Of a stretch of 64,000 bases of DNA, positions 1 through 64,000 are shown piece after piece. Position 1 is the stretch's first letter. The number at the start of each line of letters is the position of its first letter. The stretch is from Ostrea edulis. Lineage: Eukaryota. The notes below the pieces were generated by a model that worked only from the letters and a program-made list of their open reading frames with translations, was not told the origin of the DNA and made no database searches. The translations under genes were made by a program, and so were the position numbers. The stretch is from the NCBI RefSeq assembly GCF_947568905.1, contig NC_079168.1, forward strand, positions 30,690,001-30,754,000, given 5' to 3'.

Positions 1-270
1 CCATGTCCCTATCAGACCTGGTCCTAAGTAATACTAATTTTTATGTTCTAAAGTCAGAGGTCAAGGTCACTGGAGCCTTTTGACCTTGATGCTGATTTGT
101 AGTTGCTGTCATCCTATTGTTATTTCTGAAGATCCCATGTCGCTATAAGTCCTGGTTTTAAAGTTGTACCAGTTTTTATTTTCATGGTCAGTAGTCAAGG
201 TCAGTGGTACCTTGATACTAATTTGTAAGTCCCGTTATTTTATTTTCATTTCCAAAGACCCCAGGACACT
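1..270. repeat. Partial satellite/HINE core (GGTCAAGGTCA-type units of about 135 bp), truncated by the window edge
   Basis: Two related units (CCATGTC.CTAT..G.CCTGGT...GGTCAAGGTCA..GG). Confidence 0.55.
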
Positions 271-1437
271 ATCATATTTGCTAAGTTATATCTGTTGAAT
301 TTTGGAATTAATTTTTTCACCAGAGTTCTATATTATTAATAAATCCTCATTTGAGCCCCCTAAATTGTACTCTAACCCCCTTCAATCTGAAAAACTTTTA
401 TCAACTGGTTACAGAGAATGGTGTCGGAAAGAAGCAGAAATAATAAGAACCAAGCAAAAGCAATAAGTCTCCAAATTTCGTTTGGAAGACTTAAAAATAT
501 ACAAAATGTTAGCTCATTATCTGCAAGTAAAACTAACTATGACAGAATGAGGAACAGAAAGGGAAACACTATATATACCTCCACCATTCCATGGTGGGGT
601 CATATAAAACCCATAAATTTTCTACACAATTTATTGAAATAATATATATGTATACGTAATAATCTTTCAAAACATTATATAAATGAGGAATGTATTTCAA
701 CTGAGAGTTACTGTGTAATCATTAGATTTCTGGAGGAGGGGGCTCAATTTTATTGCAATGGTACTCCTGTTCCAAGAATTTCATCCTCAACAACAAAACA
801 TGATTCATATAATGCTTCAAGTACAGGAATCATATCCACTAAATTACTTTCTAATGAAAGTCAAATCTTCTCCTGTATGGTTTATCCGATACACTTGAAA
901 CTTTGTACAATGCTTCATTGCCATTTGCAGATGTGCACGATGTTGGGACAGGGGGATCCAATTGTTATCCTTAAACTTATAGTGGATCTAAGAGGGATGG
1001 AGGGTGTGAAAATAGCTTGTGAACACTTCTCCTCCTAGCCTTAAAAAATTGTACAATACTTTAATTATCATTTAATGATATTCACATTGTTCTAACCCAG
1101 GGATCTAATATTTTCCTACAATTTACAGTAGATCAAAGAGGAGTGCTTTGTAGCTTTCCTACTGGTACTTCAGCATAACAGACATTATTTTTGTATCACA
1201 TACAACAATGAAATTGGTCACGTCAATGTTGAATCTTTTCTCCATCTTTTTCCACAAAGCACAAAGCGCAGTTCATAATGTCTATGTTCCTGCTCATGCT
1301 TTCTCCTCCATACCATGTAGTACATTAAGGAGAAGGGATTGTAATTTGGTGCAATTTCAATTTGGGGAGCAGGGAAGACATTTGTTCTTAACAAAAACAA
1401 TTATATTTCTGTCTTGTATTTATTCAGTAACACTGTG

Positions 1438-2992
1438 CTATGACTCTTGAGATTCGAGCTCCTTTTGCAATGTCCAGATACAGGTCTGGCCGAGGCCAGT
1501 CATGGCTTGTATTTTGTATCCTTGTTTCTCCAACTTGTTCAATATAATTCTCACAGGGTCTGGAGAAATATACTCTTGACTGGAAAAAAAAAGAAAATTA
1601 TTATACACAAAATGGAACATAATGTAAACAAAGGAATACCCTTCAGATGTTCTGATTAAAATTTCAGGTAACTATACTTTCTATAAATAAACTTCTTCAA
1701 ATGATAAATCTACAGCAACAGAAAGCTGAAAAGCACAAATTAACAATGACCTTGAAGAGGATACTTAGATGTTTAATGGGGAGTGGCACTGAAGAGGAAA
1801 CTTGGATGTTTAATGGGAAATGACATTAAAGAGGAGACTTGGATGTTTAAAGAGAAGTAAACTTGAAGAGAAGAGGTGGAGGTGTAATGGGAAGTAACCT
1901 TGAAGAGGAAACTTGGATGTTTAATGGGAAGTAACCTTGAAGAGGAAACTTGGATGTTTAATGGGAAGTGACCTTGAAGAAGAGAGGTGGATGTTTAATG
2001 GGAAGTAACCTTGAAGAAGAGAGGTGGATGTTTAATGGGAAGTGACCTAGAAGAGGAAACTTGGGTGTTTAATGGGAAGACATATTGTACCAGACTAGGG
2101 TTCACACTTTCAATGACTTCACAGAGTTCTCATCAAATATGATAGATCCCCATGGGAATCCGGGTTAGAATAGGTCCTCAGTACCCCTTGCTTGTCATAA
2201 GAGGCGACTAAATGGGGCAGTCCTTTGGATGAGATTGCAAAAACCGAGGTCCCCTGTCACAGCAGGTGTGGCATGATAAAGATCCCTTCCTGCTGAAAGG
2301 TCGTACGCGCTGAACATAGGCCTAAATTTTGCAGCCCTTCGTCAGCAATGGTGACGTCTCCACACGAGTGAAAAATTCTCGAGAGGGACGTTAAACGATA
2401 TACAATCAATCATTCAATTCCTGGTCTAATCTGTCATATTTTCTCCCATCCTTTCAACAGATATAATTCTTTTTTTAAAAGAAAACGCAGCAACAAAAAA
2501 TGTAGTCAGGAACTGATTGGTGAGGGATAAGGTTTAAGAATCTTTACATACCAGTGTGTGTATTTACTTGTACATAGTTATACAATCTTAAAATGTAAGG
2601 GAAATTACTCTGCTGGATAGGAAAGGATACATGTGACAGTCGGGCAGACGGTCTGGTTGTCAACAAGAATACCTCCAATATCATACTACTGCACAGTATT
2701 TCATTAATATATTGAAGAATCTTACAAGTTATTTCCTAAGGTTTTGGTCAATTTGGCTCCAAGATGTTCCATCAACTCTGGGTCACTCCATTCATCGCCG
2801 CATACAGTTGGACCGGTTTCCTGAAGAAGTTATTCAAACAATTAATTATTAATCATGTAATATTCAAGGAATGGATAATACTAAATATCTATATTTTTTT
2901 TTAAAAACCATGAAATGAAAAATTACATTTATTGAATTCCAGTCACATGTGTTATTGGAGATAAATATGAATACAGTGTGGGTGGATGTGTT

Positions 2993-3025
<33 letters not shown>

Positions 3026-6000
3026 TAAAGTTTCATGACAGCAAGCTCCAAAGATTTGGACAGGGAAAATTAGAGTCAATACATAAGTCAAATGAATTTT
3101 CCACTTAAGAAAATCTTGCATAATCCTAACAACTCTCCTTTTTGACCTCATAAAATCTTATTGACCTGAGATTATGAATTTACGTAGATTATCTAAATTT
3201 CCTCCTAGTCTTGTGGTCCCCTGCACAATGCATTTCTCAATTCAACATTTTATTTCATTCATAGAGGCTACATATCTAGATCTTGGTTAAAGGAGGGTGG
3301 GGGGCAAGGGTCCCTGACACAAACACCCTGGAGCTTGTAGAAATAAAATAAATATATTTGTTTATTCTTGTGCTCTTGCAATTGTTAAATAAATACTAGG
3401 TATATGTTATTCCTGAGTATATACATTGGGGAAAATTGTATGTGGTGACACATCCTGGAAAAGATTCTCGATTGTGGATTCTCTAATGTATGCACATCTC
3501 TGCTCGCCCTAACGAGAACACTGCCAGCCAACATAATTCTTATAAATAGAAGTCTTTTTCTAATACATTATTGTCTATTCTATGTAATACAAGCAAATGA
3601 AATATACTTTTATCCTCAAAAATATTTTTTTCAAAATGATAACAAAATATTACATTCTCCACATGTAATGAGTTTACAAAATCTATCAAGCTCCTCTATA
3701 CATACAATAATGTACATTAACATCCTGATTTTCATTAAGTTATTGCAGAGATTTTCACACAGTGGTCGTCACAAGTACATTTGTATGTCTAGTTTCCTTA
3801 AATCATAACAGGATTATAATGTACTGAAAGCTTTCAAGACTGGTTGGTACTAATTAGTAGTACCTGTTAGTTGAATTAGACTGGTTCTTGTTTTTGTACA
3901 TTTCTGTTACATCTTCTATGTACATAGACAGGGCTGTCGATCTCCCTAAAACAGGTCCGGAAAAAAGGACCCTTCTCAGTTGGGGAAAAAAGCAATATTT
4001 CCAATTCATAGTCCAGAAATGTGCAATTTTGAGACATTGAAGCAAGAATCATTTCTCAAATGTCTAGACTAAAATTCACTTCAAAATGACGGGTTGGTGG
4101 GGTGAGGGTTACAAAATGAATGTAAATGAGTGAGAGTTTAGCTACTTTGGTTTTTACCTTTAAAGACCGAGAGAGAAAAGCCACTTTATCTGAAACAAAA
4201 ACTTGAATGATTGTGTTTAATTAAAGGATTCCCAATCTGATAAAAAAAAAATGATAAATTTACCCAATCTACCGGGATTGAGACCCTGTCTCAAAAACTG
4301 TAGCGACAGCTTTGATACACTTGCTTCAATAGTCATATGATTTTCTAGTGGTAAGATACTTGACAGCAAAATTGTACATATTTCAACGCAGAAGCTCATA
4401 TTATAGAGTTTATCATTTGTTTTGAAAACAAAGATTGAGGTTTGCTATTGTTTAAGAACTTTTTGAAATAAATGGATGAGTTTATTATATATTACATCTC
4501 AAGTATACATGAGGTGAAATATTTGTGTCATTTAAAAGTCAAAATTTGAGAATCTACACAATGAAGATGCTTTAAATTACAAATTAACATTTGTTTACAT
4601 AAAAAGACACAAGTCTTTGTTTACAAAACACAGAACTATTTTCAAGCTAAAATATTGCTCTTATCCTTGCATCAGAAGGTCCAAATTTTGGTTGTCAACT
4701 TTAAATGAGTTATATTTTTGATTTTTAAAAAGCATGAACCAGTCCCTTTAAAGGAGACAAACCAGTGCCTAAATTTGATGCTTTACTGTGTACTCCTAAA
4801 GTGTTCTTATCAAAATCCAAATTTTGCAGTGATTCCAAAGGCCCGTCGGACATTGGCAAATGTCCGGTAATTTTTGTTTTGGTCCAATCAATATCAGTTG
4901 ATGGCCAGACCAAGTGTCTGATAATTTTTGTTTCCAATGAAATACATGATTAGATAAAATTTCAATTTTTAACAGCATGTACCAAAATCTATTCTGTTCT
5001 TCAGTCATTGTAAACAGAAAACGTGTTTACTTTTAACTCAAATATTTATCAAACTTGCAATCATCTTCAATTCCCCCCCAAGAGGGTGATAATACAATTG
5101 AGCAATATCCCGTAAAGCTACAAACGTCTTTGAAGCGTTCGAATTAGGTAATAAATAACACGTAATAAAACATTTAAACTATACTCTGATCAAGAAGTAC
5201 TTGAACAACATGAACACGTTTGATTGAACAATTTGCATTTGAGTTACGTGAGTTGCTCGAGTTAAAAAAAAAACAACACGTGTATTTCATAACAATGGTG
5301 TTGAACACGAGCTGGAAAAGTTTACTCCACTGACGAATCTGAAGTGAAATGCTTGGGCTAATAAAGTATGTTGCTGATACAATTCTGGGCCAGAAAGTTT
5401 AAATTTACATGAAAGCATCCTGCCATTTTGATAAAATCATGGCCCTCCGGGGATAGGGTAGGGCGACAATAGGGGATGAAAGGTTTACATGGGAATATAT
5501 GGGGAACATCTTTAAAAATCTTCTTCAGAATCTCAAGAACCACTGGGCCAGAAAGTTCAAATTTACATGAAATTTTAAGCTTCCTGATATAGTGTAAATT
5601 CAAGTTTGTGAAAACCATTGCCTCTAAAGGTAGGGGATTATGGGATTAATTTGCATATAAAATTTTGGTCTGGTAAAATGTGATTTGGTCCAGTAATAAA
5701 TCAACCATTACTAGACCAAATGTCCAGTAAGTACCAGAAGACCTTGGGAAGCACTGAATTTTGTAATAGTTTTATTTTGATATTTCAATCAACATTGAGA
5801 TGTGTTCAAGTTATGAACAAAATGAGTATATATCATTCTATTGTCTGGAGTTGACCAAATAGAGAAATGTCTGAATATTAATTATAAGACAAGTTAATCA
5901 TTTCCAACCAGATATTATCACTGTAACAGGTAGCAGTCACCAATTTAAGGGATGATCACACTTGTCGTTGCTTAACCTGCGTGATCAAGAGAGAGACTCT

Positions 6001-7705
6001 ACCACATCACTAGAAAAGCTAGCTCTCTAACAAGGTAGTATAAATTCCCTATGTACCGACCTCTACATTTCCCCTCGCTCAGGGAAGCTTGGTCCCTATA
6101 TATAAGCTTAAGCATGTGTTCTTTCTGAAAGTTTGACACCTCCTCATCAATGGCATCCACCAATCCCAACAACAGCCACTGTCATCCCCAGGCAAAACCA
6201 CGTCTGAACCCAGAACTCTGAAGAAACTCTACCCAAAACTCAACTCCGAAGAAACAGCCTCCCACCAAACATCAGAGTCACTACGCTGCCACCAATTTGT
6301 AACGAGTAGCGGTCACCTATCCAAGTGCTGATCACGCTCGCCATTGCTTAACTTGTGTGATCAAGAGAGACACTCTACCACATCACTAGAAAAGCTTGCT
6401 CTCTGGCGAGATAGTATAAGTTCCCTATATACTGACCGCTACAATCACAACTTGGGATTTTGCTATATGTGATTTAAATCATCCTCACAAGCCAAGTGTC
6501 CAACTTGCTTACTCTAAAATGACAGCAAGCAAATCAGACACTTAATTCACTTACAAAGATGGATATATATAAAATATGTAATTCTAAATTATATATTATG
6601 CGTGTGAGGACCACTTGGAAGAAGTTCAGGGAGCTAGCTGCTACCAGTCCTGACATCACGCCACCTGTCGTATAAGACCCGTGGTCGAGTGTATAACACT
6701 TGCATACGGAGCGCTATGCTCCATGCCAGTGAGACCTGGGCACTGACCAAGCCAAATCTTCATCGCCTACTATGCAACGACAGGGCCATGATAAGACAGA
6801 TCTGTAACATCAAGCCTGAAGATATGGCCACTGTAGGTTCAACTGAATTGCTGGGGCGGCTTGGCATCAATGACCTCGACCTCATCTTATGGGAAAGGAG
6901 ATGCCGCTGGTATGGCCACCTTGTCAGATCCAGCAGTGCAGACAAGTGCGCTCTAAACATACAAGTTCCTGGGAGACGTAGAGTTGGTCGGCCAATGCTA
7001 TCTTGGAGAGAGCTGACGGAGAAAGATCGTAGAGAATGGAAGCTCTCTACTGCCGACCCTCAAGACCGGAAAGAATGGAGATCTGAGGTGAGATCTGCCA
7101 TGCATGCAGCTAGCCAGATACCTGAAAGGGGGCCCACTAGTGTGGACACTACCCATAATTCTGCACGGAAATAAAAAGGAACCGACAACAACAATAAATT
7201 ACATGTATTTTCAATTAAATAATCTAAAGTGAAATAATTATTTACACACTGAAGCAGTTTTGCAGGTTCTAGTCTTAATGGAATGATTTTTTTTAACAGT
7301 CTGAAAAGTCAAAAATACTGTACATCACTAAAAAAAATTATAATTAGACTCCAGTGATCGGTTTTCATTCCATAATACAGAATGCTATTTGCTCGTTAAA
7401 ACTCCTTAATACACTCTATACCTAGATATTTTGTAATAACTGTTTTATCATTTTACAATAAAACGAGCAAACATGAATTCATAATTTTTTAACACATGCA
7501 TTTTTTCAATACTTAAATCAGATAATGACAGATACAACATGTTATGTCTGATGAAGTAGACGTACTGTATGATGTGTAATATGGCCTTGCTGTAGGAAAG
7601 TGAATTCATGCATGACACTACGCTATTGTTAACTAAATGATTTTAAATTCGATGATTGCAGAATATTACCAGCCTGATTTGTGTACTAATCAGAACAAAA
7701 GGCAT
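1438..7705 (-). CDS. GCHFR: GTP cyclohydrolase I feedback regulatory protein; exons complement(7670..7705, 2726..2820, 1438..1579), 90 aa
   Basis: Spliced translation MPFVLISTQIRL/ETGPTVCGDEWSDPELMEHLGAKLTKTLGNNF/QEYISPDPVRIILNKLEKQGYKIQAMTGLGQTCIWTLQKELESQES* matches the GFRP family (human MPYLLISTQIRMEVGPTMVGDE...). All junctions are GT-AG, and the first two coding exons are 36 and 95 nt, as I recall for vertebrate GCHFR. Confidence 0.96.
1750..2080. repeat. Minisatellite, 37-bp unit, about 9 copies (GCHFR intron 2)
   Basis: GAAGAGGAAACTTGGATGTTTAATGGGAAGTAACCTT periodicity (e.g. 1865, 1902, 1939). Confidence 0.9.
2138..2420 (+). mobile_element. SINE-like element with (CAAT)n tail, copy 1
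   Basis: Collinear homolog at 49791..50050. Contains GTCACAGCAGGTGTGGC..GATAAAGATCCC (Meta-SINE-like body) and ends ATATACAATCAATC. Confidence 0.75.
5922..6443 (-). mobile_element. TRIM (miniature non-autonomous LTR retrotransposon) with 5S rRNA-derived LTRs, copy 1
   Basis: 146-bp direct repeats at 6298..6443 and 5922..6067, with TG...CA ends on minus. PBS TGGTGGCAGCG (6284..6294) lies 3 nt after the 5' LTR, PPT GAGCGAGGGGAAA (6068..6080) abuts the 3' LTR, and there is a 5-bp TSD ATCAC (5917-21 / 6444-48). 5S-like segments are at 6309..6362 and 5933..5986. Confidence 0.9.
6600..7175 (+). mobile_element. 5'-truncated RTE/RTEX-type LINE remnant (RT C-terminal region)
   Basis: RVRTTWKKFREL (frameshift) LPVLTSRHLSYKTRGRVYNTCIRSAMLHASETWALT...RRCRWYGHLVRS...GRPMLSWRE is the typical RTE-clade end. 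It is followed by a short (CAA)n/A-rich tail. Confidence 0.85.
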
Positions 7706-8061
7706 CCTAATCACAGCAGTGCATGTCACAGTCAATGCCAGAGTAATCTCCCTTACGCAGCCAAAAAAGCACTTCCTGTGAGAATTGTTATATCTGTACC
7801 GTCGTCAAAACTCTCTCAACTGCAATTATTATTTTCTGATCATAATTTTGGGTCATCATATATCTCGTATTTCTAAAGTTTAGGTGATGCATAGTTTCCC
7901 CAATAATTCATAATTTTTCCAAGATTTTAAGCATGCTAGAGTGAACTCCCTTTGTGCATCAGAGTCCACTTCCGGTACGTGTGTTTACATTTGCGAAGCT
8001 TCATCACTCCTCCTCGTGAGCTCATGTCGTAATTCCTCACCAGATCCCCCGGAGTTACAGG
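7706..8061. promoter_or_regulatory. Putative bidirectional promoter between GCHFR and RMDN
   Basis: Only 356 bp separate the two divergent ATGs. ETS/GABP-type motifs ACTTCCTG (7771-7778) and ACTTCCGG (7968-7975) are present, and the region is relatively CpG-rich. Confidence 0.65.
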
Positions 8062-11000
8062 ATGTCAACGTTTTTCAGAAACCACTCGTTGCTGTTCGGA
8101 GGGTTGGGGGCGGGAATCATTATCGGCGTAGGAGGGTCCGTGATTTATTTTCGTTTAGCAACCAATGTCGACAGAGAGCTACGACTTCTATCGGAGTCCA
8201 TTGCGTCTCTGCAGAAGGAGGTGGTGGAATTAAAAGAAAAGCTAGCCACGCGTAGAAAGAGAAGCCCGGCCTTTCATTCCAGCACTGCCTCCAGCAGTGG
8301 AGAGACAGACGACGAAGCTTATGAAGACGCGTATGGAGGGTAATAATTTAATGTGATTATTTGGAGAGAGAAAAATCATCTTGCCACATATAGGGTGCAC
8401 TGTAAGTTGTAACTCGTGACTGATCTTGCATAGACAATTACACTACACAACAAGGCCAGACAGGTTTTATGTGTGTTTATAATGGTTTTGTGTGCAGCAG
8501 ATACTTGGTAGGCTTATACTTACCAAGGTCCACATGATCCAAATTTTTGAGCAGGTCAGCCTGTCCAAACTTATGGTCACTACCAGCCCAAACAGGTTTT
8601 ATCTTTTGCAATGGATAACTATTGAGTGTTTTAACTTGCAGACTTCATACTTGGCAGACTCATAAAAATTAGCATGTGTATGATCCCTATTACACAGCTA
8701 ATGTCAGTAGGTCCAAGGTCAAGTCACCACCAAACCAGACAGATTTTCTGTGTACAATAGATCTCGTGCAATGGATGACTGGAGAATGCTTTACCTCACA
8801 GATTTGGTAGATGATACACATCAACATGCACATAATCCCTATTGCTTAGCATATCATATATCCAAGGTCTCTAATGCCCTGCTTCCTTTCATTGGTATTT
8901 TTTGTTAAAATCTTAAATTCAAACTTTATGTATTTTATAACAATTTTGAAACAAAGCTTCTCATGGATTTGGATATTTGTGCAAAAGAGTCATTGTTGTG
9001 GGAGGATACCAGAGTACCCGGAGGAAACCCACGTGTCTGAGTGGGCAACCACACAACCCTCCCACTTACAACCGCTGCCGATCCTGTCATAGAGAGGAAA
9101 CCCACGTGTCTGAGTGGGCAACCACACCACCCTCCCACTTACAACCACTGCCGATCCTGTCATAGAGAGGAAACCCACGTGTCTGAGTGGGCAACCACAC
9201 AACCCTCCCACTTACAACCGCTGCAGATCCTGTCATGGAGATTGGAGAGGAAACCCACGTGTGTGAGTGGGCAACCACACCACCCTCCCACTTACAACCA
9301 CTGCCGATCCTGTCATAGAGAGGATATAACTCGAGTTGCGGTGATGAGAGGCGTGTGTATAACCACAGCGTTACCATTGTACTATCCACACAACACTAGG
9401 CAACATGCCACAACAGTATTATCATTGGATAAGACTAAAAGTCTGTACTGTTCTATATGAGCATGCCATTAGTAGCCTGCAATTTCTGTTTTCCTTTTTC
9501 ACCACACACATTTAATTCTTCGGTATGTGGTACTGCTGATTTTGGTGAAGGGGTCATGTATGTTTTACAAACACCTCATGTTCTTTTCTAATTTTTTACT
9601 TCTTATGATCATGATGGGTAGGCAAGACAGAGTCTCAAAAATAAAGAAGAGTCTCGGATATATTGTGTAGAATTTCTAAGTATTAAGTATGCCTAGAATT
9701 GAAACACAGTTAAAGTTGGGGAAAACATCAATATGATTGTAGGTCTGACTATGAGTTCCATAACTTTCTGGACCTCCAGACAGAAATCCACACGCAGATG
9801 AACGCAAAAATTGGCCGGGATGAAGAAGAAAAGAAGGACGATGAGACAAACACTTTCTTCACAGATGTAGACAAACTGTTCGATGGAACTGATGATGATA
9901 AATTAAGAAATTATGAAATGCTGCTAAATAATAAAGAAAAGGTATATATGTACTATAGCAATTCATATTTTCTCAAGAAAATTTTAAATTTTGAATGTTT
10001 CATTCAATATTGTGAAATATATCAAGCACCACTTTACATGTATTGGTCCTATAAATTTGTATTTAAGTTTGCATGATGCTTGTTAAAAATTAAGTTTCTT
10101 GGAAAGTTACTGAAAATTTTCATTTTGTTGCATTTAGTCATGATGTGAATGTTGTATTTTAGTTTACCAATGATGTTGAGTATTGGTGGAGGTTAGCCAA
10201 GAGCACCTACCAAGTCTCGCAGATTGAGGGGGGTCGGGGGAATCAGAAGAAGAAGAAACAGCTGGTGTACGCCTCCAAAGACCTGTCTCAGAAAGCTGTC
10301 GCCATGGATGAGAAATGTGCTAATGCTCATAAATGGTGGGATATTCTCACAGATTTTTGTTGCATGCAACTCTGTTTACATGCTACAACTAATTGCATGC
10401 AATCCTTCTATTTTCCCTCCAATTTTGAAAACACATTTTCCCGCTTTGATTACAAAACAAATTAAAACAAACTGTTGAAGTGATTAAAGAGGTAAAGCAT
10501 AGTCATATTTACTTGAAAAATGCTGGGGGTATCATAAAAATTTCCTCTCATAGTTAATATTTGACCAAAGTTTAATAATGTTTATCATTGATATTTTTTC
10601 TCTTGTGTTTTAACCATCCTCATCTTTCACTCTGAGTATATAGTTATAATATAGAACATAGAGAATTAGGGGCTAATATACCTTTGTTTCTAATTGATTT
10701 ATCTCATAAAAATAGTTTGCAATGTTGGCACTTTATTCATTGGCATATTTTAATTTGATGCAGTGATGATTCATATGAAAATGAAAATTTATCTACTTTT
10801 ATTTTTGGCAAATTTTTGTCATCTGCTTAAACACCAACATTTTTAATGCCTTAAATTCATCGATAGCTATTGCCTTGCTACTCAACTACCATTTCCTCTG
10901 GTGCTCGAGGATTTCTTTTTTTGAATGGGAGTCTCTCCAAGCTCTAAAGAGAAATCTATGACTTTCCTGGGCTTGTCAAAATTCACAGCTGAAACAGGAT

Positions 11001-13825
11001 TTGATTTTTAAAATACTTGCAAGAAATATGTGTACAAATGATTTCCTTATTTTCAAAACTGTTTCAGAGAATCTACCAAATTTTCACTAGAATGAAGTTA
11101 TGATTCGAACGTCAACATGGAATAAAAATTCTGCATGGCTCCTTCTATGTCTTATAAGTTTGAAACTCTTGTAGGTTTGCCATCACATTAGGAAGTATTG
11201 GTGATTATGAGTCTACTCAGGAGAAGATCAAGAACGGTTACGTATTCAAGGTAATATTGAAATATTAAGTTCCAGCTGGCAGTAGTTAATGTCATTTGAA
11301 TGATGTTGACTAGCCACATGTACTGTTGATAGTGATTGTTAGGGGGTAACAGGTAAAATGTCATAAATCCAGATTTTCTTTCCTTGACCGGAAAATGTCA
11401 TAAATCCAGATTTTCTTTCTTTGACAGGAACACATTGAACGTGCAATACAGCTCAATCCATCGGATCCGTCCAATCATCACTTGCTGGGCAGGTGGTGTT
11501 ACGGGGTAAGAGTCGCAACGCACGTGTGGAAAATCACGCAAGGCGTCAATTACATTCAATACATGAGAAAGAACATGCGTGAATAGTTCTTTCAAGGTAC
11601 TGAAGATTCCTAAATACACATGAGGACTTTATCATCATGTAAATTAAATGTAGTGAGAAACATCACTCACAAAATAAAATTACATGCTTTTATTTTTTTT
11701 TACATTTCCGAATTACATATTAAAACTCTTCATCAGCATACCACTTGTGAGTGTATATATTCGCGATTTGATGTGTACGAGTCATTTTGTGCTACTTATG
11801 AAAAATAAGGAGTCTACAAATGCAACTTTCTACCATCAACTTTTTTTATGGAAACTTCAGCGGGGAATGTTCTCTCTGACTGAATAGTCAATCATGTATG
11901 TATTAGTAATGATACCAGGATTTTTATGGGTAATGAATATGATTTTGTGCTAACATGTAATGTGTGTGCTGTTTTGGATTTTGTGCTAACATGTAGCATG
12001 TGCTGTTTTGGATTTAAAAACACATAGTTACAGTTTGCTGACTGTACGTCTAAAGAGTACTTTTGATCATGGATATTAGAAAGATAAGATAGATTAATTC
12101 TTCTTTGCTTTTCAGGTTTACATGCTTTCCTGGATAGAAAGGAAGGCAGCAGCCACACTTTTTGCTGCACCCCCAACGTCAACAGCAGAGGAAGCACTCT
12201 CTCACTTCCTGGAGGTAAAGTTGTAGACTGTGGATTCTGAATCACATGTTATATGAGTTACCTCCCTTGTCACATTAAAGTTGTAGACTGGATTCCTGCA
12301 CAAATCACGTGTTTTATGAGTTACCTCCCTTGTCACATTACTATGTTTCTTTGCAGGCTGATGGTTTGAACCCTGGCAAATGGAAAGAAAATTTACTGTA
12401 TATTGGAAAGGTTTTGTATATTTTTTATTACAATATTTAAAAGTAGTTCTTATCAATGTCGTTCATTGCACCATCATTCTATGTGTTAAGTATTGATTTT
12501 TCATGACTGTAAGATCTCGAGTCAGTTTTTTATATGCCCGTCTTTAGACGGGACGTATTATGGTACAGCGATGTCTGTATGTCCGTCTGTCCGTACGGGG
12601 TTTTCTCTTTATAATATCATTTCCCTTTCACATATCATGCTGAAACTTGCCATGTAGCTTCTTTGTGGGTCATTCTAGATCATACTGCAATTTTGATCCA
12701 TTTCGACCTTTTTTCCAGGAGTTTTGCCCCTTTATTTGAAAATAATTATTATATGGAGGGTACATAATTTGTCCACCCTACTCCTCCCACAGTTTTCTAG
12801 TGAGAGCCTTCTTATTTTGTGGAGTGTTTGTATGGGTATTGAAGATGTGTATGTGGGATGGATTTTGATTTTCTACAATTTTTGAGAAAATTACAGGTTG
12901 TTGAACTTAGTCTATTTGGAAATTAATATTCTATGGAGGGTACCGGTACATAATTTGTCTGCCCAACTCCTCCCACAGTTTTCAAGTGAGGACCATCTTA
13001 TTTTGTGGAGTGTTTGTATGGGTATTGAAGATGTGCATCTGGGGAAGGATTTTGATTTTCTTCCATTTTTGAAAAAAATTACAGGTTGTTAAACTTGGTC
13101 CATTTTGAGGAAATCTAGATTTTTAAGTTAAGACCCTTTGTTCATATGAAAGTTTGTCACAGCCTCATGATGGCTGATAATACCTGAAGCAAAGTTATAC
13201 AAATTATAGCACAAGAAAAACACCCTATGTAAGCCTTTCACGGGGGTATTATGTACCGTTTGCAGTACTCTTGTTGAAAAGTAGTTCACACATACATGTA
13301 GATTGATTTTGAATTTCAGAAAAACTTTATTTAAATGTTTATGGAATATTTCAGTGCTATTACCAGATGTCAAAATACAAAGAAATGACGGACTGGTTAG
13401 ACAAAGCGATGTCAGTTCCTGTCATTAGTCAAGATGTGAGTAAGAATTCTTAGACAAAAAGATAAAAAAAACACAAGTGTTGTGAATTACTATTCTGGAA
13501 AAGCGTATAAACAGTTTGCTAACATATCATATAATTAAATGAAGATGGTCACATTTTATAGAATGTGTCTTTTTAACCAAATCCTGTCAATTTATTTGGT
13601 TCTATTTTGTTTTATTTTGTAAATGTAAATGTAAAATTCTACTCAAGTAATTCTGTCATTATCAGACTGAAAATGTTCCGCCCACACTGGATTTCAATAA
13701 ACTAGGTGTCATCTGTAAGATTTAGCCTTAAAACACTTTTTCTTCATTGTTCACCTTTTCTATTTTTCTAGGACAAAAAAGCTGAAGAAGAAATCCAATC
13801 ATTAATGAAGTACCAAGTTAGATAA
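8062..13825 (+). CDS. RMDN3: Regulator of microtubule dynamics protein 2/3-like (FAM82/PTPIP51 family); exons 8062..8339, 9743..9941, 10163..10335, 11175..11250, 11428..11505, 12116..12214, 12357..12410, 13355..13435, 13772..13825
   Basis: N-terminal hydrophobic anchor (LLFGGLGAGIIIGVGGSVIYF), then a coiled coil and an acidic tract. Downstream are RMDN TPR-type motifs: [77 protein letters not shown]. All nine exons join in frame with GT-AG. RMDN2 versus RMDN3 orthology is not resolvable; this is likely a single pro-ortholog. Confidence 0.92.
8955..9375 (-). mobile_element. tRNA-headed Deu/Nin-domain SINE with internal 73-bp tandem amplification (4 copies)
   Basis: On minus, a degenerate tRNA-like head (GGTAACGCTGTGGTTATA...CGAGTTATATCC) precedes repeats at 9021, 9094, 9167 and 9247. 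These end in GTGGGTTTCCTCCGGGTACTCTGGTATCCTCCCACA, the Deu-domain signature. Confidence 0.7.
12526..13110 (+). mobile_element. HINE-type element, 3'-truncated (RMDN intron 7)
   Basis: Starts TTTTTATATGCCCGTCTTTAGACGGGACGTATTATG plus a GTCC microsatellite, followed by two diverged ~170-bp internal units. Same family as 59688..61732. Confidence 0.7.
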
Positions 13826-15852
13826 AGATTTTTTTCTTTTTGTAAACTCGTACACCAGGTAGACAAGGGGACCACTCACTGTTGTGAATTTCTTTGTGTT
13901 GTGTTTTATTGTGATAGATCAGATTCTTTTTGTTTCTTTTTTGGACTAATTTTGGAATTTTTAGATTTTTGAAAACTTTTTTCATACACAAACCTAAATG
14001 ACAATCAAAAATGCCAATGTAATTTCAAAGGCTTGGTTTTACAAGTGTTTTTGAAATTGTTTTCCACACACCGTGAAATTACACAGGCAACATGCATTGC
14101 AATCCCACTACATAACAAGGTTCTAATTTTGGGGGAGAGAATCTAGTAAGTCCATCAGCAATTAGACATAGTATACAACAAAGTAAATATAAAGTAGAAT
14201 ATACAAACCCAAAAATAGTATCCAGAACGCATACAAATCATGTGTTGCCTAGAGTTTTCACAACCAACAGACTGTCCTTGTTTATGCACAGTATATGCAG
14301 ACTGTAAAATTGCATATTTATATTTTCTTTCTCTTCAGTACAAGACTATTCAGTTCACAGAGAATATTATTATTATATATATTATTAATATTACCACTGT
14401 TTAGCATTCACATCTTACAGGAACATGATATTTATTGGAGTGATTTGTTTTCTTGTTTTGACTGAGTTTTCAGATCAGGGTACATAACAGTTACTGTGTT
14501 TCTAATCAATGTTAATATACTTGCTGTAAAATCACTTGATTTTCATGGGGGAAAATTTTTGTGGTTTGGGGAAAAATAAGCATGTTCGTGGTAAATTGAT
14601 TTGGTTTTCAGTATTAATCTTTATCGTAGTTCAGCATTTCTTTCATAAGGAGGCTTTGATTTCATGTGAATGGTTATACCATGAAAACAACAAAAATAAT
14701 AACCCCATGAAAATTGAAGAATATACAGTATTTGATTTAATCAATGTATCTAAAATTTCCTTGCAGGTTTTGTATTTCCTTGTGCCATGGTTATAAAATC
14801 TAATCTGTTTCATTGAAACTAAGCATAATAATATTAAGTGCTATTTGTTTAAATATGACTAGAGATATCTTTGCTAGCTAAGGGTTTTTCGTCTACTCAG
14901 CTCAACGGAAGACCATTGGCAAGAAAAGATGGACTAGAGATATCTTGGGGACAACTGATTTCATGTGTGGGAGTTCATTCGTAATCAAAATGAATGCAGC
15001 GCTGCCATTACAGTTCATGCATTCCCTTCATTTGTAGCTCATATATCATAAGTCAGCCTTCTGATCAATGTCTGCCATTTTTTTTCTGTCTGTTAACTTT
15101 CCATATTTTTTTTTTTTTTGACTTCTTCTCAAGAACCACTTGGTCAGTTTTCACCATACTTTGCACAACAAAACATCTTTGGATGAAGGGGATTAAAGTC
15201 TGTTTAAATGAAGAATAACATTTCCTTCCTAATCCAACACTTACAAGAACAAAAGTCACGACATAAATACTGATGATTGAAGTTTTTATTAGTCATAGCA
15301 CCCTGGGATGGAGCCTCTATAGAGAAATTCAGATTTGATCAGACAATGACTCCCATGGCTAAGATGGGGTTACAATAGGGGTTTTAAACAGGAAGGTTGG
15401 GGAATATTTTTAAACTCTTCTTCTTAGGAACAAAAAGGGTACGATTTGTCAACTTTAAAATTTGCAAACATTCTCAAATGGTGTAGATTTAAGTTTGTTT
15501 ACCATAGTTACCATCTCATTCCCATTGTGTGTGTCACATTTTGTCAGTTTCTGATTATATTATTCCTGTACAAGTGTCCATTGTGCATGTAAGAAAAACT
15601 CCCCAGAATGGAAGTGTACTAACACAATGTACGCATCATAGTGAGATATTGTATTGCATGTGCGGATAAAAAATATCTCACTATGATGCGTACATTGTGT
15701 TAGTACATTACAATTACATATAGTTTCTATGCGCTGTAAAGAAAAGTTATTATGATTTGAATATGCTACGGTGTGTATTGAATGTGCAGATTAAAAATAT
15801 CTCACTATGATGCGTACATTGTGTTTGTGTGTGACATTATAATTCAGGTTCA

Positions 15853-17072
15853 TTATACCGCCCGCAACAAGTTGTGGGGGGTGGGGGGGGGGGGGTATAC
15901 TGGAATCGGGTTGTCCGTCTGTCCGTCCGTCCGTCTGTAGACGCAATGGTTTCCGGACTCTAAAGCATTATCCTTTCCACCTACCGTCACCATATCATAT
16001 ATATGGACTACCCATGGGATGAAGATGTTCCCTATCGATTTTGGGGTCCAAAGGTCAAGCGCACTGGACATCAAAGTAGCAATATGGTTTCCGGGCTCTA
16101 AAGCGTTATCCTTTCCACCTACAGTCACCATATCATACATATGGACTACCCATGGGATGAAGATGTTCCCTATCAATTTTGGAGTCAAAAGGTCAAAGGT
16201 CAAGCGCACTGGACATCGAAGTAGCAATATGGTTTCCGGGCTCTAAAGCGTTATACTTTCCACCTACAGTCACCATATCATACATATGGACTACCCATGG
16301 GATGAAGATGTTCTCTATTGATTTTGGGGTCAAAAGGTCAAGTGCACTGGACATCGAAGTAGCAATATGGTTTCCGGGCTCTAAAGCGTTATCCTTTCCA
16401 CCTAAAGTCACCATATCATACATATGGACTACCCATGGGATGAAGATGTTCCCTATTGATTTTGGGGTCAAAAGGTCAAAGGTCACGTGCACTGGACATC
16501 AAAGTAGCAATATGGTTTCTAGGCTCTAAAGCGTTATCCTTTCCACCTACAGTCACCATATCATACATATGGACTACCCATGGGATGAAGATGTTCCCTA
16601 TTAATTTTGGGGTCAAAGGTCATGCACACTGGACATCGAAGTAGCAATATGGTTTCTAGGCTCTAAAGCGTTATCCTTTCCACCTACAATCACCATATCA
16701 TACATATGGACTACCCAAGGGATGAATATATTCCCTATCGATTTTGGGGTCAAAAGGTCAAAGGTCACGCGCACTGGACATCAAAGTAGCAATATGGTTT
16801 CCGGGCTCTAAAGCGTTATCCTTTCCACCTACAGTCACCATATCATACATATGGACTACCCATGGGATGAAAATGTTCCCTATCGATTTTGGGGTCAAAA
16901 GGTCAAAGGTCAAGTGCACTGGACATCGAAGTAGCAATATGGTTAGGTTTGTCATGCCATTTGTTTTTTACACTCAGAAAAGAGGTAGTTTATACCTATT
17001 ACCAACACCCTTTGGGAGATTGGGGTAAGCGGGGGGTATTCTTAGTGAGCATTGCTCACAGTACCTCTTGTT
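15853..17072 (+). mobile_element. Helentron-type non-autonomous element (HINE) carrying about 7 units of a 137-145-bp satellite
   Basis: 5' TTATACCGCCCGC subterminal repeat and (GTCC/GTCT)n microsatellite. Tandem units start at 16081, 16226, 16364, 16509, 16646, 16791 and 16936. The 3' end has GCGGGGGGTAT, a hairpin GTGAGCATTGCTCAC and CTTGTT. Confidence 0.85.
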
Positions 17073-17722
17073 TCCCTTACTTATAATGTTCCCCTATGTA
17101 AATATTAGTTTGGCTTGACACTTGCACCTTGTATGTGTTCAAGTAGAAAAAGACAACCATACAAAGTTCATTCTGTCAATTTTAATCAAATTGTGAGTAA
17201 TTAACATATACGTGATGTCACACATGTAATTAAATGTATAATTGGTACATTGTTATCAAGTTTTTGTATCTTCATCTTGTGAGAAAACACTTTTTTCTAC
17301 TCTTACCTGATATCTATAGGGCTGAAATACCTACACTGTGATCAGTGGCCCCAGGGTAGGGTAGCAATAGATGATTCACAGTGACAAATACAACTGCTCA
17401 GGTGAACAATGTAGACCACTGGCCTCTTGGATATACATTTATGATGCATTGATAAAACATTTTGTATACCATAATTTGTATGATGTTTTATACACAGTAA
17501 TTCTCAAAGAATAGTACTGTTGCATGATAATTATTGTGATCATGAATTCATAAAGTCAATGCGTTATTGACATATTGCATCATTTGTTTTGTTAAACATT
17601 TACAGTGAGCTCTGTGATTTTTAGAGTAATTAAAAACAAAAAGTATTCTGTGAATATGGTGTTTACTCTTGGTATTTTTTATACTAAATGTGAAAAATCC
17701 CAGTCGTTAGGTTACAAAACTT

Positions 17723-18890
17723 CTGGATATACCAGAGGTGGGATCAGGTGCTAAGGAGAAGTAAGCATCCCCTGTCGACCGGTCACACCCGCCGTGAGCC
17801 CTATGTCCTGATCAGATTTACACAGAGTTGTCCGCAGTCAAAATCAGTGTGCCAAGAATGGCCAAACAATCGGTATGAAACACGTCAGACAACATTTGAC
17901 TCGATGATAGGTTGTATTGGCAAACTAGATCGTTATAACAACCATAGAATTTGCGAAATGCTGACTTTAAACGAGACTGTTGAAACCCCTGCACCATCAA
18001 CTTGTTTGTCAGTAGCCTGCTTCGATTTAAAAACTGACCATACGCAGAACGAGCTCTTGCGTATCGAATCAGTTGAGAGATATAAACACCATATGCAGGT
18101 GATAATGTAATATTGCTACATAAATACGGAAAGTTGATGACGGAGAAGCTGAAATCATTCCGTTTGCCACATGGTTGAGTTGTTAGTTTTCCGTTAATAT
18201 CTACTTTCAATGAAATATCTAAGTATGAAGCAGAAGTGGACGACTCCGTGGTGTCTTTTATTTTGAGTTCACTGGGATATATCGAATCGACATCTGAATG
18301 AAAATTATTATTGTTAATAGATGATACGTCGTCCATATATCTAAATGTCGAATTGAAGGCCACAGCAAGAGATATTTTCTTCTCGCGTAGATTTTTTAAA
18401 ATAAATTCTGCATCATAGGAATATAAAAACAGGTCAGTTAACAAAGGAGAACAATCCGTGCCCATGGGAATTCCAACAGACTGTCGGAAGACCTGGTCAC
18501 CAAAGACTGCGAAGATATTATCAAAGAGGAACTCCAGCATATTTTTTATTTCAACTTCAGAGTACTTGTGCATGGAATCAGAGTGGTATATAACAAAGTA
18601 ATTTTTTGGATGACTGATCACTAGATACAAATATTTCCGTTTTCCACCTCTGCTGAATAAGCAACCGCCTATGATATCAAAAAGCCTAGTCTTCAATTTA
18701 TCATGAGGAATGGTCGTGCAAAGTGTCGAAAAGTCATAGGTTTTGATGTTGATTTGAAAAAAGTTTTGCGATTTCAAGTTCACTAAAAGTTCTGTAGAAT
18801 GTTTTAGAATCCACATTTGATTCACACCACTTCTGGCATATATGTAGTCGCACAATACGTCTGAAGTTTCTCCTTCACAGCTGACAACAT
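17723..18890 (-). mobile_element. Penelope-like retroelement RT fragment (probably Naiad/Chlamys type), 5'-truncated
   Basis: Motifs GVNQMWILK, KTYDFSTLCTTIPH, GIPMGTDCSPLL.DLFL, FRYMDDVSSINN, SASYLD and AYGVYISQLIRYAR. No GIY-YIG follows the RT, which fits the N-terminal-endonuclease PLE clade. The clade call is from motif recall only. Confidence 0.8.
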
Positions 18891-18929
18891 CCCCACGAGG
18901 AGCAGAGACAGGGGCTTGGTAGAGCACTT

Positions 18930-19725
18930 ACAGGAAATCCCAGCCAATAGTAAGTGTGATAAATCCAAGCCAATAGTAAAAGTGAGAAATCCCACCCCAC
19001 AGTAAATAATGTGAGAAATCCCAGCCCATAATAAATGTGAGAAATACTAGCCCATAGTAAATGTGAGAAATCCCACCCCACAGTGTGAGAAATCCCAGCC
19101 CATAGTAAATGTGAGAAATCCCAGCCCACAGTAATTTTGAGAAATACTAGCCCATAGTAAGTGAGAAATCTCAGCCCATAGTAAATGTGAGAAATCCCAG
19201 CCCATAGTAATTGTTAGAAATACTAGCCCGAGAAATTCCAGCCCATAGTAATTGTGATAAATCCCAGCCCATAGTAATTGTGAGAAATCTCATTCGACAG
19301 TGAATGTGAGAAACATAAAATCCTTACAGTTGGGAAATTCCAGCTAAAGGAAAAGTGAGAAATTACAGTCAACAGTAAATGTGTGAAATCTCTGCCTACG
19401 GTAAATGTGAGAAATTACAGTGAAAATCCCTGCCTGTGGTAAATGTGAGAATTTACAGTAAAACTCCCTGCCTACGATAAATGTGAGAATTTATAGTGAA
19501 AATCCCTGCCTGCGGTAAATGTGAGAAATTGCAGTGAAAATCCATGCCTGTGGTAATTGTGAGAAATTACAGTGAAAATCCCTGCCTACGGTAAATGTGA
19601 GAAATTACAATAAAAATCCCTGCTTACGGTAAATGTGAGAAATTACATTAAAAACCCCTGTCTGTGGTAAATGTAAGAAATTACTGTGAAAATCCCTGCC
19701 TACGGTAATTGTGAGAAATCGGTAA
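18930..19725. repeat. Compound minisatellite (about 22-bp GTGAGAAATCCCAGCCCATAGTAAAT units grading into about 39-bp units)
   Basis: Direct visual periodicity. Confidence 0.9.
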
Positions 19726-19782
19726 ATATGTTAAAACAGTGCACAGTAAATGGGTGTGGGGTGATCATAATCGCTATACATT

Positions 19783-20005
19783 GACCGTTCTTGGCACACT
19801 GCTTTTGACTACGGATTACTCCGTTTACCCGATCAAGATATAGGGCTCACGGCGAATGTGACCGGTCGACGGGGAATGCTTACTCCTCCCATGCACCTGA
19901 TACCACGTCTTGTATATCCAGGGGTCCGTATTTGCCCAACTATTTATTTTGTATTGCTTACAGGAGTTATGAGATTGAGCACTGTTTGTTATCTTCATCT
20001 TTCAT
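19783..20005 (+). mobile_element. 3' terminal segment of the same Penelope-like family, opposite orientation
   Basis: About 80% identical by eye to the reverse complement of 17728..17860 (TTCTTGGCACACTG...GGGCTCACGGCG..TGTGACCGGTCGAC...GCACCTGAT), and extends about 90 nt further. Confidence 0.8.
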
Positions 20006-20435
20006 TGACAAATTCACTTTGAACTAGTGCGTATTCTGATCTAGAAAATTATTTTCATCCTTGATTTGTGCTTAGCACTTTCTTACCGTTAGGTTGTTGT
20101 CTGGTTTGAAATGGAATAAAAAATGCACGTTGGGCACATCCCAGTAAATCTATAATTAATTAGGAGTTAAGCATTGGTGTGTTGTTTCAGAATCAGTAAT
20201 ACAATATAGCCTAGGTATCTATTTAGGAAATATCTTAATTGAAACTGCTTGAGGGTATGAACTTCGACGCTTTACGCCAGCATATTATTCCATGAGGCGT
20301 TAGAGTGAAGCGTCGTATTTCATACCGAAATGTGATTTTCCAAAATGAAAATCATTCCTTATATTTATATTCTACTTTCATTTCTGTCGAAATTTCCAGC
20401 CGTTAAAATAGACTATATTTATCAAGATTCACACG

Positions 20436-21110
20436 TGTGGGGCGCCAAATTAACATAAACTCAAATTATTTGAAGATATTATCAATTTATTTGATGTGCG
20501 CAAAATATTAATGATATATTCAAATCTTTATTGCGCGCATTAATTGAATCGTTGATAGCATTAATTTATCTGCCGAATTGATGCGTGCTAGAACTGAATT
20601 GTTTTTCTCCTCAAAGAATGGATGATATCAACAACTGAATTGATGCGCGCTATAATTCAGTTGAAGAGAATAATAATTCAATTAATGCGCGCATCAATTC
20701 GATTAATGCGCGCATTGATCTTCAGTTGAATTATTGCGCGAAATAAATCAATTAATGCACGCAATAATAGAATTATTGCCCTTTTCAACTGAACTAATGG
20801 TATCAATTCAATTGATGTGCGCAATAATTCTGTTATAGAGAGCAATTATTCAATGATAGATATCTTCAATCACTGTATCCATAATTGAATTAATGATAAT
20901 TTAATTCCGTATATAAAAGCTTTGCAAATGATTAAATAGATCTTCAAATCATTTATACGGAGCTCTAAATTAATTTTTGAAAGCAGTTATTTCACCAGAT
21001 TAATACTTGATTCGATGTGTGCATCAATTGAATTGCGCGCAGTTATTGAATTAACGATATCTTCAAATACTTTATGATTATTTGCGGTTATGTTAATTTA
21101 GCGCTCCATA
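20436..21110. mobile_element. Diverged copy of the TATGGAGCGCC-TIR element
   Basis: Both TIRs recognisable; no TSD retained. Confidence 0.7.
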
Positions 21111-24025
21111 AATATACGAAAAGATTGTTTACAACTACCACCCTCAGAACTGAAATTAACAAGGATTACACATGTATGAATCGTGTACCTCGAATTCAAT
21201 CAACGATTTGGTCGGGGTGGGGTGGGGGTGGGCTTATGTCATGACTCCAGCCGTAGCCAGTGTTGAATAAACTCTGTTCATTTCTATACATGTACTAGGA
21301 TTTATAAGTTAGACAAATGGAATGAGTGTAAACAACATCCCTCCTGCCAGTCCTGGTTATTTATTTATAATGTTGTAAAGCATGCAATGAACTGTTTTCA
21401 TTGTTCAGGGTCTTACATGACATCGCAGTGCATCAGTTCTTGGAAGCTGTTTACACTTGTGGTTGCTCAAAGATCACATTTTTGACCACATTCTTCTGGA
21501 AGGCGCTCAATGCACGTGATGGTTGTTTCGTGAAATATTCTGTTTACACAAACACTAGTTTGTCGCCAGGTTCTTTCGTCTGTTTATGCCAAAGTTGTGA
21601 TGAAAACTCCACTTCGTAAGTGTCAAGCAGGCTGTATACCAGCCTTTGTTTAACACCTATAAATATTCCCATTGATAAAGTAGTCCTCGGTTTGTCCTGA
21701 AATGACGAATCGCTGATGGATCTATCATGTGTTGAAGGGTCGCTGTTTTTCTGGATCTTTAAAGTTTATCTACCCAACACAAACAAATAACAGATAGAAA
21801 TCGCCCGTTTCTGCATTTATTGAATATTTCAAACAATTTATTTAATAGAGCCAGCGCAATTTTAAACGCGGAGATATACAGAACACTACACCCGGGGTGA
21901 TAACAATGGGCGCTTCTTAAGTAATATATCGAACCCTTTGTCTAGTTCAGGTCTTCCCGTAAAGAGGTCTTTAAGTGTATTCATAGTCAAATTCTAAACT
22001 AACAATATTCAGTTTTATTCCAAAGTTACTTTTAATCTGATAATTTGCAAAAAAAATATTACAATACCCTTTTGGAAGTTGAATAGCTGTTGTCGATGAA
22101 ATCTAGCTAGTGTTATGATTAAGTAGGTATTCTCATGCCGTTTTTTCACTGCACATACAGATTTTAAATTGCAAGGAAGAAAAATGGAGGCCACGTAAGT
22201 TTGATTTTTACTCATGAAATTCATTTTATTTATCTTTTATCACATTACATTCAGGACTGTTTGCATAATGTATGTTTGGAAATGTGTTTATAAGACAACA
22301 TGCCTGTTGTTAGTACACGGATCTAGAAAACTTTGTATAGATGCAATTTTCCCCATCATCATTAAAGTAACCATTTTAAATCTCTCCCAAAGTATGATCA
22401 CGGGAGCCGTAAATTATTCTAAGAATTAATTTTAAAAATAAAGGAATGAAAACATAATTTTTCTATTTCCCATCGAAAACAAATCATGTCCCGCTACCGT
22501 ATTAAGATAAGGAGTTTAATGTGTATTTTGTAAGTTATTTACAAACGCAGAATTCAGAACTTAGAGGCTTATCAAATGTTTTTAACCTAAACAGGAACAA
22601 TCACATTAAGTGCATGTCTCTGTTAAGGTGCCAGAGAATTAGAGCCGGTATCGACCCCAGAAAATAGTATATCTTTAAAACGAAATTTACGATTGTATTT
22701 ATACAATTATCATTATTACATGTATTATTATTATTATTATCATTATTATTGTATGTATATACCTCTTTCAGCAACATGCTACTAGGCCTAATCCTAGGAC
22801 ATGATTTCATAAATGTTCGACCTAATTTTCGCGATTTAAAAAAAGGGATGCAAAGTATAATGTGCCTCTCTCTGCGTCAGTCCTGCAAATAAAGAGATGT
22901 TTTCGAATTCGTGAAAACAGTTCCATATTGTTACTATGTAGATGGGGGGGGGGGGGGGTAATGAATATTCATGTATATAATCACGCGTTACTAGGTTAGT
23001 TCCGCGGTTCGAAATGGCGCGATGGCGTGGTTTTGTTACCGAATAATTAGATTTAGAAAAATACCAATGTAATTTCAAATATTTCAATTGACTTCATTCG
23101 GTGTAATTTAGTTAATTTGTTCGGTTCAGTTTTGACCGTCTCGTTCAGAACAGGCGTTTTTTATTGCTTTCTGTAACACCTGCTTGCTTTTTTTCCCCCT
23201 CTCAACCTTTGTAGTTTAGTTTTTAATAGTGTTAGGTTATATTTGTTTTTATTTTATTCATTTAGTCTTCGTCTCTACGTAAATATTCTCTCGTCCTAAA
23301 GAAGGAACAGGTGTCCCGAAAATAATCTGACAATTCCATAATTATTGTTAATCATGTCGTCGGTCATTTTTAAGTGCTCTGTGCCCATGCGTGCGTGTGT
23401 GTGTGAAGGGGGTGTTTCTACTGGAATATATAAGTTACCTTGTATACATGTTGAATGCGCATTAATTTCATTGGAGATACATGTATTAATTAAAAGACAC
23501 GTCACAAGAATTTCAATCATAATTTCTGCTATTCAAATAAATTCTCTCACTGAAACCTTTTATTGAACAGAAACTCCTCCAAGAGCGGACCAAAAACTAT
23601 AGCCTTCCGATGATTATCATCCTAAACCTCTGTCGTTAGATAGGTCGTAAGTCTATCTTTAAATCTGACTTACGACGAGCCTAAAATACGTCATTACCGT
23701 TTCACAATTCTATATTTACATTGATTACATTATCGAAAATGGTTTCCCATAGCCTGTGGGTGTGTGTTTCTCAGACAATTCCAAAATCTATACGGTAGTG
23801 AAATTTAAATTTTCCACAGGTAGCCTACATTTACTGTGTTTATGCAAAGTTTAGTTAAAGACTAATTTCCATTGAGGGCGGACCATGTCGATAAATATCA
23901 CCGTTCTCCCAAGTTGTCTAGAGGCTTAACTCTTACATAAGTCGAGCCAGGACATAGGCCACGCAGATCGTCAGATTATTTTAAGATATGACAATGTTGT
24001 GAAACAGTCACATGACATTGATGAT

Positions 24026-24027
<2 letters not shown>

Positions 24028-24070
<43 letters not shown>
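24028..24070. repeat. (CT)n microsatellite
   Basis: Direct. Confidence 0.95.
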
Positions 24071-24072
<2 letters not shown>

Positions 24073-24214
24073 CGACCAAACCTACTAAATGAGGACGTCC
24101 TCACAATGTGTAGAAGAGAATACACACATATTATAAGTACTATGTTAGGTATAGCCTTAAGGATACCTATAAAAGTCTATCTAATACTCTCTTTCGAATT
24201 ATGACAAAAAAGGA

Positions 24215-24410
24215 TTTCTCACTGTACAACAGAAAACAACAGTTTCTCACTTTACAACAGAAAACAACAGTTTCTCATTCAACATAAAACAACAATTTCT
24301 CACTATACAATATAAAACAGCAGTTTCTCACTTTACAACAGAAAACAACAGGTTTTTTTCATTCAACATAAAAACGACACACTTTTTTATTAGACTGCAT
24401 AAAACGACAG
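24215..24410. repeat. Degenerate ~28-bp tandem repeat (CAGTTTCTCACTTTACAACAGAAAACAA)
   Basis: Visual periodicity. Confidence 0.7.
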
Positions 24411-25699
24411 GCACTCTGCTTTTATTGTATAGAATAAAACGAAATTTTACAGTATACAACGACATTGATTTTCGTTATACAACCGAGTATATTTTGAAAA
24501 GCTATGAAACATATTATTACTCAGAAATAATCCCTGAAAAAAAAATCTTCTTTGGAGACAGCTTAGATTATAAAGACTGTGCTGTCGGTCTGTACATGAT
24601 AGAAGCAGTTTCCACGATTTTGTTTACAGATATTTTTTCTGATTTTTTTTTTAATTTGAACGAATCTTCGCTAATTTAATTATTCGATACATATATGTGT
24701 TCATTTTTCTGGACTAAAATTCAAATCTGTGTGTACATAAATCTGTTTTAAAAAAAGAAAGAATAAAGAACTTCACAGCCCTTGAAGTACCATCTTGAAT
24801 GGAGCCTTTGATACAGTTTTCCATAAATAACCTGAAGAGCTGTTACGTACTGATCCTATGAAAACAAACCTTGTTAATAAGTATCAGTTCGCTAACCCCT
24901 TATCTGTCGTCTTCTTTGGTTTTATTTAAATTTCCATCATTTTCGGGTGTGGGCCGCGCATACACCTGCCTTTGATAGCCCAAAATCGTGTACAAGAGCT
25001 CATTGTTTTTTCTTTCATCTATTTTTGGACGGCTATAAAAGATAAGGTTAAAAAGTATGCTGAAATTGAAGGTCTTTGTTCATGCATATTAGTTTTTTGA
25101 TAATCGAAATTCGAAAAAACTTGAATGAGAAGAATGCCTATCATCAGCGGTTAATAATAGTCATGTAGATAATAAGCCTCAAGAAGTGTATGCAAATAAA
25201 GATCCCCAAAGAACTTCGTGATTAATTCTAACCTTTTTTTAAATTCTTAAAAAATGAGTTCAAATGTCTATGTGCATGTAAATTATGTTCAGCTACACGC
25301 TCCCATCAATATGAAATCAAATATCAAATCAGAGAAATGGGTAGATAATTCGCCGACATGTAATCTACAGATAAACGAGATTAATAATTCACGAAATTCA
25401 CAAAAAATATAATTTTCAAAATCATCTAAACTGCATTCTTTTCGTTTTCTCTTAAATTGGCCTGATTCTGTCCTTATCAACATTAAGTCGATATGTGGAC
25501 TACACAGACACACTATTGTATTCATCATATGGCAGGGTTCTTCAAAATATAAATTTATTTTTCAAACTTCAATTCTTCCGTAACAAACACTTTGATTTCT
25601 TGTAATTCGACACCAGAAATAAAACACTTCTATTGTCGTCTGTTGTCGATTTTGACCGAAAATGTCAAGTTTTAAGCGCATACTTTTGGTTTTTTTATT

Positions 25700-25920
25700 T
25701 TCATACATGAAAATGTTAAGTTTTAATTGCTTGCTTTTGAGTTTTTATTTTCATACATGGAAATGTTAAGTTTTAATTGCTTGCTTTTGAGTTTTTATTT
25801 TTACCAGTACGTGGAAATGTTAACTTTTAATCGCTTGCTTTCGATCTTTGTTTTTGTATTATATTTTGATCAATACATGGAAATGTCAAGTCTTAATTAC
25901 TTGCTTTTGATTTTATTTAT
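25700..25920. repeat. Degenerate ~50-60-bp tandem repeat, about 4 copies
   Basis: ACATGGAAATGTTAAGTTTTAATTGCTTGCTTTTGA recurs. Confidence 0.75.
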
Positions 25921-25961
25921 TTTCATCAGTACATATTTATATCCTTGAACTGGTCTACCAT

Positions 25962-26026
25962 CAATCTAATTAAAATTAGATCTTTGATCCGCTCATGCAA
26001 TCAAAGATCTAATTTTAATTAGATTG
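25962..26026. mobile_element. 65-bp MITE, 27-bp perfect TIRs, 9-bp TSD
   Basis: TIR CAATCTAATTAAAATTAGATCTTTGAT; TSD GTCTACCAT at 25953-61 and 26027-35. Confidence 0.85.
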
Positions 26027-26120
26027 GTCTACCATAGTCTTAATCATGCATAAACAATGCATAAACAATAACAATTGTCATACATACAAAAATTGCACAT
26101 GGTGGTCTCAAATATATATA

Positions 26121-26459
26121 TGTAAGACTCTAAAGTGCCATGGTCGCTCCAAAGTGCGATGACCACGCCAAAGTGCGATGGTCTGCGCCAAAGTACGATG
26201 GTTTGTTAACGTTACGGACGCCAAAGTGCGATGACCACGCCAAAGTCCGATGGTGCGGAGTTCAGTAACGTTTGTGACGTCCGTCATTGTGACGTCATTC
26301 TTAACGTCTTTCAAAATGAAACCGGAGAAATGCAACACGGACCAGCAAAGTACATTTGTTGTCGAACTATCTACGTAGTTCGTACTTTGGCGTGTCACAC
26401 CATCGGGGTTTGGCGTGACCATCGCACATTGGAGTCCCATCGCACTTTGGAGTCTTACA
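26121..26459. mobile_element. MITE inserted in a (TA)n tract
   Basis: TIR TGTAAGACTC(T/C)AAAGTGC with subterminal ~21-bp CCAAAGTGCGATGG repeats in both orientations; TA flanks. Confidence 0.7.
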
Positions 26460-26814
26460 TATATATATGTATATATTCAATAAATTCTTTCCTTGTCAAT
26501 GGATCATAGCTATACATATATAAATATATATAGATCTATATATCTATGTATCGAAACAGATTAATACGTTTAATGCTCAAAATGTTATGAAGTTATGCAA
26601 TTTAGGGACTATTTTGCGCAAAGTTACAATTCTATGAAAAATATTGTAGAACATGTACTTTGAAAGTAAATTTACGAGTATATATATTCACTCATTTAGA
26701 ATCAATTATATTTCTTAAGCGCATCTCAATAGTTTGAAATGAACTACTTTATGAAACGAGTCTTTTTCACGAAGTCCCTCAAGGAATGTGCAATATTTTT
26801 CCATTCAAATTGAA

Positions 26815-26818
<4 letters not shown>

Positions 26819-26858
<40 letters not shown>
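26819..26858. repeat. (AG)n microsatellite
   Basis: Direct. Confidence 0.95.
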
Positions 26859-26860
<2 letters not shown>

Positions 26861-28212
26861 GTATGGTCATGATTTAACAGGTAGGATAGGGTTATAGCAA
26901 GTTTAAAAAAAAAAAAAAACATCCATTAAGTGTCGTCTGCGAAATTAGGTAATCGCAGAAAAATGGAATTGCGGAGATGTTATGATATGATATCAAAATG
27001 AGGAAAAAATTCAACACTTAAGCGTTACAAATCATTAATTTCTCCATTAGTCATGCAATATCGTGATCTATAATCGATATGCACCATTTAATTGGCGTTT
27101 ATCGTGCATGCAGAGTATTATTAAGAAAAGAATTTTTCCCCTCATAAAGAGTGCGCTATTAATTAACAGCAATAAATGACATTACTCTCTGTTCAAGGAC
27201 ACGAACACTTTTATGTTCCACTAAACAGTAGTTTTAACATTGTGTCCCTCTAACCTCTTTGTACAGAAGACATGTTGAATTGTCCGTGTAATTTTCCATT
27301 TCTCGTGACTGCTGATATATTATGGGGAAAAAAACCAATTGGAATAGGATGTAGAAAATGTCTTGATCAATGAGCCCGAAATAATTGTCAGTGGGGATGC
27401 GGTCTCTTCTTCTTCCGACATGCGCGTATATAGAGACCCGTGTCCGTTCCATGGGAACGCCCATTTTAAATAGACCGGATTTCAAACACCAGAATACAAT
27501 GACAACTTCAATTCCTTTTCACCTACTAGTATAAACCGAGGTTAAAAAATTCCTTTGACAAATTATCTAGTACTCTGCATAGATATTGCAGCTAAACAAA
27601 CAAAGATCCCAAGCCTTTCTCCGTCAGTAATGGTAAATATTTCAAGCTGTCGATATATGGTATGTAAAATTGACATCAAATGGGTTTTCCTGGTCGATTA
27701 CTTAATGCCCTAAACCCACGCACTGCATTTCTTACACTCAGCGAATTACAACTTTAGTTTACAGACAGTAGAATTTCCGTACCACCGTGCAGGATAAATT
27801 GTTTTGACATGGTTGTAAATAGTAACTGTACAGATTTTTATGTTCACAATTAAAGTTTAATTGAACAATTTAGGATTGAGCACAAGTTCTGTAATTACTA
27901 AGGATGCCCTCTGTGAAATAAGAAACTGTTTCAAGATTAGAAGTATGAAAAGGCCAGTACTAGTGTGACACAAATACATAATATTAAATTCAGCATATCT
28001 GATCATCACTGTTGGATTTCGGAAGCCCCCCTCCCTTTTATTTTTAATTACACACATATTTGAAAGTGATCGTTTCTTAACTTTTTATTCATGCAATGAC
28101 GGTGCGACATTCTAGTCGAAGGCAAATAAAGAATTTTGTTGTCAAAATCCTCATTCTGTTCCATTTAAATTAAGATATCTTCCGGTAGAACAACTGCACT
28201 CACGCCTTGCCC

Positions 28213-28292
28213 TAGCTGCAGAACTGTAGCTCTCTGAAAAAAAATATTATTCCGTCACAATATTTTTTCAGAGAGCTACAGTTCTACAGCTA
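28213..28292. mobile_element. 80-bp MITE with TAG...CTA ends and 9-bp TSD (AcademH-like)
   Basis: Near-perfect ~35-bp TIR TAGCTG(C/T)AGAACTGTAGCTCTCTGAAAAAA; TSD GCCTTGCCC at 28204-12 and 28293-301. Confidence 0.75.
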
Positions 28293-29370
28293 GCCTTGCC
28301 CCCTCCCCATTCCCTCTACAGCACTGTTATTGCATTGCACACGTTCAATTTGTTGTTATACATCGATAAAATTTACTTCTACAAAAGATATCAAGATCGC
28401 CCGGTATTTTTAATCAATGTATGTTGTTAAATGTATGATTTATATTGAATACATACTCATTCCCAGTATATCGCGAGTATTAACAATTCCTAAAAATACG
28501 AACGAGGGCATTTTTGGTCTGTGCGTGCTTAGTACAAGACAAGTATTCTCAACATTGCCGCGTGTACAAAAATAAAATAAGTATTATTAATAATACTACT
28601 TCGAAACGACTTTTGTTGTGGCGAAATTTAGTATAAATGAGATATATATGTAATTATCAATCATCATGATCGCAACTCAAGTTTCCGATGTCAATAAACG
28701 AAGTGGACATGGTGGAATTTTAATAGAGGAGTTTTGTCTAGATAATCTTTAGATGAATTTACACCTTATATTGCCTCATAGAAAGGGACAACGTGTTCAA
28801 TTCATCATTAACAGGTGGAATTTCGTATAATTCTACATGTTTGGTATACCATAGTTTGATAAAATTGGAGCGTTCACTGAGGAAAATGTCTGAAAATGAT
28901 ACACACCTTAATTTTACCAACACAACCCTGGTAAAGAAATAGGCATATAATATGATAATATTTTTATAATCAGAAAGATATTATATATTTAGCCTTATCT
29001 GTAGGAAGACTATCAATAAAATTCTTTATGTAGAATATCTTGCTCGTTCAGTGATGTGTTTATTATCAGTAAGTATGGAGAGGGCACAGCCATTGCACCT
29101 GCTACCTTATCCTATGAATAGAATATGATTTATTTCCAAATTAGGGCCCTCTCGGGCATACAGCATACATGATTATTAACATTTCAATGTGTAATGACGA
29201 TAAAAAGAAAAGAAAAAAACAAGAGTAAAATATGCACTATTAGTATGAGCATTAATGTTCATATACATGAGACATTTGAACATGATAATACTTATTTGTA
29301 TTATATGTAAGTACCACCGTGTATCCTAATGCAAAACAGTCAGAAATACAGAAATACACATAGGGAAAAA

Positions 29371-29408
<38 letters not shown>

Positions 29409-29624
29409 CATATTAATACGTGAATGAAATACTGTTCAAATCAAATATTATCAGTGATATTATATCACACACGGAAGACATGACAGCTAAAACTACCGGT
29501 ACCTTTAAATCATCAATATATAAAACCTCAACCTTTTCTTCCTTAAAGAAAGTAATTAATGTGGGTCCCCATTCGCAATTTGATAAGGAGTATCGGTGCT
29601 TGATTTTGTTAGCGATAATCTCAT

Positions 29625-29720
29625 AACCTTAAACGACATCTTCCCAGCAGACCAGTGGAGATGACATCTTCCCAGCAGACCAGTGGAGATGACATCTTCC
29701 CAGCAGATCAGTGGAGATGG
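29625..29720. repeat. 28-bp tandem repeat x3 (GACATCTTCCCAGCAGACCAGTGGAGAT)
   Basis: Visual periodicity. Confidence 0.85.
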
Positions 29721-31571
29721 AGATTGTGTATCAGTAGTGATTGTTAAAGCATCATTTATTTTTAAAAAAAATTTTTTTTTTACCCTTGCGCGCATTTTAA
29801 AATGTTTGTAAATCCCCATCATAAAACCATTCAATGTTCTCGACGACAAAGATTTTAGAAACCCAACAATTTCTTAATGCAAGCTTTATTACAGAAGAAC
29901 TGTATTGAACTATTGAATATTTAGTGTTTTCAAATTTAGATCATATTTGTCAGATTTTTCCCCCAAACAAGATTGACAACATCGCCATATCCTTAATGAA
30001 CCTGAGTTCAGTACAGTTTTTAGAAATCGCACCTCTGAAAGGAATTTCAGCAGGATCCAAAAACCGATTCCCCGTGACAAGAAAAACAAAAAAGACCATT
30101 ATGATTATTCCAAATTGCCCCAAAACAAAGAGGGGTCACCCCGGCAAGGAAAAACAATGACCATGTGTCGTCAAACATGCAATCGGTAATGTCAATACTC
30201 CAAACTCCTTATCGATGAGGTGATATGTATGGTTGGGTTGACATGTGAACTAATGTGTATTTTGCAATCAAATTAAGACATCGTTTGTAACTCACAAGGC
30301 GGTGCCTGAGCAAATCGACACATGGACTGAGGTCGTCTGTATTTAAAAGGCACCGAATCATGTAAATGTTTTCTTAAGCATTCGAAGATTGACGTCAGTC
30401 GTGAATTACCGCAAGATACTTTAAATCAATGTCGGAATCGAATGCGGGGTGATTTCAAAGACTTAGGAACTTGACCTTGTATTTAAATCATTTCGAGGAC
30501 CGTCCCGTAACCGTGAGACGCACCAACAAAAAATAACACTTCCGATTCCAATTTTAAACCAGCAGTCTATATTTAAATGAATTATGAAGTCAGAATCATT
30601 TAGTCTTTAATTCTGAGCTGACCACTTCATTTGCCGATATAATTTCATTCTATCACCGACTGTGAGTTTACCATTCATATGCTTTGGAATTTTTAGAGGT
30701 ATGCAAGGCGATATTCATTTTAGTTATAAACTTCCAACTAAATTTTAATAATATGATCAAATTAAAAGCGGCGATTTCTTTGAAGTGTCATGAAATTCCA
30801 AGTTGAACTTAAAAGTCTTTAATTTAAATTCGCACTACGATTTAATGTAAACATTATATACTTCTTTCTTTCTTTTTTTTATACATTTAATCTTGATATA
30901 GAATGTTCTCATTTAATATATTCAATGAAAATTTGAATACCCTTTTTACCTGCCTCCCGCAGTTTCCATTACAATCACGATAAAAAGACCAAACTGATGC
31001 GGAGCTGCCACTTCTAATCTAGTTATAACCAACTAGTTCACGTGCTTTTGATACATAGATTCTTTTATCTTTTATTTCAGAAAGAATATTTTCATCGCAA
31101 TTACCAATTCTGGTGAGTAAATATTTCTTTTGCAAATTAGATCATAGCTAGAATAGGCCTATATATCGGTCATTGTTGTCATATTTTTTTTTTTAAAATC
31201 AATGAAAAACTGTCACGTTGTAAAATCACGAGACTTTGTTTGAACGAGGCGCGAGAAAGATCAGTGCTTACATTGAAATATCTCTGTATTGTTTAGAAAA
31301 CCTGACAGATTCTTGTCTATATTTAATCCATTTTCTGTTTTCGGTTCAATATATTGGGTCTTACTGTGATCTACTATCCATTTATCTTACTTTCAATGCT
31401 TAGCGTATTAACACAAATCCTTTGCTTCTAAGACGACTTTTGGCCGCTATCATTGTCTGCGGTCTTATCAGAATTATTTTGCCGTTAATTTTCCAACTGT
31501 TCATCCTTTCTATCAACAGTGACAACGTCAACACCAAACCAGAACACGTCAAACAGTCTACAGGGACAGCC

Positions 31572-32915
31572 ATGGCTCTCAAGGTTCATCGTAACACGCT
31601 GTGGACGCACAATACAAATAACATTGGTCATCTAGGACTTCACAGTGAAACCAGAAATCTGACCATTGCAAAAAACACCTGTGTGGAGAAACATTTCGGT
31701 GTCTTAATCACAGCCTTGAAAAGTTCTGAAAAACAGAATATCAGAATTATGAGCGGGAACCGCCGTGATCTGGAGCAGTCTTTGTTCGCTCTGTCACAGA
31801 GAATGCGGGAAATCAACCAAAGTCGACTTTCTTTACCTGCATCACGAAATACCTCCTTCTCGCCGAGAGACTCGAGATCTAATTCGGATGCAAGCACTTT
31901 TTCATTCGCATCGTCGAGGACGAGTGTTTCATCTTTTAACTCTTTTTCCAAATACATAGGAAGGAGACTCTCCCCTGTGAAAGGGAAGCGAAAATCGCGT
32001 AAATCTATTGAAATTAATGACCAGCACGAGGAAGAAGGGAAGAAAAGAGAGCGGAAGAGAGCGGTTGTTTCTCCCCCAGACCTCGAGAAACTCCACGAAA
32101 TGTCCGACAAATCTTCAGAATTTCCAGAGAAATCAAAATTCTCTTTACAAGAGCTGCAGGAAAGAATATCATCTCGTAAGAGTTGTGTTCGCATCACCCC
32201 TTTCCCAGATCTCCCAGCAGACACGGAAACTCCAAATAAGGAGGACTCGTCTTCCGTTTCAACGGACGATTCTGTTAGCACTTCAAGACGTTCCATACGC
32301 GTGCGCAAAAAGTCTAAACCTAGAAAAAAGTCAAGTCGGGAAAGCGTGGAAGAAATTTCTGTACACGAGCCGGAAACTCCCCGCAACAATCCGCATGCAC
32401 GAATGATCGCTCTGCAGAAACTGCAAATGGAAACGCAAAGAAGAGCTGCACTTATTGAAAAAGAAAAGCTTGAATTGATGAAGAAAAACCGCAAAGAGGT
32501 GACTGAAAGTTTTCGTTATTCTCATGCCGTTGAACAATTCTTGAAGTCGAAAAGACAAAATTCCAAAATTTCCATGTCTGAAGTTCCGGATGAAATTGAA
32601 TATGATGCTGAAGGACGGGAGATTCGGCGACTTGGTCCTTCCGTTTTGGCGGTAATAAATGTCGATGACATGGACTACGTTACAAGTGTGACCGTTCGAC
32701 GCAGACGACACACCACAAGCAGTCTTGGAGAAAAACGACCGAGTTTCTACAGAACAAAATCAAGAAAATCAATTGCTTCCATTTACCACCCTTTGCCGGA
32801 AATTAACAAGGAATCCCAGTCAAATCCAATTGAACACTCTGTGTCAACAAAAAAACTTCTTCCAAAAGACCCCCTCCCACCGGTTGTAGAAGATCAGGTA
32901 GTGGTGGCAGCATGA
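31572..32915 (+). CDS. Uncharacterised 447-aa Ser/Arg/Lys/Glu-rich protein, single coding exon
   Basis: Uninterrupted ORF in GC-enriched sequence within AT-rich flanks. The ATG is in good context (CAGCCATGG). There is a plausible acceptor at 31518-19, an upstream non-coding exon near 31081..31112 (TTTCAG...GTGAGT), and AATAAA just after the stop. The ORF-track start at 31422 is a non-ATG extension. No family recognised. Confidence 0.8.
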   Translation: MALKVHRNTLWTHNTNNIGHLGLHSETRNLTIAKNTCVEKHFGVLITALKSSEKQNIRIMSGNRRDLEQSLFALSQRMREINQSRLSLPASRNTSFSPRDSRSNSDASTFSFASSRTSVSSFNSFSKYIGRRLSPVKGKRKSRKSIEINDQHEEEGKKRERKRAVVSPPDLEKLHEMSDKSSEFPEKSKFSLQELQERISSRKSCVRITPFPDLPADTETPNKEDSSSVSTDDSVSTSRRSIRVRKKSKPRKKSSRESVEEISVHEPETPRNNPHARMIALQKLQMETQRRAALIEKEKLELMKKNRKEVTESFRYSHAVEQFLKSKRQNSKISMSEVPDEIEYDAEGREIRRLGPSVLAVINVDDMDYVTSVTVRRRRHTTSSLGEKRPSFYRTKSRKSIASIYHPLPEINKESQSNPIEHSVSTKKLLPKDPLPPVVEDQVVVAA

Positions 32916-33548
32916 ACTATACAAATAAACTACAATGTACCCGGTACTAGTGATTTCTGTGCTTCACATATTTTGTTTTATGATTTTAAAGATGTTTCTT
33001 GCCATTACTTCACCGGTAATTTCAAGTTCATGGGAAAATTAATTCCATGAAAAGATATTATTTTTTATTATTTGATTACGTAGTCATTTGCTTTTACAGT
33101 GTTATAAGTACTTGCCACATTGATATGTATAAAATAAAATTCTTGTCCAGAAAATCTTGTTGCGCTACATCGAATGTCTTCATCCTCGTGTTCACTGGGA
33201 AGGAAAGCTGCTCTAGTATACACTTCCTTATGAAGTAAATATATATATAAATATATTCCTTCATTTCAGGAAAATTGTGTAAATAGTATCTTAGGCGTCG
33301 AAGTGGGGGAGGAGTTGCTCAGGCACTCGACGTGTACGTTTTAAATATCTGTAATAAAAAAAATTGTCTTCCTATAAACAGAATATTTTGTTTATAGGAA
33401 GACAATTTTTATTATTTTATAGATATTTAAAACGTTGAGTGCCTGTGTATGGAGAGCGAGAGTCCGGTATAGCCATATCTTAATACCCACTACAATGATT
33501 AGTCAATATCAAGTTCCTTGATATTGTCAACTAACGTCACAGCAGTTG

Positions 33549-33693
33549 CAGTGGCGTAGCTTCCATTGAGGCAACCGAGGTAGCTGCCTCGGTAAAAAAA
33601 AAAACAACAAAAAAACCACCTTTTACGTTGTTAAAATGTCGATAGCTTCAGACCCCCTGCCTCGGTAATATTCGAACCCAAGCTACGCCTATG
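33549..33693. mobile_element. Short MITE-like element (CAGTGGCGTAGC...GCTACGCCTATG)
   Basis: Imperfect 12-bp TIR and internal GCCTCGGTAA repeats; no TSD found. Confidence 0.5.
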
Positions 33694-34049
33694 GGTTGTG
33701 ATGTGCAGTTTTCGTATTATTATATTTTTATCACCGGAAAATTACATATATACATGTACAAACAAGACAAACATATGCAAAATATCCTACGACATATCAG
33801 TGGCTTCGCCACCCCGGGGCCCTAGGTCACACTGTTTTTGTAGCTTGAATCGCTGTTCAAAATGGCTGTAATGAAAACGTGGAACTACTGTGGGCTTCGT
33901 TCTCGGCTCCTATCTGGACATTGTGCTTGCGGCTCCAGACCCGTGCCTTATTTATTCGACCTTGCCTTGCCCATTCTTATTTATAGTTTATTCTGGATGC
34001 ATTTTTTTAAAATCTGAAAAGTATTCCGTTCTCTCAAAATGGCCATTTC

Positions 34050-34832
34050 TATGGAGCGCCAAATTAACATAAACTCAAATCATTGAAGATATCTTCAATT
34101 ATTTGAAGATATCATCAATTCATTTGATGCGCGCAACAATTTAATTAAAGATCTCTTCAAATAATTAATGATATCTTCAATTCTGAATTATTGCGCGCAT
34201 TAAATAAATTGATGATAGCATTAATTCTTCTGCTGAATTGATGTCTGTAAAAATAAAGGAAATCATCGCATAATAGGCTTGATAAAGAAACCAATAGAAA
34301 CAGAGTTATTGCCCTTGGATTCAATATTTTGAAACGTATTATTGATTATTCATCTATAACTTAGACTTTTGAAATATTTTATTTTCAACAAGATTTTTTA
34401 CAATAACTATAGGAAAAGACTCCAACACAATTTATGTTCCTATCATGCATAAATCTAAATATAATATTGATTTTGCAAAATCTCATGACATCACAGGAGG
34501 GTGGAATTACTTTAATGATCTCTTCAAATGAATTAATGATATCAACAATTGAATTGATGCGCGCTACAATTCAATTGAAGAGAGCAATAATTGATATAAT
34601 GCGCGCATTATATCAATGATTGCTCTCATTAATTCAATTGATGCGCGCATTAATTCAATTGATGAGAGCAATAATTGAATTGAAGCGCGCATTAATTCAT
34701 TTGATGAGAGCAATAATTGATTTAATGCGCGCATTAATTCAATTAAAGAGAGCAATAATTGAATTGATGATATCTTCAAATAATTGAAGATATCTTCAAT
34801 TATTTGAGTTTATGTTAATTTGGCGCTCCATA
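34050..34832. mobile_element. Non-autonomous TIR element (IS3EU-like: TAY...RTA ends, 6-bp TSD)
   Basis: TIR TATGGAGCGCCAAATTAACATAAACTCAAAT at both ends, TSD CATTTC (34044-49 / 34833-38), and an interior of GCGCGC/AATTGA subrepeats. Confidence 0.75.
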
Positions 34833-34971
34833 CATTTCGTCTGCTCGAATTGTCAAATCATTCGCACCGTTTGGAATATGCTGAGAGACTAGTGGTTTTC
34901 AATACTCAACAAGGTTTACCAATACTTAACGCGAGTCTAGGATTCCTCCGAATTTACAATCGTAATTTTCA

Positions 34972-35075
34972 CAATCTAATTAAAATTAGATCCTTTGATC
35001 CGCTCAAATGCGATCGCTATGCAAAATGATTGTATATATATAGGTGATCTAAAGGATCTGATTTTAATTGGCTTG
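34972..35075. mobile_element. 104-bp copy of the CAATCTAATT-TIR MITE
   Basis: Same TIR; flanks TAATTTTCA / TTATTTTCA (8/9 match). Confidence 0.75.
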
Positions 35076-36071
35076 TTATTTTCAGAAACAAACCAAGGAA
35101 TTGATTACTGATATCAACAGTAGAACTGATGGACGTTACAATTTAATTGAAGAGAGCAATAATTCAATTAGGATCAATTAAATTAATGCGCGTAGTACCG
35201 GTACTTCTTTTAATAAAAGAGCAACTATATCTAATTAGAGATATCTTCAAGTTAATTCAATTTCACCCACACCATCCATCGGTGGTACATGAGGTACAAT
35301 TAATAATAAAATGTAATGGTAAATCGTCTTAATTAATCATGAATACACAAGATCTAATAATAATAAAAAAGAAAATACAAGACATATACAGTACATGCTA
35401 TAGCTACAAACAAAGAAAAAGAAAAAGTAAGAGATATGTTATGGAGGACAGATTGCATCATAAATTTTAGTTATGACGAGAAGAGACAGAGATTTTTCAA
35501 CGATTTAAAACTTGAGTTTGACATAATCTCACTAAACTTAAGTATATATTTGGTTTATTACAAAATCTGGGATGTAAAAACTTTTTCCTGATACTAGCTA
35601 ATGATTTGCATTTTAAAAATAAAATGGAACTCGTCTGCTATTTTACCTGAGTTACATAATGTACAAACTTTTTCATTAAATATCTTCAATTCAACATATC
35701 CACCAACGAATTAATGATTCCTTTAATTGAATCGTTGCTCTCTTTAAAAGAATTAGTGCGCTTATTTTAGAATTCTTTATACAATATCGTTAATCAAAGA
35801 TATCTCACCATATATAATAACTGAATTGATGCTCTCATCAATTGAAGTACTGCGCGCATCAATTTAATCAATGCATTCATTTGAATTCATGCGCGCAATA
35901 ATTATTGATATCAGCAACTTAATTGATTCGGTTAATTAATCCATCAACTCACATAAGGCGCACAATAATTGGATTATTGCTCTCTTCAATTGGATTATTG
36001 CTCTCTTCAATTGAATTATTGTTCTCTTCATCGGAATGAATGCTATCATTAATTCCATAACCACCATAATT

Positions 36072-36073
<2 letters not shown>

Positions 36074-36124
<51 letters not shown>
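36074..36124. repeat. (GA)n microsatellite
   Basis: Direct. Confidence 0.95.
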
Positions 36125-36127
<3 letters not shown>

Positions 36128-36265
36128 TATCTAATTAAAGATATCTTCCACGATTAAATTAATGATCTCTTTAATTCAATTGTTGTTCTTTGAAAGAATT
36201 GCTGCGCGCATTAATTGATGTATAATAAAAAGTCCCTCATTCCCTCTTAATTTCACGATATCCTT

Positions 36266-37420
36266 TATCGAGCGCCAAATTAACGCAAACTCAAATAATT
36301 AAAGATATTTTCAATTGTTTGGAGATATCAATTCATTTCATGCGCGCAACATTTCAATTAAATGTCTCCTAAAGTAATGAATGATATTTCAATTCTGAAT
36401 TGATAGAATTGATGAGCGCTATAATTGATCTATTGCTCGCTTCAAATGAATTGATGATATAAAAAAAAAATGGAAACGATGCCTGCTACAATTCATTTGA
36501 AGAGAGCAATACTTCAATTAATGCGCGCATCAATTCGATTGATACGCAATAGTTGAATTATCACTCTCTTCAGTTGAATTGTGGCGAGCATCAATTCAGT
36601 ATTTATGCGCGCAATAATTGAATCATTGCTCTCTTTAATTGAATTAATAATATCATTAATTCAATTAATGTGCGCAATAATTCTTTTAGAGAGTGAAACT
36701 ACCTAATAAGTATGAGCACCAAATTAACATATCATCAATTCAATTATTGCTCTCTTTAATTGAACATTAATGTGCGCATTATAAATCAATTATTGTTCTC
36801 CTCAAATGAATTGATGCGGGTTTCAATTCAATTACTGCTATCATCAATTGAATTAATGCGCGCATCAATTGAATTAATGAGAGCAACAATAGATATCTTT
36901 AATTATTTACAATGCTTTTGTATAAGGAATTAATACGCGCATCAATTCTCTTAAAGAGAGCAACAATTCAATTAAAGAGATCATTAATTCAATTGTGGAT
37001 ATGTTGAATTGAAGATATGTTTAATTATATAGTTGCTTTCTCTATAAGAATTATTGCTCTCTTCAAATGATTTTAAAATAATTAATTCAATTAAAGAAAG
37101 CAATAATTGAATTAATGCGCGCATTATATCAGTTATTGTTCTCTTCAATTGAATTGTAGCGCGCATCAATTCAATTGTTGGTATCATTAATTCATTTGAA
37201 GAGATCATTAATTCAATTAAAGCGTGCATCAATTCAGCTGAAGAATTAATGCTATCATCAATTCAATTAATGCGCGTAATAATTCAGAATTGAAGATATC
37301 ATTAATTATTTGAAGATACCTTTAACTGAATTGTTGTGTGCATCAAATGAATTGATGAAATCTTCAAATAATTGAAGATATCTTCAATTATTTGAGTTTA
37401 TGTTAATTTGGCGCTCCATA
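36266..37420. mobile_element. Longer copy of the TATGGAGCGCC-TIR element; related fragments also at about 35130-36230
   Basis: Both TIRs recognisable with the same internal subrepeats; no TSD seen. Confidence 0.7.
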
Positions 37421-37442
37421 AATAAGAGACAGTTTCAAATCA

Positions 37443-37865
37443 ATGAAATTAAGTTGAAAATAACGAACAGTGACAATCTCAGAATTCCTATAAGGAATAC
37501 AAAATAGAGAGTTGGGCAAACACGGACCACTGGATATACCAGACGTGGGATCAGGTGCCTAGGAGGAATAAATATCCCCTGTCGACCAGTCACACCAGCC
37601 CTGAGTCCCATATCTTGTATTCAGAAATGAATTATAGTGGTTTGTTGCTCTCTTAAAAAAATAATTCCTTATAATAAAAAAAAGTATAAATAATTAAAGA
37701 CATCTTCAACAGTCAGCATTTCGCAATTTCTATGGTTGTTATAAAAATCTAGTTTGCCAATTGATACAACCTATCATTGGGTCAAATGCTGTATGACTTG
37801 TTTCATACCGATTGTTAGGCCGGTTTTGGCACATTGATTTTGACTACGGATAACTCCGTTTACCT
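37443..37865. mobile_element. Two adjacent pieces of the Penelope-like 3' end in opposite orientations (37443..37617 minus; 37713..37865 plus)
   Basis: Both pieces align by eye to the 17723-18000 and 19783-20005 copies. Confidence 0.75.
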
Positions 37866-38074
37866 TGAACTGACCTTGTCTAACCACCACAGAGGCTGAT
37901 TCAATAATCAAATATAAAATTTTAAAAAAACCCTCTCTCAACATCGGGCTCGTGTTTCAAACTTTCATAGTCGGGCTCGACTTCTACTTCCATGTAAATA
38001 AAAATTCAAGAATTACTTCCTCTTCCCTATTTATTCTGATATTATTACTTTTCCGGTGCATCTGCATCTGCGAG

Positions 38075-41000
38075 ATGACTTCTACGGCACGGCCAAGTAG
38101 ACCTCCTCCTCCAGTTCCAAAACCAGGTAAATGCAACAGACCGGTTCCATTATAGTGAATTTTTATGAATATTTACCTCCTGTACCCTAGGTGGGAGCGG
38201 TCGTACGTTGAAGTCTTCACAATATTGTTAATAAAATGTCTGCATTTGATCTGATATGCTGCATACGATGCAATGAAACTTGCATTCTGTTGTGTCATCT
38301 AAGCTTGTTGCGGTAAATTTTCCAATTGTGCAATGAATGATTATAGACAAAATTTATTTCATTTGCATTTCAAGTTGCCTCTATCTCGACTGAGATTGGA
38401 CTGACGCCGTTACCGAGGCGTCAATCCAAATATCTTGCCGAACCTAATCTCACCCAAGATGAATTTGACTCCAGTTTTAAACTGAACCTAAAGGTCAAAC
38501 TAAAAATATTAACATTTGTGAACTATAATTAGTAGTACTTTTAAAAGTTACAGAGACATTTTTTTGTTCTTTTTCATTTCATAAAAGGCCACGTCAAAGT
38601 AGTGAGGGCCATGTATCGGTATGACGCTCAACAGGTAAGTGCAATATTGTGTATATTGTTTCTCTCCACAAATATGTGGTATATAAACTAATACCTTTAA
38701 AAGGTATTTCTGGTTGTTTTGGGCATGACATTACTCAACCTTGTCAATGTGTTGAAGTTGAACTAGTGATGTAGGGAGAAACTAAAAAGTTATCAATATG
38801 AGATTATAAGACTCTCTTATGAGTAACCATGAAATATAAGGCGATTCCACCCGAGGGTTGCAAAAAAAGGGGTTACTGGAATCTGTGCAATACCCCCAAA
38901 AAAGTGCTATACCCAGAAAAAAGTACACTATACCCAATACTGCGATAATATACACAGGATATCCTCTTAGATGGGTTGAGAAATGGTTATCTGGAAAAAA
39001 ATGGTACACTGAATTGGTACCGTTACCGTTATACAGCCAATTCATAGAAAAATCCAATACATCCGGCGCTATTTCCCGGCGCCATTGCTTTTGACGTATT
39101 ATAAGGTATACCACGCCCGATCAAATTAAAGACGATGATGTAGTTTAAATGATGGTGGGTTTTTCTAAGTTTATAAATTCAAATATATGTATATTTTTTT
39201 TATTTTTTAATATAAGTTGATGCCCCATCACCTGTCATTTTGTCACCAAAATGAATTCAATGGATTTTTTTTTTTTTTTAAAATTAAATATCATGAATTT
39301 AACACCAGTATTTAATTATTTCAAACACTTTTTAATCTCAAAGGCAGGCATGAGTATGTAATTTAAGTGATTAAATAATTTTCTTGCAAGACAAATACAC
39401 ACAAATACACACTAATATAAATAAGGAAGTTAGCCATAAGGAAAACATGAATTTGAAATTTATTTAAACATTCATAGTTTCCATATGTTCCCAGCCCTAG
39501 CCACGTGGAGGCCTCCTTTCTGTAGAGCCATAATGTCTTTTTTTTTAAATGAAAAATTTAAAGCCAAAGGACCAAAATCATGAAGAACACAACATACAAA
39601 AATTTAAAACACATAAAACATCTGTAAATTTACATTTATAATTTATTTTTTGCTTATGTTAAATAAAAAATATTGAAACCAAAGGAAACCAAACTATCAA
39701 AAATATAAGAGACAAAAATTTAAAACATCTTTAGTTTTACATTTACAAACAAGAATTTCATTGGCATGTCATTTTCTGCTCATGTTAGATAAAAATATCA
39801 AAACCAAAGGACCAAAACTATAAATACGAGAGACAAAAATTAAAAATACACGAAACATCTTTAGTTTGTTTTTTAAATGAAGCAATGAAATATTTTAGGA
39901 CCTTGACCATAAAAAGAACAGATCAATAGATGAAAAGAGATAGGAATATAAACACTTAATACTATCAAAAATATTTCAATATTACATAATTATAATTTTT
40001 TTTAAAAATAAAACAATCCGTTTCATATAAAAATCATTAAGATTATATATTTCATTACGATATCCTTGTTTGGGAAAAAGAGGATGCCAACAAAAACCAT
40101 CACAACAAAACAAAAAAATAAATATTTAGAGAATTTTAAAAGACCATATGAGATTCATAATTGAAAAAAAAAACATTTGTAACATTATATTAGCATAAAA
40201 AAAGTTATGCAGCTAAAGGCCAGAACATATGAACATTAAAATTAACAAAATGCAAATGGAATGGGTGAGTAATAAGCCTGAAAGTAACCCTACTCAAAGT
40301 TCTAACCTACACAAGATCAAGCTGTATTCAGTGGACACACCCGTCTGGCGGGGTAGGAATAAGCCTGAAAGTAACCCTGCTCTCAAAATTCTCAAAATTT
40401 ACTACATTATAATTTTTAAAAAATGAATATGTAGGTTAGAACTTAGAGTAGGGTTACTTTCAGGCTTATTCCTCCCCCGCCAGACGGGTGTGTCCAGTGA
40501 ATACAGCTTGATATTATGTAGGTTAGAACTTAGAGTAGGGTTACTTTCAGGCTTATTCCTCCCCCGACAGACGGGTGTGTCCAGTGAATACAGCTTGATC
40601 TTGTGTAGGTTAGGAAGAAATTCAGTTGTTTCATTAAATGTTTGTAATTCTATGATAATGTTATTGTACAAATATAGTATTTACATTTTTTTATCTAGTG
40701 CATTTTTATGGCTTTGGTCCTTTGACTTTAATACTTTCTTTTTTACAAACAGAAAAATTGTATTATGTTAATGAAATACCATAGATTTTTTGTGTAATTT
40801 ACATTGTTGTCCACTACATTCTTTATGGTTTTGGTTATTACGCTTCACTAATTTTATTTCACACAGTAGAAAAACAAATTATCAACAACTGAAATTGGTT
40901 AATGTTAGTATCACAAAATTTATTTATTTTTTATATAATTTTTTTGTATGTTCTACTCTTCATGGTTTTGGTCCTTTGGCTATAAATTTTTCATTTCAAA

Positions 41001-43669
41001 AACAGAAATTATGGCTCTACAGAAAGGAGGCCTTCACGTGGCTAGAGCTGGAAACATATGGAAACTATGAATGATTCAAAAATTCATATTTTTCTTATGG
41101 CTAATGTCCTGATTTGTATAAATATGATGGTGGTATGTTACAAACAATATATATTAATGTTTGGAATATTTGACACTATCATTCTCTGACAGTGGAAATA
41201 ATGTATCATGATTGACGGAAAGTAAAGTTCGATCTTCAATACAATTGAGTAGTTTATGATATAAGAAATGTACGTTACAATATATAAGGTGCATCCCCCC
41301 ATAATGTCGTAATTATATGTAGTCAGAATCATCATCTACAATTTCAGAAATGGGAACAATATCGTCTAAAAATTGGCATATCCATGTTAAATTTGTTTAC
41401 ATCACCAGATTTCAAAATCAGTGATCTCGTCAAACTTGTATCCAATTACTAATTTCTGCATTGTTTCTGATTTCATTAGAATCTTAAACATAAATTACTT
41501 CAAAACCACGCGGTCATATACTTTGTGCAAAGTTAGACAAATTTTTAACACAATGTCGTATGATTTGGTAACGTATGCTAGTCAGTAACGCAGGTTTCGA
41601 ACAATGCATTGTTGCTTAAACAAAGGTTAAGGACATTTCATAATTTTTTATATTCGATTACAAATACGCAAGATGAATGAAACGTACAGTATTTCATGTT
41701 TCATGTATTATACTATTTTCACCAGGCATATATTGCATTGAAAAAGTCGTTTTTTCAAAACATGAAATACTGTACGTTTCATTCTTATCCATACGCTAAG
41801 AGAACACAATATTAAAATTTGGATAAATCAAAGGCTCTATTCTCTTTTAAAAAATGAAACCTATGGATCGGCGACATGACTTTAGAAGATACACATTTAC
41901 AGAGCTCCAGTTAATTTTTTATCACAAAGAGTATTTACCCCCTGATTTTCTAATCAATGAGTATTTTGCTTTTCAGAAGAATTCAAAAGTGTATTTTTTT
42001 AATTTACTGATTATCGTTGTTCTTTTGCACAGCACAGAAGATGTCACCAGATAAACGATACTTCTTCCGTTAAACTTGAACTTAAAGTTTATACTAAAAG
42101 GCCGCTCCAGCTATTTACGGAGAAAATCCTTTGTAGTTCTTTAATTTAAAACTATTCATCGTCATTTGAAATTTGATATTTATCATTGATGCATTAAATT
42201 TGAATATGTCAGACATTCAAGTCACATGATTATGATCTAATTTTGTATATCATTCGTCCACGATCGATAATACAAGGGGTTTTTTCCCTGTGCTTTCGAC
42301 CGCACAATAACTCTTTAAGAAAGAAAGTATAACAATTAGGAATATATAATAGTGTTTTGAGTTAACTCTTCCAATTTTTCAAAATTGTGATTGTCATCCA
42401 AATGTATTTCATAGCGCTAAATATCATGTATGATCAATCCCTGGGCTAACCTCACTTCATATGAATAGATAATTCATATTTATATCATACTACATGTATC
42501 ACAAATACGCGGACTAATAAGCATTACTTTGGGAGTGTAAAGCGTATTTACATTCGCTAATGAGTAATTATACGCATGATTTTCAACTTAAATGCGTATT
42601 TGGTAAAATTTAATGAGTATTTACGCTGATACGCACCTTATCTGAGCTCTGCGATTTACCAATTTGAAAAACACACAATAGAACTTATCATTTTTCAACT
42701 CATTCATGCTATCGAACTTCATCAAAAAATCTGTTGTTATGCGTACCTTTTATATATCACTGATAATGAAATATAAAATACCTGCTCTGGCTTGTAACGT
42801 ACGTTTCATTTCTGTACATAACGGTATTCCTTACTACAGTAGTTGGCCATAAGTAAGTTCACAAAGAGAATTTTCTCTATATATTTAATGCAAATCTATC
42901 TTTTTTTCAAAATCTTCTCTTACACCCCCCCCCCCCCCCCTCAAATTACACATACTTATATAAATAGTATATACTCTCAAATTAAGATTCGTGTTAAAAT
43001 CGTCATATCTTTACAATATATTATCATATATTTATTCTTAAATTATTATATGCTACTGTGAATACTTCTGAGATCAGTGCTTTTTATTTCATCAAAATTG
43101 ATGAAGAAATGCGGTCAGAAAAATTGTTTAAAAGTATATGGTTTTGTATTAAATATATAGTGAACATTTTCTTTGGGAACTTACTTATGACCTAGTACTG
43201 TATACTATGTTTACATATCAATGGATAAATATATGTTAATTTCCAGTTATGGCAACCATTTCTTTTAAAAATTCTCATTGAATTTCTAAATGGAATAGGT
43301 ATGTACTAATAAAACAATTAAAAAAGAGAAAACAAATACTACGTTAAAGGAGCCTGCATGTGCATATTTTTTTATACTTGCATACTGTACTTACTAAACT
43401 ATAATTATACTGATTTGATTGCAGTTTTATATGTATTCAAGCAACAATATCATTTTCAGCTGTTTCTGAAACAGTTGGGTTAACTTATCTAATATATCAG
43501 GTTGTTAATTTAAATCCTGTCTACAATTAGTATTTCATGTATAAATGTAATTATAGATGTGTGCAGTGCAGAAGTGTTAACTTTGCCAGTATCAGTACCT
43601 CCGAATGATTGTTATTTATTTTCATTGTTATAATTAATTGCTTGTTTAACCTGTGGTGCCTGTGGTGCA

Positions 43670-43711
<42 letters not shown>

Positions 43712-46700
43712 AATAAGCAATATACATAGCTTATAGTGTAAACAATTTGTAAGGAAGAAATTTTGTCTTGCAAAAAAATTATTTAATCACTTAAATTACA
43801 TACTCATGCCTACTCTTGAGATTAAAAAGTGTTAAGTGTTTGAAATAATTAAATACTGGTGTTAAATTCATGATATTTAATAAAAAAAATAAATTAAAAA
43901 TCCATTGAATTCATTTTGGTGACAAAATGACAGGTGATGGGGCATCATCTTACATTAAAAAATAAAAAATTATACATATACTTGAATTTATAAACTTAGA
44001 AAAACCCACCAACATTTAAACTACATCATCGTCTTTAATTTGATCGGGCGTGGTATACCTTATAATACGTCACAAGCAATGGCGCCGGGAAATAGCGCCG
44101 GATGTATTGGATTTTTCTATGAATTGGCTGTATAACGGTAACAGTACCAATTCAGTGTACCATTTTTTCCAGATAACCATTTCTCAACCCATCTAAGAGG
44201 ATATCCTGTGTATATTATCGCAGTATTGGGTATAGTGTACTTTTTTCTGGGTATAGCACTTTTTTGGGGGTATTGCACAGATTCCAGAATCCGAGGCTGT
44301 TTCACAGCTTTTTTGCAAAGCCTCAGATTTCACAGCTTGTTTGCAACCCCGAGGGTGGAATCACCTTAGTATTTCATGGCAACTCATAAGAGAGTATTTT
44401 TCTCTCATATTTCTAGAAATTTTCTGTTTTCCTTGTGCCTAGCGACGCCATTTTGAGAATTCTCCACATAATTAATTTTTCGCTGTACATTAAAAATAAC
44501 ACCAGAATCGAATTATACGACCTTCATTTTGACAACTATGTTGCTGACAAAATATTGGCCGACGAGTGTATAAGGGAATTGTATTAGTCGAATTATTCCT
44601 CTTTGAATAAGTACACAATAAATCAATAATCAGGGTGATGCATGACGTCACTCGGCAGTCCATCAGCGCGAAACATTTTGACAGACCTAATCAGAATCTG
44701 AATTCACAACTGCACGCTTTCTTAAAGGAGCATTGATATTAATTGAGCAGATATTTAACGGCGAGTGTGTGAAAGAGATTCCAAGTGGTTTTTGTTGGTG
44801 GATATGGGCATGGCCCCGTTTTCCACACGTGCAAGGACTCGAGTCTCATGGACATTGGAGGCACTTGTTTCACCTGAGACACATATAGGGACAGTAGACA
44901 TTGGCAGAGTGAATGTGGAGGTAGGCCTAGAACTAGTAGCCCGTGTGGGCTGGGTTTCTGTGAACTGACATAATGCACCGGATGACATAGATGTACTCGA
45001 CAGCATTTTCGATATGAGGAATTTGTGATTGTTGTTGAGTGTGAGGTAGTTGTTCAAGGAATGTGTATTTTTGTGTCCGGTCATATACATTTAGACATTA
45101 TCAGGGACATTACAATCTGTCATTTTTTGTACAAGAGCTTTGCGGACGCTAGTGAACTTGTCAATCGAGGGAAGTTGCAGGCTAGTTGTGTATTGATTAT
45201 TACGTCATGGGATATGAAAGAAAAATGTCACATGATATTAAAGATAGAAATATCTTTCATACCTTTCTTTCATTGAATATCTGTATCTTACATACGTAGA
45301 TATGAGAGAAAAAAATGTACATATATAATAGTGTGCTTTTATATATCCAGCTCACTAAAATAGTGCAAAACCATGCAAATACAGACAATAGTTCAACCCA
45401 AGGCAATGGATAAAGCTAAAATCTTGCTACATACCAGTGTCGCAGGCAGTATAGAAGGAACTTATCCTGCCTCGCTAGTGAGCTAGCTTCTTTAGTCTCT
45501 TTCTTAATCACGCAAGTTAAGCAACGGGGATCATGATCAACCATTGGATGGGTGACCGCTACACATTGCAAAATGGTGGCAGCGTAGCGACTCTGATGTT
45601 TGGTGGGCTTGCTTCAGGTAGAATCTTTCTGGAGCTCCGTGTCCATGTACAGACATTGTTTTGTCTGGGAACAATGGTGATTGTCTTCGGGAACAGCGAT
45701 GCTGAAGAGGTGCCAAACATTCACAGAAAACTCGCCCTAAGCTTCGGGACGAAGCCTCCCTAAACAGAGGGGAAGTGTAACAGTATAGAGAAAACTTAAA
45801 CTGTCTCCTTAGTGAGCTAGCTTTTCTAGTGATGTGGTAGAGTCTCTCTCTTGATCACACAAGTTAAGCAATGGCGAGCATGATCAGCACTTGGCTGGGT
45901 GACCGCTACTCGTTACACCAGTCTGTATCTTCAGCCGCATGACCAATTTTGAATTTGTGTATCATACATTGCACTGTTCGAAGAAGATGGAGGGAGAGAG
46001 AGCAAGCTATATGTTAATATGCTGCATATTCATGTTATTATATGCTCTATACTTTTAGGTTGATGAATTGTCATTTGAAGAGGGAGATACTCTATATATT
46101 CTTGATATGAGTAACACTGATTGGTGGAAAGCAAAATGTGGAAAGAAAACAGGACTTATTCCCAGTAATTATGGTAAGTGATATATGATGAATTTTAAAT
46201 ATGTGTATATACATGCAAATCAAAAACTGTGATGATCATATGATTTTTATGTTTAAACTGTGTCGTCGGTAAAGCTGTGATGATGATGTAGCCAAGTGAC
46301 AAGACTTTTGTCCGTTTCTTTAATTTATCTTTAGCAGTACAAATCAGTAAACAACAATTATGAATTATGTACAAAGGTAGATCGAATGACGGTTGGTGAT
46401 GTCATAAAGTAACCTAATACATGTAGTTTATTTAAGTAATGTGTGCACACAACCTTTGGTCAAACCACTCAACACTAGAGTCATATGCAGGTATATATAG
46501 TGAGAGCAACACTAAATATAACACATGATACTATTATGTACAATAGTAGCATAAATGTAGCAAATATACATAATATACACACCTGTATAACAGCAAAGGT
46601 TCTTAATAGTATAACATGGTATAAAGAAAAAGGCAGAGTAGCGGTGTGTTCTATGCTGCAGCGTGAAGTAAGAATGACGTCAGCCCTCGTCTGCACTATA

Positions 46701-49700
46701 ACTACATCCAAAAAATACCAAGACAATCACGTTCTGACAAAATTGGAAATTAATATAAAAATAATCAATTTACACTTGTCTACAATGATATGATTTTTAT
46801 GTTTGAATTGTGTCACCGGTAAAACTCAATTTGTGTCTGATAAATCAGCATTAACGGTCACAAACAGCAAATGAGAAAATTGTCCCGAATTGACAATTTA
46901 ATGCACATTGTTTATTTCCTTCTCATAAAATAAGTAACTATGAATGTCAAGTGGTCAAATTAAAATGGTTCTCAGCTCTGCAAGAGGAAGCAGAAGAAGA
47001 ACGTAGGGAAATAAATCATAATTTTAAAAACAAAGAAGTTAAATTGTCATATGTTTAGCTTGCCTCGTCCAAACTGTGATATAAGTGAGCCTTTCTGATC
47101 AAGGTTAAATATATTATATATTTGTCTGTCTATACATTTGTTGCATTTTTGACCAAAATACCCACGTCACTTGCCAGCATCCTTATATACACATGTAGGG
47201 TAAAGTTTGTTCAAATTATCAGTCTTGGGGCAAAATGAGAAATCTACAAACATGAAATGTTAAATTTCAGAAATATTGTATTTTAAACTTACCCTGTGAA
47301 CAACACCATGAAAATAAAGGTGTTTAAAGTGAAATATTGCCTAGCTCTCACACCCACACAAAGCATATAATGAACAAGCAGATCAAATCACCAGCGAAAC
47401 GTCATCACTATGTGATAATGGCACATGCTGGTTTCATATAACTTCTGTGATATAACCTGGTGTCTAGATGAGGGGACACTGGCTATTTGATTTGAATATG
47501 AATTATGCATTCATCACTCTTTTGTAGCATGAAATATCTTTGGATAAATTTAGAATCAGCTGAAATTCTCTCTCAGGGCCTACTGGTGCAAAACTATCCC
47601 TGTATGGAGTCATGGCAAGGTGGTGTGTGTGAACATCATAGCCCATGGGCTTTATTGTAAATATTGGAGGCTGAAAAATGTGTTTTTTATTCTATTTGCA
47701 TATTTGCAGTGGACCAGAATACAGAAGCTATTGACTACCCTTTACATGAGGCTGCCAGGCGAGGAAACATCACTTTCATGAGGGAATGCATATCAAATAA
47801 TGTAAGACAACTTTACCAGGAAATTTTATTTTTTAAAACACTGGCCAATTGCATCTTTAAAATGAAATGAAGAAATGAATTCAGTCCTCAGTTACTTGAT
47901 GAGACTGTAGTAGTTGTGTATCTACAGGCCTGTATGGAGTCATTTCGTAGGGCAAAGGGGAGCTTACTCTTGGAGAAATGTCTTTGTGAATATTAAAACT
48001 TCTCCAGAAAGAGCTCTTCATTTGTCCCTATATGTACATTGTGATGTCATTTGTGAGTTAAACTTAGTCTGAAGAGTTTCAATTCTGTTTAGATTCTGAA
48101 ATCAGTATGTTACAACCATAACGGAGAAAGTTAGACCTTTATCAATCTTTTTGACGTTATAGGTGTCTGTAAATGCTCTAGATAAAAGCTGGATCCATGC
48201 CTTTAACAATATTATTCATATTTCAGGTATCTGTAAATACTCTAGATAAAAGCTGGATCCACGCCTTTAACAATATTATTCATGTTTCAGGTATCTGTAA
48301 ATGCTCTAGATAAAAGCTGGATCCACGCCTTTAACAATATTATTCATGTTTCAGGTATCTGTAAATGCTCTAGATAAAAGCTGGATCCACACCTTTAACA
48401 ATATTATTCATATTTTAGGTATCTGTAAATGCTCTAGATAAAGCTGGATCCACACCTTTACATTGGGCAGCACATGGGGGACATGTGGACTGCATACAAC
48501 TATTACTGAGCTCAAATTGTCAGGTCAATGTTCAGGTAGGTCCTTGTTGATAATTAACTGAGCTTATAGCCTTATAATAACTCGTACTTTGATATGAATT
48601 AATAGACTTTCCCAGACTCGTTATATATTAAAACATTAATTACATTTATATGTGGAACACATGTACCAAATAGAAAAATAAACCATTAAGAAGATAGAAG
48701 TACAATTATTGCATTTATGTGCATTACAAAAGTAAAACAAAAGAAACACACAAACAATGTAATGATGTGCACAAAAAAATTTCCTTTCTCTTAATGGTCA
48801 TACCCCATTTAAATAATGAATAATATCCACTTACAATGTAGCATAATGAAAGTAAGAGACAATAAAGTCAACTTGTACATAAACCAACTGGTACACAGAC
48901 AAGTTTGTACACAGAATTAACTTGTACACAGAGTTAACTTGTACACAAAGTTAATTTGTACACAGTTAACTTGTACTCGAACAAATTCCTACAGAGTTAA
49001 CTTGTACACAGACGAATTTGTACACAGACTTAACTTGTACACAGACAAATTTGTACACAGACAAGTTCGTACACAGACTTAACTTGTACTAAGACAAGTT
49101 TGTACACAGAGTTAATTTGTACACAGACAAGTTTGTAAACAAGGTTAATTTGTACACAGACAAGTTCCTACACAGACAGACAAGTTCCTACACAGAGTTA
49201 ACTTGTACACAGACAAGTTCCTACACAGACAGACAAGTTCCTACACAGAGTTAACTTGTACACGTACCTCGACAGTCATCTCATGCACCTGTACAATCAA
49301 AATGGTCAGACAATACGTCAGTAATTTTCTACTTTGACAGAATAAATTAGGAGACACTCCATTACATTCAGCAGCCTGGAAGAACCATGCTGAAGCAGTC
49401 AAACTGCTGATTGGAAAAGGTAAACTTCTTCCTATTCTTAATGTATAAATGTATTTATTCATATGATGAAAATACATGTATATATGTAGATTCCCAAAAA
49501 ATGTTCATTGTCTGTTATATATTTTATTAGGAGCAAGAGTGGATATTAAGAACAATGATAATAGGTTGCCTGTGGATTTGACCAAGGATCCAGAATGTGC
49601 AGCATTGATCAAACAAGCAGGTAAACCCATCTGGATGTGTTTTAGTTAAAGGCTTTCATTTCACTCACTTGATGCATGATACAAGAGCTCTTAGCTGTTC

Positions 49701-49985
49701 CTGTAACACTGGTGAAGAAGCTCAGTGAAGACCTGTAGACTTGCACATCTATTGTATTTACCTGAAGGACTCATGTGTATAGATTGTCAGTCCATGGGGA
49801 TCCAGGTTAGAATAGGTGCTCAGTACCCCTTGCTTGACGTAAGAGGCAACTAAATGGGGCGGTCCTTAGAATGAGACGCAAAAACCGAGACCCCATGTCA
49901 CAGCAGGTGTGGCGTGATAAAGATCCCTCCCTGCTCAAAGGCTATAAGCACCAAGCAAAGACCTAATTTTTGCCACCCTTCACCA

Positions 49986-50021
<36 letters not shown>

Positions 50022-51883
50022 AAGAGGGACAATAAACAATATACAATCAATGTATAGGTTGTCAATCCTAGTTACAGTCTACTCCACTTATATTAAAGTC
50101 ACTTATATTGAAATATCTGTTATATTGAACTATTTGTTATATTGAAGTAAAAGTAAATCCCCAGTAACGTTATTTACCTGGCAACGGGTTCATCTTGTGG
50201 ATTCACCACTTCACTACCACCCTAGCTCCTACGCAATTGAATATAGTTTGACGGGCAGTGTCTGTTTTGTGAAATAAAATCATTTAATATCTTGCACATA
50301 AAATTCTTAATTATGTCAATGGAATGCACACATTGTTTGTGAAAGAATTGAAAAATATTTTAGAATCAGACATCGACCTAGCAGGTCTGCAACTGAATAC
50401 AGTTGGGAGAAGATGAAACTCTGCAGATATCAAAGGAGACACTGCATATCTTTCATTGAGTTTAAGATTTGTTAACATGTTTAATAAAGTATTAAAATTT
50501 TAGGCAAACAATAATGCCGAAAGACTTGTGAAATCCATCGAAATAATATTTTTTCGTGCATGAATACAAGGAAGGAGAGGGTTTGAACTTCGGGTTAGAT
50601 GAATTGGGACTTCAATATATTGCATATAACTTTCCGTGAAAGTAAATGATATGGTGATTCTTGAAGTAATATTCTAACAGAATTCTGACGAAAATATATC
50701 TGAAATGAATTAACGAACTCTATATTTGCTTCGTTTAAATAAATAAACAACAAACGAGTTAACATCATATACTTACACACGTGGTACATTTTTGCAGGAA
50801 TACTTCATGTAAACAAAATGAAGGAATAGGCAATCAAGATATTTGAAGACTTCAAGAGAATAATTTGTATTGATACCTGCTACAAATTGTGTCCTGGCTG
50901 TTACTGTTTTGTCTTTTGCGGTAGACTTTTGATATTTGACATATACCAATAACTGATCATTTCATGCAGATGTGCTGGGTACCATGGATCTTTGATCTTG
51001 AACCTTTATGTTCACACAACTTTTATTTCAGAAGCTTTTATGGGTAAATTCCTCCAGGCGATGTGTCATGTTCCTAGTTTGTGATGTCGAAATTCCATAG
51101 ATATCTAGTTAAGCATAATAGACTTATACATCTACATTTTGTTTTACCATGCTTTAAAGATTCTGAATTAAAGCTTATAAGACGGTGCTGTATATATACC
51201 ACACACACACACCACCTCTTGTTGGAAATCGTGGATGAGTCGACTCTGAGACCCTTGATATTGAACTTTGGAGATAATTAATGAACAATTCAGGTCGGTC
51301 GTCTGACTCTCAGTATATCCGGAGTAGACTACTTCATCTTCGTTAGCCAAGAATTTCTAACCTGTTACTCTCTTCAACCCTTAATTAATGAAGTTCAAGC
51401 CTCCACAGGATCTGTATGATAATTTTGTGGTAGTTCAAGCCTCCACAGGATCTGTATGATAATTTTGTGGTAGTTCAAGCCTCCACAGGATCTGTATGAT
51501 AATTTTGTGGTAGTTCAAGCCTCCACAGGATCTGTATGATAATTTTGTGGTAGTTCAAGCCTCCACAGGATCTGTATGATAATTTTGTGGTAGTTCAAGC
51601 CTCCACAGGATCTGTATGATAATTTTGTGGTAGTTCAAACCTCCACAGGATCTGTATGATAATTTTGTGGTAGTTCAAGCTTCTGCAGGATCTGTATATG
51701 ATAATTTTGTGGTAGTTTTGATCCAATCAAATATAGTGGTCATGCAGTTTATCTAAGTCAAATGTTTATACATTAACTGTAATATCAGCAAGTTGTTTTT
51801 AAAAATTTCATTATATATGTTTTTCAGCTGCACCTAGGAACAGCTATTCTAATGATTATGGAGATGACGAAGACTCAGACTAA
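38075..51883 (+). CDS. OSTF1: Osteoclast-stimulating factor 1 (SH3 + ankyrin repeats); exons 38075..38126, 38588..38634, 46059..46173, 47710..47801, 48419..48535, 49341..49419, 49531..49620, 51828..51883; 215 aa
   Basis: Translation: proline-rich start ([19 protein letters not shown]), SH3 ([37 protein letters not shown]), ankyrins ([43 protein letters not shown]) and acidic end DYGDDEDSD*. All junctions are GT-AG and in frame. Confidence 0.96.
38790..44420. repeat. Large foldback/inverted repeat in OSTF1 intron 2 (arms about 1.6 kb; right arm interrupted by about 2.6 kb)
   Basis: 38790-39400 pairs with 43760-44420, 39420-39900 pairs with 40680-41105, and 40265-40395 pairs with 40425-40612. 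The centre is near 40410. Confidence 0.8.
44740..45160 (-). pseudogene. Crypton-type tyrosine recombinase (DUF3504-like) C-terminal remnant
   Basis: Minus frame reads [40 protein letters not shown]...ISKMLS. This matches the S.RK ... GH.. SL..Y catalytic region of Crypton-derived recombinases, with an in-frame stop. Confidence 0.7.
45438..45917 (+). mobile_element. TRIM with 5S rRNA-derived LTRs, copy 2
   Basis: LTRs at 45438..45570 and 45776..45917, PBS TGGTGGCAGCG 45574..45584, PPT AGAGGGGAAG 45766..45775, flanking duplication CCAG. The internal region is homologous to copy 1. 5S-like segments are at 45506..45559 and 45853..45906. Confidence 0.88.
48141..48461 (+). repeat. 64-bp tandem array made of the OSTF1 exon-5 acceptor plus exon start, 5 copies
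   Basis: Exon-start copies at 48163, 48227, 48291, 48355 and 48419, each preceded by AG. Confidence 0.92.
48890..49265. repeat. GTACACA-core minisatellite (OSTF1 intron 5)
   Basis: GACAAGTTTGTACACAGAGTTAACTTGTACACA variants in tandem. Confidence 0.9.
49791..50050 (+). mobile_element. SINE-like element with (CAAT)n tail, copy 2 (OSTF1 intron 7)
   Basis: Homologous over its full length to 2138..2420, with the same 5' start (CCATGGGGATCC). Confidence 0.75.
51393..51715. repeat. 40-bp minisatellite x8, nearly homogeneous
   Basis: GTTCAAGCCTCCACAGGATCTGTATGATAATTTTGTGGTA starting at 51393 with 40-bp spacing. Confidence 0.95.
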
Positions 51884-53619
51884 TGGGATCAATACTGACC
51901 AACGGGAAAATCAGTCAAGCGGGACAGTCCCTTCATCATTGTGTAAAAGTTGAGGTTGACCCTTAAAATCCCAGCACTAATTTTGAAACAAGTGCTATCA
52001 GGTGGATAACACAGAGGCATTGTATATTTGTAGTGAGGTGTCCGCAATTTCTTGTTAGCACATTATATGTATTTCATTTAAGGTGACAGATCTAAAATGC
52101 ACTCAGTGTATGCAGTGTTAAGTCTTTTCCTTCCCACGTTCTCTTTTTTTTAAAAAAATGTGTTTTACATGTCCTTATATTTTTTTTTTTATGGAAAGTA
52201 TGCAACATTAAGTATTACAGAGTCTTCCACTTGTATAAACAGGAAGTTTAATGAAGTGAATCTCAAATTGCACTCTGTAGAACTACCTGGACTTCACACT
52301 GAAGAGAGCAACTTTGTTTGGTACATGTATGTTACATAAAATTTAGAAATGTGTCCAAAATTGTTGTTCTCAGTTTGTCATCTGTCAATATCATGAAATT
52401 ATTAATTGTTTTTCTCAATATTTCAATGTATTTGTTTACAAAATTCCTGTACACCTTATATTTAACAGCAAACATTTTACAGGGAACATGCATGCATGTA
52501 TATGGGACACATTATGAAAGCAAATCATGAGTACATTTTTTGATAGGTAGAAGTTTTAATGAATTGAGAGAGATATTGAGCAGCTAACACACTTCCTGAT
52601 GTCTGTGATTAACTTGTCAGTTTCCTTAATTTTGATGATGAGTCATAATAGTATTAACATATATTTATTTCCTGTGTATCTTTACCAGAGAATTTTCTCT
52701 CTATTGCAAACATTGAAATTTGTATATATGCGCTTAACAGCACATATATTTACATATTATAGAGTACCTGAATTTTTTTTTTTTTTTGAGACCAAATCAA
52801 AAAAAAAAAAAAAAAAAATATGTGGGACTTTTCAAGTTAAAAATGGTCTTGTAATGGTGCAATAAAATATGATAATTGTTACCTGTAATTTGTTCTTTGT
52901 TTTAATTACTGGTAGTTAATTGTTTTAGCACTCTAATTTCAGGGAATGAAATTAATTTTAGATTTAAGTCTTTATTTCTGACTTCAATCTATGCTTAAAA
53001 TAAATGCAAATTTTACTTATGACCACTTGCTCATTACATATTTACTTTGATGCCCAATTACAAAAATGCCAACTTCTCTTGCTAAACACAGTGAAAGCCT
53101 AGTCTCTGTAAGAGAAGCGTCTGTGACAAACACTGTAGGGTCATAATTGTACATTAACATCCATTTTTGTGCTTTTCAAACTAAATTGTGTGTTTTGTGC
53201 AAGAATCTTGAGCAGTGTAATCCAGCTTTAACTCTCAATTTGATGAAAATGACACATAACATTTTGTCACTATTTTCAATGGCTAATTTTTCAGTTTTTG
53301 CTCTAGAGAACATTCATGCGGAGACCTGAACAAATTTCCCATCTAAGCCATATATTTTTCTTTTCAGTATACATATCTAATGGGAAAATGTGTTTGTTCA
53401 AAGCTGCTCTTCGTGTTTTCTGACAGAAATACAATAAAAAAAATAAGCATTTAAACTCAGTTTAATTTATTACATGTATCCAGAAATTTTGTCAACTTTA
53501 AAAATGCTGTGTTCTCCAAATGACTGTAAATATCAGACAATTTGTGTGAAACTGTATTGGACATGATCACTTTAATAAAATATAGATCTATAGTCGCTTT
53601 AGAATTTTGAGTTTTATGG

Positions 53620-56600
53620 GAAGGATCAGAAATACCATTAGCATACAGAGACCAGAAATACTATTATCATACATGGATCAGAAATATCATACATGGATCA
53701 GAAATACCATCATCATACAGGGATCAGAAATACAATCATCATACAGGGATCAGAAATACCATTATCATACAAGGACCAGAAATACTATTATCATACAGGG
53801 ATCAGAAATATCATCATACAGGGATCAGAAATATACAGGGATCAGAAATACCATCATCATACAGGGATCAGAAATACCATTATCATACAGGGACCAGAAA
53901 TATTATACAGGGATAAGAAATACCATCATCATACAGGGATCAGAAATACTATTATCATACAGGGATCAGAAATATCATTATCATACAGGGATAAAAAATG
54001 CCATCATCATACAGGGATCAGAAAAACCATTATCATACAGGGACCAGAAATACTATTATCATACAGGGATCTGAGACACCATTATCATACAAGAACCAGA
54101 AATACCATCATCATACAGGAACCAAAAATGACATTATCATACAAGGATAAGAAATACCATTATCATACAGGGATCAGAAATACCATTATCATACAGGGAT
54201 CAGAAATATTATACAGGGATCAGAAATACCATTATCATACAGGGAAAACACAAATACCATTATCATACAGGGACAAAAAATACTATTATCATACAGGGAT
54301 CAGAAACACCATTACCATACAGGGACTAGAAATACCATCATAAAGGGATCAGAAATATCATTATCATACTGGGATCAGAAATACCATTATCATACAAGGA
54401 GGGACCAGAAATACCATTATCATAAAGGGATCTGAAATATTATACAGGGATCAGAAATACCATTATCATAGAGGGAAAGACTAGAAAGACCATTATCATA
54501 CTAGGACCAGAAATACTATTATCATACAGAGATCAGAGACACCATTATCATACAAGAACCAGAAATACCATCATCATACAGGAACCAAAAATGCCATTAT
54601 CATACAAGGATAAGAAATACCATTATCATACAGGGATCAGAAATACCATTATCATACAGGGATCAGAAATATCCTTATCATACAGGGACCAGAAATATCT
54701 TTATCATATAGGGATAAGAAATACCATCATCATACAGGGATCAGAAATACTATTATCATACAGGGATCAGAAATATCATTATCATACAGGGATAAAAAAA
54801 TGCCATCATCAAACAGGGATCAGAAAAACCATTATCATACAGGGACCAGAAATACTATCAAAAAGGAACCAAAAAATACCATTATCATACAGGGAAGGAT
54901 CAGAAATACCATTATCATACAGGGACCAGAAATACCATCATACAGCTCAGAAATATCATTATCATACAGGGACCAGAAATACCATGATCATACAGGGACC
55001 AGAAATATTATCATACAGGGACCAGAAATATTATCATACAGGGATCAGAAATACCATCATCATACAGGGATCAGAAATAGTATACAGAGATCAGAAATGC
55101 CATCATGACACAGTACCAGAAATACTATTATACAGGGATCAGAAACACCATTATCATACAGGGACCAGAAATACCATCATAAAGGGATCAGAAATATCAT
55201 CATAGAGGGACCAGAAATACCATTATCACACAAGGAGGGACCAGAAATACCATTATCATACAGGGATCAGAAATATTATTATACAGGGATCAGAAATACC
55301 ACCATCATACAGGGATCAGAAATATTATTATAGAGGGATCAGAAATGTCATCATGATACAGGGATCAGAAATACCATTATCATACAGGGAAAGAACAGAA
55401 ATAGCATTATCATACAGGGAAAGACCAGAAATACCATTATCATACAAGGAAGGACCAGAAATACTATTATCATACAGGGACCAGAAATACAATTATCATA
55501 AAGGGATCGGAAATATCATTATCATACAGGGATAAGAAATATCATTATCATACAGGGACCAGAAATACCATTATCATACAGGAACCAGAAATATCATTAT
55601 CATACAGGGACCAGAAATAATATCGTACAGGGACCTCAAATACCTTTATCATACAAGGAGGGGCCAGAAATACAATTATCATACAGGGACCAGAAATACC
55701 ATCATACAGGGATAAAAAATACCTATATCATACAGGGACCAGAAATACCATTATCATACAGGGGCCAGAAATACCATTATCATACAGGGAAAGACCAGAA
55801 ATACCATTATCATACAAGAAAGGACCAGAAATACTATTATCATTCTGGGACCAGAAATACCATTATAATACAAGGAAGGACCAGAAATACCATTATCATA
55901 CAGGGACCAGAAATACCATTATCATACAGGGATCAGAAATATCATTATCATACAGGGACCAGAAATACTATTATCATACAGGGATCAGAAATACCATTAT
56001 CATACAGGGTTAAGAAATATAATTATCATACAGGGATAAGAAATACCATTATCATACAGGGGACAGAAATATGATTATCATACAGGGACCAGAAATATAA
56101 TCATACAGCGATTGGAAATATAATTATCATACAGGGATAAGAAATATCATTATCATACAGGGACCAGAAAGATCATTATCATACAGGGACCAGAAATAAT
56201 ATTATCATACAAGGATCAGAAATACCATTATCATACAGGGGCCAGAAATACCATTATCATACAAGGAAGGACCAGAAATACCATTTTCATACAGGGATCA
56301 GAAATATCACCATTTTCATACAGGATCAGAAATATCATTATCAGACATGGGCCAGAAATACCATTATCATACAGGGACCAGAAATACCATTATCATACAG
56401 GGATAGGAAATATAATTATCATACATTGGCCAGAAATACCATTATCATACAGGGAAAGACCAGAAATACCATTATCATACAAGGAAGGAACAGAAATACT
56501 ATTATCATACAGGGAGCAGAAATAACATTATAATACAAGGAAAAAACAGAAATACCATTTTCATATGGGGATCAGAAATACCATTATCATACAGGGGCCA

Positions 56601-57165
56601 GAAATATCATCATCATACAGATACCAGAAAAACCATTATCATACAGGGACCAGAAATACCATTATCATACAGGGACCAGAAATACCATTATCATACAGGG
56701 ATCAGAAATACCATCCTACAGGGATCAGAAATATCATTATCATACAGGGATCAGAAATATCAATATGATACAGGGATCAGATATACCATTATCATACATG
56801 AACCAAAAACACCATTTTCATACAGGGACCAGAAATACCATTATCATACAGGAACCAGAAATACCATTATCATACAGGGAAAGACCAGAAATACCATTAT
56901 CCTACAGGAACCAGAAATACCATCATATAGGGACCAGAAATATCATTATCATACAGGGATCAGAAATACCATTATCATACAGGGAAAGACCAGAAATACC
57001 ATTATCCTACAGGAACCAGAAATACCATCATATAGGGACCAGAAATATCATTATCATACAGGGATCAGAAATACCATTATCATACAGGGATCAGAAATAT
57101 CATTATCATACAGGAATCAGATATACCATTATCATACAGGGATCCGAAATACCATTATCATACAT
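53620..57165. repeat. 3.5-kb minisatellite array, ~26-bp unit CAGGGATCAGAAATACCATTATCATA with variants
   Basis: Continuous periodicity; the ORFs called here are repeat translations. Confidence 0.95.
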
Positions 57166-57765
57166 GGTTTTTGTCTGTATTGGTGGTCTTTTGTTTCACA
57201 AACACGTCTCCTTGGAGGGATTTGATTACAACTGTCTCCAAATTATGTAATGTTCATTAGATCTAGTAGTCATTGAAAAATAAAATATCATAGCTTACTT
57301 ATTTAAACAATAAAATGCTTTCTTCATTGTTTCATCTGGTGATGAAGGTAGCAATCATTGTAGATTTTTTTTTTTACATTACCCACATTTTTTCTGCAAT
57401 GCTAACTACCTTCATTTTATTGTTTACTATTATATTATATGCATCGTTTTGAAATAAAAAACTAGATTTTAAGTACTAAAATACCCTATGGTTGACCCAT
57501 TCGTTACGTTAAATGGAACAGCCAATGCACCCTTTGACCTTGATGACACTCCATATTTGGTAATGATTATACAAGTGGTATTAAAAAACCAGATGGAATT
57601 AGTTTGCAACAAACATGCATTCATTGTTGCAGATGAAAGCAATGTCAATTTCAATATAAGAGAAAAGATTCAATGAATGTCAATATTTATGATGTAAATG
57701 TTGAAATATTGTGTGTCATTATATTTTATGCAGTTCAGTCTGTAACAAAACAAAAAATCAGGAAA

Positions 57766-59187
57766 AACAAGAGGCCCATGGGCCTAAAATCGCTCTTCTG
57801 ATACATTGTAGAACAGGCAAAAATTCTCACTAACCAAGATCAATTAACAAAGTTTGATGATGTTAAGTCAACTAGTACCTGAAAATTTAAATGTAACTGT
57901 CCAAAAGTAAGTCACGGTGACCTACTTTTGGTCGACACACTGAAGACTCAAGATGCATCAACTGACAAGTCAAATAGTATTCAAATATAGCCGTCAAATT
58001 CCAAAAATAGGTCATGGTGACCTACTTTTTGGTCGACACACTCCAAAGACTCAAGATGCATCAACTGACAAAGTTTGATAATTGAAGTCAAATAGTATCC
58101 GAAATATTCAAATATAGCCGTCAAAATCCAAAAATAGGTCGTGGTGACCTACTTTTTAGTCAACACACTCTGAAGACTCAACATGCATCAACTGACAAAG
58201 TTTGATAATTGTAAGTCAAATAGTATGTGAAAAATATTAAAATATAGCCGTCAAATTCCAAAAGTAGGTAACAGTGACCTACTTTTTGATCAACAAACTA
58301 TGAAGACTCAACATGCACCAACTGACAGAGTTTGATGATCCTAGCTTTCATAGTGTCCAAAATATGCATCTAAAATTGAAAATGTGAAATTTGAATGTCT
58401 GTAAAAAGTAGGTCACCTACTTTTTTTAATAACTAAGTTTCGAGGCCTCTAGACGCATCAACTTACAAGGTTTGATGATTCTAAACCTTCCGGTATCTGA
58501 AATAACAACCTAAAATGTATTCATAAAATTCAGAAAGTAGGTCATGGTGACATACTTTTCACATGACACACTTCAAGGTCCCATGATCCATCAACTGAAA
58601 ACTTTTGATGATCATAGACTCAAGTGTCCAAGATATGCATCAAAATCCATTTAATAATAATTACCTGCGAAATTCAAAAAGTAGGTCACCATGACCTACT
58701 TTTGAGACAACATGATATTAGGTCCTAAGATGCATCAACTGACAAAATTTGATGATCCTAGTCCTTATACTACGCAAAATATCAAAGTTTTAACAAAACA
58801 AAATTTAAGGTCAACTTTGAAGTGACCTTGAGACAACACCCTTTGCTCCCGGATGATGCCTTGAACAATTTCTTATCTACAACCTATCCTCATCCTTGTG
58901 CATAAGTTTGGTGATAATTTGCCCAGTGGTTCTTGAGAAGATTTTTTTAGCAACCACTACTTTTGTTTGCATTTTCCCAATTATCTCCCCTTGTTAAAGG
59001 GTCACAACCCTAGTTTTAGTACAAATGAAAGACCTTGGCCCAAGGATACCCTGTGACAAATTTGACAAAAATTGGCTAAGAGGTTCTTGAGATATAGCCC
59101 TTTTTCCAAAAGGTTGACGCACACCACACGCCAGACATATGGCCATATGATTAGCTCTTTGAGCCTTCGGCTCAGAAGAGCTAAAAA
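57766..59187 (-). mobile_element. HINE-type element with degenerate GGTGACCTACTTTT satellite core
   Basis: Ends are TTTTAGCTCTTCTGAGCCGAAGGCTCAAAGAGCTAATC (minus 5') and GGCCCATGGGCCTCTTGTT (minus 3' hairpin). Internal 120-180-bp repeats. Confidence 0.75.
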
Positions 59188-59687
59188 GGAATAAAGTATT
59201 TTCATATATTAACGTAGTTCCACACTCGTGTGACGTCATAGGATTTTGCAAAGTCAATAATTTAATGATAAGAACATAAATTTTGTTGGAATCTTTTTCA
59301 ATAGTTATTGTAAAAAATCTTGTTAGCCATAAAATAATTCAAAATTCTTAGTTATATTTGAATAGTCAATTATATGTTTCAAAATATTGAATCCAAGGAC
59401 AATAACTCTGTTTTCATTCAATTATTTATCAAGTCCATAATGCGATATATTTCCTTTATTTTTGACAAACATTTTACCAAGGTGATAAGGAATCATTATC
59501 TGTGTTTTTTCATGAAATTACATACAATTTTAATCCCGAGTGATTTAAATAGCTCAGCTGTATGGTGCCAGACTTCAGTTTTTGATGGGGGTATACATAA
59601 TCTGGAAGCTATAGATTTGAAATTATTAAGGAAAGGTATGGATTTTTCCCCATGAATAACTATAACAGATGTAACTCTACTAATATA

Positions 59688-61732
59688 AACAGAAATAAAG
59701 TGCACCGCCACGGCACATGATACGCCCGTCACATATTCTTAACATGAACATATCACCATGAAGAGATAGGTATGCATGGAACCAAATGTCAACCTTCCTT
59801 TAAGAATCTTACCCACTTTATGGCCTCATGTGACATTGCTTCAAATATTGATAATGTAAGCTTAATGATTTTTAAAAGGATATAAAAACATTTTCCCAAA
59901 TGTTTTCAATGAAATGATTAAAGTGCAAGATAGCCCTTTATCCAAGCAAACAACTTACAATAAATGGGAGTACTCAAAAAGGTTGATTTATTCAACATAT
60001 CAAAAAATACATATATCAGTATCTGCCTTTGTCAAATCTTCAAGTATAAAAGTAAAATATGCATGGTGATGTCAATATAAATAAATATAGATTAAAAACG
60101 GTTATTTCAAACACTGGTGCATCTCCTATGGTGTAGTTATTAATTAGAAAAAAATAATACATCATATATTTCTCAACTGGTTGTGTTAGACTTGAGAAAT
60201 GCACATCTGCAGCTTTGCTCATTGTATTTTAAGGAATGAAGAACAATGCACAGCGTAATAAAACATTAGTCATTATGTTTATTCTTAGACTGTAAAACTG
60301 TCATCTTAGTGAGACATGACAATCTGCACCTTGTTGTTGAGATATAAAATAAAAATATATTTTACAATATCATATTAATTCTTAAACTTTATACCAAATT
60401 AACTTTCAAAGTAATGGCTACCAATTAGAACTGTTCTAAAATTTGACAGATCAATTAGAAGGCCAGATTCCTCTGCCCAATTCCCGATTGCAAGAGATAT
60501 AGATAGCACCTCCTTGATCAGATTGCTGTAACAGAAATCTTCTAAACTCATTAATTAATCTGTAATTTGACAGAATGCAATTTTTCTGTTAGCAAAATGC
60601 CTCCTGAATTGCTTGATAATTACACCCATGGGACAAGGGAAATTTCTCTTGTTACTGACACAAAAGAAATAATTTGTTTGTTATATACTGCTGTATAGTA
60701 CAGTGTATATAATGAAGAATGTGTAGTTTCTTGAATTAACATTTTTTAATATGGTTATTGCAATACTATTTCATCTGTTCAGATTTACACAAATGCCCAA
60801 TCTGCAGCTTTGTTCATTGTATATCTTTTTTCTGAACAATGCCACAGCCATAACAAAACATCAAAATACTAATCATTAAAATAGGCCTTTATACATATTG
60901 CAACCATTTGTTGTCTTAGTGAGAAATGATACTCTGCATATAGGTTGCTGAGAAAAAAAATTAAAAATTATACAGTACAATGTCAAATTAATTTTGAAAA
61001 TAAAGACTAACCACAACAAACAAATTCACTTTCACAAATAATTTCTGGTATATCTGCAATTAAGAGGCTAAGATCTCTCTGCCCAATTCCCTAGAGATAA
61101 AGATAACACCTGCTTGATCATGTTGATCAGAGATGCTCTACACAAAACTCATTAATTAGTCTTGTCAAAATGCCCTTTGCATGCTACTCCCATGGGACAA
61201 GTGGAATTTCTCATGTTATTGTTAGAAACAAAGGAAACATTACATAGGCTAAAAAAAAGCTGTACAGTATATCATAAAAAAAATATGTGTTTTCTTGATG
61301 TAACATTTTTGAATGAGGTTTTCTACAAAACTCTTATATGAGTAGGGATTGTACCAATTATAACATACTTTTTTCAAAAAATCACTTCAACTAAATGTCA
61401 CAGTGACCTTAAAGTACAGTGCGACACACCTTCTACCTAAGATGCATAAGATGACCAAGTTTCATAATTCTAGATCAAATAGTTTTCAAGTTATGAGCCG
61501 GACAGGGTTTTACCATATTTGGCCATATCTTCTTAATTAAAAGTCACAGCGACCTGGTTTTAATGTACGACACACCTTCTACCCAAGATGTATCAACTGA
61601 CAAAGTTTGATTATTCTAGGCCTTATAGTATTTAAGTTATGAGCCGGACATGAAAAAGCTAACAGACGGACAGACGGACGGACATGAAGGCCATAACATA
61701 ATACGGCCCGTCTTAAGACGGGCGTATAAAAA
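59688..61732 (-). mobile_element. HINE-type element with two diverged ~590-bp internal units
   Basis: Minus 5' end TTTTTATACGCCCGTCTTAAGACGGGCCGTATTATG plus GTCC repeats. Minus 3' end TGACGGGCGTATCATGTGCCGTGGCGGTGCACTTTATTTCTGTT. Internal duplication starts near 60198 and 60791. Confidence 0.7.
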
Positions 61733-62724
61733 TGGTATGTAAACCATGTTATAAGGAAAATGCGTCCACATTTGTTTGTTTTTTAACATTTTGGGGAATA
61801 ACGCTAATTCAATAATTTTCCACATATTATTCTAAAACTTGATGAACATATTGAAAATGACATGTGTTTTAGTTATTGACATGTTTCCCGATAAATAAAT
61901 GCAATTCAAAAAATATTTTGTTGTTTTTATATTAAAATAACAACAAATAACTGTTTCCAATGAATTTCATAAAAATCTACATCGGGGTATATGACTTTAG
62001 TGGTGTATGTAATGAAAATTAATATGGAAACCCTTAACTGTTTTGCCTTTTTTCATTAATCTGAATGTTAATTTATTGATTCCAAACAAAAAAATGCTAC
62101 CTAAACCCCAAAAATCCAGGACCTACCTTAATAAAGTTTCATAACTCATACATATTCTGGGAAAGTTTTGGTTTGCAGTTTCTTAAAAGTTTACTTGTAT
62201 AACTTCTACACAAATGAAAATATGCATCTTCATGACTCAGCAATGTTCAGCGTAGGTTTAAGTTCAGATCCTCCTATTGAGTTCGTGTAGAACATGCAAC
62301 ATCATGGAATACACGGCATGATGTGGTACACTTAAGTCCGCATCTCTGTTTACCCAATTTCACATTTATTAATATATACGAGTTGAATATGAATCTATTG
62401 ACTTCAAAATAAGATCTCTTTGGCAGCAAGGAAATTTTGATACCCAAAAAGAGGTCTTGTCACAAGGAATTATCACGTGAAATATGAAAGCCCCATCACC
62501 ATCCATTCAAAAGTCATGGCAGTTTAATGGGTTTTTTTTCAAAAGTTGGTTAAATACAAATTTTGATTAAAACACTCACTTGAACAAAACTAAGTGGGAG
62601 AGATTGACAGATGTCACCATTAGGAGATTGAAAGTTAGCGACACTTTTCAGCCTACTGTGAAAGGATTTCGTGATTGACTTTCATATAATATGCAGTATA
62701 CCCATTCATTCGGTAAATAGAATA

Positions 62725-63048
62725 GCTTGTGTTCTCCGTGGAGTTCCTTATAATGCATCTATCCGATTCTATCAGTATACTACAGCTTACATCATAGAAT
62801 CCATCCTAGCTTGTGTTCTCCATGGAGTTCCTTATAATGCATCTATCTGATTCTATCAGTATGCTACAGCTTACATCATAGAATCCATCCTAGCTTGTGT
62901 TCTCCGTGGAGTTCCTTATAATGCATCTATCTGATTCTATCAGTATGCTACAGCTTACATCATAGAATCCATCCTAGCTTGTGTTCTCCATTGAGTTCCT
63001 TAAAGTGCAACTATCCAATTCTATCAGTATACTACAGCTTACATCACA
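62725..63048. repeat. 84-bp tandem repeat, about 4 copies
   Basis: Units at 62725, 62809, 62893 and 62977. Confidence 0.92.
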
Positions 63049-64000
63049 GAAATGACAGACAATGACTTGTTGGGCTTAGTTAATTTTATTTTACATTCGT
63101 GGCTGTCTGTAGCCCTGAACAGTTGCAATAGGTTGTGTGACCTGCAGACCTTGAAGGTTTCCAAAATCCTACAAAAGAAACAATAAAATCAAATTGAATG
63201 TTTTAAAACATAACAAGCATAGAATCTCTTGTGAAGACTATATAATTTCCCTGGTTATAATGTACTGTATACAAAGATCAGGACTACATGACAATCCACA
63301 TAAATCTAATGTTAGACTGTCTGATCTACACATAAGGTCAGATTGTCTGATTTATATGACAGTCCACATTAGATCAGATTAAATCTTTTCACCTGCTCAC
63401 ATCACGTATCCAACAATATCTAATAATAATGAGTGCCAATCAGAGCACAGCAATTCCCGAAATTTGGTGAGAGTTGATTGAACACAATTAATTCCCTAAG
63501 TTTGGTGAGAGTTGATTGAATACAACTAATTCCCTAAGTTTGGTGGGAGTGTTTGTATACATATACATATTGGTCTTCACATTCCTCAGCAATTTCAGTT
63601 TTATGGCAAAAAATCAGTTTGGAGAACAAAGCTTTCCATATCATGTTGCAAATCATACTGAAGGACAAATTCATGCATTGTTTCAATTACACTGCATGTA
63701 AAAGCTATGTTGTAGCATGAAACAGATCAACAAAGAGTTTGATGAGGAGGGGTGGGGGGGGGGCCTTTAATTCATAATTTTCTACATATGTCATGACACA
63801 TTCTAATCCTTTCCTTTCCACTAACACTCCAAGGAGACATATGTCACTGATTTGATTGGTTAACAAAGATTGTAACCTTGGGTCACCAGCATGTGACCTC
63901 AAAATGATGTTGTTTTAAAATTCTTTGTGCTTTCATCTAAGCAAATATGGATATGTTTCTTCAATTACAATGAGGATAGTCCGATTGTTAGGATTTATCT

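What the first reader, a model, noticed from the sequence alone, without database searches (positions are those of the whole stretch)
5917..6448. Complete miniature LTR retrotransposon whose LTRs contain a 5S rRNA Pol III promoter (Cassandra/Ajax-like TRIM in a mollusc)
Seen: a 522-bp element on minus with two 146-bp LTRs (TGTAG...TTACA), PBS TGGTGGCAGCG three bases after the 5' LTR, PPT GAGCGAGGGGAAA abutting the 3' LTR, a perfect 5-bp TSD ATCAC and no ORF. Each LTR contains GATCACACAAGTTAAGCAATGGCGAGCGTGATCAGCACTTGGATAGGTGACCGC. Established: this aligns to the internal control region of animal 5S rRNA (GATCACCGAAGTTAAGCAACGTCGAGCCCGGTTAGTACTTGGATGGGTGACCGC; box A, intermediate element, box C), and the PBS is complementary to the tRNA-Leu 3' end (...CGCUGCCACCA). 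As I recall, 5S-bearing TRIMs are known as Cassandra in vascular plants and Ajax in nemerteans. I do not know of one described from oysters, although a bivalve TRIM (biv-TRIM) exists and must be compared. Inference: a non-autonomous LTR element driven by TFIIIA/Pol III and mobilised by a tRNA-Leu-primed autonomous LTR retrotransposon.
Basis: partly seen in the sequence, partly recalled or inferred. Interest (0 to 1): 0.88.

Follow-up and report, generated by a model that had tools for sequence, protein, structure and literature searches.

The report
Oyster mini-retrotransposon with 5S-derived LTRs
This is a real 522-bp non-coding LTR retrotransposon from a family of hundreds of copies in an oyster genome, and the last third of each LTR is copied from the promoter part of the host-type 5S rRNA gene, a design published so far only for plants (Cassandra) and two ribbon worms (Ajax).

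Summary
Window 5922-6443 (minus strand) is a 522-bp element with two 146-nt LTRs (TG..CA, 83.6% identical). It has a PBS, a PPT, a 5-bp TSD and no real ORF.

It is an old copy of a dispersed family. The genome holds 547 LTR-type 5S modules and 75 strict LTR-PBS junctions. LTR pair identity runs from 83.6% to 100%, so the family was active recently.

Rfam/Infernal finds no 5S match in any copy. Direct alignment to the host's own 5S gene gives an ungapped 54-nt match: 5S positions 41-94, 45/54 identical, z=23, 0 of 2000 shuffles. This covers box A, the intermediate element and most of box C.

The PBS complements the last 11 nt of host tRNA-Leu(AAG)+CCA, and 18 nt in one subfamily. The usual family TSD is 4 bp, not 5. 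Many Ty3/gypsy elements in this genome share that PBS, LTR ends in ..CGTTACA and 4-bp TSDs, so they are plausible helpers.

The closest known kind is Ajax. biv-TRIM and Cassandra membership fail. Pol III drive is untested. No searchable paper reports such an element in molluscs.

Verdict: a new member of the 5S-promoter TRIM kind (TRIMp3). Other readers of this scan noted the same family elsewhere in this genome.

The parts
6444..6448 (-). Target-site duplication, upstream copy (GTGAT on the minus strand)
   Evidence: Read directly. It is identical to 5917-5921.
6298..6443 (-). 5' LTR, 146 nt, TGTAG...GTTACA
   Evidence: the repeat finder family D1. It is 90.5% identical to the LTR of the young copy L002.
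6425..6431 (-). TATA-like motif (TATATAG here; TATAAG, within GTATAAGAGGG, in most copies) at LTR positions 13-19. This is about 30 nt upstream of the position that corresponds to 5S +1.
   Evidence: A TATA-like motif is present in 44 of 60 LTRs. The spacing is derived from the 5S alignment.
6390..6393 (-). TTTT run at LTR positions 51-54, the only T>=4 run conserved in the family. It corresponds to 5S +10..+13.
   Evidence: Present in 25 of 30 5' LTRs and 28 of 30 3' LTRs. Young copies have no other T4 run and no T5 run.
6309..6362 (-). 5S rRNA-derived module (host 5S positions 41-94: box A, intermediate element, box C as far as position 94)
   Evidence: Ungapped 54-nt local alignment to the host 5S gene, 45/54 identical, z=23.3, 0 of 2000 dinucleotide shuffles reach the score. 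There is no Rfam hit.
6284..6294 (-). Primer-binding site TGGTGGCAGCG, 3 nt after the 5' LTR
   Evidence: It is complementary to the 3' end, plus CCA, of host tRNA-Leu(AAG) genes. It is conserved across copies.
6068..6297 (-). Internal domain, 230 nt, non-coding. It includes the PBS at its 5' end and the PPT at its 3' end.
   Evidence: Homologous internal domains occur in 29 other copies.
6068..6080 (-). Polypurine tract GAGCGAGGGGAAA abutting the 3' LTR
   Evidence: Read directly. A G-rich tract ending ..GGGGGAAG sits next to TGTAG in the other copies.
5922..6067 (-). 3' LTR, 146 nt. Its 5S module (5986..5933) has decayed to 38/54 identity with 5S.
5917..5921 (-). Target-site duplication, downstream copy (GTGAT on the minus strand)
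45434..45921 (+). Second, independent copy of the same family in the window. The element spans 45438-45917 and has a 4-bp TSD, CCAG.
   Evidence: blastn of the LTR against the window. Junctions, PBS and PPT were read.

Best explanation
The element is a decayed old copy of a non-autonomous LTR retrotransposon of the TRIM class. It belongs to the subtype whose LTR carries a fragment of a small-RNA gene (Kojima's TRIMp3, the subtype that holds Cassandra and Ajax). The last third of each 147-nt LTR derives from 5S rRNA gene positions 41-94, which is the internal control region that recruits TFIIIA, TFIIIC and Pol III in true 5S genes.

Shown: the LTR/PBS/PPT/TSD anatomy, the 5S homology, the fit of the PBS to host tRNA-Leu(AAG), the family's copy number and recent activity, and the presence of many Ty3/gypsy elements with the same primer, the same LTR ends (..CGTTACA) and 4-bp TSDs.

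Inferred: the element is copied by the usual LTR route. tRNA-Leu primes the minus strand at the PBS, the PPT primes the plus strand, and an integrase makes a 4-bp staggered cut, occasionally 5 bp. Gag, RT and integrase are supplied in trans by one of those Ty3/gypsy elements.

Inferred with less certainty (about 0.45): the genomic RNA is made by Pol III from the 5S-derived promoter and starts near LTR position 43, the equivalent of 5S +1. A conserved TATA-like motif lies 30 nt upstream of that position. The only conserved T4 run (+10..+13) would be read through. Young copies contain no T5 run, and the host Pol III genes examined end in T5-T8.
For: Anatomy.

Family: 29 further full-length copies of about 500 bp; 547 LTR-type module 30-mers and 75 exact boxC-LTR end-PBS junctions against 0 in the controls; LTR pair identity up to 100% in L002 and L005.

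5S homology: 54 nt ungapped, 45/54 identical in the window copy and 46/54 in L002, z=23-25. The host 5S gene was confirmed at 118.8 bits for RF00001. The box A to box C spacing is 18 nt, as in 5S and Cassandra.

PBS: at least 19 host tRNA-Leu(AAG) genes end ..CCCACCGCTGCCA. The subfamily L055/L065 carries the full 18-nt PBS.

Helpers: the 18-nt tRNA-Leu PBS occurs at 271 sites against 0 in the control. L077, L080 and L081 encode gag-PR-RT-RNaseH-IN. LTR ends ..CGTTACA occur in 14 of 28 non-TRIM loci. L078 has the 4-bp TSD GTTG and L081 has ATAC.

Pol III plausibility: TATA-like motif in 44 of 60 LTRs; no T5 run in young copies; host 5S and tRNA-Leu terminators are T5 or longer, and two of the seven host tRNA-Leu gene contexts examined carry an internal T4 run; the L002 LTR sequence printed has no AATAAA or ATTAAA (read by eye).
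Against: Infernal/Rfam gives no 5S hit at E<=10 for the window copy or for 19 other copies. The module is therefore a promoter-sized fragment and not a 5S gene.

The intermediate element differs from host 5S at positions 68 and 71. TFIIIA binding is therefore not assured.

A T4 run lies only about 9 nt downstream of the predicted Pol III start. A well-placed TATA box fits Pol II equally well.

Within the family the 5S module is no better conserved than the rest of the LTR (p=0.39). This is uninformative, but it gives no support for selection.

The lack of T runs is not statistically significant for about 500 nt at 26% T (my estimate from the composition).

No sequence similarity beyond the PBS links the TRIM to any specific autonomous element.

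The RNA-like contigs show the element inside longer contigs and give no start sites.
Confidence: 0.78

Rival explanations
1. An ordinary Pol II-driven TRIM. The TATA-like box in U3 sets a Pol II start near LTR position 43. The 5S fragment is then a passenger, for example a relic of a 5S-derived SINE insertion or of template switching onto 5S RNA, and has no promoter role.
For: The TATA-like motif at -30 is conserved in 44 of 60 LTRs. A T4 run lies 9 nt after the predicted Pol III start. The intermediate element is altered at two positions. The module shows no excess conservation. Family members occur inside longer RNA-like contigs.
Against: The retained fragment coincides with the full minimal internal control region, with the exact 18-nt box A to box C spacing. 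The same promoter-only fragment sits in the same place in Ajax LTRs. The LTR has no canonical poly(A) hexamer (sequence printed, read by eye). Young copies have no T5 run over 502 nt.
Confidence: 0.4
2. The 5S likeness arose by chance or is low-complexity similarity, so the element is a plain TRIM with no link to 5S.
For: Rfam/Infernal reports no 5S match in 20 copies.
Against: The ungapped 54-nt alignment to the host 5S gene has z=23-25, and 0 of 2000 dinucleotide shuffles reach its score. The reverse-complement control scores at most 20, against 57.6 on average for the forward strand. The match carries mollusc-type 5S features such as GATCAC and GGTGACC.
Confidence: 0.02
3. It is a member of the described bivalve family biv-TRIM, or of another catalogued oyster repeat, and so is already known under another name.
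For: biv-TRIM is reported from several bivalves, including Magallana gigas. Repbase and Dfam could not be searched here.
Against: biv-TRIM has 202-218-bp terminal repeats, a 77-80-bp internal domain, no canonical PBS and a conserved core TGATCCCAAAGGAC, and it was not detected in Ostrea edulis. That core is absent from all 30 copies at up to 3 mismatches. Reviews and papers up to 2026 list Ajax in nemerteans as the only animal 5S-LTR TRIM.
Confidence: 0.12

Closest known systems
Ajax (Ajax-1_NGe, Ajax-1_LiLo; Kojima 2024, PMC10886601)
   Same: Both are TRIMs of about 420-520 bp with LTRs of about 150 nt. The LTR 3' part is a promoter-only 5S fragment (box A, intermediate element, box C) that ends at 5S position 93/94, 11-16 nt before the LTR terminus ..ACA. 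Both have a PBS assigned to tRNA-Leu(AAG) and a G-rich PPT. Four of the five family-ancestral differences of the oyster module from host 5S recur in one or both Ajax modules: 68 and 73 in both, 71 in NGe, 76 in LiLo. The chance of 3 or more identical shared changes is about 0.005 under a uniform model. That chance is higher if changes cluster in the unconstrained spacer.
   Different: The host phylum is Mollusca rather than Nemertea. The family TSD is 4 bp rather than 5 bp. The internal domain is about 208-230 nt rather than 108-113 nt. The PBS is 11-18 nt and includes the CCA complement, against a 6-nt match in Ajax. The oyster module keeps more 5S sequence on its 5' side (from position 41 rather than about 49). 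It is closer to oyster 5S (40/46) than to Ajax (36-37/46). Whole-LTR homology to Ajax was not tested with a tool.
Cassandra (plant TRIM; Kalendar et al. 2008, 2020)
   Same: It is a TRIM with 5S-derived sequence in both LTRs. Box A and box C are separated by 18 nt.
   Different: Cassandra carries a near-complete 5S domain with terminators, uses the PBS TGGTATCAGAGC, and is restricted to vascular plants. Its strict motif is met by 0 of 60 LTRs here and its PBS by 0 of 30 copies.
biv-TRIM (Satovic et al. 2019, PMC6934838)
   Same: It is a bivalve TRIM with a short G-rich PPT and interspersed copies.
   Different: It has terminal repeats of 202-218 bp and an internal domain of 77-80 bp, no canonical PBS, and no 5S content reported. 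Its conserved core is absent here.
SINE3 and other 5S-derived SINEs
   Same: They use the 5S internal control region as a mobile-element promoter.
   Different: SINEs are mobilised by LINEs and have no LTRs, PBS or PPT. No 5S-derived SINE is reported for molluscs in the papers searched.

Membership tests
TRIM (terminal-repeat retrotransposon in miniature) | Total length under about 1 kb with two direct terminal repeats of about 100-250 bp ending TG..CA | tested here: met
   522 bp with 146-nt LTRs, TGTAG..GTTACA. Other copies are 488-538 bp.
TRIM (terminal-repeat retrotransposon in miniature) | PBS next to the 5' LTR and PPT next to the 3' LTR | tested here: met
   The PBS matches host tRNA-Leu(AAG)+CCA.
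TRIM (terminal-repeat retrotransposon in miniature) | Target-site duplication and no coding capacity | tested here: met
   TSD statistics. The longest ORF is 57 aa.
[quoted passage not shown] | [quoted passage not shown] | tested here: met
   5S positions 41-94, z=23.
[quoted passage not shown] | Transcription by RNA polymerase III from that promoter | not testable with these tools
   Only assembled contigs were available, with no start sites.
Ajax | A partial 5S fragment (box A, intermediate element, box C only) in the LTR | tested here: met
   with the Ajax description.
Ajax | PBS complementary to tRNA-Leu | tested here: met
Ajax | 5-bp TSD | tested here: not met
   The family mode is 4 bp (13 perfect 4-bp against 2 perfect 5-bp). 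The window copy itself has 5 bp.
Ajax | Sequence homology to the Ajax-1 LTR and internal domain outside the 5S module | not tested
Only the 46-nt modules were compared.
Cassandra | Box A RGTTAAGYRHGY, 18 nt, box C RRRATRGGTRACY | tested here: not met
   0 of 60 LTRs match strictly; 40 of 60 match with up to 2 substitutions per box. The host 5S gene also fails the strict, plant-specific motif.
Cassandra | PBS TGGTATCAGAGC | tested here: not met
   0 of 30 copies.
biv-TRIM | Terminal repeats of 202-218 bp, internal domain of 77-80 bp, conserved core TGATCCCAAAGGAC | tested here: not met
   The LTR is 146-147 nt and the internal domain 208-230 nt. The core is absent at up to 3 mismatches in 30 copies.
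5S rRNA gene or pseudogene (RF00001) | A covariance-model match to the whole 5S structure | tested here: not met
   No hit at E<=10, while true host 5S genes score 113-119 bits.

The most novel reading that the evidence does not exclude
The oyster family and nemertean Ajax descend from one ancient lophotrochozoan 5S-LTR lineage, or from one 5S-derived SINE head. The clues are the same truncation point and shared derived bases. On this reading the family replicates through a Pol III genomic RNA. That RNA would start about 30 nt after a TATA-like box, read through a promoter-proximal T4 run, and possibly use the same T4 run in the 3' LTR to define a very short R region of 10-13 nt. It would also contain a remodelled 8-bp hairpin that encloses box A.
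Probability: 0.2. Interest if true: 0.65.

Novelty: new member of a known kind. Interest (0 to 1): 0.5.

Why it matters
LTR retrotransposons that borrow a Pol III promoter are rare. Cassandra in plants is the only experimentally supported case, and Ajax is known from two ribbon worms.

A recently active family of hundreds of copies in an oyster extends the type to a third major group. Oysters are commercially important and genetically tractable.

The family gives young copies with identical LTRs on which Pol III dependence, the size of R and the helper element can be tested. It also raises the question of whether the Ajax type is old in Lophotrochozoa or arose repeatedly.

In practice, these LTRs are a source of 5S-like sequences that can confuse rDNA and small-RNA annotation in bivalve genomes.

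Tried and rejected
1. Rfam cmscan on the window copy, on its 5' LTR alone and on 19 other copies found no 5S hit. Infernal cannot see this half-gene fragment, so direct alignment was used instead.

2. The within-family conservation profile is flat (p=0.39). It is uninformative because copies decay neutrally after insertion.

3. T-run depletion as a Pol III signature: young copies have no T5 run and only the LTR T4 run. The expected count in 500 nt is only about 0.4-1.2, so this is not significant.

4. blastn of a young copy against 35 loci that carry the tRNA-Leu PBS found only TRIM relatives (L055, L065) and no specific autonomous partner.

5. Laying contigs of four possibly-RNA runs from two other coded organisms showed family members at 85-99% likeness. 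They lie within longer contigs, and no transcript starts, ends or strand could be read.

6. biv-TRIM and Cassandra membership were tested and rejected.

7. A whole-LTR alignment to the published Ajax sequences was left out, because it would have required typing long strings. Only the 46-nt modules were compared.

8. All comparisons are between individual copies.
Full report
**Observation**

The stretch 5917-6448, read on the minus strand, contains the following, in order:
- GTGAT;
- a 146-nt repeat running TGTAG...GTTACA (6443..6298);
- the spacer AAT;
- TGGTGGCAGCG (6294..6284);
- a non-coding internal domain;
- GAGCGAGGGGAAA (6080..6068);
- the second 146-nt repeat (6067..5922);
- GTGAT again.

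The repeat finder reports the two repeats as one family at 84% identity, and a global alignment gives 122/146 identical positions. The longest mechanical ORF overlapping the element is 57 aa.

Two details need correcting. The quoted 54-nt string is exact only in the 5' LTR, because the 3' LTR version has decayed. The 5-bp TSD is unusual for the family, as shown below.

**A dispersed family, recently active**

A search of the window's own genome (894.8 Mb) gave 29 further full-length matches of about 500 bp on all ten large contigs. The genome is an oyster's: runs labelled 'oyster metagenome' hold the sequence.

In a MAFFT alignment of these individual copies every feature recurs:
- LTRs of 147 nt that start TGTAGCGG and end ACGTTACA;
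- the spacer AAT followed by TGGTGGCAGCG;
- a G-rich tract ending GGGGGAAG directly before the 3' LTR.

Strict pattern counts give 75 exact junctions of box C, LTR end and PBS, and 547 LTR-type module 30-mers at up to 3 mismatches. The reversed-pattern controls give 0 in both cases.

LTR pair identity ranges from 83.6% to 100%. The window copy is the lowest, and so the oldest, of the 30. L002 and L005 reach 100% and L003 reaches 99.3%. The family has therefore transposed over a long period and very recently.

A second copy lies in the same window at 45438-45917 on the plus strand, with the TSD CCAG.

**Target-site duplication**

Of 26 copies with intact TG..CA ends, 13 have a perfect 4-bp TSD. 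Two have a perfect 5-bp TSD (the window copy and L006), and six match at 3 of 4 positions. A shifted-flank control gives one match. The three youngest copies all have 4 bp. The family mode is therefore 4 bp, unlike the 5 bp reported for Ajax.

**The 5S question**

Rfam/Infernal found no 5S match at E<=10 in any of three searches:
- the 2.5 kb around the element;
- the 5' LTR alone;
- 19 other copies, which together hold 38 LTRs.

I then took one of the host's true 5S genes (118.8 bits for RF00001) and aligned it locally to the LTRs. The 5' LTR of the window copy matches 5S positions 41-94 without a gap, with 45 of 54 bases identical. The z-score is 23.3 against dinucleotide shuffles, and 0 of 2000 shuffles reach the score. 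The young copy L002 has 46 of 54 identical, with z=24-25. Across 60 LTRs the mean score is 57.6, against 14.6 for the reverse-complement control.

The homology is therefore real. Infernal misses it because only half the gene is present and the 5S helices are gone. No similarity was detected upstream of position 41.

The retained part covers box A (50-64), the intermediate element (67-72) and box C up to position 94. These box positions come from the established description of the Xenopus 5S internal control region. The box A to box C spacing is the 18 nt used to define Cassandra. The match shows mollusc-type 5S letters, such as GATCAC and GGTGACC.

**Primer**

The host has at least 19 identical tRNA-Leu(AAG) genes that end ..CCCACCGCTGCCA. 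After CCA addition, the last 11 nt are the exact complement of the PBS. Two relatives, L055 and L065, carry the full 18-nt complement.

**Possible helpers**

The 18-nt tRNA-Leu PBS occurs at 271 places in the genome, against 0 in the control. Of 30 loci examined, 28 are not TRIMs. In 14 of those the LTR ends ..CGTTACA and is followed by a short A/T spacer, as in the TRIM.

Four elements were fetched in full. They have LTR pairs that are 97-99% identical. In the three whose ORFs were scanned (L077, L080, L081), the ORFs carry gag, aspartic protease, RT, RNase H and integrase domains in the Ty3/gypsy order. L078 has the 4-bp TSD GTTG and L081 has ATAC.

The genome therefore contains an abundant, partly young clade of Ty3/gypsy elements with the same primer, the same LTR terminus and the same TSD length. 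No sequence similarity beyond the PBS ties the TRIM to a particular one.

**How it is transcribed (inference)**

If the 5S-derived region works as in a 5S gene, the start would fall at the equivalent of 5S +1, which is LTR position 43. Several observations bear on this.
- A TATA-like motif lies 30 nt upstream in 44 of 60 LTRs (TATAAG, within GTATAAGAGGG; TATATAG in the window copy).
- The only T>=4 run conserved in the family is TTTT at LTR 52-55, which corresponds to +10..+13. Young copies have no other T4 run and no T5 run over their 502 nt.
- The host's 5S gene and seven tRNA-Leu gene contexts end in T5-T8, and two of the seven carry an internal T4 run. T4 may therefore be a weak terminator in this organism.
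- The LTR has no AATAAA or ATTAAA (sequence printed, read by eye).
- The LTR RNA folds more stably than shuffles (z=-4.5). One hairpin spans the predicted start and the T run.

All of this is compatible with a Pol III genomic RNA, but none of it proves one. The T-run absence is not statistically significant, and the TATA box fits Pol II equally well. The intermediate element differs from host 5S at positions 68 and 71. I put Pol III drive at about 0.45.

**A remodelled module**

Seven differences from host 5S are ancestral to the family: positions 47 and 48 and positions 62, 68, 71, 73 and 76. Five of them (47, 48, 68, 71, 73) turn a partly complementary pair of segments into a perfect 8-bp inverted repeat, GATCACGC...GCGTGATC, whose 17-nt loop lies within box A. 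In host 5S the same segments form 3 Watson-Crick pairs, 2 G-T pairs and 3 mismatches.

Of 54 LTRs, 20 keep all eight pairs. Mononucleotide shuffles of the module contain such a stem in 0.9% of cases. The meaning of this stem is unknown.

**Comparison with known families**

- **biv-TRIM.** It has repeats of 202-218 bp, an internal domain of 77-80 bp and no canonical PBS. PCR did not detect it in Ostrea edulis. Its conserved core is absent from all 30 copies. The element is not a member.
- **Cassandra.** Its strict motif and its PBS are not met. The element is not a member, although the design is analogous.
- **Ajax.** It is the closest known family, with the following properties:
  - LTRs of 154-163 nt;
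  - a promoter-only 5S fragment that ends at 5S position 93/94, 11-16 nt before the LTR end;
  - a tRNA-Leu PBS;
  - a G-rich PPT.

Comparing the 46-nt modules shows shared changes with Ajax. Of the oyster family's five ancestral changes in this stretch, 68 and 73 recur in both Ajax families, 71 recurs in NGe and 76 recurs in LiLo. The chance of three or more identical shared changes is about 0.005 under a uniform model. It is appreciably higher if changes cluster in the unconstrained spacer.

The oyster module is nevertheless closer to oyster 5S (40/46) than to Ajax (36-37/46). Common descent and independent capture both remain open.

The element differs from Ajax in TSD length, in internal domain length, in the extent of the PBS and in host phylum.

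**Literature**

Kojima (2024) screened only two nemerteans for Ajax. A 2024 review lists Ajax as the only animal 5S-LTR TRIM. Full-text searches for TRIMp3, Ajax/Cassandra, SINE3 with oyster, and 5S/LTR/oyster/TRIM found no mollusc report up to late 2026. Repbase and Dfam could not be queried.

**Other organisms**

Contigs of four runs from two other coded organisms hold family members at 85-99% likeness, but not the flanks of L002. The family is therefore not confined to this assembly. The data are contigs and say nothing about transcript ends.

**Earlier notes of this scan**

Other first readers flagged the same family elsewhere in this genome: s1-271427 (with a 4-bp TSD) and s1-287395. The second copy in this window is s1-301944. 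I confirmed the 4-bp TSD and the second copy independently.

**Verdict**

This is a real, well-formed TRIM of the 5S-promoter type and a new member of a known kind, in a phylum where none has been published. Its transcription mechanism is still to be shown.

Noticed in passing
window 45434-45921 (+): A second independent copy of the same TRIM family lies here. Its LTRs are at 45438-45570 and 45780-45917, its PBS is TGGTGGCAGCG after the spacer AAA, and its TSD is the 4-bp CCAG.
   Followed up: yes
L002:1585-1617 (LTR positions 83-115); equivalent in window 6361..6329: Five of the seven ancestral differences of the module from host 5S create a perfect 8-bp inverted repeat, GATCACGC/GCGTGATC, that encloses box A. 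Shuffles of the module show such a stem in 0.9% of cases. Its function is unknown.
   Followed up: partly
G000, 271 sites; loci L047-L081: The 18-nt PBS for tRNA-Leu(AAG) marks a large and diverse set of Ty3/gypsy elements. Several have LTR pairs 97-99% identical, and L080 has a long open gag-pol frame of 1613 aa.
   Followed up: partly
L055:1379-1801 and L065:86-1746: These are TRIM relatives with the full 18-nt tRNA-Leu PBS and a somewhat different internal domain (74-81% identity to L002). They form a separate subfamily.
   Followed up: partly
L027:1207-2016: Three LTRs lie in the same orientation: one LTR, a gap of about 140 nt, then LTR-internal-LTR. This may be a nested or partly tandem arrangement, as described for Cassandra and biv-TRIM.
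   Followed up: no
L002:2418-2538; L016:1265-1367; L007:812-884: Long perfect hairpins next to TRIM copies score against miRNA families below their gathering cut-offs (mir-5014 at 78.6 bits, MIR2084 at 47 bits on both strands, mir-218 at 36 bits). They are most likely foldback or MITE repeats rather than miRNA genes.
   Followed up: no
L043 and L046 (G000:C2:28.41-28.42 Mb): This is a cluster of tRNA-Leu genes. Some members carry an internal TTTT run, and all end in T5-T6. This suggests that T4 is not an efficient Pol III terminator in this species.
   Followed up: partly
L002:2008-2049: The right flank of the young copy has very high contig depth in runs of another organism. It is therefore another repeat abutting the insertion.
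   Followed up: no
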